From: Kudoa neothunni
Taxonomy: Eukaryota > Animalia > Cnidaria
Length of the DNA stretch: 64,000 nucleotides
Direction: 5' to 3'
Assembly: GCA_964304625.1 (NCBI GenBank)
Contig: OZ199838.1
Coordinates: 11,882,524 to 11,946,523 of the forward strand
Each line of letters starts with the position of its first letter. Position 1 is the first letter of the stretch. The notes under the pieces were generated by a model that was not told where the DNA came from, made no database searches, and was given only the letters and a program-made list of their open reading frames with translations. Positions 1 to 64,000 of this stretch are shown piece after piece. Made by a program: the position numbers and the translations under genes.

Positions 1-1042
1 TTAATTTAAACTCATTTATCAATTTTTAACAAGCAGGGTGATTCTGAATTTTCCGCATTAATTCCTCTGGTATCGTCTCAATGGGTAGATTTATAAAATG
101 AAAATTTTTGAATGGTGATTTTTGGGGCACGTTTGTTTGGCTATTGTAAAGCGAGCCAACGAAGAAATGTTGTAAGTATTATAATAAACAACGTTGGAGT
201 TAAAATAACGGTTAATTCGTCCTTGAACATTTTGAATTGCTCTGAAAAATTCCATTTTAAGGTTGTAAACATTTGCTTCCTGATACCGAGGGATGTGTAA
301 TTTTAATAGCTCAGAAAAATCAATTTTCACTCCAATGAAGAATTGATCAACTTATCCACTAGCTGTGGTTGTTTAGCTGTCCGCCCAAAAATTTCTCCAA
401 AATAACCACAATTGAAATTTAAACAGTACAATAATATTTATTAATAAAAGGTATAAGTTCGAGCAAACCAATTTAAAAGCGCTTCATAAGAAGCAATAAT
501 GACATCACTTTTCAGGTTTATTCCATGCAATTGGTATTTTATATCTTACAAAAGCTTAAATTTCTCTTCTCCAACTGAAAATAATTTATAAACTTGTTCT
601 ACAGATTTCAGTTATTTCAAAGTTTTTTTTAAATTTAAAAATAGTCTCACGAAATAGAACGCCCCACAACCAAATAGGATTAACGCGCATATTCGGACAT
701 GGTGGGTGACACAAGAATGCACAAACAGAGCAGTTTCTACTTATTAGTAAATGTTTTTACTTTTCATTTCAATTTAAATGTTTATATTACATAATATTAG
801 ACTCAAAAACGTGAGTGTACTATTAGTGAACAGTGTAAATAGGGCAGACAAGGTGTTGAATTTTTATTCCTTAAATTTGAAACAATTCTTACATAAAAAA
901 TTAGATTAAAAATAGCTCAATTCAAATCCGAAGTCAGATTTGAAATATCACCTATAACGGAGGAGTTATTCGTTTCCATGAGAATAGCCACTGTCTAAAT
1001 GAAATTTATGGTGTGCAGCCAGTGTCCTCGAAAACGTCTAAA

Positions 1043-3229
1043 ATGAGTTATAATAGAGAAATTTATTTTGTTGAAGCTGAAGATGAAAGTGTTAATGACG
1101 TATTATTTGAAGAAACAAAATCCGAAGATTTAGATGGAACCATAAATGAACTGGTCAATAATGAAGATGATTGTGATGTAAATGGCAGCGACTAAAATGT
1201 CGAAGATGCTTCAGAAATCTCCTATGTCGTGTCAGAGATGGAGAAAAGTAGTACAAAACTCCAACAAGAATTGAAAGGAGAGTAACACAGGAAAATACAT
1301 ACAAGGGGGCTGGGACCAGAATTTTCAAATTAAGCAAGACTTTTAGGGCAGACTCCATTGAGAGCATTTATTAATTTCTTGACCTCTTTTATACATGATA
1401 AGATCGTATATTGCACAAATATGTTCATCAAACTAGAAAAATCCAACATAAAGAAAATTGATTTGGAAAAATTCAACATTTATTTGGGTGAAGTCACACT
1501 TATTGGAGTGATGAAAGTGAAGAACGAGAATATTGGAAAGTTCTAGAGTAAAAAATACGGTCTATCATCCATAATAAAAAAGATATCCAGAAATCGCTTC
1601 GAAGAAATTACTACTTCTATTAGATTTAATGTTAGACGTAGTAGAAATCGTAATGACAAATTAGCTTCAATTAGACATAATTTTGACTGCTTCATAAAGA
1701 CATGCAGGGAAAGTTACAACCCATCCTCTCAGTTGACAGTTGATGACCAGTTTGTAACGTTTAGAGGACGATACTCCTTCAAAATTTTTATTCCATCAAA
1801 GCCTAGTAAGTATAGAATCAAAATCTGGGAGTTGTGGGATGCAACAAATGCCTATCTCTGCAATGCAAAAATTTACATTGGCAAGGAAAATGGAGTGGTT
1901 GAAAATAACCAAGGCGAAAGTGTAATGAAAGATCTAATGCAACCATACTTAAACAAAGGTCGAAATATAACTACAGATAATTTTTTTACCATTTTATCGT
2001 TTGCAAGGTACCTTATTTCAAATATGACTACTACTGTTGGAACAGTAAGAAAAATAAAAAATTTCTTGTTCCCGAATTCCAGTCACCAAAAGGTACTGAA
2101 AATGAAATAAAATTTCTTTTTCAGGACAAATATACTTCGGTGAAATTCAACCGGAAGAAAAACAAATCGGTAATTCTTTTAAGCTCTCAACATCGAAATG
2201 TTGAGATAAACATTGAGACCAAAAAGCCTGAAATTGCAATGTATTACAATTCAACCAAAGGTAGCGTCGATACTCTAGACCAGGGGTTCTCAACCGGGAG
2301 AAAATTTAAATGACAGGGGATAAATTAAATAACATCAAAATTAGATAGGGAGAATGTTTGCAATATGAGTTTGTGACGTACTTCCGGATTTTTAAGGAAT
2401 TATATTATTCAGGGCTATTAATCTCAATAAGAATTAGAAAAAAATTCTTTTAATATTTTTAGGAATAAGTTTTTAACAGTTATCTATAAAATTATTCTCA
2501 GTATCTTTGTTTTATGTCTCGTTTATGTATTTGTGGCGTAGCCTAATAATAATAATAATAATACTTAAAATGACTATTTTTAACTATTTCTAGTCCCTTG
2601 GAGCGATGGATTGGGAAAGAAGTAATTTTATTTAGCAAAATCTAAACAATAAAATCTGTATACAGTTTTTGAGTAAGAGTTGATGAAATTAAAAATTGTC
2701 ATTATGCAAACATACGCGCTTTTTAGTCCCAAAATTTACCCCTCAAATAGCGTCTGCTATAGCTAAACCAGTATAAAATCTTAAGGTAAATATAAAGTTG
2801 GCTTCCAAGTTAAGGGAAAAATTTGAAAAACGGTTGAAAACTCCAGCTCCAGACCGTATTTTCCGTTGGTATTCCATCAAGCGAGTTACTCGTCGTTGGC
2901 CGATGGCAACTTTTTTCAATATAATTGATATAGCTGCTTACAATTCTTATCTTTTGTGTATTAATAGAAGTCCTCAATTCCATGAAGCTAATAAAAAGCA
3001 TTCAAGATGAAAATTCTTAAAAACGCTTGCTGAATAGTTACTTGGTGATGACGACACTGCCAAATCATTCCAGACAAAAAACAGAATATTTTTCCTGAAG
3101 AGGCTTGTGACCCATTTGTTCTGTGAGTAAAAAGAAAAAAGTAGAATACCTTGTACAAAATGCCAACAGTATGTTTGTGAAAACCACCGAACTAATATTG
3201 TAGAATGTGGTACATGCCATTACAACTAA
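1043..3229 (+). mobile_element. Decayed piggyBac (PGBD) transposase, interrupted by a hAT MITE
   Basis: Fragments carry piggyBac motifs: TVDDQFVTFRGRYSFKIFIPSKPSKY, GRNITTDNFFT, and YNSTKGSVDTLD / YSIKRVTRRWPMATFFNIIDIAAYNS, which join once 2281-2854 is removed. The C-terminus is Cys-rich (CTKCQQYVCENH...C). Multiple stops and frameshifts; element ends not identified. Confidence 0.92.
2281..2846. mobile_element. Non-autonomous hAT (Buster/Charlie-type) MITE
   Basis: TIRs CAGGGGTTCTCAACCG (2281) and CGGTTGAAAACTCCAG (2831-2846) match 13/16. The 8-bp TSD is CTCTAGAC/CTCCAGAC, with the Buster nnnTAnnn core in the left copy. Confidence 0.88.
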
Positions 3230-3518
3230 AACATATTCATTATAATTGAAAATTTTTTCTTTTTTCTTCTTTTATTGGATGTTTAGATTTTTATTTTTTT
3301 ATATATAAAAAAATCTTAAAATATTCAATATTTTGTAAATACAATGATTTTTATATAATCATAATTCATCTGGAAAATAAAAATTTATTTTATATAGGCT
3401 TAGATAAAACGCGATAGATAATGCTGAAAAATTTTTAATAAAATTTAATTTTAAATAGTATCTATCATTTCATAAGGAGTAGAACAATTATTTTGTCTAG
3501 TACAAAGATGAATGACGT

Positions 3519-6202
3519 TTAGTCACTGGCTCTAGTTGCTACAAAAGCCACTCCTCCAATAACCACAGCCAAAGCACCCAACACTGCGAGAATACTAAAA
3601 AAAGAATTATGAACTTTTTTACTATATTTCATATCAAATTACATCCTACCTCTAATTCTTCTTCATCCAACCACTATATATAAAAAATAAACAATTATAA
3701 TTAATAATTTATATAATAATTATTGTTACCCAGTTCCTTGTTCTATACAAAATTATATAACAATAAATAGATAACCTAATAATTTACTTCCAACTTCAAT
3801 CTCTTCAATAAGTGCTGCAGATTGTCCATCGCCAGATAACAACTGATAACTGTAATTTATATCTATATCCTCAAATACAACGGAGCTTGCACAATCAATA
3901 TCTTGATCAGTTGGTTTTCCTATTTTCTCAAATAAGAATTTATCCTCGGGATCTTTGGGATTGACGGCGTAGATAACCACATTACATAAATTCCCTGGCT
4001 GAGTTTTGTCTGGTATGATGGTTAATCTCCTTTCGTAACCATCAAAAATGATGTCTGGTTTTACTTTATCATTATTTTTTCCTAAAAATAAAGTTACAAT
4101 GCTTTCAAATCAAGATTTAATCACTTAGCAGTCGCGAAACTTGATAAACTGTGTAATCAATGTGGCCAGCATGAACCAACTCGATATTTATGGTTACATT
4201 CACTGGCAAATCCACCACTTCGAATCTGTGAGAACATAAACCCCAACATGGTTTTCCATCAGAACAGGTGGCTATTGTTTTTTTAAATCTTCTGGATCTC
4301 TTGTATCTCACGTAACATGTCATTTTTGGAAGATACGACTCATATTCATTCCCTGTTCCTGGGATCATGATCATTGTATCACCGAAAAAGAATGTTTGTG
4401 TCTCGCTGAATTGTATTGTTTCTAATCATACTAAGTATTTATAATATAATATATGTATACTTGTGGCGAAAAATGAATTAACAGTGTATATGCCTGGATC
4501 AGTTTTCGATGAGCCAATTATCATCTCAAGAATGTATGCTGTGTTGGGAGTCAAAAGCTTTAGCGGTATCTTATTGTCACATGCTTCAGGGCAAGCTTCA
4601 TTTCTCTCTTTCCCGCATATCGCAGTCATTGGTAAACCAGGTAGATTCGCGTGTACCAATGATGGAAAACACTTAGGTGAATTCTCAAGGTTTGATACTT
4701 GATAACTTGCTGAGGTTGTTGTGATATCAGATATAGCAACAGTATTTTTTGTATCTTTAAAATATCGTAATTTATAGTTTAGTTAAACTTATACCTTTAA
4801 TTTTATATTCTGCATATCCGTGTCTAGTTCCAATTTTGACAGTATAATCAGTAGTAAGAGCACTACTTTGCCCATCCGCGACCAATGTGGTGGCTCCACC
4901 ACAATACTTGAAACATTCGTCACCCTGACTACTTCCAGTCTGACTACATTTATCCTTAAATGTACTACTCGTTTTTATTTTGAAATTGCAGATCTCGTTG
5001 TTCATATAAGGATTATGAATTTGTAATGGGAAATTAGTTTTTTGATCAGCTGATTGAGAAACAGTGAATGGAACATATTTGTATTTGTTATCTTTATTGT
5101 AGAAAGACTTGTTAGCGTAAAACATGACTTTAGCTTGATTAGCACCACAGTAAGAATAATAGGCACTGGACATAGCGTAGCGAATTGGTATAGTAATGTT
5201 ATGTAGATTACAGCTGTTATTTTCTACTTTAGCCAAAGTTCTATCATGTTTTGTACTTTTAACTCGGCATTTATAGTTGTCAGTGCAGAAATTGTTAACT
5301 CCGAATTGCGCCTCTTCTTCACTTAATGTTACATTAGTTTCCGGAAGTCTTGGCATATCTATTAAAGAATAAGCTTAAAATTATAGGTAATACTATTATT
5401 TACCTGCTGGAATCGCTAATATATTAATTTTTCTTCCTTCAACAATTCTGAAATAATGTACCAATCGCCCACTATTGACATTAATCACAACTATCTGATT
5501 ACATTTCGTTTCGCATACAGGTACAGTGGTTTCTTCAGCGCTTGTTCCAGATATTTTGCATATAGTCTCATTAAATTTGGCTCTAACCCCATTTCTAAAT
5601 AAATGGTCTATTTTGCAATCCTCATTTTCGTCTCCTTTCAGATAAATTGTAACTTCATCCATGTATGTTGAGATTTCTTGATCAACTATAGGTATATCTT
5701 CTGGATTTGTTGTAGTTTCGGGAGGAGGGGTAATGGTAGTAGTTTCGGTAGTTTCAGTTGAAATGTCACTATTAGTTGGCATGGAATCTTCATTTTCAGA
5801 ATTATCATCGGTATCAGAATCATCATCACTAGAATTATCTTCAGCTTCAAGATTACCTCCAACCTCAGGAACACCATCAGCATCAAGACTACCTTCAGCA
5901 CCAGGATTAACACCAGCACTAGAACTATCACCTTCATCCTGATTAGTCGATCTCATAAATATTGGATGAATATCCGACTGTAAAAGCTGGCCACTTTCAG
6001 CAGCATCATTATTGGGTCTGGAGGCTTCTTCTGCAACTGGTTTTTCCACTACTGGTGGAGGTGGTGGCGGGCGTTTAATTTGCTTAATGAAATACTTGTG
6101 ACAACATACTAAATATGAATATCAGAATTAAAAATGGCAAAAAGTTAACAATTTACTAGTTGTAAGAGCTGTTAAAAATACAAACAATATTGAGAGCCTC
6201 AT
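3519..6202 (-). CDS. Multi-exon orphan secreted/type-I membrane surface protein
   Basis: ATG 6202 gives a signal-peptide-like MRLSILFVFLTALTT. It is followed by poly-Pro, an acidic tract, a Thr-rich tract (TETTETTTITPPPETTT) and Cys-containing domains in collinear ORFs 5396-6049, 4772-5356, 4426-4659, 4117-4374 and 3753-3980 separated by short introns. C-terminal hydrophobic ILAVLGALAVVIGGVAFVA, then TRASD* (stop 3519-3521). Internal exon limits are approximate. Confidence 0.75.
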
Positions 6203-8413
6203 TTAATTAATTCTTCGTTATTAATCATTCATCGGAGTTATTGAAGTCACTAAAATTACGTCGCCAATAAACGATAATAGTCTATAAGAATTAGTTAATT
6301 AATACTCATATTTAAGCCAAAATTTATTTTACTGTTAAGAATATGAAATTTATTTTTTAAATAATTATGGTGTAATAGTCATACAAAGAAATAAAACTCG
6401 AGCCCTAATAAACGTGTATGAGGATTAAAAATCATTGAATCTATTCAAAGTAATTAAAGTAAGACTATGGCATTCACATCCACATCTACAATTACATTCA
6501 TTGATTGAATAAACGCATAAAGCGGAATTTATCAATAATCCCTTTAAATAAATTGAATCGAAATGAATTTGGATTCACTAACACAATAAAATTCATCTAT
6601 TCCGGTTATGTTTTATTATAATAACGTTAAGAAATTTTTAATACCATAAATGTCAGTCTTTTTATAAGTATTTAACTGTTATGTACACAACGTATGTATC
6701 AAAATTTTAATCACATGTTTGTTTAATTTGATTTCTTATTCGGATACCTGAATATAAAACTCATAAAAATATGTTTTGGTTGTTGGAAACATTCTTTTTT
6801 CATTTCATTGAACTAATTTTCAATGTAGAAACTCATGATGATATTTCGTAACTTATGCTCTACTTACCGCGTAACAATATTCGGTTTCCACCATGCGTTA
6901 TCTCAAATACTCCTTTTCTTGTACCAAATGATTAATTCTGAACATTTTTGATATTTTAATTCTTTTGGAAATTTTGATTATGTATTAAAAATAAATATCC
7001 AGACTGGCGCATACTTTTCATCTTCACAGGGAATGGGAATATTTTGCATCAACAAATCTTTTAACAAACTAAAAAAATATTAATCCCGTTAATAAAATCA
7101 GATAGGATTAAACTATTTTTTTAATTATCATCTTTAACGTTTGTGATTTGCGAAGCTAAAATTCTGTTCATTTTAGACGGATCATAAATTAGCAAAAACT
7201 CCATAGTTAAATGAAAACACGACAATTTCTTTATTTCTCCAATAATATAACTTTATCCGACAAACTTTAACACACTCTTTTCTACAAACAGTTACATTAC
7301 CTCTTAATATCACCCTAAATAATTATTAATTAGATAAAATGAAATTATATCAATGTTGAATGTTATTGCTACAAATTTTATTTATGCGGCGCCTTTAATG
7401 AAATCTAAGGATACAACCCCAGTATTAAAGGCTTTAATCCATCTGACTATAACATACAATACCAACTAATCATTAATTAATCCAATCTAGATCTTGACGT
7501 ATTCAAAGCCACTAATGAACGTTACAAAGTGTACTTATCAAGTCTAATTTATTGCCTGCATAAGGCGTGTATTTGGTTACACACCCACGTTATATATGCA
7601 GATAGATGACATTTTTAAATTAACGGTTCTTTATTACATATTGGAGTGAATGTTAATTTAAACTGGCTGTCACTCTGAAATGGAAAGATTTTAATCTTAA
7701 GATGGAACTCCTGCAATCCGCTCAGTAAACTCAAACCCAACAAAATCACCATTTTCTAAATGCTACTCTAACTTTTTGGAGATTTGGAAACAAGATTTTT
7801 TAAAATATTTTAAACTACTAAAAATTTCATAAATATCTATCCATATAAAAAAATGTTGGCTACCTACACAAGCGTACCTGCTGACCCATACAAACATACG
7901 TACATTTTGCTTTTAACGTATAGTAGATAAACATATTCGAAATTATTAAAAGAGTGATGAAAAATGACGCAAATTTAACCTAATAATATTATTTTGTATG
8001 TAATATACTTTATCGAAAATGTAATATTTCAAACTCAAATTGATACTTTACACAAACACTACAAAAAAACCAACCTAATTTATCTCTATATTTACTCATA
8101 ATATATTTAAAAAATGTACTTCAATTAAATGTAAAAATGATGTTTATATATAATCTAGGGAGAATTAATCACTCTTAAAATAGTTGTTTAAATAATTATT
8201 ACTATTTTATACATACTGTTCATAGATTGTTAATAATAAGCTACTTATATAAATCAAGTTAAGAAAATGCATTGGAAAAGGATGGACATACTATCTAAAT
8301 GACAAATAGTAAATATTCCAATAGGCAATTACAGGAAACAAATATAGACATGCGTAAAAATACACGTTTTACATTATCCAATCAATATAGCAAATAATAC
8401 ATGATAAGTTTGA

Positions 8414-11400
8414 TCACATGTTTTGATTAGAATCCTTTTTGTTAGACGTGGGAGGCTGTCTTCCCGGGACAGAAGATTTTGTGGCGGAATAACTAACGAG
8501 AGGAGTAGTTCTACCAGTGGGACTATATGGGGTTTGATGGCAGGTAGCCGTGTAGACATGAGATTGTGGAGAATGTTGAGGTGAGACAGCAGCAGAGATA
8601 GTAGGGGTGTATGACAAATTCCCAGCAGTAGATCTGGCCGGCGAATAAGAAACAAGGTTATGACCTGGAGATTTGACGCTGGTGGGCGAATAAGCCATGG
8701 CTGTAGACAAAGGGGTGTACTTAGAATTGATGCCCGAACGACTTTGTTGATCACCATATAAATTGCCTGGGCTATATACGTAAGATGGTGACATATGCAA
8801 CGAACTTTTAATGTGAGCAGGTGATTCGGCACCACGATACGACATTGAGCCAGTAGGCATTCCATAGCTAAGAGGGCCGGCATTAGGTGATGTTGGAGTT
8901 TGTCTGGCTGGTGACAAATCCGAACTGCGAAGTGATCTAAGTTGTGAGGCCGACATACCTGAGCTTAAAGGAGAATGAGTCGGGCCACTTGACATGCCAG
9001 CGGGCGATCCAGTATATAAGCTGCTGACCGAATGCTGAGATGAGTTGGGACTTGGTACAAAGTTTTGATAGCCCGAGAAATTAGTCGAATAGTTTGATCC
9101 AACACTACTTCCACCACCCGAATATGGTGAAGTGGGTGACTGAGAAGCTAAGTTCGAGGACTGGTGCAGTTTGCCAGAGAACATACTGTTAGGGCTGGCG
9201 GAGTAGTTCAGAAGTGAGGAGCCTGGCGACATTCTACTGTATTGAGATGAGGAGTAACCGGTGGCCGGACTTGCTGAGATATCAGACATAGGAGAGAACT
9301 TGGAGACAGGTGTATTTGATCCCACAGCAGACATAAAATGGGCGCCAATCATACCAGGATTCATATAACTAGGTGCGTTCCTGTTGAATGGAGTTGTACC
9401 TTGTGGAGAGTGAATGGAAGGAGTGTGCATTGAACCCATAATAAGACCCGAGCTCAAACCAGACAAAGCAGAAAATCCACCAGAATCGACCTTGGTAGTA
9501 GGAATTTCGGTGGCATTTCTGCACATTTCAGGGTCGAGCATCAACGAAAAACAAGCTGTTCCAATAGGAGCAATTTTTCCTAACATCACATTTTCAGATA
9601 CACCATTCAAGTAGTCCACCTCGGAATGGAAGGAGGCATCAATTAAAACATCGACAGCCTCCTCAAAAGAACATCGCATCAACGCGCCCACTTCCTGTTT
9701 ATTGATACCATGTCTATTGATTGGCATGAGGTATCCTTTGGAGGTCATAATATCGCACATCAACGCCAAATGTCTGTAATTCACGTAAGATCCATCAAAA
9801 GAGATCACATGTTTAAGTTCTCGTTCAAGAACTTTACGTGTAGCTTCGATTCCAAGAACAGAAAAGATTTCACAGATATCATTGGAGGAGGTGCGACGGG
9901 GGTCGACATCAGGATCGCGTAATACATGTTCCAAACCATTACCATCAGTTTCAAGGATCCATTCTGAGATAGCCTCAATCTCCCCGGATTGATTGATAAT
10001 AATTTTTTTCTTATGGAGTTCGCTGGTGGGTTTATGCATGTAGACTTTTTTGATAGATGAGATACCTTGCAGAGGCATGTCATGAAGAATGTGTCCTTCG
10101 ATCAACCGTAAAAATAATTCACTATCAACATTTTTAGAGATTGCCTCTCTTCTATCACCATTAATACCACCCCCGATGGCACCAAAATTATCCTCGACAT
10201 CGTCTTCATCATCCTCATCTTCTTGATTTTTATCATTTCGATTGATAACACGTATTTGGATGACCAACGATTCAGAGTTATCATCACTATAGATAACGGA
10301 GATATCTTTTCCAAAGTGTCTAGAAATTCGTTCAGCGATACACTCAAGTGAGAGACGTTTGTCGATAGTTTTCTTTCGATCAAGTTCAATTCTAAGCACC
10401 CAAGGGGACACTGAAGAAACATCAAAATCGGGCATGCTTATGAAATCGTCAACAAAATGTTTATCTTGTACCAACGTGGTATTGTATATGTCAGGGTCAT
10501 AATGAATTGAGGAGTATAACGTGATATCGTAAAGTTTGGTGTGTTCCAATCGACATAAAACATCTTTTGCACGTTCTACATCGACTGCAGCCTGACCTTT
10601 CAAAAAAATAGTTAATGAAGGGGTTTTAGCAACCTTGGCCACATTCAGGATTTCCATTAAACGAGGAACACCAAGAGTGACATTTTTCGCAGAAACACCA
10701 GCATAATGGAAAGTGTTAAGTGTCATTTGAGTGGCAGGTTCACCAAGCGACTGAGCTGCAAGAGCTCCTACCATCTCTCCAGGATTTACTTGAGCAAAGT
10801 TGAATCTCGATTCGACCTCACCGATAACATACTCAAAAGCTTCTCGGTTGAGTTTATTTTCCATTTGAAGTTGTCTGCAGCACAGCATACTGCGAATGTA
10901 ACAAGAGAACAACATGATCGAATTGAGTTGGGCTTCTCTACTAATTAAATCATCCCCTTTGATAACCGTTAATCGATTTATCAAACTTTTAACTTCAGTG
11001 ATAATAACTTGGGGATGTAGATCGGAGGGTTTTCTAAAATCGACACCAAAAGTTTTTTGTGCATTCCATATGATACGTTTGATGTTGGCAGGTAGTGCAA
11101 CTCTTGTCTCACCAAATGGGAACAACTTTCTAAGAAAATCTCTGTCGTGTTGCAACTGCTCAAATTCATCTTCAATTTCTTGTATCAATTGACTATTTGT
11201 CATTATATCAATAACAATATCTTCATCGTAATGCTTTCTAAGTTTCTTCTCGTCCAAGATGTCGAAATGGAAACCTTTATAAAATTTAGCATCACTCTGT
11301 TTGATTGTGTTGAGGAATTGGAATTCGATAAACTCGCCGGACATGCCATCTTCACCATAACAAAACTGGACCATATAACGATTGGAGTTTCTCACAGTGC

Positions 11401-14400
11401 CATCATAATGAACCATAACACTTTCCATAGCTTTTACCAAACGACGTTGAATGTAACCTGTTTCTGATGTTTTCACTGCAGTATCAATGACACCTTCTCT
11501 ACCTCCCATGGCATGGAAGAAAAATTCGGATGGTGTCAATCCACTCAAATAAGAATTCTCAACAAATCCACGACTCTCCGGGCCGTAATCATCTTTGATG
11601 AAATGAGGTAGAGTTCGATGTCTGAAACCGAATGGAATTCGTTTTCCTTCAACATTTTGCTGACCAACCACAGCAATCACTTGAGATATGTTGATTTTTG
11701 AACCTTTGGAGCCAGCAACAACCATAATTTTAAAGTTGTTGGAATCGTTGAGAGATCTTTGAGCGTAACTACCAGTCTTGTCACGACAGCTATTAAGAAT
11801 ACGATTGACTTCATTCTCGAATGTTTGTCTGAGTGAATTTCCGGGAGTGGGTTTCAATTCGTTGTAATGAGCCTTTTTAATAACTTGCATCACCTCATCT
11901 TTGGCTTCGAGTATGTTTTGTTGGATTTGTTGATAGGTATCAGAATCGGCAATACAATCACCAATACCAATACTATGACACTCGGTCATTAACCAATTGT
12001 TTGTTAATCGTTGAACCCGGCTGAAAAAAGCTTTTGTCACATCAGGGCCTAATTCAATAGCAATGATATGGATAAGTGAACCAGACGACGTGCCCATGGT
12101 CTTTTTACATAAAACTCCACTCAAATGGACACCATTTTCAATGAGAACACGAGTGTCACCAGGTGACAGCCATTTGAGAATAGGATCTGAATCCTCGCTG
12201 TCCGGATGAGCGCTGTGGGTGCTAGTGAGATTTACCGAAGGAGGAACAATCAACGAAAAAAGTTGTTTGCCAGTCCATAAAGGTTTAGGTTTGAGAATAG
12301 CGGGATTAGGAATTTTACCATCCCAATTGTCTATCCACATGAGCAAGTTCATCAACTCAGACATCTCAATGAAAACGTCCCGACGAGTCATTTTGTAGAT
12401 AGCAGTGAGAGCATCCTGTACGATTCCCATACACGGCCTGTTGGCTTGGGGCGTTATGACCATTTTGGGAACCATTGCCAACTCTTGCAGTTCAGCTTTA
12501 GCCTCCAATGACTGTGGTACGTGCATATTCATTTCATCACCATCGAAATCTGCATTATAAGGCGTTGTCACACTGAGATTGAGTCTGAAAGTCGACCACG
12601 GCAACACTTTCACACGGTGGCCCATCATGGACATTTTGTGAAGACTTGGTTGTCGATTGAATATTACAATATCATTATCGACCAAATGTCGTTCAACTTT
12701 ACAACCAAATTGCAATTTTATATCGGAAAGATTGTTCAGAAAGCGCAAATCAATACGATCACCATTTTCTCTGACAATATATTTGGCGCCGGGATACTGA
12801 AGTGGGCCCCTTGCCACAAACATTTGCAATCGTTCAATATTCAATGGTGTCACCAGCTCGGGCACTGTCAAATTCATAGCTATAGATTTTGGTGTACCAA
12901 CTTGATCGATGTCAAGATTGGGGTCAGGGGTGATAACGGTACGGGCGGAAAAATCCACTCGTTTACCCATCAGATTGCCCCGAATTCTACCCTCTTTTCC
13001 CTTGATACGTTGTTTGATAGCTTTGAGGGGTCGACCAGATTTTTGGATGGCTCTCGGAAGACCCGGATTTTCGTTGTCAAATAATGTAGCCACATGATAT
13101 TGCAGCATTTTCCAATCTTCCATCAGAATGTGAGCTGCTGCTCCGTTGGTTTCATTGGTTTTGAGCTGGTTATTGGTACGAACAATGTCAGCCAGTTTAT
13201 GGGTGAGATCATCTTGGCTTCTCATAGTGCCAGTAGAAATGATAACTGGTCTCACACAGATAGGTGGGACAGGAAGCACACTTATGATTAACCATTCCGG
13301 ACGCCCCTAAACGTACCAAATTAACATATATTTTGATTCCATTAAAAGATTAGGATTAATGAAATTTAAAAAATACTTAATGGCACAGCAAATAAATCAA
13401 TAAAATAGAAACTATGAAATAAATGAATATATAAATAGTGCGGTTTCTATGGTGAAATTGCAGACATAGAATAAAGGTACATGCCCATCATGGGTATCAC
13501 TTAAAATAACTAAAATTTTCCTGAGGAAATAAGTATACTTAATCTTCTAAAACGAGCATTGTAATTAACTTTAATAGATTTGGATTCTGATTTAGCAGCT
13601 AAATAAAAGTCAGCTCTTCCACCAATGAGCGATTAAATGACATTACTCCTAACTGAATTCTATGTCTTAGCCCTAGTATTCCTCTTCCGCACCTATAAGG
13701 ATATTCACATTGACCCTACACATTTAATCATAATACCGTTAAGGCGTGTTTAGCTAGTATTTTATAAGAAAACAGCTATTGTTAATGATCATAATATTCG
13801 AGTCGGATTAGACAAACATACCAATCTCAATAAGTTAAACGCTTAAGCCAGCTATAAACAGAAGTTGTTATTATCTAAAATGGTGATTACACGAAGGTCG
13901 TATATTCATTAATTTATTCAAATTTCTCCGCAACAATAACCACCGTTATTTTTTACCCTAGCATCCACATCTATACAATGAATGCACAATTTATATTTAG
14001 AATCTGATACGGTTAATTATTTAGGACTCTTAAAGGAGTAACAGAAGGGTCAAAAACAATAAACTATTTTTAAAACTATACATAATGGATTAAATTTGTA
14101 TGGGCAAATAAACATTCCAATAATAAATACAATGCAGCCTGCCACTGCAGCTCCAAAACATGTTAACTGTTACCATAACATTATCAACAATGGAAGAATT
14201 ATATGTTTATGACTGTTTCGAAAAAACTCCATCACAGTAATTAGTCAATAGTTCACAAGATCATTATACGTAGTATTCATAGTTAATATTAAATGATACG
14301 ACGTTTGGTCATTTTATGAATATAAAATCTTCAAAAAATTCTTAAAATGAATTAAGAAAATACTACTCGACGTCACATAATTAATCGACAGTAGGTCATT

Positions 14401-16874
14401 ACTCCGGTTGATTCGTTTAATTTTAATTCTCGTTAAACGAAAATTGGGTAAACATAAAAGAAGACATACACAAATTTCGAAGCTTAAAATAATTAAATAT
14501 TACTCCAGCATGCATTTCAAGGGAGTAAAAACAGCTTTCACAAAACATCAAAAATATTCATAATTGTCAAGTAAGTAAAATTTTAAATTTCCGAAATTCC
14601 TTGGGACTAAAAGTAGAGAAAAAGCTGGGAAAGTTACCAATTGATTTTGTCAAAAAATCGTTATAATTTCTGTGAAATATTAATCCAAACGAGCGAACTA
14701 TTTAGGTAAAAAATTTGCTCGATCGAATCTAGGATGGTTCCGAGGTCGTAAAAGTAAATCACACCTAGAAAGAATATGAAATACTTATAGCCTGCAGACA
14801 CTCGAAAAGACAGAACCAATGAATGGTTCACTCGACTTACAAAGTCAAGAAAACTTCACTCTAACTTAACACAGCAAATAATTAAGGTGAGGTCGCCTAA
14901 TTTTATAAGCAAAGCCAAGAAAAATATTAATTCTCTGAATACATTATCTTCTTCAGGTGAAACTATGCTTAACACTTAACTACTACTAAAATACATCGAA
15001 GCAAGCGAAAATTTGACAAGCCGAATAAAATATAATGTAAAACAGGAGATTCAAACAACGAAAATAAACACAAGTCAACGAAAACCTGTCAAAATAAGGC
15101 ATCTTAGCTATACATAAAGTATTAAAATTCACCAATGTTCATAAGAATCGTGTGACAATAAATTGATTAAAGTAGAGAGTTTCTTGAGATATTTATCCAA
15201 AGATAATCAGTTCAATCAAAATGGAAATAAATTATAAAGTTTAAAAAAATTGGCAGCTTCTTACTTCTACGAGTGACTTAATAAATACACCATTTTAAAT
15301 ATATTCATGTGTAAAACAAACAGAATTTGGGAGCAATCAAGCTTTAAAAAATAAACAAAGAAAAAAATATTCTCACTATAAAACCATTCGTTGTATTTAA
15401 CTCAATTTTTGTAGGTTGAGATATAATACAAACAAACATTGGAAAATTCATTTCACTTGGATAATCTCAAAAACACATTTATATTAAAAAAGTAATCCTA
15501 TCATCTGTATGGATTCAAAAAAGGACTATAAAAAGTTATATTCGCGCGCCGGTTAATTACCAATTATTTAATATCTACTATATAATTTTCGTTCGTATTC
15601 ATATTTAGCTCTTCTTCGGGTGTTAAAAATCCGTTATGAAACAAACGCCTTAACATACCAAGCATTGAAATAACTTCTTAACGCAACTTCTCATCCAATT
15701 GAGAGTAACTGTATAGAAATATGGTAATGAAAAAAACTATGAGCACGCCTCACACATAGTATAATTTAATTGTGATTTTATGGATAAAAAATGTATTCAC
15801 ACTTAGATACATAGATTTTTAGATACTTTGATGACTACTAATTACACCTACATCTTACTGTGCCAACAGTTTCAATGAAGACATTATTAATTAATGATGA
15901 GCTGAAATTGTTACATGTTTAGGGTCGATTCCTAGAAATCGACAATCATCGTCTGATATAAACCGAAGTATTTCCATCGCACGTTCCGGAGTGAGAATTG
16001 TTTTTTTGTCGGCATTATCGGTACCGCTGATAGCTGCCTCCTTAGCTTTTTTACTATTTTCAGGTTCAATAAAAAATTCCAGTCCCACTCTTTTAATTTT
16101 TGGTTGATATCTACCACATCCACTTGCACTCTTCAAAATCAACCAATAACACAATCAACAACTGACACACGCAAGTAACAATATTACAGTCATGGTTTCA
16201 TCATTTTCGTCTCCATCGTAGTCTTGTAGTGTTGCACAACATCGTTTATTCTTACACAAATCATACACCGCATTAAAAACCGCTGCTGGATTTTTGGTTT
16301 TACGATTGAGAGAAACCAGTGTGGGATGATTCTACAACACACACACAAAAATCACCTCAGTCATCAGTCGACCGATTAAACTACTTTATCAACCAACAGC
16401 TTTGAACAGTAGAAACACACACATCGGAGGAGTTTGGCCAAGGTTGCCATGTAGTTGATATGATAGACCGGCCTGGCCAATTCGATATGACCAAAATGAC
16501 CAGGACAGGTCGAGAGTGTACCACCACATGTCAAACATTTCATATTTTTTTCGCTCGGTCCCTGCCTAGGATCGAGCAACCCATTCACTTTTGGATGACC
16601 CCCCTCCATCGTCTCAGGATAAATGATACCACCTTCTGTGGTGGACATTGCCTTCTAAACACAACATATTTAGCTTAATCAATGTGGGAATAGATTAACA
16701 AGTTTAAAGCGCCCGGTTAAAGTTTAACATCACCAACTGTTATGATACAACCAAACTCAATATTCTACCAGCAATACAATTATATATGAAACTAACAATG
16801 GTTTCTGGGCTTAGAATCCCAAAGTGAATTCTTTTTATCTTCCTTAATGGCGCATCAACCTCCGGTTTGTTCAT
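8414..16874 (-). CDS. POLR2A: DNA-directed RNA polymerase II largest subunit (RPB1)
   Basis: Exons 16874-16797, 16654-16385, 16331-16188, 16130-15915 and 13306-8414, all GT-AG and in frame (about 1866 aa). Motifs: [12 protein letters not shown]...[32 protein letters not shown], catalytic [37 protein letters not shown]. Ser/Pro/Tyr-rich C-terminal tail. Confidence 0.98.
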
Positions 16875-16992
16875 TATCAGTTGGTTGATGTTGGAGGCGA
16901 TGTGTCGCGTGATACTACTTTGACTTGTTGCGCGCGCATATATTCGAGTTTTTATTTAAGCATTAAATATAACATAATTCGACACAAACAGT

Positions 16993-17977
16993 TCAAATTG
17001 AAATGGCTGCAAATATTTTCACCGGTAATAGTGAATGTGTGAAGCCGGTCTGAGTTTCACATTTGACTATGTGTAAACGCGCATGCGCAAATATCGCTTT
17101 CAAACGGGGTTTTGTTCTTGAAACAGACGTATCCTCGGTGTGTATTGTTGCATCATTATCTGAAGATACATTGTCTTTGATTACAATAACACCTTTGGGT
17201 TTGAGTGAATCCCGACATCTCAGTAGAAATGAAATGAGTTCCTCTAGATAAGATATTTATATTAACTTTAAAATAGTTGAATAAGTGGATTTTAATCTTT
17301 GAATTCAGAGATTAAAATACCCAGATAGATGTGAATATTAATTACCATCAGTCAGATAACCGATCACCCATTGTATCCAGATAAGGTCGTATGTATTGGG
17401 TTGGGGGTTAAAATCTTGCAAACGTGAACAGAAAACTTGATTTATTCGTTTTGGATTCTATGTTGTTTTTAATGAGTCCAAGTCAAATTTTCAAATAATA
17501 GTTACAATATCTGATTGGGCTTGGTCGAGAAATTTCTGGGTTAAATCAACCAAATCCACTTTTTGAAATCGCCTCAATAAAACCTTTTGAGATACTCTTC
17601 CAATCCCACAACCACAATCTAAAGATTTATATTGATGTTTTGGTGGTATTTGAGACTATTAACACATTGATTTTAAGCTACCCAGTGCTAGGTTAAAATT
17701 AATTAGAAACTTTGATCCCTATATATTTCGTGTGAAAATTTTCATTCAGTTCATTTTCGATTAATACATACAATCACTCTTTCCAGAAACGCATTTGATT
17801 GTTTAACATCGGCAGCACAAAGATAACCAAATCCTCCCATCATTCCATCAATTGTAGGCTCTGTTGACTAGGTTATCGAAAAATGAAATTCGATTAATAA
17901 TAGAGACATATTTAGGTGGGTACTTCGTAAAAGTCAACAACTTTCTCATGAGAAATGTGCTCCACATTCTCATTCAT
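16993..17977 (-). CDS. NTMT1: N-terminal Xaa-Pro-Lys N-methyltransferase (NTMT1/METTL11A/Tae1)
   Basis: The spliced translation gives PTIDGMMGGFG, the SAM motif LDCGCGIGRVS, VDLVD, YDLIWIQWVIGYLTD, GVIVIKDNV, EDTSVSR and LLPVKIFA, all hallmark NTMT1 blocks. Short GT-AG introns. Confidence 0.93.
17078..17089. promoter_or_regulatory. NRF1/Ewg-type palindrome CGCGCATGCGCA, candidate RPB1 promoter element inside the last NTMT1 exon
   Basis: Perfect GCGCATGCGC core at 17079-17088, about 200 bp upstream of the RPB1 ATG. A second palindrome, TGCGCGCGCA, lies at 16929-16938. Confidence 0.4.
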
Positions 17978-18504
17978 TTTGTGTAAGAGCGTGCGCAAAA
18001 ATAACCCTCTATTTAATCTGTGTCACGCTTAACCAAACAAACGTCGTTTTATATTTTATTAAATATATGTGATTTTTTAACATTATCTAGATGAGATATA
18101 TAATTTAGTGGTATCTTTTTGACTAAAACATTGCATTGCTATAAAATAATCCTGCCATATAATTTGTGCACATGAGGTCATTGGGGTCCATAAGTTTTTT
18201 ATATTTTTAGTCCCCTCATAAATTTATATATCGGCTTATTGTATGGTTAATCAAAGTGATTATTTTTAAAAATACCAGGGAAGGTAAGGATTTCTAAAAT
18301 TTTTGATACACTCATTTCAAGTTTATTTCAAAATCAATTTTGATGTAATAGACAGTGTGAGGTTTAACTACTTCCTAGAAAATGTTCTGAATTATAATGT
18401 GTAATTGTTTAATTATATTATCGTTAAGTAAATCAATGTGTATTCCGATTCATGAAAAAATTTCTTTCGCGGTTTTTAAAGCCCTCTAACCTCAGTTTGT
18501 AACA

Positions 18505-20267
18505 CAGTAGTTAACCGATTTTCGGTAACATCAGACTTTCTTCCCTTAAAATATTATTTTAATATTTTAAACCATGATTTTATTTGATTTAGTTTTGTTT
18601 TGTTTGTAGATTTTAATAATAATTTACAAAAATTTAAAAATTTGAACACTGGAAAGTGATTTTTTCCTATTATTAGCGCTTAACCGATTTTCCGTAACTT
18701 TTTAGCTATAGGCGGATTTAGTGGTGTGCCTTTTTTTACATTGATGCCTGGAAAAGTTAAAAATGGGAAATAATAAAACTAAAATATAAATTTATTGATT
18801 TTTTAAAAGTATACTAAACAGGAGTGCAAAAATTTTACTTTTCGTAAATTTAAGCTCCCTGCTATTTCTACTCTAGATCTCATTTTGATTGGGAAGCAAG
18901 ATGTAGTTTTATCTTATAAACTGGCTTGCCTTCTTCAGAGGGAAAAAATTTGAAACACTGTTCTAATCACAACATCGATACTTTAGTATATTACTGGGTG
19001 AATTACTTGAGAGAAAAGAAATTGAATTATCTGCTCATGATATCATGCATGAAAGAAACCAATTGACAAAAGAATTGAACCTAAGCGTAGTAATGACCTA
19101 TGATTAATTTCTTGGTTTTAAATCACGATGGAATTTAAAAATTTCACTACCCATGGTGATGCTGTTTGTGTTGACTAAAGTTTTGTAGAAAATTGGTAAT
19201 CTAAATTGAATGACTAAATCAAAGGTAACAACGATTATTGTATCTATAACCTTGACGAAACTGCACTATTTTACTAACAATATAGAGGTTCATTATTTTT
19301 AATACTATGTTTTGTCGAGAGAAAAAAATATAAAAAATAGTTTCTGTTTTGCGGTATGCATCTATGTCTGGAAGTTGCATTGAATCTCTTGTGATTAGAA
19401 ACCACAAAAACCACGTTGAAAAAAAATGCTACAACATTTATAGTAAATACAAATCAAACAGTAAAGAATGGATGACTAGGGAAACATTTAACAAATATCT
19501 TTCTAATTTTGACAATGTATTCAAAACGAAGTACAAGAAAGTTTACTACTTTTTAATAATGCCACTTGCCACGCCGAAATTCATTTGTCCAATACCTCTC
19601 TTATATTCCTTACAAAAAATTCAACTAGCATTTTGCGACTAATAGACCATGGAATCATTTTCTCATTCAAACCAAATTACAAAAATAATTTAATAGAAAG
19701 TCACATTGCTGCAGTTAGCAATGATATAAATACATCCCTCCCAAGATTCGCTTAAAACATTGTTCCTAATTAAAAAATCGTGGGACGGTGTTTCAAAGGA
19801 TATTGTATTCAATTGTTTCAGAAAATATGGGTTTCCTGAAGCCAATGAATGCGAGCGTTCATCAAATATTAACTTTAGCAATAAAGAATTCTCGGCTGGA
19901 AATTCCGAGATTATTCAAGAGGAAGTCGTTATGCCTATATCAAAACACTTTTACGAGCTTACTCCTTTGATCGTTGAATCTGCTAACTTTGAAACTGAAG
20001 ATGAACGAATGGTAGAATTTATATCGTCAAAAGATTCATTTAAATGTTTAAACATGCAGAAGAAATATACGACGGAGAGGAATTGATTATCTGGACGAAA
20101 TAATGAGTTAACATCATAAAATTACGACATACACATTTAAAAATATAATTACAAATAACATATTGTTTCAATAAAAGTAGATCATTGTATAAATGAAATT
20201 AATTTCTTTAAAATAGATTTTTTATTTGTGCGCACGAGGGAAGTTACGGAAAATCGGTTACCTACTG
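18505..20267 (+). mobile_element. pogo/Tigger-family (Tc1/mariner superfamily) transposon, decayed
   Basis: TIRs CAGTAGTTAACCGATTTTCGGTAAC and the reverse complement of the right end, CAGTAGGTAACCGATTTTCCGTAAC, match 23/25; TA follows the right end. Transposase remnants: YKSNSKEWMTRETFNKYL, NNATCH, DHGIIFSFK, SWDGVSKDIVFNCFRKYGF. Confidence 0.92.
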
Positions 20268-20408
20268 TATAAAGGGTTTTATTTGAAATTATCATAATTA
20301 ATTCCACAACATGATTAACATAATGTTGATTTTACTGATTTGTAAAGTATAAGATGTAGACGTGATTATTTCGACCACTTATTTTTTAGGAAATTTTAAT
20401 ATTGTATT

Positions 20409-20436
20409 TATCTATCTATCTATCTATCTATCTATC
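20409..20436. repeat. (ATCT)n microsatellite
   Basis: About 7 tandem ATCT/TATC units. Confidence 0.9.
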
Positions 20437-21694
20437 AATAATAATTCAAATCGTCTAATTGATTTGTTATTTTTTTGCTTTTAAATTGTAAATTATTATT
20501 TAAAAATTTTATTAAGTTAATATGGGTTCGTTCTTTTTAGTAATTTCAATTATTAAATGCGATAAAAATTCGTCAATTTATTTCACGAATTTTAATTATC
20601 AGTTTATATTTTAACTTTTTCCATTTAATTTTTTCTCCGAGGTAACTCTCTGTCACAACTTGTCAGGTTGTGGAGTTCTCACTCATTTAGGGGCGCGCCA
20701 TCAATGCTTTAGGCACCACAACGAGTAACTTCTTATTCCTTGGTATTACTTCTCTGTGATGATGTGAGTGTGTAATCTACACAGCATCCTCGACTCGAGA
20801 TGGCCATCATCCAAAATCTTATCGCTTGAAAGAATCCCGCTCTGAGACTTGCAAAACTATTGATTTCCCAATACAGGCTTCTCGATCGGTGATCCGATAC
20901 TCATACCTTGAGCCAACGAAAAATTTGTACGGCCGAGCATATTTCGTACGTAATGCGCAGATTCTACGTAATTGCAATCTCTCGAAAATATCACATGTGT
21001 GATTTGTACGCAATCAAAACTAAAATAAATTATTAAAATAAAATCTTTAGTTGGTCTAAAATAACAAACTATACATTATTTATTTATGGAAGGATAACCA
21101 AATTATCAAATATTTTGAAATGGATAGAATTCTTAACAACTATATTATATATTTTTTATTATAACAAAAAATAAGTAAGAATTAAATTGTAATTAGCTTC
21201 TAAATTAAGTATTTTAGTATTTAATGTTGATCTACTTTCGATTTTTATATCTCAAATAAAAATCAGGTTTCATTAAAAAATTATATAACCTAAAACTAAA
21301 CATTAAAGATGGAGTCATATATTTATTTCTCTTTAAATTTCGTAATTTATAATTAAAACAAAAAACACCAATTTCAAAATATGTGCTTGCGCATCAATTC
21401 CACATAGAAAATTCCGGCAAAAATATTAAATACCTCATCAATTTATAAATTATGATTTATGCATATCTTTACATATAAAGAGATTTAATTTGACTCAGTG
21501 ATTTTCCAAAAAATACAAGAAAAAAGTCAAAACATTTAATTTATAATCAATTTATTTAATTTAATTTACATTAGTTTTATCATGGAAGTATATTGTTTTT
21601 TTGTATAATTTAAATTGAAATATTCTACTTGCCTTAAATAAAACATTTTTATAATTTCATATTTGAGAGGAAATGCCGAGTTGTTCTAATAAAT

Positions 21695-22405
21695 CAATGT
21701 TTCCCAATGTGGGCCCTGAAAAATTTTGGCGGCGTAGAAATTTTTAAACGTTTAATGAACCGCTCTGGTGGGATGCGGAAAATCCTAAGTATTGGTGTGA
21801 CACGGATAATGGTGGAATAATTGGGCAATATGGTGTACTTTGAAGTCAATATCGCCTATTTTTAAGTGACGATTAACATCACGAAAAAACAAAAAGCAAT
21901 GACCAATTATATAAAAATTAATAATAATAATATTTAACGTGTCTTTCACCCAAATAGAATCAGAATGGTTTGATCTTATTTTTTACTCATTTTTACTCAT
22001 TTTGAATCGTATAATCCTTTTTTATTAAACCCAATATAATACTGATTATTTTTGTATTTATGTTATTTAGTTTCCCCTTTATTAGCCCCCTATACACGAA
22101 AGTTTTTCCTAATAAAGGTTGGATTACTACAAATTTCGTGTGGCGCTATTTTTAGAGGGATGAAGAATTGAAGATGTTAATTTCTAAGGTCCATCGATAA
22201 ATTAAGTCAGATCTGATCGAATACATTTGAATTTAAATGAGAAAAGAAGTGTCTATTAATTTCGTTCTAATTTTAATGTGATAGGGAGCTATATTTAATA
22301 TTATAAACAGTTTAAGTTAAAATAATCAATAATTTTGCAAAAGCTGTGCACGGAACTTTTTTCCAAGAAAAAGTGGGACGCGACAGAAAAAAGATTGGGA
22401 AACTG
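21695..22405. mobile_element. Non-autonomous hAT (Buster-type) MITE
   Basis: Ends are CAATGTTTCCCAAT and ATTGGGAAACTG. The 8-bp TSD TAATAAAT/TCATAAAT fits nnnTAnnn. A related copy lies at 54492-55070. Confidence 0.8.
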
Positions 22406-23162
22406 TCATAAATGATAGTGGGTGCAGATACTATAATGAATCAAGAAACGCTGCTTCAAAAGTAGGAGACAATTTTGAGGTATTTAACAAAAACATTTTA
22501 ATCCAATAATACATATATAAAAATATGTTTATTAAAATTAAACTAAAAATAAATTAAGAAAGTTATAACATTAGAAGGCTAAAGGGGATGTTTTTAAATA
22601 ATTCACCATATTTAAAATTTTTTGAAATGGATTTAACAATAATATCCGCAATCCAAAAAAATATCTAAATTCATCTGTAATCGTAAATAAGTGGAAGATT
22701 ATCATGTTTTGCATTTGGACGCGCACGCAGTCTAAAGGAACACATTATCGCCCCTTGAAAAATAGTGTTACAATTATCGACTAAAAATTACTTTATTTAC
22801 TATCCATGCTTTAAATTTCCTTTTTGTCGATAGTAATAGCAACTTACACGCATTCTCTAACGGCATTCAGAATTTTCTATTTATCGAAACATGTTTACTA
22901 GATCCGCAGTGAAAAAAACCTGCATTTATGTAAAAATTATTTAGATATAAAAATGTACTAATTGCACCATGCATCTGAACTTAGAACGAAATTTATTCGC
23001 GCCAATTTTAATCTAATCTAATCTAACTGCTTGTATAACGAAATAAAGCGAATATTTCTCAAATATATTAACTTATAACATGCAATCAAGTGAACTACAT
23101 GCAAAAACTCTCCAATGTGAATGAGGAATGAGAAAAAAACTGGACAAAATTATCTATACCTA

Positions 23163-23973
23163 TTATAAATCGAAGTTCTAAAATACAGGTTGAATCAAAA
23201 AACTAAAGCACCATTAAAAACCTTTTTGACAATATTAACAAGATTATTAAAAGCAACATCTTTATCGTCGTTGATAATCACGTGGTCGAAAAATTCAATA
23301 TTATCCCCAAGGTTGAAATCTTTTCGAGCACGCTCCATTCTTTTAGCAGTGATTCGGGCGTTTCGCTACCTCTGCCATGTAATCGTGTTTCCTAATGTAG
23401 GTCGTAAAAAACTTACAATTTCACTAAACATACTAATGTTTCTATGGAAGACGGACGCACAAACAGAAACAAACCTTCAATATGTTTTTCTTTCAATTGA
23501 GCTACGCCCTAGGATTGATTTATTGATTAGCAAATGAAAAAGTTGTAGATTTATGTGACATGAATCAATACATGAGATTCTATATCGAGTATACAAATTT
23601 TCCCAGATTTCACGATAGATTTGTAAGCATCTATACTACAAAAGTGATAAAAATTAGCCAATTAGAAATTGCTAGCGACCTACCTAGTTCCATAGCTATG
23701 AGATCCGAAGTGGCATGTTCTAGGAATCCTCCTCTCTCGACTTTTGATTGGAATTTTTTTTCATTCACGAAATAATAATGAACTCCTTCTTTTTCTTCAT
23801 GTCTAGCAGCTCTTGTTTGTATCTAAAAATATGCACGAATAGTTGGCATTAACGACAGAAAGTAATCTACGCGAAACACACAACGCGAACCTCCCTGGAA
23901 ATTTTCCTTGGAGCATTTTTATCAGAGTTGATTTACCGGAACCACTTGGCCCGCTAATAACCAACAGAGACAT
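23163..23973 (-). pseudogene. GUK1: Guanylate kinase gene with three single-base frameshifts (pseudogene or assembly error)
   Basis: MSLLVISGPSGSGKSTL (P-loop), TR..R..EKEGVHYYFV, FLEHA..YGT, GKICILDIE, FVRPSSIETL, RLHGRGSET, FDHVIINDD. Intact GT-AG introns, but indels near 23817, 23708 and 23343. Confidence 0.9.
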
Positions 23974-25906
23974 TATATTCTATCAAAACCGATGTCAACT
24001 AGTTCAGCTCACTCCAAATAAGATTATTGGATGTCACTTATCACGTGGCATTACAACACCCATAGGTTTGGGTTACACCTTGATTGATTGGTGTCGTAGA
24101 GTTGTGGATTCCTCAATAGAATCAATGATGGGTGATTAGAATTTTAGTGCGTTATATATGCGAACAGTGTGTAACGTAATTGGAAAGAGTGTAATGAATT
24201 CGTTGATTAAAAGGGGGGGGGGGATAGCTTAACTGTGGCTAGATCATCGAAAATATTGATGTGATTTTTGCGAATTTCTCACCTACTCATAAATGAGAAT
24301 CGTTTCTTATCGAAAAAATAATCCCAAAGCATTTTTAAGTAGTAAGCAAATTGGGAAAGCCGATGAGATTACCCAGAGCATTGTAGATTGGTAGGTGCGA
24401 GCTGTTAGAATTAATATAGACTACTTTTATAACTAGTTTACCTCAAAATGGTTTAAATCTACCAGTAGTCCGTTTGTTCGGTAACTTAGTCATTTAATCT
24501 CTTTTGAGAAGTGATGTTAATCAACAAGTCGTTATCACCCTAAGAACTTTGATGTTTTGATTGTTTTTGATCATAAATTCGTCCAACTCCGTAGTGTGGG
24601 GAAATTTTTATTTTAGAAGCACTTTAAATAGATTTTAACCCTAAGAATAATCTACAACTTTATACGAATATAAATCCACTGTTATCTCGTCTGTAGCCGT
24701 TCTATTTTATAATTTGAGTTAGTTATGTTAAATCTTTGAATTAATCCTTCGTGAACAGTTTCGATTTAATGTAGTTAATATCATTATTAAACAACCAGCC
24801 TACACGTTTCTAATAACAATTCACAACAACTAAATTAGCTATGATTTCTTTCTCTGGCTATTAATTTTTATAGGAAGTGTCTATTGGTCCGACAGATTAG
24901 CATCGCATGCTATTTAAATTTACTTTAAGTTGATATAAAATTACATTTAATATTTAAACAGAATTTTAACGACAAATATATCTATCAATTAAGTTTAATT
25001 AAAGAGAATACTCAGAAATATATTTAGACACGGATAGAATCGAGATTTTCATTATTAGACTTGTGAAAAATGCTACTCTTACATAAACTAACATATTTAT
25101 GAACTTTTAGATTAATAAGGCTTATGTTTTCTATAGAATTATTTACATCGTATTTATATATTCCAATGACTTAACTATGTGTTATATTTACCCCCAAAAT
25201 GCATCTAAAAATAATAATGTTGAGATATATTTGATTCTATTTGGGTCAATAATTAATAATTATTTATGTAAGTTTGATAATTTACTGATATTCAATTTCG
25301 AAAGATTGATTCGTGCTATTAAGTTAGTTTACATAGTGCATAACAAACAAAAGTTCATTTAATTAAGCGGTAAGGCAATTTAACAAAATTTATCCCGAAA
25401 TATTATTCCAATTATGCTTGCTTTTTAAATAAATTAAATTTTGACGCTATTTCGAATGAGTAAGTAAATATCTCTGCCCGAGTTCGAAAATATATTAACT
25501 ATATTGGTATATTCTTAAATATGAAACTTATTTAATGTTGATTACTTATGACATCACAATCAACGCCATCATGGTTTTAAATATATAGCATCATTATAGA
25601 AGCTGATTTAGATTATAGAATTTAATTTCAACAACGAAACTTTCAATAAATCGACCTTATAATAACCAACGATGCTTACAAATGAAATAATATTTATTCG
25701 ATTATTCGCGTGATTAAAAATATTAAAAATATAATTCAGCACTATTCGTATTTGCAATACAAAAGTTTTGTATCCGGAAAAATCGTAAATAATTTCGAAA
25801 ATAATTCGAATAAGACTATTCTTTTGTTGGTGAAATATTTTCTTTTAAGTTTACAACTTTCATTCTTTTATTTGTTCTTGAATAACTTTTTACATCCATT
25901 GCAACA

Positions 25907-28600
25907 CTAATATTTAGAATATAGGCTAACACTGATATTTTGACATTTGAAATGACTACATTCTAAGCATACATCACAACCTATAGATGATTCCATGTTC
26001 CCAATCGTGTTTTTACAGATACTGAATATATATCCAACAGTTTTTTGGTTTTTTATAATCGTTTTAATATTATAAATGACGTCGTCAGTAAAATAAGGAA
26101 ATATTGTATCAATTTTAACCCTTTGGTCAAGAATTGCGTCACTTACGTTATCGGAAAAATCCTCGACATCATTTTCATCAATTTTTTCTTTATTAACCAT
26201 AGCCTTTCTCGCAATTTTTATCAACGAACCAACTCAGCATAGCTATATATTATTTAAAAAATTTATAATATACTCGAAATTGTTTGCCTTCCAGTTGAAT
26301 TCATTAACGAATTCATGCGAACTTAGATCTTTTTTACCAATTACAGTCGTAGATGAACCTTTAGGGCGGCCTTTGTATTTAATTTTTGAAGGAAAAATTA
26401 ATTCTACCTTTTGAATCAAAAATATAATTAACTATTGCATTACTTGAAATTTTATTATCTTTATCAGATATCTCAGATGATTTTCACCATTATTGTATTT
26501 TTCTCTATAATTAGAATAAATATTTAAACAGAGATTCCGTTTTACTCTTGTTGACTTTCGTTTATAGGACAGTGATGTAATTCTCAATCTAGAAAGCTCA
26601 AAATTAATATTACATTATATTATATAGAAAAATACATTTAGACACAGTGATATTTTTTCTTGGGGCTGTTGAGACCTCAAGACCTCACGTATAGAGTCAT
26701 TATCGTTAAGTCTTGTTATCGCAATTTTTTCATTATTTTCAACGCATTCCACAAACTGTTTCAGCATATCTATCCAATAGTTATATTCAGAGTCTGTTTT
26801 TTCCGAGATTCTAGCAGCGACGGTTTTCATTAACCTAGAAGCTTCATTAAATTTTTTCTGTTCTGAATATTGAACATTCTTGGAAAAAGAACTGAAAGTA
26901 ATCGAATCGCTTCCAAAGTCGACATCATTCTTTTTGCAAACATTTTCTTTCAACCTGGAATTTTCAATAACGTAATTTTTCGTCCATTTCTTGGAGCACA
27001 AAGATTTATCAAAAAGTGAAAGATTACACTTTTTCCGAGATGTAAATACGTGCCAGCATGGTAAGTTCATGCTGATTCTAAAGGGACAACCACATTTACC
27101 ATTAGAAGACATATTAAAACTATCTGGAAAAATTTCGTCACCGATGTTTTCTGGCGATAGAAGAACTTTAGAATATTCATTTGAAACCATTTGAAATGGG
27201 TATTTGGTTAAATAATTATAATACTCGATTATGTCAGGATCAATGAATTTTAGAGGAATCTAAAATTTCTTGAACAGCCTTATTATCATTCTCCATTCTT
27301 GAAGTATTTATGTAAACCAGAAACTTCTTGAAAAATTCTTCAAAAGAGGAAAACAACGGAATCACTCGTTTTACTTTGGAATTGACACATTCAATTCTCT
27401 TATTGATAAAATTTAAGAACATTCCATGGTATCTCCGTAAACTAATAATCCATTCATCTTTTATAGTATGCCAATTATTTTTAAAATAACGATAAACATT
27501 TTCTCCTACGTTATCCTTAAATTGTTTTTTTGTAAAATTATATTCATCATTGTTTTTGGCGTATGAGATTTTTTGTAGGTAAAAGAGTGAAATTAATTTT
27601 TCCTTGGAATTAATGTTCATTTTCTCGACCTTGATTTCATGATTAAATGCTTTTAAGACATGATAAAGACATAATTGAATGTTAGCATTTAGAAAAATAC
27701 TTTTTAAAACTTTTCGCTCTACCATGTCTTTGTCTGTTATAAAAATTTTAGTCTCGTTTTCTATAACTGGGTTATGCTTTTTAATTGTTTTAATAAACCA
27801 TGATAATATTTCCTCAGTCTCGCTCATCCTCTTCCATCCAGTACCACAAGAAAATAAACTGGAGCTCTACAATCTAATAATTTATATGTGGCGTCAATAA
27901 ATATTATTTTGGGTATTTTTTCACATCGAAATCTTGATAAAAAGGCCCTTAAATTATTTTCACCTTCTAACACTTCAGTAAATACATTAGAATTATTTTT
28001 TAGAGTTAACGAACAATCAAGTGTGGTTGAATTGGATTTAATTGAATATTTAATGTTTCTTAACTTTTTGAGTGAAACGTATTTTCCCCTTGTCCCTAAA
28101 ACTTTTATCTTAGCCTTTGAATTGCCGTCGACTTCAACAAGTTGGGTGATATATGTAATCTCCCTATCATTAAGTTTTTTTGTCTTTGACGAAAATTTTG
28201 AGAGTAAACTAAGAAAATCGTGGTTGTGCGATAAATTAAGAGATTTTAACACAAGTTTTTTCCCATCGGTGTCAATTAGAAACCTTAAAAACACTGGGCA
28301 TCTCTTCAATAAGAGTTCGTATTTCGTTGACCAGTTGATCGCTTTCTCTAAAATAATGAAACCAATAAATAACTTAACAAATAGATAAAAATATGTCTAA
28401 CAACAAAACAATAATTAACCTTAAATAAAAAATATTGAACAAAATAAAACGATTTACCTTTTCCCCCGTGAATACAACAATATTTTAATTGATAATATTT
28501 TAATAATGGATTTAACACTCGATCACATTGTTTTTGGGCACTCTCAATGGTTTTGCAATCTAATATGAACATCGTATATTTATCGCGGAATTCCTACTGT
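25907..28600 (-). mobile_element. Mutator-like (MULE) transposase with SWIM and PHD-like fingers, decayed
   Basis: Motifs: YYQLKYCCIHGGK, CPVFLRF...HNH, IFIDATYKL, FITDKDMVER...QLCLYHVLKAF, SWIM CGCPFRISMNLPCWH, KGRPKG, and a PHD-like IGCDVCLECSHFKC. Several frameshifts and deletions; TIRs not resolved. Confidence 0.92.
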
Positions 28601-29213
28601 TCGATTTTCAACTTTAACTCTTCAAAGCTACTCAACGTATCATCAACGTTAAAAAACTATTCTCGTTAGTGTTAACATCATGGCTGCTTCCATCACTCTT
28701 GTTGCTGTTCATCGCGTATGAATAACCACGCTACATGAAATACAAGGTTCATAAAATTTAACGCCACGACTTAATTTAGATACTATCACCATATCAATTT
28801 ATTCACAAATTTCCGTGATAAAATATAAGTTAAATAAATAATATTAGAAAAAGATAATCACTCTGTGCCAATAACAATTCCCAACTGGAGCGATTCGAAT
28901 AACAAGAATGTATTTGTAAACTTTGTAATTTAACAACTAGGAAATAAAAATACAAATTTTACTTTTTTAAGATTACAAAATCGTAAAACGATCGTAAAAC
29001 TGACCTGCCGGGTCAATAGTCACTGCCATTGTTATAAGCGGGATTTATAGTTCTGAGGGTATAATCACACATGACGTTGTGCATTAAATGTTTCCCGGGT
29101 AACAAATATTGATTCAATGCAATCGTTACATGATCACACGTTGAAATTCAGTATAATCTACATGATGAAAATTAAAAATTTTATTTTTGGTAAACAACGC
29201 ACGCGCGACTGTC

Positions 29214-32200
29214 ATGATGTCAAAGGAGTTGGATGGGGCATTTCCGCACGATTTATTCGTTGATCAAAGTGGGCAGAAACTTGTTTTCACTATTCCCTAT
29301 TATCCTGAGCGAGTGAAGCTGTCAAGATTGATCAAGGTAGCAAGTTTAATTAATTGTTTGACTTGATTGGCTACAGTTGGGAGGTGGGAACGTCACCAAC
29401 ATATCCAAAACGAGTTCAATAAGGTATTCTGAATGATTTTTCTCATTAAAATAAATGTTTTCAATTGTCTATTTAAAGATTAACAACTGATATGAACGGC
29501 TTGGATCATAATGTTCACGTTAGTTACATCACAGATTGTATCAGGGAGAAAAAATTGTTGCCCTTAGATGACTACAGGTAATATTCATGATTTTTATAGT
29601 TTAATTTCTAAAATGGAGCATATTGACACCCCCGCTCGCCGATAATAGCGGAATTATAAGCCATTTTCCAATGAAATACATATATTTTTTAGCTGGTATA
29701 GACAATTTGTCGAATAATTTAACATCTTAATCTTAGTGTTTGTTCGTTTATTTCATCTTTCCAATAAATACAGAACTTTTTACTTTAATTAAACTATCGT
29801 TTTTTGATGCTCTCAACTAATTTCATTGAATAACTTTGTTAGAGAACAATTGGGTTCTGTTGTTGTAGACGTTATTTTAGACAAAAAAGACAGTTGGCAA
29901 ATGTCTACAATACGATTCTTTGTTCATCACCTGTTGCACCAAAGTAAGCATTTACTGCTTGGCAGTAATTGTTACCATGGTTTTTGTTTTTTATCAGAGG
30001 AAAAATGCGGTATACTCCCGAAGAAGATGAAATTATTAAAGAATATATTGAACAACATGCTTGCTATAATAATTTTTTCACTCCCGGGGGCGTTGCGATA
30101 TGGAAGAAAATGGAAAAGGAAAAGGTGAATTATTACGTCTTAAATAATCAGTTTTTTTATTCGATATGGAAACAATTAACCATTTATCAGTGTTATTTAT
30201 GCATACAATCATAAAACACTAATAAATTTGGTAGCCGATTTTTTCGTAACTACATTAAGGACGAACAATCCATCCTGGAGGCCTTTTCGTATTTTCAAGC
30301 GCACGCCCTAAACGCAAAATTTTCATTTAATCTAGAACGAATAGTCCGTCCGGCTTCTTGTTCATTTTATTATATCAATGAATAAAGTTTTATCATTATA
30401 TGGATGATGCTAAAACGTTTTCTAATAATACGACAATTTCCTCTTTTTGGTCAATATTTCACACGATGTAAACCCTTTGAACCCCGAATTTAATTCAGTG
30501 ACTGAAAAAAAATTAGGGATCATTATGTTCAATTTTTAATTATTTTATACAAAATATCACAAAATTCAAGCACTCATTTCAAAAATTAAAAAGATACACA
30601 CATGGTGCCAAATGGTGACATAGGGACATCGCTTATTTCAATATGAGGGAGTGCGCGTTTTTATGTTATTTTGTTTTTAACAACAAAAATACTTTTTCAC
30701 CACCACCACCACCATCAGAAATGAAATATTAAATTATTTATTACAATTTCGACAATCCAAAAACGGTTTCTGTTTTTATTGAGGTGAAAATGGACATTGT
30801 ACGAAATGAAAATATGTTTCAACAATCTATCTTTGAAGAATTGGTTGAAATAGGTGAAGTATCCAAATATAATGCCTTCAACTTGTTCTAAAATATCGGC
30901 TGTTTCAATATCATTGTTTATTTAGTTTTTTGCGTTCGTTGTCTAGTTTAAACGATATTCATCTTCCTGCTCATCACTAGAACCTTATTCGTACACAATA
31001 TCACCATATTGACTATACGAAACGGAATCCGATTACATCCTAACGTCTGATTTGTCCGCACCTGGTGATAATATGATTTTTAAAATTCTTCTCTGTATGT
31101 TCCATACCCCAATCTAATCATAATTCATTCTAAAGAATGTAAACACACTTAAATCGAGGGAGGAACGTGACAACACTCGCTATACTCGGTAGCCCAATGT
31201 TGCCAAATGGCAACATGAGTTAATTTGTCCTTGTAGTATACATATCGAAACATATTTTCTTCTTAGATTCATTTTTGGAATAACTTATTTAATCGTGTAT
31301 GTGTATACTTTTTAACTTTACTGAAACCTCGATGTTCTAAATTCAATTGTAGGATACTTTTAGCCTTTTATAATTTCCGTAAATTTTGATATTCATCTGT
31401 ATTTCTCTTGATATAAAGCAAACAAATTTTTAAAGTTCATTTTTCTAAAATCTAATAAAAATTAACTGTATTATTATAATAAAGATAGAATTAAAATACT
31501 GCCATTTGGCAACAAGATAGAATTAAAATACTGCCATTTGGCAACATTGGGGTTAAAATTGTCTATAGATTAAAATATTTTACAACAAAATTTTGGCTTC
31601 ACTTCATGTTAAACTTTCAGAATATTAACAAATTTCGTATTTTTCGCGCTTTTTTTGATTTTTCCTACCGTTTCTAAAGCACGAAAAATCCGCCAACGTT
31701 TTTGAAAATTACGAAAAATCTTCCATGATGAATTTTTCGGATTTGAAATCAACTTTTATTAAACATATTTTCTTGATTTGAATTCATATTGAATTCATAT
31801 TTAATATTAACGAAATATTTTCTAATATCCTTCCCTCTTTTGGAATATACAAAATCACGGGAAGATGGAAAGTACGAAAAATCGGTTATCTACTATATTT
31901 TAGGGTATTAGTTTTTTACAATTCTAATCGTATTATATGTCGAATACGCTTGCACCATAGCCATTTTTAATCTTCAAAAATCTTATTTATAGATTGTAGA
32001 TGCAATTTATTTTTAATTATCTACTATGTTTAATTATTTATGATGCAGATAACATTCTTTTATTGGCTATAAATAATAAAATATGGTAAATATTCGGTTG
32101 CCACCGATAATATTACAACAGTAACTAAACTTATGGGTCGTACGTAATATCGCAATAAAACATAAATTATTCAATATCGAGAAAATTTAACTTTTTTTTA

Positions 32201-34528
32201 AATTTTATGACATTAGTGGGATATTTTCTCAATTTGACTTTAGAACAATTATATTATCGATGGTTTTTATGCATTTTATGTCGTGCACAATGATTTTGTT
32301 CATAACTACTAAGATTATATAGCTTGTGTGTCAACAGGCGGTACAAAATTCCAACTCTGTCCCAAAAGTTAAATTAATAAAATTTTATCAAAAAGTAGCG
32401 AGTAAATCAACCGCTAAATTTGGAACAAGGAAGATCTTTGATGTGTAAGCAAGATCTGCCCCAAATACTATTTTAGACATACAGACTAGTTGTTTTAACA
32501 TTATAATGATTTCTCTGTACCAAATTAAGAAAAACTCTCGAAGAGAGAAAATGTGGATATTGATCTACAAATGAAAGAGTGGGTGGATTTGATGAGAGCA
32601 AAAAATTGAGGATTATCGATAAGTTAGCGTCGGTAAAGCTAATGAATTCCTTATGATGCCTTGCAATCAATACCTGTATCTACTAATTGGTTTATGACAT
32701 TATAAAAAGATTTGGCATTTCGCGTAATGCATTTTTTGATAAATTTTCAACCATATTGCATTAAAAATTACTTCACATATTAAACTAAATAAGTATGCTA
32801 GTTGATCAAAATATAACCTAATTTTTTTAATTCGTTTATTTTCACATGCTAAAAGTTGTGTCGTGCATAATGATTTTGACTTCCTTTTTGATTATGCATG
32901 ACCCATAAGTCATTGTATTTAAGATAGTCACTTCTATGGTTTTAAAGAGGTGTCTATTTTGGTACAAGTATAATCCCTTGTTTGTAAATCTGAGTTGTGG
33001 CAGATTACAACAAGTACATTGTATGTGCCATCTATTGATCTATAGATGGGAGATGAATGATTAAAAATTAATATAGTGCAAGTGCAAATAGCATCTACTA
33101 TCACATTTTCAATAGTCAAAGATAATAACTTTAAGTTTAATATGGCTTCGGCCACATTTTTTTTCTATAGAAATATTAAGTGGCTTTCAGACTATATTCT
33201 TTGTTTATTCTGACAAAAGAAAATAATTGTTATTATTCCAAACATATTTTTCTAGGTTACAAAACATTCATGGCAATCTATGAAACAACGCTATCTAAAA
33301 TATATAAGGGTCGATGCGAGATGTAATTGTGATGCTAAGTGTTATTGAAATTGTAGTTTGTGTAGCTACTTTCGCCAGAAATCCTATTCCTCATTCCGAT
33401 GATCAATCATTATCTGACTCCAGTGATAATACTACCAAATTGACGCCCAAGCAGCTATCGTCTCGGTATTTGATTGTGTTCGTAGTCAGCTTCATGTAAG
33501 CTATTGCGTTAAAGTGTTGATATTTTGCATGATACTACCATGGAAGATAATAACCTAAAATCAAATTCTAATATAAATGTAATTTTTTCTGAAATTGAGT
33601 TGTCACAATACACATAAATATTAATCGGTGTTTGTTTTAATTGTGAAGTCCACCCAAAACACAGTCAAATCGGCTCATCAGAATAATTCCCAAAAATCGC
33701 CGATAAAACACGGAGCTGACACAGTGAATTTTATTGTTAAGTCGCAACATCAATCGTATATTCTGTTGTTATTGAAGTTCTTGTGGCTGGAAAATTTGTA
33801 AATATGTCTAATTAGTAGTGATTCAGATATCGACAATATGCCACAAAACAATTCCAATAATTCTGCTAACGCAAACAATGAACGTATTTTTTATCCTAGA
33901 TCAGATGTTTTGATTCATTTTTAGATGCGCTTGACGATTGGTTTCCAATTAGGTGCCTGAAACATCACACAAATATTTTCTTATTTTGACGTTTTCTTTT
34001 TAGATCCAATTTTGAAGTGAGAGTGATTTTAGAAGATGCTCTTAAACAACCATTACGTGTATTGAATAACAAAAATAATGAACCTAGATTCGTTGAACCT
34101 GAAATTCCACCCGCTGATATCCTCCACACAACTTATTTTATGGTAATACAAGAAATAAACAATATTGTAGAAGTAAACAATAATTTGGTGAATTGTTGTA
34201 GGAACCCGATGATATATCGATTATTTCAATTCATTCAATGTCCAGAAATAACGAATTTAATGTTTTCGAGCCAAGTATCGATCCATGCGGAAGTGGATCA
34301 TTTTTGGGGGACATCAAAAAAAATATAAGCGACCCTGAAGTAACCGTTCTGGGCGATTCTGAATGTGAAACAAGCGTAAGTGACTATTCAACGTCAGAAA
34401 CCTCCAGCAATTGCTCAACACCACCAAAATCTAATCGAATAAATAATGACATCGCTAGTAGCGATTCACGCCATGGTTACACTGTATGGGATGAACGCAT
34501 CGATTCGAGTAGTGAGGAATCTGAGTGA
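29214..34528 (+). CDS. TERF2IP: Telomeric RAP1 (TERF2IP)-like protein: BRCT + Myb + low-complexity tail
   Basis: Exons 29214-29336, 29377-29423 and 29479-29577 encode the BRCT (LFVDQSGQKLVF...KLSRLIKLGGGNV...SYITDCIREKKLLPLDDYR). Exons 29869-29943 and 29998-30124 give the Myb start (GKMRYTPEEDEII...GVAIWKKMEKEK). After a 3.1-kb intron, an in-frame exon from 33256 reads VTKHSWQSMKQRYLKYI, the Rap1 Myb recognition helix. The downstream Ser/acidic exons to the stop at 34528 are less certain. Confidence 0.85.
30473..31554 (-). mobile_element. piggyBac-like non-autonomous remnant in the RAP1 intron
   Basis: The left end reads AACCCTTTGAACCCC and the right end TTGGGGTTAAA. TGCCAAATGGCAAC/TGCCATTTGGCAAC subterminal motifs recur near 30606, 31201, 31500 and 31532. 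There is an acidic N-terminal-like remnant on the minus strand (GSSDEQEDEY). Confidence 0.5.
31482..31545. repeat. Perfect 32-bp tandem duplication
   Basis: AAGATAGAATTAAAATACTGCCATTTGGCAAC occurs at 31482-31513 and 31514-31545. Confidence 0.95.
32129..32910. mobile_element. TIR-bounded non-autonomous element (MITE) in the RAP1 intron
   Basis: ACTTATGGGTCGTACGTAAT (32129-32148) and the reverse complement of 32891-32910 (ACTTATGGGTCATGCATAAT) match 17/20. The internal direct repeat GTCGTGCA(C/T)AATGATTTTG occurs near 32280 and 32860. Confidence 0.6.
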
Positions 34529-35029
34529 ATCCCACAACAAACGTTTCTATCTTAACCATAGTGTGATATAGCTTATATTTTGTACGTGACTAGTTTGAAG
34601 ACAGTATCTCCAATTTTTTGGGTATTTATTATAAATTATTTGTGTCCATTTTCTGAATGCTGAGTTTTATTCTTGCATTACGATACCTAATTTTAACCCT
34701 TCGTAAGTCAATAGGAACGTTTGAAATTTAAATTATTCAATTCTTTGCATAGATATGCATTAATTTTGTCGCTCTTCTATGCACAAACATGAGCAAAAAC
34801 GTGCGCAATATGAAGCTTCTGAAGGGTTACTACAGGTCGCATACTCTACCATTACCTGGTTATCCTACAAGGCTTTAATATAAATCTCACAGCATACGGA
34901 TTAAACTAGATTTACAAAGAAATAATATTTTTGCGTTAATTATTAATGTATTAATTGCGACAATAAAACAAAAGAGGGATGTATCTGACAAAATATTTTA
35001 TAATATTTGCGGTTTGCAACATGATTCAT

Positions 35030-35521
35030 TTATTTATTGAGATCAAATTTTCCAGTTGAACCATAACCATTAGCCCCTCGTTCGGTATTATCCAACAACT
35101 AATACCAGAAATGAAAAATAAATCAAGTAATGGGGGAAAATACTTCAACAGAGACCACATCAGCGTAGGAAATTTTCTCCATAATGAGTTGGGCAATTCT
35201 TTCACCTTCTTTGACGCGATATTCCCCATCGGTATGATTGAAAAGTATGACACCTATATTGCCACGATAATCCTCATCGATGACTCCAGCACCAACGTCA
35301 ATGCCAAATTTGTATGCAAGACCGGATCTAGGCGCAACACGACCATAATGCCCTTCTGGTATGGCAATCTGAATGCCGGTGCCAACCAACATGTGCTTTC
35401 TAGGTGGAATAATCACATCTTCGCACGCGTGTAAATCCAAACCAGCTGCTTTTTTGGATGATCTCACGGGAAGAATAGCTTTTGGATGGTTAACTCTGAC
35501 TCTTAAAACGTTGTTGTTCAT
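35030..35521 (-). CDS. DUT: dUTP pyrophosphatase (trimeric dUTPase)
   Basis: Exon 35521-35144 carries motifs 1-4 (AGLDL, GRVAPRSGL, AGVIDEDYRG, ERIAQL). A 45-bp GT-AG intron follows, and exon 35098-35030 supplies motif 5 (RGANGYGSTG). Confidence 0.97.
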
Positions 35522-36415
35522 TGGTTAAACCTGTTGAGTCGGGAATATTCGATCGTGCTGCGAGATTAGTGGGGAATTTGGCGGATGATCCTATCGACAA
35601 CCAAGTCACATATATCTGCTTTTTATATTCGATAGTCCAATAAGATGAGTGAATTTAAAAATTTGTTGATATTTACGACACAATAATCAATGCTAATCGA
35701 CAACAAATACGTGATGAAAATAATATAGGAGATTTAATTTGTGAAAAAATGTGCTTTAACTCATAGAGGATAACACTGGACTCTACGAGCACATCTATAC
35801 ATAAAATGGCCTAATATGCACCTTTTGTTAGTTTATTTTGTGGAAATTTCTTTCAAATTAATAAAATTACGTTCTCATTTGTTTTATAACATAACATTAA
35901 TTTAAAAAATTTTACGTATGAAATAGATTTAATTGTTATACAACTAAGTGTAAAGCTAACCTTATCTTTTACATGTCATATAATCCTAATATTGCGAGTT
36001 TTTAATTGATGTCTGGTTATTTTTCTTCTATTGACATTACATTAGACCAACGTTTCCAAACATTTTCGATCTAATCGAAACGTAAAGTAATTATAAAATA
36101 TTTATCAAACTCCTATTTGTTAGAATAATTACTGTTCGCTTTATACATATTTGTGTATGATTCCTCTGTGAAGTCTTCGGATAAATAGAGAAAATTCTAT
36201 GCGAAATAATCGTTATTTAAATATTATAAATAATAAATATTTACAAATGAATGTACGAATTGATCATGTGTGAATTAAAAAGTGTACATACATTTATTTT
36301 ATAACTCATAAATCAGAAAAATATGGGATGGTTTTTATCGAAAAATCTCATTATTAATTCGTCAATTGTAAAATCCATGATTTGAATACAAAAGTTAATT
36401 TTTGTAAATCTTCTA

Positions 36416-38053
36416 TCTACTATATATATAAAGCTGAAGTGTGCATGTGCCTCAACATTTTTTCCTTATAGAGAGACATTTATGAAATTTTTTAAAAATC
36501 ACAATGTTTCAAAAAATCTTTAAATCGTTTTCACGTTACAAAATGTTCCCTAAAGTGTTTAGAAAATGGTGATTTTGTCGATTCAAAGCTTTTTTGTCAG
36601 ATTACTTGGGTTCAACAATAGGATTAACGTCTGCTTATTGCCTGCTGATGGTCGGTCGAAGTTGATTTCCCCTTAAATGTTATATAAAATGTTGATTAAT
36701 TGCTGCTATCTGAGTTTGTATATAAATTTAGTGTGTAAATTTAGGTGTTAGTGCAGATCCACTTTTCATTTGTAGAGTTTTGACGTATTTGACTTGAAAA
36801 GTATATTTTAAAAGTTATATTAATGGTTTAAAATATGAGAAAAAGTCTATGTTTGCACCATTAATAGCGATTTGTTAAGGAATTCTACAATCAGATAGAT
36901 TGAAGCTTTATAATACAAGCACCATATCCGTAGATTTTATTGAGCTCACTCGCTAAGTTTAACTTTCTGTGATTAAATTCAATGCAGATGGTTGTACTCT
37001 TACTTCATCTTATTATTTGAATTATTTATATTGATATTTACTCGACTCGAAACTATTTGTGAGAAATGGTGCATTAATGTTCATGCCGGGATAAGGGATA
37101 ATAATTTGAGCATTAAAAATCGATTATCGTAAATTTTCTTCTATTTCTATATTTTACCTCCTCGGAAAATAATGACAAAAAATTTCGGAGTCGGGCCAGA
37201 ATCGGCTTTGAAAAATCCACGAACCAAAAAGTAACATTTTAGACAACACTTTAAGGTAATTTAAATAATTCAGGAATGTAGAAAAAATGACGCAAACTTT
37301 AAATTATTTAGCGTTGGTGCCCGGCCATGAAATTTTTAAATGAACGCCGGGATTGATACGTTCCTTCGCAGAAATGATCACAATTTAAATTTCGTCATTC
37401 CAAATCGTTAATGTATGATGCTTAAAATTTTCTAGTTATTTTTCTTTTATGGGTTAATTCACGACTTTAACATATTTTGTGAATGTTATTAACAATACAG
37501 TCTCTTCTCAATACGCGCCATGTAAGTTAATAAGAAATTATTGGTCTATTCGATCTAACCGATATTTTCTCTAAGTTTTCGTTAATCTAAGAATAGTTCA
37601 TTACAAAGAAATTTTTTAGGGCAATCAAACAGTTCGTTTATTTTGATAAGGGTACACTCCTTCGAGAAAACCAGTTGATATTTAAGCATTACTGTAATTT
37701 TTAAAACAAAAAACATCTTTACATTTTAGTTTTAATCATTTTTTATTAAGTATATTTGTATATTTTAGAATCAGTAAGTATTTTTGTTAAAAAAAAGGTT
37801 GCATTAATTTCTCTCAATGCCTCTATTTATATTTGCATGGAAAGTGCGCGCATAATTTTGTTTTTCGAAATCATTACACTGCAAAAATAATGACAAGCTT
37901 TAAAATTCACAAATTAAAATAGAAAAATGAAATTTACAGGGTTTAACGTGATAATCAGATTAAATCTTACGTAGAATTTCTCCATTCAAAAAAATAATAA
38001 AAGTAGAAATTTTCCATCACACAATACCAGGCAAAACTGGGCATTAGCGCTAG
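36416..38053 (+). mobile_element. Non-autonomous Helitron
   Basis: 5' end A|TCTACTATATATATAAAGCTG. The 3' end has a hairpin CCAG-GCAAAA-CTGG about 10 nt before CTAG|T (38050-38053). No TSD and no long ORF. Confidence 0.7.
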
Positions 38054-38871
38054 TTATTTAATAAATTAGTATCTCTTCAAATGGTCGTTGAATGTTTCAT
38101 AATTAAATTAAACTTTTAAAGAAAAATATTCACTAATAATTCAATAGTCAACAGCAATTAAGTATAAGGAATATGTTACGTAAACAACTAGATTAAAGTT
38201 TGGGTTTAGAATTGGACTCTAAGATTACTTTGATTGAGGACGTTTTCCATATGTTACTTTTGAGGTAACTATGCTAACTATTTTTTTCTTTTTCCATAGA
38301 GAAATTGTTTATAAATCTTTATTTTGAAACTTTCCCCCTTCAAGTTCATTGCTTTTCTCAAGAATGATTATCAGAATTTTCGAATTTTTTTTAATCACGT
38401 TATGTTAAAATTATTGACACACTTAACTTATCCTTTTAATTGATAGTCAACATGGCTACATCCATGAACCAACGATAGAATATTTTAAATATTTTTTAAA
38501 GTTACATTTTAAGGAAGATTACGTATAATAGAGTGTAAAGAAAGTTCTTATTTTTTGGGCGTTTAGAATTTAATTATAAAACTATAACTTTTTAAAATTA
38601 ATAGCTCGAGATCAACTATTAATTTTCATATAAATATGCGAAAGAATAATCTATATTATTTCCGTCGTACGGAGGCCGGAGGCTGTTCAGATATTGGCCC
38701 GATAAAATTTACTTTTTGTTTTCTAAAGATGGAGCAGTCGAAATTTTTGAAATTTTAAATCAATATGGAGCTTTGTAAAGATAATATTTTGTAAAAAATG
38801 TATGAAAACACTTTTCATAGTCATTAACAAACAAAAATGTCATCATCCCCTTGAGAACTTAGTGAGACAGT

Positions 38872-39639
38872 GGCTATTTCATATGCAGTTAATATCCCTA
38901 AAACTAACCAGTCGAATTTGTTAAAATTTCGTATGTTGCTATAACTTTATTAGATATAATTTTTTTCAGGTTTATACACAAATTTATGCATTAGATATTG
39001 ATGGTGGTTAAATCCGAAATAAAAGTACGCATTTCCATAGACAATCCATCCTCGAAAACTCTCAATGCGAGTTTAAGGGAGAAATTATTTTTTAATGTTC
39101 TTTTATTCTGTCATCCCATTCTTTATTCGCCTGTTAGTACCGTCGAAATACATCGATATATAATTTTGTATAATCGAAAAATGGATCGGTTGACTTAGTT
39201 ATTCTGTCTTTAATATTTAAGGGAATTCTTCCTAGCATTAATACAAGCTAAAAAATGATGCCATTTCATAAATCATGATAACACTTTCTAATTCATCAAA
39301 AGAATACAATTTCATGCCAACGTTGAATAAATTCTGATTCATCACTCTGCCGCACAAATTAATGAGTAACACGCACATAATCATGAAAAATTGTTGTTTT
39401 TGATTTTTAAACATTTCAATACATTTATAAATAAATAATTTGACAATTTATCCGGTTCTAAAATTAAAAAACATGTTTATATTCAGTCACGTGTTTTATT
39501 TTGAGGTCATCTATATAACATGTGGGTATATGTGTAAAAATTTATAAATAAGTTGATCTTTATTAATTGTGTTAAAATGTAAATTTTCAACCAATTCGAC
39601 TGGTTAGTATTAGAGATATTAATTGCCTGTGAAATAGCC
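38872..39639. mobile_element. MITE with about 60-bp TIRs (possibly Kolobok-like)
   Basis: GGCTATTTCATATGCAGTTAATATCCCTAAAACTAACCAGTCGAATT is inverted against AATTCGACTGGTTAGTATTAGAGATATTAATTGCCTGTGAAATAGCC. The inversion extends loosely to TTAG/TTAA a few bases further out. Confidence 0.8.
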
Positions 39640-40747
39640 ACACCCACTTAAAAACCCCATTATGGAATCCTTAGACAGTAAACAAAATGCGAATTATGTA
39701 AATCTGTTTATTTCTCAATTAAATAGTAATGTAAGTGATTTTAAATAACGAATATGTCAAAATGTACGAAGAATAAAGAAATTCGCATGTTTTTGTAAAC
39801 AATAGAGAGATTACTCCGGGAGCGATTTTTTTCGAAATGGGACTTGAATAAAATTTAGAAGTTATTTTTCGAGATTAAATTTTTGCTTTTCACATTTGTT
39901 TGTTATACAAAAATGAATCTTGAAAAAATCTATGGAGAAAAAGATGCGCGAAAGGTGTTCTTCAAATGTCATAGGCGTCATGATTACCTAATTTTGCACG
40001 TTATCATTTTGTTGGTTAAAGTATTGATCTGATAGGAAACTAATTAAGTTTGTTATTCTTCAAAATTAACCATTAATATAGGAAAATAATGAGATAATAA
40101 AAAATCACGCAACTGCTAAAACTAAGGTGGATTTAATCATATAATCCCCCTAGCATGTCTAAGCTTAATTAAACATCGCAATTTTAAGCATTAACTCTCA
40201 TCACTGTAGAAAATATATATTTAAACCTGTTATTATTTTCCAATCAGAAAAATGGTGTTTGGAAATATCAGGATAAAGCTAGGCTATACTCAAAGATTTC
40301 GGTACAAACTTTTGTGCACGGCGCGACAGATTAAACATAATCTCATTATTTGTCCAAATTTTTTCTAGTTCGACTTATACTGTAAATTTATTTTAAAATA
40401 TTGTAGAATATCAAAGGAACAAAGTTAATTAAACTTTGAAGTAAACGTCAGCACCAATCGTCTTCCCAAATATCGAAAGTTATTTGTTCGGCGGCATTGT
40501 ATTTTAATATTGGTTGATACACTGTTAATACTTCGTGGTAAAATTGCCACATTTCTTAATTTATGTTAGTCGGCTGTATTCTCACTTAAGACATTATTCG
40601 CATTAAAGTTCATAACAAGGTGTTGAGGTGGATTCGGGTATGCAAATTCTCAAATCGAACGAATTTGTTAATCTGCTTGGTTTGTTTCTATAGTGTGTAA
40701 AACGCTAATTGAATAAGCTTGGGTTTCTCTTCAAGAATTAAACTAAA

Positions 40748-42211
<1,464 letters not shown>

Positions 42212-45031
42212 TTGTGGTTAAAGTTGTTTGTTTTGACCCCAAATTGCTTAGATGGTTGTTTGAAAAATGATTTCACCGATTACCGATAAATGCAATGAAC
42301 GTTTTTGACATTAGTCTTTGTTGCATTAATTTTATTTTTTAATGGACATTTCTTTTTTTCTTTGATGGTTAAAGCTTAGGTGCTTTATATTAAACTATTT
42401 TGTTTGTAAGGTAAACCGTGGTTTATTAAGCTGTGAAATTCTGGCAGACCAGCCTAATTCCATGAGCGTTCAAGGAATCACACAATCTCTTATCTTTTGG
42501 CCTTATTTTGGGAATTTGATCTAATAAGCGCCCTTGTCTCCAGGGGAATTCATCAAAACAAACCTTCAATCAGAAAAGGCGTTGGCTCTGGGGGTCTTAT
42601 CAGATTTTTCATTATTTAATACGCCTGGACCATTAAAACATCTAATCCAGCCTTCCTCACTGGATGGAATTACAGTTAACTCCAAGTTATCTTTCGTAAA
42701 ATTCTATCATAATCCCGGCTCACCAAACCTATTGACTCTGGTGTTCCATGATAGTCGACAATCGAAATTCTACACAATTATTTGATTTTTTAATTCTAAA
42801 TAAATATCTTGTGACTGAATATTGGCTAATTTACAGTATATTTGTATAGTTTTTGGAATGAAGAGAAATAAGTGTAAAATATTGAAAATTGTTATAAATG
42901 ACCAATAAAAAATTTAAATAAGGAACTAATTTATTTCCTCTATATTTTAATGTCATATAAAAATCGGATCAATAACCTTGGATTGTATTTGGATTTTTAT
43001 TTGTTATAGCATGATATTTTTTAATAGTAGACTCAATCTTATTTATATGAACTCCCTAAAGCGAAAAATGCTTTTTGTGAATAAAACATTTTTTCAAAGC
43101 GTAAACCTAAATCTTCAAGTCTATTGTAACCAACCCAACCATCAGTCTATGTTAGGGGTAGCTAGGTTTACTTGAACTGGGAGCTACATTTGATGAATTT
43201 CAAATTTTTTGGAGCCAAAAGCGTAAAAAGTATATTTCAGGGTTATTCAGTATATTTATTCTTTGTTTAAAAGTTTTATTTAATATTGAACTAACGTTTA
43301 ATTCATGTGTACTTATTCATTATACCTGTATCTTCCTATGACTCTAAAAATATCGCAAAAACATAATCGAACAATAAGCCAAGTATAAATTTTTCAAGAG
43401 TCGCACTTCAACTTCTAAAAGCCACAGATTGTCCACCCTAGCCTATATGGTTGAACTAGTTCAGACGCTGTTTTACTTGATTTCTTCAAAAATTTGGCGA
43501 TTTTGGAATCGTGAATGTTTAAGAAACCAGCTATCACTTTCGCTGATCCCACCTTTCATCCACTAGTGTTGATTTTTCCGGATTCGGCCAAAATACGTTT
43601 TTCATTTACGTATGCCAATTTCGTCTATTTGAAAAACAGAAGTTCCCACCAATTTTGAAAAATACATCGTCTTAAATCAAAAACACAGTGTCTTTAGTTA
43701 TTTTTTTCTAGTGAAAAATCGTTTAACATAGAGAAATGTCTGGATATATCTTCATAACTCATGATTGGATATTGATGAGCTATAACTATAAACAAAAATC
43801 ATTTCCATGAAGGAAATTTTGACAGTTCGAAAAGTTTTTAAGTCCTTATACACATCATTTTTTTGTAGTGGTTGCATTTTAACTGATATTTGTCACTTAA
43901 ATCATTACAAGATATTAAGTTTAATATCCCGCCAAAATTACCAGATCATTCATACTTATAAAACTTAAATTAAGAAAAAATTATTCCATACTGCAGGTTA
44001 TCATGAGAATATTCATTATCTAAAATTATGATTTTATCTATAATCTCAAAATTAATTTTATTCATTTTTCGGACTTACCCTGACGCTTTACCGTATATTA
44101 TTGAAATATTTCGAAAGCTGAGCATGCACGCTGTAAATTAACTTCCCATTCCACATCTACCAAAGCGCAAGTAGTTTGTAGTAATGAATTATTGTTGGTC
44201 TATTCTCCGTTTTCTGCAATAATTAATCGTCGAAAAATATTTCTTCGTGATGTAAAAAAAATTATTTTTGAAATATAGTATAGTCAATACAATGCTTGAT
44301 ATTTGAAGAATGATTACAACCGTGCTATTTACCTATTTTGAGATTTATTACATATTAATTCTTTCAAATCATTTTTAAAACTTTCAAAGATTTAATTGAG
44401 TTAAAATAAATTTAGTTTGGATCATATTTAATTATTTCAGGCCCACCATTATGTTTACGAGGTCAACAATAAATAATATAGCAGATTATAAACAAATAAG
44501 CGTCTACATTACCGGTAAATAGGAGTTTATGAGATTAAATAACGTGGCCGAGCGATCGTACATCCCTTTTAGAATTAAATTTTCCTGTGAGAATAGCCAA
44601 GGCTGAAATTTTTGCAAAACTTATCGATGGGCTGCAAGTTGTGAAGTACTAAAATTTAAAATAGATTTATTCTGAAGGTACCATAGAATAAACTGCTCCC
44701 CAAAAATATCTAAACTCTGGATATTTTCAATTATTTTTGAGAGCCTTAAATGAACCATAAAAAGATAATCAACGAAATGCTTAATTTTTACTTAAGTTAA
44801 AGATATCAGACCCCTGTAAACATAACGATTTGTCAGATATAACTAAACACAATATAATCTAAAAAATAGAGTGGACCTGTAATTTACCAATGAGAGCTGA
44901 GCTTAAAAACATGGTTAAATATAAACTCTTAATTAAATTTCAATATTATGTTTGTAGAGAAAAATTCCAACAATCTTTTATTTGTGCATCCCGCGCATGT
45001 GTGATATTTTAATCCGTTGGGGATTAGACAT

Positions 45032-46046
45032 ATGTCGCATGTTATGGGCCGCTCAAGTGATGTTGAGGATGTAGGAAAGGCATCATTAAAATGTGTTATA
45101 TGTAAGGTTCCTACTTTTAAATACAAATGCCCGAGATGTGGACTTCAAACATGTTCGATGTCTTGCTGCCGTGAACACAAACTTGTTTTCAAGTGTAACG
45201 GTAAACGTAAAAGAACCTCATTTGTTCGTTTGAAGGACTATAATGAGAACCATTTGTACAATGGTAAAATACGCAAATTATTATAAATTTTACACAAACC
45301 GCCATTAGATTATTCACTTCTCGAAGATACCAAATTTAAAATATCTAATTTTGGTAGGCTACCGATCATAAAAAAATTCTCACAAGAATTGAACAAAAGA
45401 GTAATCGTTATGTATCTGCGATTGTGATTGGTTTTAGGCGGGGTTGTTAGCATCGAACGCTAAAAAACTAGGGATAAGTGTAATATTTATGCCGGCAAAT
45501 ATGGAAAGACATGTTAAGAATAGCTCTCGTTTTTGTTTCAAGTTTTTTATACAAAAATAGGATGATATTAAATTTCTAAAAATTAGAAAACAAACCATTT
45601 GTTGGAATGTTGAATTCAAGGTCAATTTGGAATTTACTGCATTATTGACACATTCCGTTATACCTTCTGCATGTTTTAGCACTTACACTCTTGTCGAGTA
45701 TGTCTTATTTAAATTTCTTGGGATTTAAATAATTATTAAGTTGCGACGGAAAGAATTCACTTCTTCAGACGATGAATCAACTGAAACAAATAGAAAATTT
45801 GGAAAAATTTAAAATTTATTTGGAACATGTGATTACGCCGTTGGTTCTATTGTTTATTGAATTTTTTTAGGTTAATACTAATAATGATCTGAATGAGTCC
45901 AAATATCTTTATTCAGAGTAGTAACATTATCTTTTCTAGTTTATATTGAAATTAGGGTTGACTTGAATTATTCTATTAACCAAATATTAGAAGGGAGATC
46001 AATTGTCGAAATGCCAACTTTTTATGTGACCTCTTATTGTGTATAG
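45032..46046 (+). CDS. ZNHIT6: Box C/D snoRNP assembly factor BCD1/ZNHIT6
   Basis: zf-HIT CVICKVPTFKYKCPRCGLQTCSMSCCREHKLVFKCNGKR followed by TSFVRLKDYNENHLYN|DYSLLED. Later blocks are FMPANMERHVKNSS, ICWNVEF and a C-terminal GRSIVEMPTFYV. Confidence 0.9.
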
Positions 46047-46618
46047 TATTAGATGGATTAGTGATATTTGTTTCTAAAAATTTCTATTTTTTGAAAGACT
46101 TTTTTACCGCTAAGCCAATATGACGTCTAATAAAACAAATAAATAATCTAATAGATCGACCTAGTTACCAATATTAGACAAAAAGCGCGGATGCCTCGCT
46201 TAAATATTGTTGTAGTAATAATTTAACTACATTGTCCATTGTTTACACAAATATCTTATGTCCTTAGCAATTTCATGACTACACTATAAAAGAAAGTGGC
46301 TATTCGCATGGAAAATAATATCCAGGTGTCGCTACTTTAGAATATATTCATTTCTGATCCACTGCTTCACTTTTAGAGATCAAAAATAATTGAAATAACT
46401 AATACTAGTTCTACTAGTGTATTTTTATTCAGAAGAATAACCACCTTCCAATTTTTATTGTCTAACTTATTCTGCTCCATCAGAAAAAAACTCATTACGC
46501 ATGATTTAATGCATGATGATTAATAGCCAGCAGAAAAAATAATTTTGGCAACAAATTAAAATTTCGTAATAAAGATTTTGGCGTGAAGAGAAAAATATTT
46601 TATTGTCGAGATCGAACA

Positions 46619-48111
46619 TCAGTTAGGAGATCGCTCTGTGAAGGTGACCACAACTTTATAATTGGCATTAGAATTCAAAAAGTTCTCCTGAGCGACAAAT
46701 TCCTCAAGTTTATTCAAAGGAATTATATTTTTATTCAGTGGTCTAAATTCAAGAAATTATGATTGAAGAGGAAATATTTTCAAGTTACAAAACTTGTTTT
46801 CTATTCAAACTATCAAATATTTTTTTTCCACCATCATGGAAAGAGGGTATAAAGTAGCCACAATGGATAGTATTTTCGAAATTGAAATAATGCAAAACTG
46901 CAGATTTTTTATGCCAGAGATTATCAAACTTAATAAGTAAATTAATTCATAAATAGAAACCAATGTTAACTGTAAGAACATACCAAAGAAAGTGGAAGCG
47001 GAATTTGACTGTAATTTTTACCGTTGGAGTTGACATCCTTAACATCAGTCGACAGAGCCTTGGAACATAAACTCGAAGTACGATTCACTACTACAGTGCC
47101 GTTGAAAGACAAACATTGGAGGACAGAATTGGCGTAATTGTTGTCAAGTATCCCACCCAAATGGAACACAGCAGAGACACCAAGCCCACAAGTTTCATCC
47201 ATTATTGCCACACTCAGCTCATTGTAGTTATTGGTGTCCACGATCACTACTCCAAATTAGAGCCAAAAATAATTTTAATCCCTCAAATACCCAAATCTTT
47301 GAATATAGAACTCAGCAACTGACAATCTTCAGTATTATCTACACATGCAATGACTTTACATTCCAAGTCAAGTAGTTTATGAATAAGCAATTGATTTAAT
47401 GGCTATCAAGAGCGGTTTAATCTCATGTGAAAAAAATCAAATACTTGCAATGCGTTTCCAGAAATAAGAAAGGAATATTTAATTGGGAATTTAGGTATAA
47501 AATTCAACAGAAGATCAATCTGCAGCAGATCAGAAAAACAACAAAGTACACTCTCATTGCTCAACGAGGAAGGTTTCAAAACTAAAAAATAGTTCTAATA
47601 ACACAACACGAAAAATATCAACTATTCGTGATACTTGAACAAGCCTCATCAACTACACAATAACTGGAACAACCTGATTGTTGGGTTGTATTGAAATTAA
47701 CTATGGCGAAAACGGTGTCTCCCACATTGAATGCAATAACATTATCTCCAGCTAAAATACCCAACTTTATTTTTACTCATTTAAATGCTTACTACTTTTT
47801 TCTACTCTTCCTATAATATCACTAGCTAATGGGTAGAGTGAATTTTCATTGCTATGTGCAGTTTTTAAATTTATCTACGAAATTGCTAAAAATTACCCAT
47901 CACCATTAGGTGGCTCATTCGAGCCCGCATTACAAAGCAAACAAGCTGAAACTTTCACAAGCAATTGGTCTGGCCCAATATTAGGCATATCAGTTAACTA
48001 GAGTGTGTAACTTCAATATAATCATGATAAATCGTTGAATACTTCAATTTTGTGGATTTTGTATAGCCCATCATCGTTAGAAAATGCTTGGAACCACGAA
48101 AATTTTCGCAT
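46619..48111 (-). CDS. CRYZL1: Quinone oxidoreductase-like protein 1 (zeta-crystallin-like MDR fold)
   Basis: Spliced blocks: PNIGPDQLLVKVSAC, DIIGRVEK, GDNVIAFNVGDTV, KPSSLSNE, CKVIACV, IMDETCGLGVSAVFHLGG, and C-terminal RPLNKNIIPL...KVVV. ETxGLGV is CRYZL1-like. Exon limits are approximate. Confidence 0.72.
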
Positions 48112-49475
48112 AATTTATATGCTATGCTATAAAAGAAGTCAACAAATAACGACAAAGCTACAAACCTCTATAAATCGGCCAATTCAAATACACGCATGTG
48201 CGAGAGATGTGAATTATTTTAGGGTTTAATTGAACCCTTAAGACCGATAACTGAAGAAATGTAAAATTAAAATGATTTATTTTATTCAATCAGCCACTCG
48301 TAGTGATCCCCAGGATGCGTAGACAACAAAAATTATTCGAACTCAACAATAAACTGTCTAAATGACACGTACTGCAAGGGATGTAACCCCACCTATTGTA
48401 TTGATAACATTGTTGAACAAAATCGCTAATGTAGTTATTTACTGGGCTGACATACATAATTTAAAATAAAGAACGGCTACTCAATTATCTATCGTCTCAT
48501 GTCTTATAAATTTAAAAAGAATGATTTATAACTATTATAACTCTCAATTTAGGGGGATTTTGTTTAATTAATCTTTGGAGGTAAGCAGGGGAATTGCGAA
48601 TGGGACCGTCCGGAGTCCACTAGGACCTAATTAAGTTAGCGCTGCTTTTACTAATTTAAATACTATTTACCGTTAAATGTGATAAAAAATATTTCACAAC
48701 TTATATATAAAGTTTAAAGATCCAGTAAAATTATAATTAAAAAAAAAATTAATAAGCTTATCTCGGGTTACCGTTTCCCATAATGGTATAAGACCAAAGA
48801 TAACTGGTTGAGAGCAAAATATTAACACCGAATAATAGTTGTTGTGTACAAAATATAACATATAAGAGAGTTTCTGAAATAAGCTATAGGAATATTGTAT
48901 TAGCAACAATTTCCACGCTGACCGAGATGAATCGTAATCTCTCTGCTACAGGAGAGAATAACAAATACATTGCTTAAATAAAAGATTCAGATTTTTATTT
49001 TGCTATAATATAAAATCACAAACCTTTTAACGATCAGAATTAACAAAAATATCACATGTGTTTAATTATGCTATGCTACCACTTTGTCGATCTTAAATAG
49101 AATTTACCCAACAAACCTATCTGAAAGAACGATGTCTTTTTAAAAGTGAAATTAAAAATTAAATAGTATTCTTAAATAGAGTTAACGTCCATCACCTCTA
49201 CTATTGGCTTCGATGTAAGAAAAATGAAATAGTAGAACTTTGTCATTTTTCGAAGGTAGGAGGTAGGGGTAATTATTGCTTAATTCAGTTTGTCACGTAC
49301 TTACAAGTTTATAAGAAATTATATTATTCAAGGTTATTTAATTAAATTAAGATGTTGGCTGAAATGCGAAAAATATTATTAAGGAGAATTATTTAACAAC
49401 TATTTATAAAACTATTATCAGTTTCTTCGTTTTATACCTCTTTTTTATTTAGAAATGTAGCCTAATAGTACTTAA

Positions 49476-52400
49476 TCCTTTCGTCCCCATTGTCCACTTT
49501 AATGGCCAACAAATTAATTCACTCATAAATTTAAACAACCTAATTATTTTTAAAAATGGACAACATAAATTGTTACTCTATACATTTAATGAGTGGATAA
49601 TTTAATTAGTGAATTTGAAGAATGTCCTATTCGTGTTACAACCTCTATCTTTGCATAATGCCGAAATAACCTAAAACATTTGAAAAAGTAAATATAGAAA
49701 AATCATCAAATATTTACCTAAAAATTTAATATTCTGGAAACGAAGTAAATATTTAATATTCGAGATTTAATTAATTAAATAAATATACCCCAAAACACAT
49801 TAATCTCCACGTGAGCATTATAATGGATAGTGGGGTTTTGGGGACCTCCGATAGTTAATTCTAACAGATCACGATATTGAAAATAATACATTAAGGCAGA
49901 ATTGGATGATGAAACATATCACAATTCCAGTGATTCCGATGATAATAAATTTTAAGTTTCTAATGATAAAGGCAAAGAAATGCTTTAAAACAACGTAAAA
50001 TTTTTTAACTAAAAGTAAGGATTTTTATCGATTTGCACGATCTCATACTGTCCACCAAGTATTTCACATTCTTTTTTGTCGCGTATTTTTTTCTGATTCT
50101 TATTAATAAAATAAATGGCTAAATTACAGTATACGCGTAATCTTCAGACGATATTTTTGCGCGCTCGAAAAAAATCAGATATATTTTTAAGAGTCATCTC
50201 CTTCTTCATCGAGTCCATCTATTATTTAATATCATTGTCCTTTTAAAAGTTTTCCTACATCGTATTTTCTTTTTGAGAAGGCGGTTTCATCAATTTGGAC
50301 GATTATTTCTTCACCAATTTTCACTAGGTTCTTCGTCTAATTTTGAAGTCATTATATTCCTAACAATGGGCTTTAATTCTAGTATTGTTGAATTTGTTGA
50401 TATATATCCAAATGCTGATGCAAAGCTTCATAGGCCATATTTGGATGATGGCATCAGTCGCAATAAAAATTATCCACAAAGGAAGCTTCGACGTTTCAAA
50501 TATTGTCCTATTTTGAATGAAACATCTTTACTTGCAAACAATGCACTCGCATAGGTTCTCGTCGTTTACATCCTTCCTAACTGTTATGTACATATTCTCA
50601 CCATAGGCACAATTATAAAAATAATGCAGAAATCTCACATTTCGTGGAATTTTTTAAATATTATATCGCTGGTGTATGGATGAAACTATTTTAACTCAAA
50701 CTAAAAAAGATAAGTTAAGTATGTCTACAATTTCAGCGTGGTTCAAAAAAATCCGACAACTATGCAAATCACCCTTCGAGAATAGAAACAAACTTGTCGA
50801 GGAAGGTGTCATTGTAGAAATTGATGAATGCCTCCTCCATGGAAAAAGAAAAAATAATCGAAGTCGATATCTTAAAGGAGAAGTATGGGAAAACTTCTCA
50901 AAATAAAGAATTTTTAGAATCAGATATTAAATCTCGAATTTGATATAATTATTCATATAACGTATTTCTTTTACTTAATAAATGCCGACGATGGAGATGT
51001 TAGCGATTATTTCCCTTCAGAAGTGGAATTTTCTGATGAATCCTTCGACAATATTTTATGATGTCATTACTTTATTAAATAATGTAAATAGCTGCTGCAT
51101 TAAGAAGAGGAAAATATGACAGAAGGGTTGACAGTCCTTGGATTTTTGGATTAGCTCAGTGTAAACTTGACGACATGGGAAAGAGGACTCCCGTAGAAGT
51201 GAGGTACTTCTATATAGAGAAGCGGAAATCGGCGACATTTATTCCCATTATCGAAAGAGAAATCCAAAAAGGGTCAACCACTTGTAGAGATACGTGCCTA
51301 ATGGTACCGATTTATCACAGCGAAGAAATAAATCTTCTCAACAACATTTAAAGAACAATTTATCTTTGTTTTAATCAGGTTATCGTAAATTTGTTTTTGA
51401 AAATACTCATATTTTAGTCTTTTTTTTATGTTCTAAAGGTCGATATTAACATAAATGGACAAATAAACTATTCCAATAACGATAGGTTAGTTATTTAAGA
51501 ATTCATTAGATAAACTAACATGTACCGCACAACATTTTCTGAATTTAGTTAAGGCATAAAATTAATAAGTGAATAATTTTTCTTTTAAATTCACTAACAT
51601 GGAGATTTTGAATCCAGATAAGAATTATTTGACGGGAAATTCAAAAAATTATATAGTTCATTGATGGCACGTAAATAATTCTATGTTCACATTCTCGACA
51701 AAATATTACGTCTAAATAAAATCAGTTATTAAATACTGTTAAAAAATGTTTTTTTAAACATTACAGATTTTTTACGTTTACTCGAATTGAGTAGTCCAGA
51801 AAATTGCGCATGATACTTCATCATTTTTATTGAAATTATCTACATAACCTTAAAAATCGTCTATTTTTTTGAACATAATGGACACATTAAATAATAACTT
51901 TCAAAATTAAATAATATTAAAATTTTTCACGATCGCATTTTCAAACAAATTCAGTCATATAACTTTATCCAGTAAAGATAAAATTACAACAAAAAGTTAA
52001 AAACTAAACCTTATGTTTTAGCATAATAAATCACAGTGAGATTTAGACTTCACTGACTGAATATGAACACATTGATTTTTCTCAGTTTGTAAAATGTAAC
52101 GCCATTATAATGAGCACTTAAACTATCTTTTGGATCAAATAATTATCTCAAAAATAATTTAAGTGATTTAATATAACGAATATGTTAAAATATGTGACAA
52201 ATAATGAAATTGCAAGTTTTTGTAAACAACAAGGGGGATTACACATGGGGATGATTTTTCTCGAAATGGGATTTGGTTAAAATTTAGAACTTATTCTTTA
52301 GGTCCGAATGTTTGCTCTCCATATTTATTTATTTTATTAATATGAATCGTAAAAAATATGCGACAAAAATGCTAAAAGTGGTGTTATTCAGGCGTCACAG

Positions 52401-52513
52401 GCTTAATAATTACCAATTATTTTTGTAAATATAAATTTCAAATTTTATATGATTCTAATATTTGTTTAACAATAACAATTATGAAGCAAAATAAAAATTT
52501 GGGGATGAAAGGG
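49476..52513. mobile_element. piggyBac-type non-autonomous/composite element
   Basis: TTAA|TCCTTTCGTCCCCA ... TGGGGATGAAAGGG|TTAA, with a 12/14 TIR match and TTAA at 49472-49475 and 52514-52517. Confidence 0.8.
50530..51292 (+). pseudogene. Merlin / IS1595 (ISXO2-like) DDE transposase remnant
   Basis: TISAWFKKIRQLC...GVIVEIDECLLHGKRKNNRSR, then PWIFGLAQ...RYFYIEKRKSATFIPIIEREIQKGST, truncated near the second catalytic Asp. A further minus-strand scrap, ILGGQYEIVQID, lies near 50025-50075. Confidence 0.85.
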
Positions 52514-52725
52514 TTAAACATATAAAAACCTTAAAAATGATATGAATTTAGCTTCCAAATTAATGATGAGAATTTTGATTTTTCGTCAGGCTGAGGAGTT
52601 AAATTTAAGAGAAATTGTTGAGAACCCCATGTTAAAGAATTTGCTTTATTTTAACGAAGGAAATAATTATTTCTGAGTATTAGAGGTGAGTTACTATATT
52701 GCGCACGCACAAAAAAAACTTAGCC

Positions 52726-53185
52726 ATGGATGAGATTTTGAAACAAAATTTGACACTGCTACGAGATATGATCACCAGTAGACAGTTGCTAGCCGAAAAA
52801 ATCATAGATATGGAACAAGAAATCGTCGAACACGAGTAGATTGAAGATGTGAATATGATTTTATCGGTTGCTATAGTGAAGTTTCAGCTGTACTGTCTAA
52901 CACAGAGCCAACCAGAAAAACAATGCGAGTTATTGGAACTATTGTTGTTGAAAGAACAGCGGCCGAAATTCTGAGAGCTGTTCAAGAAGACATAACTCAA
53001 GTATTGTACCCATATTTTATTAGTCTGAATGCATGATATGATTATTTGTTGTGTATTTAATTTATATTTAGATGAAAAAAGTACTTGAAGGACTCAACAA
53101 CCAACTGAAAATCAAAGAAAATGAAATAAATGGATTTATCACTGAACATAAATTGGAGGCGTATGTATCTGCCAACAGTGCTTGA
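52726..53185 (+). CDS. PFDN2: Prefoldin subunit 2
   Basis: Exons 52726-52835, 52877-53000 and 53072-53185 give KIIDMEQEIVEHDEVSAVL...RKTMRVIGTIVVERTAAEILRAV...LNNQLKIKENEINGF. This fits the beta-prefoldin PFDN2 pattern RKC.R.IGGVLVERTV.EVL. Confidence 0.88.
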
Positions 53186-54491
53186 ATAGTGTTATGATCG
53201 ATTTTTGGAGGAAAGTATTTATATTTAATGTTTTTGGCTTGAAATTCTTTTTTTTGCATTTTTGATAGCATGGCATTTCCAGTTATATTTTGTAGAAATT
53301 TTAACTAATTTTATCATAATTTGTTACACGTAATGTAATACATGATTCAAATTGGCATTAGAACCTGTGTTCTCAGGGTTAAAAGGCGGTGATGTCATAC
53401 CACTCTACTGCTGATTAGCGCATAATGTAGTGAATTACATCCCTTACAATCCGCATGTAACATTGCATAACGAAATCGATCAAATTGAGTGCAAAATTTA
53501 TTTTTTAATGATTGATTTTATAAATTTTTAGTAAGTTAAAATAACGTTAATTAGTATTTTGAAGTATATAATAGGAAAGATTCATCTTTGATTTGTAGTA
53601 AGGGGGCGTTAGGTCCTATATTTGTAACAGAAAAACTTCATGTGCATTATTTAGCTGATATAACAGGATTAAAATAATATTTTTACATCCAGAAAATATA
53701 TAAATTTTAAAAATGATGGATTATCACATTGAATATTCTTATATGGATAGAGTTAATTTTGTTCAGACATCCTTAATATATTAATGTATTTTATAAATTG
53801 ATATAAAATTAAAATGTAAGGTTAGGGAAAATATTTTATAGGAATATATTTAATAACGTGAGTTTTTCTAATTTTTTAACAGATAATTCTCATTAACTTA
53901 TACGTAAAAAATTAAAATTCCATGTGATATTATATTTCAATTTTGATTTTAACACTATATTATTGTTGATTAAAGTATAAATTCTATAATTATTTTTAAT
54001 CGGCGTTATTTGAACGAATTTTTATATGCTGAGAAAATAAGGTATTGGTATATCATTTTATTTATTGCGTACTAAAAATATCTAATTGCATAAATTCATT
54101 TATTTTGGTTTATAATAAAATAAATAAATTTTAGTGTACAGTTATTTGTGATACATTAACTGCATTACTTTAAACAAAAGTTATACATAAGGAATTAATT
54201 TGTATGCGAAAAACATTTCAAATAATACCAAAAAAGTTTTTCTACTGGCTTCATATATTAAAAAATAAATTAAGTTAGAGATTAAAATAAAATACATCGT
54301 AGTTACATTTTTTACTTTTAAATAAATTGTCTTACTTTTGTGCGTCACAGGAGAATCGGTGACTTACAACATATGCCGTAGAATGTTTTACGGAGAAATT
54401 TATCACAATTTCTTGTTAAAATTGACTTAAAAAACTCTGGGGTGAATTTCACCCCAACATCTTTGGAACTAGTTTTTTTGATACCTTAGAA

Positions 54492-55070
54492 CAGTGTTTC
54501 TCGACCTTTTTTTCTATCGCGCCCATCTTTTTCAAAAGTATTGATTTTTTTAACTTGAACTGTTTATAACATTGAATAAAGCTCCTTATCATATTAAAAT
54601 TTGAGAGCAATTAATATATACTTTTTTTCCATTAAAATATATTCGATTAGATCTAACTTAATTTATCGATGGGTCTTAAAAATTATCATCTTTAGTTCTT
54701 AATTCCGTCAAAAACTGCGTCAGGTGAAACTTGTGGTAATCCAACCTTCATTAGGAAAGACTTTCGTGTATGCAGGGCTAATAAACGGAAAATAAGAGTT
54801 TATATACAAAATTAATCAACATTACATCAGGTTTAATCATGCAAGGATTAGACGATTCTAAATGAGACAAGAATAAGATCAAATCATTCTTATTCTATTC
54901 GGGCAAAGGACACATTAAATATTATTATTAATTTTTATATGAGTCATTGCTTTTTGTGTTTTTAAGATGTTAATCGTCACTTAAAAATAATAGACTATTT
55001 TTATATTTTGTACCCCTTATAAATGTAACAGTCCGATTTATATATATTCAGTACAGGCACATTGGAATTT
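54492..55070. mobile_element. Buster-type MITE, inverted relative of 21695-22405
   Basis: Starts CAGTGTTTCTCGACCTTTTTTTCTATCGCG after CCTTAGAA (nnnTAnnn). It shares GATGTTAATCGTCACTTAAAAATA with the reverse complement of 21857-21880. The right end is eroded. Confidence 0.7.
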
Positions 55071-55132
55071 GAAATGTCTAATCTCTTTAATTTTATAAAA
55101 ATTTTCCTCATAATTTTATCTTTTGACTTTAA

Positions 55133-58100
55133 CCTTCTAAATAAAAATGGGGTATAAATCGACCCCAGGTTTTTTTGGTAATATAATAAGAAATAATATT
55201 TATATTTGAGGTTTAAGGAAATTTAATCGATAAAACATTGAATAAATAACAATATATTAGTGGTTATCGTGTGTCGCGCAGGCGTCGCAGTTCAAACTTT
55301 GAATCCTTCTTCTGATTATTGCGATAGTTGCTCCGATTTTGATGATCTTTATGTTGAAAATTCACTTCTCCATGAAATCGCATCTGACACATCCGATGGT
55401 GACGTTGAATTGGCCACCGATTCTTTGCTTGACAAAAATGAAATTTTGTGGTCAGTTAATAAATCTATAATTTCAAGAACTGGATTAGAAAATATTTCGA
55501 ATATTCGTCCTGATGTGTCACCTTTCGCGTTATTGAGAATGACCAATTTTGGTGATACTTTCCGACTATTTTTGAATCAAGAAGTTTACGATCTGATCCT
55601 AAAATTTACAAATTTTGTTGGTGCTAATCACCCGGGCAGAAGTTGGAATAATTTAGATGAAACCGAATTTGAGGGTTATATTGGATGCCTATTGTTAATG
55701 GCTATTCATAAAGATCGGCAGGAACCCATTGCGGAGTTATTTGGAGTTGACGAAGGCCGACAAATTCATAGAGATCTTTTTTGTCTTAATAGATTCAGGA
55801 AAATTACAAGGTCTCTCCATTTGAATGATCTGGCAACTCGAGAGCTGAGAAAAGAGTCTAATAAATTTTTCCATATTGGGGACGTATGGACTATTTAGGG
55901 CTGTGTTTCTCTACAAATTTTACACCCGTACCCCCATCCTAATTTCCGCGTTCGTTTCGCATCCCCTCCCCCATGTGAATGCCCACACTTAATTATACTT
56001 TTTATTTAAATGCGAAAATACTAATACCAATAAAAAATGTCTTAAAATTAAAATTTTTATTATCTTAGTTTATAATTTAACTTCAAATTTTCCCATTTAC
56101 ATCTGAAATAAATTAAAACCGAAATGTTTTGGTTAACTCACTTTGCTATGTTTAATTGAAAAAGGATCACCATTATCTTTTCACTTCTCATGACTTAACA
56201 CTCAATGATTGGAGCAGTTATTCATTCTTGCTTATATATACCATTTTTATGTAAAGTAATGAATAATTCTAATAAATTATGTTATTATAATTATTCCAAA
56301 ATATTAGTAGATGTAAAAAATAAATATAAACGTAATACTAAACTATACAAAGTATGGTCGCTTAAATAAATTTTGTACTTTAAGGTGAAAATTAAATGAG
56401 CCAAATAAAAATAGCCAACTCGTATAGTTCATAAAAAAGATTATTTCGAAATCAATTGTTATTTAGTATTTAATTTGATCTGGAGGCTCTCTTGCTCTCG
56501 CCGGTTTTTTATAAGTAGTTCAAAGCAGGACAGTTTGTTGGACTATGAAACATGAAAATCGTTTTAGGGGTTTATTGAATTCCAATACTTATTATTTTTA
56601 TATAATGAAGTCGATAAGCTTGTTTCATATGATATCTTGTACTGACTAAATCTTGCGACTTCTTTATTCTATATTGAGTCATACGTTAGTTTTTTTTGAG
56701 GCAGTGGGTTAATAAAAATTCAATAGATTCAAAAATATGCTTTCTAAATATACCTGACTAAAATAACAAACGTATATTGTTCAAATTGGCATTCATTTAT
56801 TTATGTGTATGGATGAATGATTTGATCCTTGTTTTACCTATACTTTAAAGAACAATTTAACTTAGATTTATATCAGAGGCAAGGTACCAATTCGAAAGTA
56901 AAACTTGAAACGTAGCATAATAAAAACTATGAAATTAAATGATGGATATCAAATTTAGACAGAAGACGAAGTTAAAATTAGACAGTGGTTCTATTTTTAT
57001 AGATATAGATTATTTCTAAGTAGACAAAAATGTTGACAACCTAATTACAGCTTAAGCATATAAATATGTTATTTTGAAAGAAAACAAAGTTACGATTTTA
57101 CATGAAAATAGTGATAGTTAGATTTTGTAAATTGAACAGGCTTAATATAAACTATTACATTACTGCGCTATTTCGTAGAATCAATTAGAGTCAATTATAA
57201 ATTAAATAAATTATCATTCCCCGTTTTTGGAATCGAAACTAAATGATATCAAAACAACAAGAAATATTATTGCACGCATTACGTCAATACATGATTTAAA
57301 CAGGGACTAACGAAAATTACGAAGTGAATAAATTAAGATTAATTTTTAAATTTATTCTAGAATGACTCCCGCACCCCTGTAGGGAAACACTGATTTAGAG
57401 TGATTTGCTTACACGTAGTTTCCGCCCATTTGAGCAATACATGCCTAGAAAACCAGCCAAATATGGTATTAAATTTTTTCACGTAGTTGATCCTAGATCA
57501 ACCTACGTATCTAATATCGACGTCTGTTTGGGAGAGCAGAATCAGTTAGATAAAAAGGCAACAAACGTCAGAAAAAACATAGTATTGAAGTTAACTAACC
57601 CACTGTACGATTCTGGTCGAAATTTGATTTGTGATAACTTTTTCACGTCTGTGGAACTGGCCGACGAACTGCCAAGAAACAAACTAACCTTACTTGGGAC
57701 ATTGAGGTCTAATATAAGAGAGATTCCGTCATATTTAGGATCATTGAAATATGCTCCTGTCAAGTCTTCTCTTTTTGCGTTTGATGGTATGATGACGATT
57801 TTAAGGTACTTGCCCAAGAGAAACAAACCTCTGCAACTAATACCAACGTTTCCGAAGAAGAGCCTACAAACCTGATGTAATAGTCCATTATAACTCTGCG
57901 AAGGAGGAGTTGATACTATTTCTCGAACACTTGCATCGGTAAGTGTAAGATGATTCATTAGACGCCGGCCCCTGATTGTATTCTTCAACATGGTTGATAT
58001 TTCATTGATAAATAGGTTTTCATTTTACAAAGAAATATTTCATCAAGCCAACATAAGCAGGAAAAATTGTTTAAAAAGGATGGCTGAAGAGTTGATAAGC

Positions 58101-58627
58101 GTTATAAAAACGCGAAGAAAAGGAGACAATTTAGCTAGCATACTTGTGAATAACGCTCCAAAAAATCCGATTCAAAGGTGTCAATTGTGTGAAAGAAAAA
58201 AAGATCATAGAACCCCAGCAAAATGTCATAGTTGCAACGTGCCATGTTGTAGAAAACATTCTAAGACTTTTTGTTTGAATTGTTTATGATACTATTTCTG
58301 TTATTCAACATCTTGTCTCATTTATATCGAGAAAAAATTTGTTTAATAATTTTTTAACTATTTAAAATATTAGAAATTAAGAATAAATGAAATTTTAAGC
58401 GCATATACTAAATTTTTCTTATTCTAGATATAATTAAATCATTGAAAAATTAAATTCTCCAATTGACGGCGCATGCGTACTGTGGCATTAGCAATTTTAT
58501 TACGCTTTTTTGCAATACTTTGTCGATGGATATTGCTTAAAATTTGATTAAACAGTTCAATTTATATTTACTATGCAAAAATTAAAAAAATATGGGGTCA
58601 AAGTACACCCTAATTTTATTTGGAGGG
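55133..58627 (+). mobile_element. Full-length but dead piggyBac element, interrupted by a hAT MITE
   Basis: 35-bp TIRs (55133-55167 and 58593-58627) match 27/35, with TTAA on the left and a degenerate TGTAA on the right. Transposase fragments: EFEGYIGCLLLM, QYMPRKPAKYGIKFF, GRNLICDNFFTSVELA, LLGTLRSN, HYNSAKGGVDT, and the Cys-rich RCQLC...KCHSCNVPCCRKHSKTFCLNC. Confidence 0.93.
55901..57392. mobile_element. Non-autonomous hAT (Buster-type) element
   Basis: TIRs CTGTGTTTCTCTACA and TGTAGGGAAACACTG match 13/15. The 8-bp TSD ATTTAGGG/ATTTAGAG fits nnnTAnnn. Confidence 0.85.
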
Positions 58628-59202
58628 TGTAATTTTTCAAGCTATTTAGGTTATGTTATTTTTAAGCTCGATCGATTGTGATAATCATCGGAAAAGTTAG
58701 TTGACCGGGAAACGTGTTTTCTCATATCTCAATTTGTAAAGCGCGCCAATATTTTTAAATTAAAACTAGCATGCTACTTATATCGCAAAAGTATCGTTTG
58801 GGGACTCCATGATTAATTCATTTATCCGATAGCGTTAATCTTTTTGATCACATGTTAATAACTACGGAGTATTGAAAAGGTTAATGTTTACATGGTTAAA
58901 ACCCATAAGATTTAAATAGTTTATCCACCTTTTTGGAATATGAAATTATGGAAGATTTAAAATAGCATTAAACTGACACTATAACATTTATATATATATA
59001 TATATATATAACGATTACATGCATTGGTTAAAAGTAAAATTAGAAGAATATGAATTGTATTGCGAGCAAGTGTGAATATCCATAAAGATCATTTTTGTTC
59101 TGCGCGTAAATTAAACCTTTGAAATTAATATACAAAGTAGAGCGCAAAACAGAGTTTGAATTGAGGCTGTTCGCTTGGAGCCGATTGCACTTTTCTAGAG
59201 AA

Positions 59203-59739
59203 ATGAGTCGATATGAACCGGATGACCATTCAGATGATTCTGGAATTGACGAGGAATACCAAGGAGATTCATCGGATGTGTCTGAAACACCGAACAGGAA
59301 TTTTACCTTTCGTGAAAATATATCTTATAGATATTTCATTAGACATTGTCGTAATCCATGGATTGACGTTGAACGATTGACGAGGATTTTTATGATTTCA
59401 AATTATACTAAAACTATACAGGTTTTAGTGAATAATTGGAGGGAACTAAGACCTATTGTAAATCATTATTTTATCGTCAGAGGTACAACGTACAGAAGCA
59501 TAAAGAACTTTATTTTTACTTTGAAGCATGCAATGTACAGTCAGGACCAAAGAAAGGAATTAAGGGAATTTCTTGAACGATTCTTTTATGATAGATCAGC
59601 CAGACCACCTAGCTTCATCAGGCTGAATGAAGCTAAAAATTATTATGGTTTTTTGGGATCGAACAGACATGGGGCCATGTTGGTTGCAATAAAAAGAATG
59701 ATTTACAAATTTCGAACTAATCGATTAGATAATCAATAA
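59203..59739 (+). CDS. Intronless orphan ORF (178 aa; acidic N-terminus, basic/aromatic C-terminal domain)
   Basis: Uninterrupted 537-nt ORF from ATG 59203 in AT-rich DNA, with AATAAA overlapping the stop. No family recognised. Confidence 0.6.
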   Translation: MSRYEPDDHSDDSGIDEEYQGDSSDVSETPNRNFTFRENISYRYFIRHCRNPWIDVERLTRIFMISNYTKTIQVLVNNWRELRPIVNHYFIVRGTTYRSIKNFIFTLKHAMYSQDQRKELREFLERFFYDRSARPPSFIRLNEAKNYYGFLGSNRHGAMLVAIKRMIYKFRTNRLDNQ

Positions 59740-60418
59740 AAAGATATTATTATTATTGTAAATCTATTATTGTCTTTTTTGCGACGCGTGAAAGTAAATC
59801 ATAAATATATATATATATATATATTTGGAGGAATCAGGTTGGTCAGTAATAAAAATTCGATATTATTCCTGTGATGTTTTAACGTAAATTGATGGATTAA
59901 CTAAGGGAAATAATATAATTCGATAGTAAAATTTGAGTATAAGAGACTAAATTAACTAATTTTTTATGGGATAAATGCTAACATTGATGATAATTTGTCG
60001 TAATAATGGATTATTGGTTGTTATCCAGTAAATCAAAAATATATAAAGTTAAAGGTATACTGATAGATTTTAGAGAGGGTTAGAATAAACAGTTTAGATT
60101 AAGTGAGATTAATCAGGTGTTAGTAAAGCTGAACTGGTGGTAATAACAAGTGAGATTTTTTCATAAATCCACATAGGGAAGAAACCGAAATGAGTAATTC
60201 GAAGGATACCTTTTTAAATTGAGACTGAGGTAGTTTGACTTAAATTCTTCAAATAAAAAATTGATTTATTAGTCACTCTTATTTTTTGTACTATCTAAGG
60301 AATAATTCATTTTTTAATTTCTTCGTTTTTCGCGATATATAATTTTTTTGTCGATTCTTTGGAGAAAATATAATTGTTTAATTTTTGTAATCGATATTAG
60401 AATCAGCTGGGATATAAG

Positions 60419-62518
60419 TAGAGCATGTAATTTTTGATTTTCGTCGATTTTAATCGTCGAATATATATATATATATAAAATCGACGTTTATTTTCTTTGG
60501 GATTTATGGGGTTTCACGACATTTAAACATATGGCAAGAAAAGAAGACCATTAGTTAGTTTTTTGGACGAATGGACGTTTCTTGAAACAATTGACAATGT
60601 TATGGTGCACAAATGCCGCAAAGTTAACCTGCCAGCACAACAGAATAGAATAAAGGAGCATTCAGCGTAAAAAAACATAATTGATTAATTTGTCAAAACA
60701 TACGTATCCGTTACCTATTTCTTTTTATAGAGATCGAAATGATGATGAAATGGAAATCGATTTAGTTTATATGGTAATTTGTGGTGGACTATCTTTAAAT
60801 CCATTGCGAAGTGTACTCCCCTGCGTAACTTTATTACAAAACACTGCCCTATCACACGATCTTCATCTGACGATAGACTATTATTTGACAAAAATGTTGA
60901 AGCATTGACGCTTATATTGAGAAATATGCGGATTACATTAAAGATTGAGGAGACTGCGGATTTCAAAGATCGGTCAATGTTTCATACTTTAGAGTATTTC
61001 TATGATCACTTGTTGGATAAAAAAGGGTCTTTATGTTTGATTTCACGATTTTACATGCATGCAACTCAGTGATTATTTCCAATCATATTTCTCAAGTGAT
61101 AACAAAATACAAACTCGATTGGAACAATTGTTTGGCTATTATATCATATTCAGCATCATGTATGATAAAATATTACAAAAATATTGCATTGTTACATTCA
61201 GATATCGTAAGAGTTATTTGTTTCTCTCATTTGATTCATCTTTCAATTCAAAAAACTATCAGACATATTTCCTCATGTAAGACTTTTTTGCACGAAATTT
61301 TCGGCACTTTATTCAAAAAAACAGACGTGCTACGAAGGTTATTATGTATCATATAGCAAAACATGATATCGAATATTTAAAAGAAATACCCCGTGTAAAT
61401 GACTGCAGATGATATAGTGTCTCTACAATTGTGTTAATGAAATATTGAATTATATCCCTGCTGTTATTGATTTCTTGGTTGATAAAGAAAGTCAAAGTTT
61501 TACTTCTAAACTTGCTATTGAAATTTATCTAAGCGTTTCTTCACTCAAAGAATTCTTTATTTATTTTAAAGTCATTATCGAAACATTCAATCCAATTAAC
61601 AAATTTTCAAAGTTTATTGAATATGAGAATGCAATGACTTGTACAAGTGTATTCGAATGGATATCATCAACGTTCCAAATTGATAAAACTTCAATAATAT
61701 TGTCTCAAGATCAAACCCTTTCTGAATGGAATTTTAAGGAGAGAGAAGCCATCACAGTTAAGTTGAATTTTTATATTGATAAATTAATATTGAATCTCAA
61801 TGAGATAATATGTAAAAAACGTACGATTGTTCCCCATCTTCAACGTTCATGAAGACCGTCAAGAACCTTCATACAGCCAAAAATATGAATTTCAAATCAA
61901 TAAATATACGTGATATTGCGAAATTCTTAAGTATAGAACAAAGAAAATGAATAAAAGTTCAACTTCAATTATTATCCTCCTTAAATGAAACAGATGTGAA
62001 TAGTGATTCATACTTTTGGATCAACAAGAGAAGATTGGTCCCTGTATCATCAAAAATAGCGGGGGATATTTTGTCAATTCCTATCCTACTACTTCGATCG
62101 TTGTTGAAATAAGCTTTTCAGAAACGAGGCATTTATTCACACAATATGGATCTTCACTCTCAAAAGAAAAATGCTCAATGATCATGCAGCCATATTACAA
62201 TGAAGACATTAAATTTTAATAATTGATATTATTATTGATATTTTATTTATTTTTCTGGATTTTAAATGACATTAAATTTATGCATATAATTATATTATTT
62301 TCTATCAGTTATTAATTTTCGTTATAATAAAATAATATTTTTGATATTTATCTAATTAAATCATGTAATTTTGATAACCAATTAATTTGTACATTATATG
62401 TAGATGTTCGGACTTTTCAACAAACCTCCAAATGGTTGCATTAATCCTTGTTATGAGAAAAACGTCGATTTCAATCGAAGATTTTTGTAAAAATTAGCGT
62501 AGAAAATTACACGCTCTA
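60419..62518 (+). mobile_element. hAT transposon with decayed transposase
   Basis: TIRs TAGAGCATGTAATTTT and the reverse complement TAGAGCGTGTAATTTT match 15/16. The 8-bp TSD GATATAAG is perfect (60411-60418 and 62519-62526). Remnants: IEETAD, AIISYSASCM, ICFSHLIHL (CxxH), and PTTSIVVEISFS (an eroded ERxFS). Confidence 0.92.
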
Positions 62519-62668
62519 GATATAAGTAACGAATTTATTCATTTAATCTATATAATGAAAGTTTATTATATTGTTTTCCTGGTAGAAGTTATCTTTCACG
62601 GTTAAAGAAATGTTAAAATTTCAAATTCTTTTAAAATAAGAGTGAAACGCTATCAATAATATAGAATA

Positions 62669-62710
<42 letters not shown>
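62669..62710. repeat. Compound (AC)n(AT)n microsatellite
   Basis: An AC run followed directly by an AT run. Confidence 0.9.
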
Positions 62711-63029
62711 GAAGCCTTTAGTTTCATACTATTTCACAAGAATACGTTGAATGCAAACCATTTATATAAAAAGTAATTTAAATGCGTTTTATTCATTAGT
62801 AACAGACTTAATTTAATAAAATATCACGACTGGTTACAAAATTTAATGTTAAAACAGCTAATTATTAGTTACAATATTATTTATTAATAGCTTAATAGAG
62901 TTGATATAGTAATAGAGTACGAAAATCACAAAATTAATTCGTTCATATTTTTTTTCTATTTGGTATTTTCCACACGTGATATAGATATTTGATTTGAACT
63001 TTAAATGTTTGATCTGAGATTGTATATAT

Positions 63030-63620
63030 CAGGGGCGGCCAAACCATGGCTCACGAGCCACATGTGGCTCTCGAAAAAAATTTTGTTAGTTGAATTTTTT
63101 TTTAATCAACCAACACGTTAATTCAGAGAAGTACTTAGTTTAAACTATTTAATCAAGCGAGGAAATTAAATCTTTAATCAGGAACTAAATAATATTTTTG
63201 ATTAGAAAACATAGTTACAAACTACCGTATAATTCTAATATTTGAAGCAAATTGGAATTATTACTAATTTCATTAGGCGATATATTTAGAACTAGTGTTT
63301 ATCCATTATCAAAATAATAGATATCGAAAGTATAAAACATTCATTAAAGCTTTAAACATGATTCATAATTCCAACTCATCAAAGGAATTGTGGAAATAGG
63401 TTCTAGAAACTAAATACTCAAAGTTAAAAGAAATTCGCCTCAAACTTGTTTCTATATTTGGAACAACTTATTGTTGTGAGTTTATTTCTTCGGCGATTAA
63501 ATTTGTAAAATTGAAGCATCGCGGATCCCTTCCTCACAAGCAAACACCTGACGGAACTAATTCGTACAGCGTTAAAAGCATACAAACCGGATTACCGTCA
63601 GCTCACTGATAATGCAGAAA
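63030..63620 (+). mobile_element. Internally deleted Buster/SPIN-type hAT element (right end not seen)
   Basis: Starts CAGGGGCGGCCAAAC after GTATATAT (nnnTAnnn). The C-terminal transposase remnant KYSKLKEIRLKLVSIFGTTYCCEFISSAIKFVKLKHR resembles the Buster motif FGSTYLCE.FS. Confidence 0.82.
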
Positions 63621-64000
63621 CATAAAGAACTTGAAACATTAGAAACAATTTCTAAAAAAAACGAAAGCATTAAATTCATGTGTTATTACTTTATTCGTAA
63701 ATATTTAATTTTATTTTTTGTTCGACTATCATACATGATTAAATATGGAAAATATTTTATTATTTTTGCGACCTTTTTCATAGAGAAAAAGATTCTTGAA
63801 CCATTAACTACAAATGTACTTTTATGGAAAAAACATAAATTATAACTATAAAAATTATATGTAAGCTTTTTAGGGATTCATTGAATGAGAACAAATTAAA
63901 AAGCCTATAGTTATAATTCTACAACATTTTATCTTCATATTTACCAAAAATTAAAGTTTTAAATAAGGAAGAGGTATATATAATGATTCTGTATATAGTG

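What the first reader, a model, noticed from the sequence alone, without database searches (positions are those of the whole stretch)
8414..9440. Animal-like RPB1 whose CTD has lost the heptad register entirely
Seen: an intact RPB1 core is followed by about 340 aa rich in Ser/Pro/Thr/Tyr without a single YSPTSPS. The closest matches are QSPTSPY, QTPTSPN and YSPTSVK. In the distal part, Y-[ST]-P motifs recur at irregular spacings of roughly 9-19 aa, in a loose (N/P)L(V)SY[ST][PA] context (NLVSYSP, NLSYTP, PLVSYSA), and rarely have the Ser5-Pro6 pair. Established: animal and fungal CTDs normally consist of tandem heptads whose Ser2/Ser5 phosphorylation recruits capping, splicing and 3'-end factors. 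Inference: this intron-rich genome couples transcription and processing through a rewritten, composition-based CTD, and its CTD kinases and readers may have co-diverged.
Basis: partly seen in the sequence, partly recalled or inferred. Interest (0 to 1): 0.8.

Follow-up and report, generated by a model that had tools for sequence, protein, structure and literature searches.

The report
Myxozoan RNA polymerase II tail without heptads
The main RNA polymerase II subunit of this parasitic jellyfish relative (a myxozoan) has a real, expressed and strongly conserved tail that has lost the seven-residue repeat found in nearly all animals, and other myxozoans share this state, so a whole animal group seems to run transcription without the classical repeat.

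Summary
The minus-strand gene is a five-exon RPB1 of 1866 aa whose last exon is 13306-8414. After an intact core comes a 372-aa Ser/Pro/Thr/Tyr-rich tail with no YSPTSPS, no Y[ST]Px[ST]P and no 7-residue periodicity.

It is not an artefact. The 40-Mb assembly has one RPB1 locus and no heptad-coding sequence. A spliced transcript contig from a different study runs through the whole tail to the same stop codon.

The tail is under strong purifying selection: 22 synonymous against 3 non-synonymous differences, omega about 0.04. It keeps 2.4-fold enriched [ST]P and about 8-fold enriched Y[ST]P motifs.

The core groups with Myxozoa inside Cnidaria, and four myxobolid RPB1s also lack heptad arrays. 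The loss therefore probably predates the Kudoa-myxobolid split.

CDK9, CDK12/13, MAT1, the capping enzyme and the Spt6 SH2 domain are present. CID domains, Ssu72, the Set2 SRI domain and FCP1 were not detected, but these searches had no eukaryotic positive control.

Heptad-less tails are known in many protists, and one animal case (Schistosoma mansoni, PMC3646058) is published. I found no paper describing this for Myxozoa. Verdict: a new member of a known kind, of moderate to high interest. Earlier notes of this scan gave only the organism's name.

The parts
16797..16874 (-). RPB1 exon 1 (start codon, MNKPEVD...SPETI)
   Evidence: GT donor, phase 0, homology to cnidarian N-termini. The length sum of exons 1-4 (708 nt) plus 27 nt matches the 735 nt of transcript contig X4 lying beyond 13306.
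16385..16654 (-). RPB1 exon 2 (KAMSTTEGG...KLLVDK; zinc-binding clamp region)
   Evidence: AG/GT borders, phase 0.
16188..16331 (-). RPB1 exon 3
   Evidence: AG/GT borders, phase 0.
15915..16130 (-). RPB1 exon 4 ([10 protein letters not shown]...GIDPKH)
   Evidence: AG/GT borders. The loose end of contig X4 at 13306 reads, in reverse complement, the codons for [10 protein letters not shown]. This proves the exon 4-exon 5 splice.
13307..15914 (-). Intron 4 (2608 nt)
   Evidence: Skipped by the spliced contig of run X4 and present in the DNA contig of run X1.
9533..13306 (-). Exon 5, core part: end of Rpb1 domain 1 and domains 2-7, up to the conserved ...[10 protein letters not shown] core end
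   Evidence: Pfam domains at E 1e-35 to 1e-98. 65-68% identity to myxozoan and hydrozoan RPB1.
8417..9532 (-). Heptad-less C-terminal tail, 372 aa. The finding's 8414-9440 is its last 341 aa plus the stop codon.
   Evidence: no heptads, no periodicity, enriched [ST]P and Y[ST]P. Omega 0.04 against the organism B transcript.
8483..8776 (-). Distal cluster of eight Y[ST][PA] motifs at spacings of 9-19 aa
   Evidence: tail residues 222-319.
8414..8416 (-). Stop codon TGA
8376..8413 (-). 3' UTR, at least 38 nt covered by the transcript contig
   Evidence: Contig X4 starts at 8376. The poly(A) site was not determined.

Best explanation
[quoted passage not shown] Its C-terminal domain descends from a canonical cnidarian heptad array but has lost the repeat register completely. 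It now exists as a unique-sequence, presumably disordered tail rich in Ser, Pro, Thr and Tyr.

Shown here: the tail is transcribed and spliced as one piece with the core. It is the only Pol II tail in the genome. It is held by strong purifying selection. It keeps a significant excess of Ser/Thr-Pro and Tyr-Ser/Thr-Pro motifs. Myxobolid myxozoans have the same kind of tail, so the loss probably predates the split between the Kudoa and Myxobolus lineages.

Inferred: the tail still works as a landing pad that is phosphorylated at its roughly 29 proline-directed Ser/Thr sites by the retained CTD kinases (the CDK7 module, CDK9, CDK12/13). Factors that need only a phospho-Ser-Pro with or without a nearby Tyr, or that use the linker or Spt5, such as the capping enzyme and the Spt6 tandem SH2, would still be served.

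Readers and erasers that depend on heptad geometry (CID proteins, Ssu72, Set2 SRI, FCP1) may have been lost or changed beyond recognition. That last point remains open.
For: Identity: Rpb1 domains 1-7 are present. Pol II-specific domain 6 is found at this locus only, and domain 5 occurs at this locus plus two other polymerase-like loci. In the tree the window groups with four myxobolids at SH-aLRT 100, and that clade is sister to hydrozoans at 98.

Real 3' end: PF05001 gives 0 hits genome-wide at E<=10. A degenerate YSPTSPS DNA pattern gives 2 hits against 2 in the control, and the only one that could encode YSPTSP lies in a stop-rich frame. The DNA contig X1 spans the whole stretch with no substitutions, only one 1-nt gap at 8109 in non-coding sequence. 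The spliced 5663-nt contig X4, from another organism label and study, covers 8376-13306 and then joins exon 4.

Selection: of 25 tail differences, 22 are synonymous and 3 are not. Omega is 0.044 (95% CI 0.008-0.146), P=3e-11 against neutrality, and the tail has no indels.

Motifs: [ST]P is enriched 2.4-fold and Y[ST]P about 8-fold over shuffles, in this tail and in three of the four myxobolid tails; Y[ST]P is not significant in the truncated P0004 tail. All of them have 0 YSPTSPS and at most 1 loose heptad, against 19 and 45 in Hydractinia. Myxobolid tails align with each other at 42-59% identity.

Machinery: CDK9 (best PDB hit CDK9, 185 bits); CDK12/13 in two copies; MAT1 (32 bits); capping guanylyltransferase (72.7 bits, best PDB hit mouse Mce1); Spt6 SH2 (224 bits).
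Against: No phosphorylation, binding or functional data exist, so the mechanism is inferred.

CDK7 itself was not identified among 42 kinase loci.

The Kudoa tail has no statistically significant similarity to myxobolid tails (BLASTP E 0.55-20). A common heptad-less ancestor therefore rests on parsimony, and independent decay is not excluded.

The selection estimate rests on 25 substitutions from a single comparison, and only the first 40 of 133 differences were listed.

The non-detections of CID, Ssu72, SRI and FCP1 come from six-frame HMM searches without a eukaryotic positive control. The same NIF search also missed TIM50, which suggests limited sensitivity.
Confidence: 0.65

Rival explanations
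1. The tail is a relic spacer. The CTD phospho-code has been abandoned, and the tail is kept only for a composition-dependent role such as solubility, nuclear import, condensate formation or polymerase stability. It would not be a regulated kinase substrate or a factor-docking site.
For: There is no heptad register and no Ser2/Ser5 unit. CID, Ssu72, SRI and FCP1 were not detected. The tail is not alignable between Kudoa and myxobolids.
Against: A purely compositional role does not predict omega 0.04 at the residue level. It also does not predict the specific 2.4-fold excess of [ST]P and 8-fold excess of Y[ST]P over composition-matched shuffles in five myxozoan tails. The dedicated CTD kinases CDK9 and CDK12/13 are retained.
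Confidence: 0.15
2. All the usual CTD readers and erasers are in fact present, and my negatives are false. The tail is then read by an essentially normal animal machinery that tolerates scattered degenerate motifs, and the partners have not changed with it.
For: The searches had no eukaryotic positive control, the genes are split by introns, and the proteins are very divergent. The NIF search found only a CTDNEP1-like gene and missed the expected TIM50. Every factor that was found looks conventional.
Against: Ssu72 is normally well conserved and 189 positions long, yet it gave no candidate at all at E<=0.1. Spt6 SH2 (224 bits) and the capping enzyme (73 bits) were found easily by the same method. 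Known structures of CID and Ssu72 complexes use contacts within one heptad turn (Ser2-Pro3-Thr4-Ser5, Ser5-Pro6 with Tyr1), which this tail never offers; this last point is established knowledge and was not tested here.
Confidence: 0.3
3. The finding is an assembly or annotation artefact, or an alternative canonical CTD exon or paralogue exists elsewhere.
For: None found. The only RNA evidence is one assembled contig from a run labelled 'DNA?'.
Against: Two independent data sets agree on the sequence, and the X4 contig is spliced at intron 4 and ends 38 nt after the stop codon. The genome has no PF05001 hit, no YSPTSPS pattern above control and no second Rpb1 domain 6. No ORF of 60 aa or more lies between 6049 and 8374 on either strand.
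Confidence: 0.03

Closest known systems
RPB1 of myxobolid myxozoans: Henneguya salminicola (P0001), Thelohanellus kitauei (P0005) and two unnamed Logan assemblies (P0004, P0094)
   Same: Same clade in the tree. All have 0 YSPTSPS, no lag-7 periodicity, tails of similar length (about 330-360 aa), and the same excess of [ST]P and Y[ST]P.
   Different: Myxobolids keep one recognisable double heptad (YFSPTSPTYSP) and a conserved NYSPTCPTFLASPKHSPASP block, and this tail has neither. Tail-to-tail similarity with this window is not significant, and core identity is only 65-68%.
Non-repetitive C-terminal extension of Schistosoma mansoni Rpb1 (PMC3646058)
   Same: A parasitic animal whose Rpb1 tail is reported to have no repeat structure and lowered Ser/Pro content. 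That paper raises the same question of whether CTD-binding proteins were lost.
   Different: It is a different phylum (Platyhelminthes) and so an independent event. I did not examine the Schistosoma sequence here. The paper gives no clade-wide pattern, selection estimate or machinery survey for that case.
Non-canonical, heptad-less CTDs of protists such as trypanosomatids, ciliates, Giardia and Trichomonas (Stiller and Hall 2002, cited in PMC4362643; own knowledge)
   Same: A Ser/Pro-rich, non-repetitive tail on an otherwise normal RPB1. In trypanosomes such a tail is known to be essential and phosphorylated (own knowledge, not tested here).
   Different: Those lineages lie outside the group of eukaryotes in which canonical heptads are strongly conserved. 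Here the loss occurred inside Metazoa, whose ancestor is inferred to have had about 44 heptads (PMC4362643).
Canonical cnidarian CTD (Hydractinia symbiolongicarpus, P0002)
   Same: The nearest free-living relatives in the tree, with 67% core identity.
   Different: Hydractinia has 19 exact and 45 loose heptads and lag-7 autocorrelation of 0.76-0.83, against 0 heptads and about 0 here. Pro content is 23.6% there and 10.8% here.

Membership tests
RNA polymerase II largest subunit (RPB1) | Rpb1 domains 1-5, shared by all multisubunit polymerases | tested here: met
   PF04997, PF00623, PF04983, PF05000 and PF04998 at E 2e-41 to 8e-99.
RNA polymerase II largest subunit (RPB1) | Pol II-specific domains 6 and 7 (funnel/foot/cleft) | tested here: met
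   PF04992 at 1e-58 and PF04990 at 1e-35. Domain 6 occurs only at this locus in the genome.
RNA polymerase II largest subunit (RPB1) | Orthology with animal RPB1 | tested here: met
   Best hits are all animal RPB1 at 62-67% identity. The tree places it with Myxozoa inside Cnidaria.
Canonical CTD (tandem YSPTSPS heptads, Pfam PF05001) | Tandem heptads matching Y-S-P-T-S-P-S or close variants | tested here: not met
   0 exact and 0 Y[ST]Px[ST]P. No PF05001 hit at E<=1 in the tail or at E<=10 in the genome.
Canonical CTD (tandem YSPTSPS heptads, Pfam PF05001) | Seven-residue periodicity of Tyr and Pro | tested here: not met
   Lag-7 autocorrelation is -0.01 for Tyr and -0.07 for Pro, against 0.83 and 0.76 in Hydractinia. 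One of 19 Tyr gaps equals 7.
Canonical CTD (tandem YSPTSPS heptads, Pfam PF05001) | Position after the core and linker; Ser/Pro/Thr/Tyr-rich | tested here: met
   372 aa directly after the core end motif, with S+P+T+Y at 47.7%.
Non-canonical (heptad-less) Pol II C-terminal extensions | Ser/Pro-rich tail without repeat structure on a bona fide RPB1 | tested here: met
Non-canonical (heptad-less) Pol II C-terminal extensions | Tail is phosphorylated and required for transcription | not testable with these tools
   Only indirect support: 29 proline-directed sites, retained CDK9 and CDK12/13, omega 0.04.

The most novel reading that the evidence does not exclude
Myxozoa as a clade have dismantled the heptad-based CTD code. 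The repeat register was lost before the Kudoa-Myxobolus split, and the heptad-geometry readers and erasers (Ssu72, CID-domain termination factors such as PCF11/SCAF/RPRD, the Set2 SRI domain, FCP1) went with it. Transcription, capping and 3'-end formation in these animals would then run on a unique-sequence, CDK9/CDK12-phosphorylated Ser-Pro scaffold together with the Rpb1 linker, Spt6 and Spt5. That would be the first animal group known to lack both the code and most of its readers.
Probability: 0.3. Interest if true: 0.75.

Novelty: new member of a known kind. Interest (0 to 1): 0.55.

Why it matters
Tandem heptads are treated as a near-invariant of animal gene expression, because the phosphorylation pattern on them times capping, splicing, termination and chromatin marking. 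A whole animal clade that keeps a strongly constrained tail without any heptad would be a natural experiment on which CTD functions are indispensable in an animal cell. It would add to the list of extreme reductions already known in Myxozoa.

The finding gives concrete, testable predictions: which Ser/Thr-Pro sites are phosphorylated, and whether Ssu72, CID, SRI and FCP1 are really gone. It also has a practical consequence: standard anti-CTD phospho-antibodies and heptad-based assays are unlikely to work in these fish parasites.

Tried and rejected
1. Paralogue or alternative heptad exon: rejected.

2. Relatives of the tail. A word-index search restricted to the tail scored 7760 candidates and none reached E<=0.01. 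A search with the C-terminal 628 aa as a stand-alone query matched only the core part, at no more than 60% identity apart from three short 26-27%-coverage fish hits at 68-70%. No close Kudoa relative is therefore in that database.

3. Positional homology between the Kudoa and myxobolid tails. MAFFT lines up some motifs (RQxPTSP, SHVY..., YSPT), but composition-adjusted BLASTP is not significant. I do not claim it.

4. RNA raw-read runs X11 and X12 matched only a 34-nt low-complexity acidic stretch (10189-10222), with loose ends on both sides. They contain no reads of this gene and say nothing about expression. The joint 8066->10196 in X1 is a 21-nt-sided low-complexity artefact.

5. Capping-enzyme CTD-docking residues (CDS1 R330/K331/R386 and the others listed in PMC8034621). 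The first GTase exon aligns to mouse Mce1 only up to F329. The next candidate exons are too short to align: their best hits are chance or absent. The result is inconclusive, so no claim of a changed docking site is made.

6. CDK7 was not recognised by motif among 42 kinase loci; only its partner MAT1 was found.

7. The large representative-protein search, structure prediction and complex prediction were not run, because no claim here rests on them.

8. The exons were joined only inside a local script, to check frame and length.
Full report
**What is there.** The finding's coordinates lie at the 3' end of a long minus-strand ORF, 8414-13279. Its translation carries Rpb1 domains 1-7 at E-values of 1e-35 to 1e-98. 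The last 341 aa match no Pfam family, including the CTD repeat model PF05001. Upstream lie four small exons. All borders are GT-AG in phase 0, giving a CDS of 5598 nt, or 1866 aa, without internal stops. The exons are 16874-16797, 16654-16385, 16331-16188, 16130-15915 and 13306-8417, with the stop codon at 8414-8416. I joined the exons only inside a local script to check frame and length.

**Check of the observation.** I took the tail as the 372 aa that follow the conserved core end (...[10 protein letters not shown]).
- It contains no YSPTSPS and no Y[ST]Px[ST]P. It has six Y[ST]P and 29 [ST]P.
- Its composition is S 23.7%, P 10.8%, T 7.8% and Y 5.4%.
- Only one of 19 Tyr-Tyr gaps equals 7.
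The distal Y[ST][PA] spacings are 19, 9, 15, 12, 19, 9 and 12.
- Lag-7 autocorrelation is -0.07 for Pro and -0.01 for Tyr, against 0.76 and 0.83 in the hydrozoan Hydractinia.
- The DNA has no tandem repeat and only one trivial 16-nt direct repeat.
- The remaining motifs are not chance. Against 20,000 residue shuffles, [ST]P is 29 against 12.2 (P<5e-5) and Y[ST]P is 6 against 0.73 (P=5e-5).

**Is it the real and only tail?** The assembly has 40.26 Mb in 4 contigs.
- A six-frame search with PF05001 finds nothing at E<=10.
- A degenerate DNA pattern for YSPTSPS finds 2 places against 2 for the reversed control. The only one that could encode YSPTSP lies in a stop-rich frame.
- Pol II-specific Rpb1 domain 6 occurs only at this locus. 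Domain 5 occurs here and at two other loci that lack domain 6, presumably Pol I and Pol III; I did not characterise them further.
- No ORF of 60 aa or more lies between the stop codon and the next gene.

Public runs add two independent views. A 12,280-nt contig of run X1 spans the laid stretch, intron and downstream DNA included, with no substitutions. It is probably the source sample. A 5663-nt contig of run X4 comes from a different organism label and study. It covers 8376-13306 with 130 substitutions. Its next letters, in reverse complement, are the codons for [10 protein letters not shown], the end of exon 4 about 2.6 kb away. That contig is therefore a spliced transcript. Its 735 nt beyond 13306 equal exons 1-4 (708 nt) plus 27 nt of leader. 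It runs through the whole tail without a joint or indel and ends 38 nt after the stop codon.

The two metatranscriptome runs X11 and X12 touched only a 34-nt acidic low-complexity stretch and are uninformative.

**Selection.** The listed differences between the window and the X4 transcript cover the whole tail. There are 25, of which 22 are synonymous and 3 are not (Q>H, V>A, G>S). By the Nei-Gojobori method dS is 0.094 and dN is 0.0039, so omega is about 0.04. The exact interval is 0.008-0.146, and the probability of so few replacements under neutrality is 3e-11. The adjacent 154 core codons show 15 synonymous and 0 non-synonymous changes. The heptad-less tail is thus constrained almost as tightly as the enzyme core over this short distance. 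The caveat is that this is one pairwise comparison with 25 events.

**Whose gene is it?** The best database hits for the core are Henneguya salminicola, an unnamed Logan assembly, Thelohanellus kitauei and Hydractinia, all at 65-67% identity. A maximum-likelihood tree of 18 animal cores (1204 columns, LG+C20+F+G4) groups the window with four myxobolid sequences at SH-aLRT 100. This clade is sister to the hydrozoans at SH-aLRT 98. Earlier notes of this scan call the genome Kudoa. I confirmed only that it is a myxozoan outside the myxobolid group. No closer relative is in the protein database.

**The lineage shares the state.** The four myxobolid RPB1s have 0 YSPTSPS, at most one loose heptad and no lag-7 signal. 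Hydractinia has 19 exact and 45 loose heptads, and Trichoplax has 17 and 27. The myxobolid tails show the same enrichment of [ST]P and Y[ST]P. They align with each other at 42-59% identity where their cores are 75-85% identical. P0094 is a complete ORF on a 5.4-kb Logan contig. P0004's tail continues beyond a stop or mini-intron with the same conserved block.

The Kudoa tail is not significantly similar to the myxobolid tails (BLASTP E 0.55-20) or to a canonical CTD (E 0.08). By parsimony the register was lost before the two lineages split. Since then the sequence has turned over at depth while being tightly held in the short term. Independent loss in the two lineages cannot be excluded.

**Machinery.** I searched the genome in six frames with Pfam models and classified hits against PDB sequences.

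Present:
- CDK9 (best PDB hit CDK9 at 185 bits, next CDK12 at 130 bits).
- CDK12/13, in two copies about 14 kb apart.
- A CDK11-like and a CDK1/2-like kinase, recognised by motif.
- MAT1, the CDK7 assembly factor (32 bits, over the cut-off).
- The capping guanylyltransferase (72.7 bits; best PDB hit mouse Mce1).
- The Spt6 tandem SH2 domain (224 bits, in a 1466-aa open frame).

Not detected:
- The CID domain (no candidate).
- Ssu72 (no candidate).
- The Set2 SRI domain (18 bits, below the cut-off).
- FCP1 and SCP. The only NIF-family gene is CTDNEP1-like (best PDB hit 8ujl).
- CDK7 itself was not recognised among 42 kinase loci.

These negatives are weak. The tool's control genomes are prokaryotes, the genes are split by introns, and the NIF search also failed to find TIM50. 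The easy detection of Spt6 and the capping enzyme shows the method can work here, and this makes the complete blank for the usually well-conserved Ssu72 the most suggestive negative.

An attempt to test the capping enzyme's CTD-docking residues (listed in PMC8034621) was inconclusive.

**How it most likely works.** Shown: this is a genuine, expressed, single-copy tail under selection, with an excess of proline-directed Ser/Thr sites and Tyr-Ser/Thr-Pro triplets but no heptad unit. Inferred: it is still a CDK-phosphorylated docking surface. It would serve factors that need only a phospho-Ser-Pro with or without a nearby Tyr, or that use the Rpb1 linker or Spt5. Readers that depend on heptad geometry would have been lost or remodelled. 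The main rivals are a purely compositional relic tail and a normal set of readers that my searches missed.

**Comparison with what is known.** Loss of CTD repeat structure is known in many protists. It has been reported once in an animal, Schistosoma mansoni (PMC3646058). The metazoan ancestor is otherwise inferred to have had about 44 heptads, and the cnidarians examined so far are canonical (PMC4362643). Full-text searches found no paper that combines Myxozoa with RNA polymerase II and either 'heptad' or 'C-terminal domain'. The library does not cover subscription journals.

I therefore file this as a new member of a known kind: a further, clade-wide animal case. What it adds is the selection estimate and a first look at the machinery.

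Noticed in passing
window 1733-2107 (+): A fragment of a piggyBac-type transposase (PF13843 DDE_Tnp_1_7, 75 bits, profile positions 128-250 of 349). It is only a partial ORF, so probably a decayed copy.
   Followed up: partly
G000:C1:4856704-4857201 and 4870800-4871297 (L023, L022): The CDK12/13-like kinase gene occurs twice about 14 kb apart. The two copies have identical scores, identical motif strings and the same exon layout in the stretches examined, so this looks like a recent segmental duplication.
   Followed up: partly
G000:C3:3899716-3900127 (L007/L008): The only clear NIF/FCP-family phosphatase in the genome is CTDNEP1 (Dullard)-like. No TIM50, FCP1 or SCP was seen. These are either real losses in a reduced parasite or a sign that the six-frame search lacks sensitivity.
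   Followed up: partly
window 10206: A 3-nt length difference between this genome and the organism B transcript, inside the acidic Glu/Asp run of the RPB1 core. It is the only indel in 4.9 kb of coding sequence.
   Followed up: no
P0001 (Henneguya salminicola HZS_2317): The public gene model is a chimera. The RPB1 tail runs on into domains of a Glu/Pro-tRNA synthetase-like protein (PF00749, PF03950, PF00587, PF03129, PF09180). Automated CTD surveys would therefore misread it.
   Followed up: no
L058:5161-5550 (Logan ERR9890981 contig): The P0004 myxobolid RPB1 ORF is cut by a stop after ...TYSPVCYLDY. It continues in frame with ...NYSPTCPTFLASPKHSPASP, which is most likely a very short intron inside the tail.
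   Followed up: partly
window 4772-6049 (-): Two adjacent ORFs without Pfam hits lie downstream of RPB1. One is Cys-rich (194 aa). The other is 217 aa with an acidic Ser/Asp/Glu-rich stretch and a Thr/Pro-rich stretch. Their function is unknown.
   Followed up: partly
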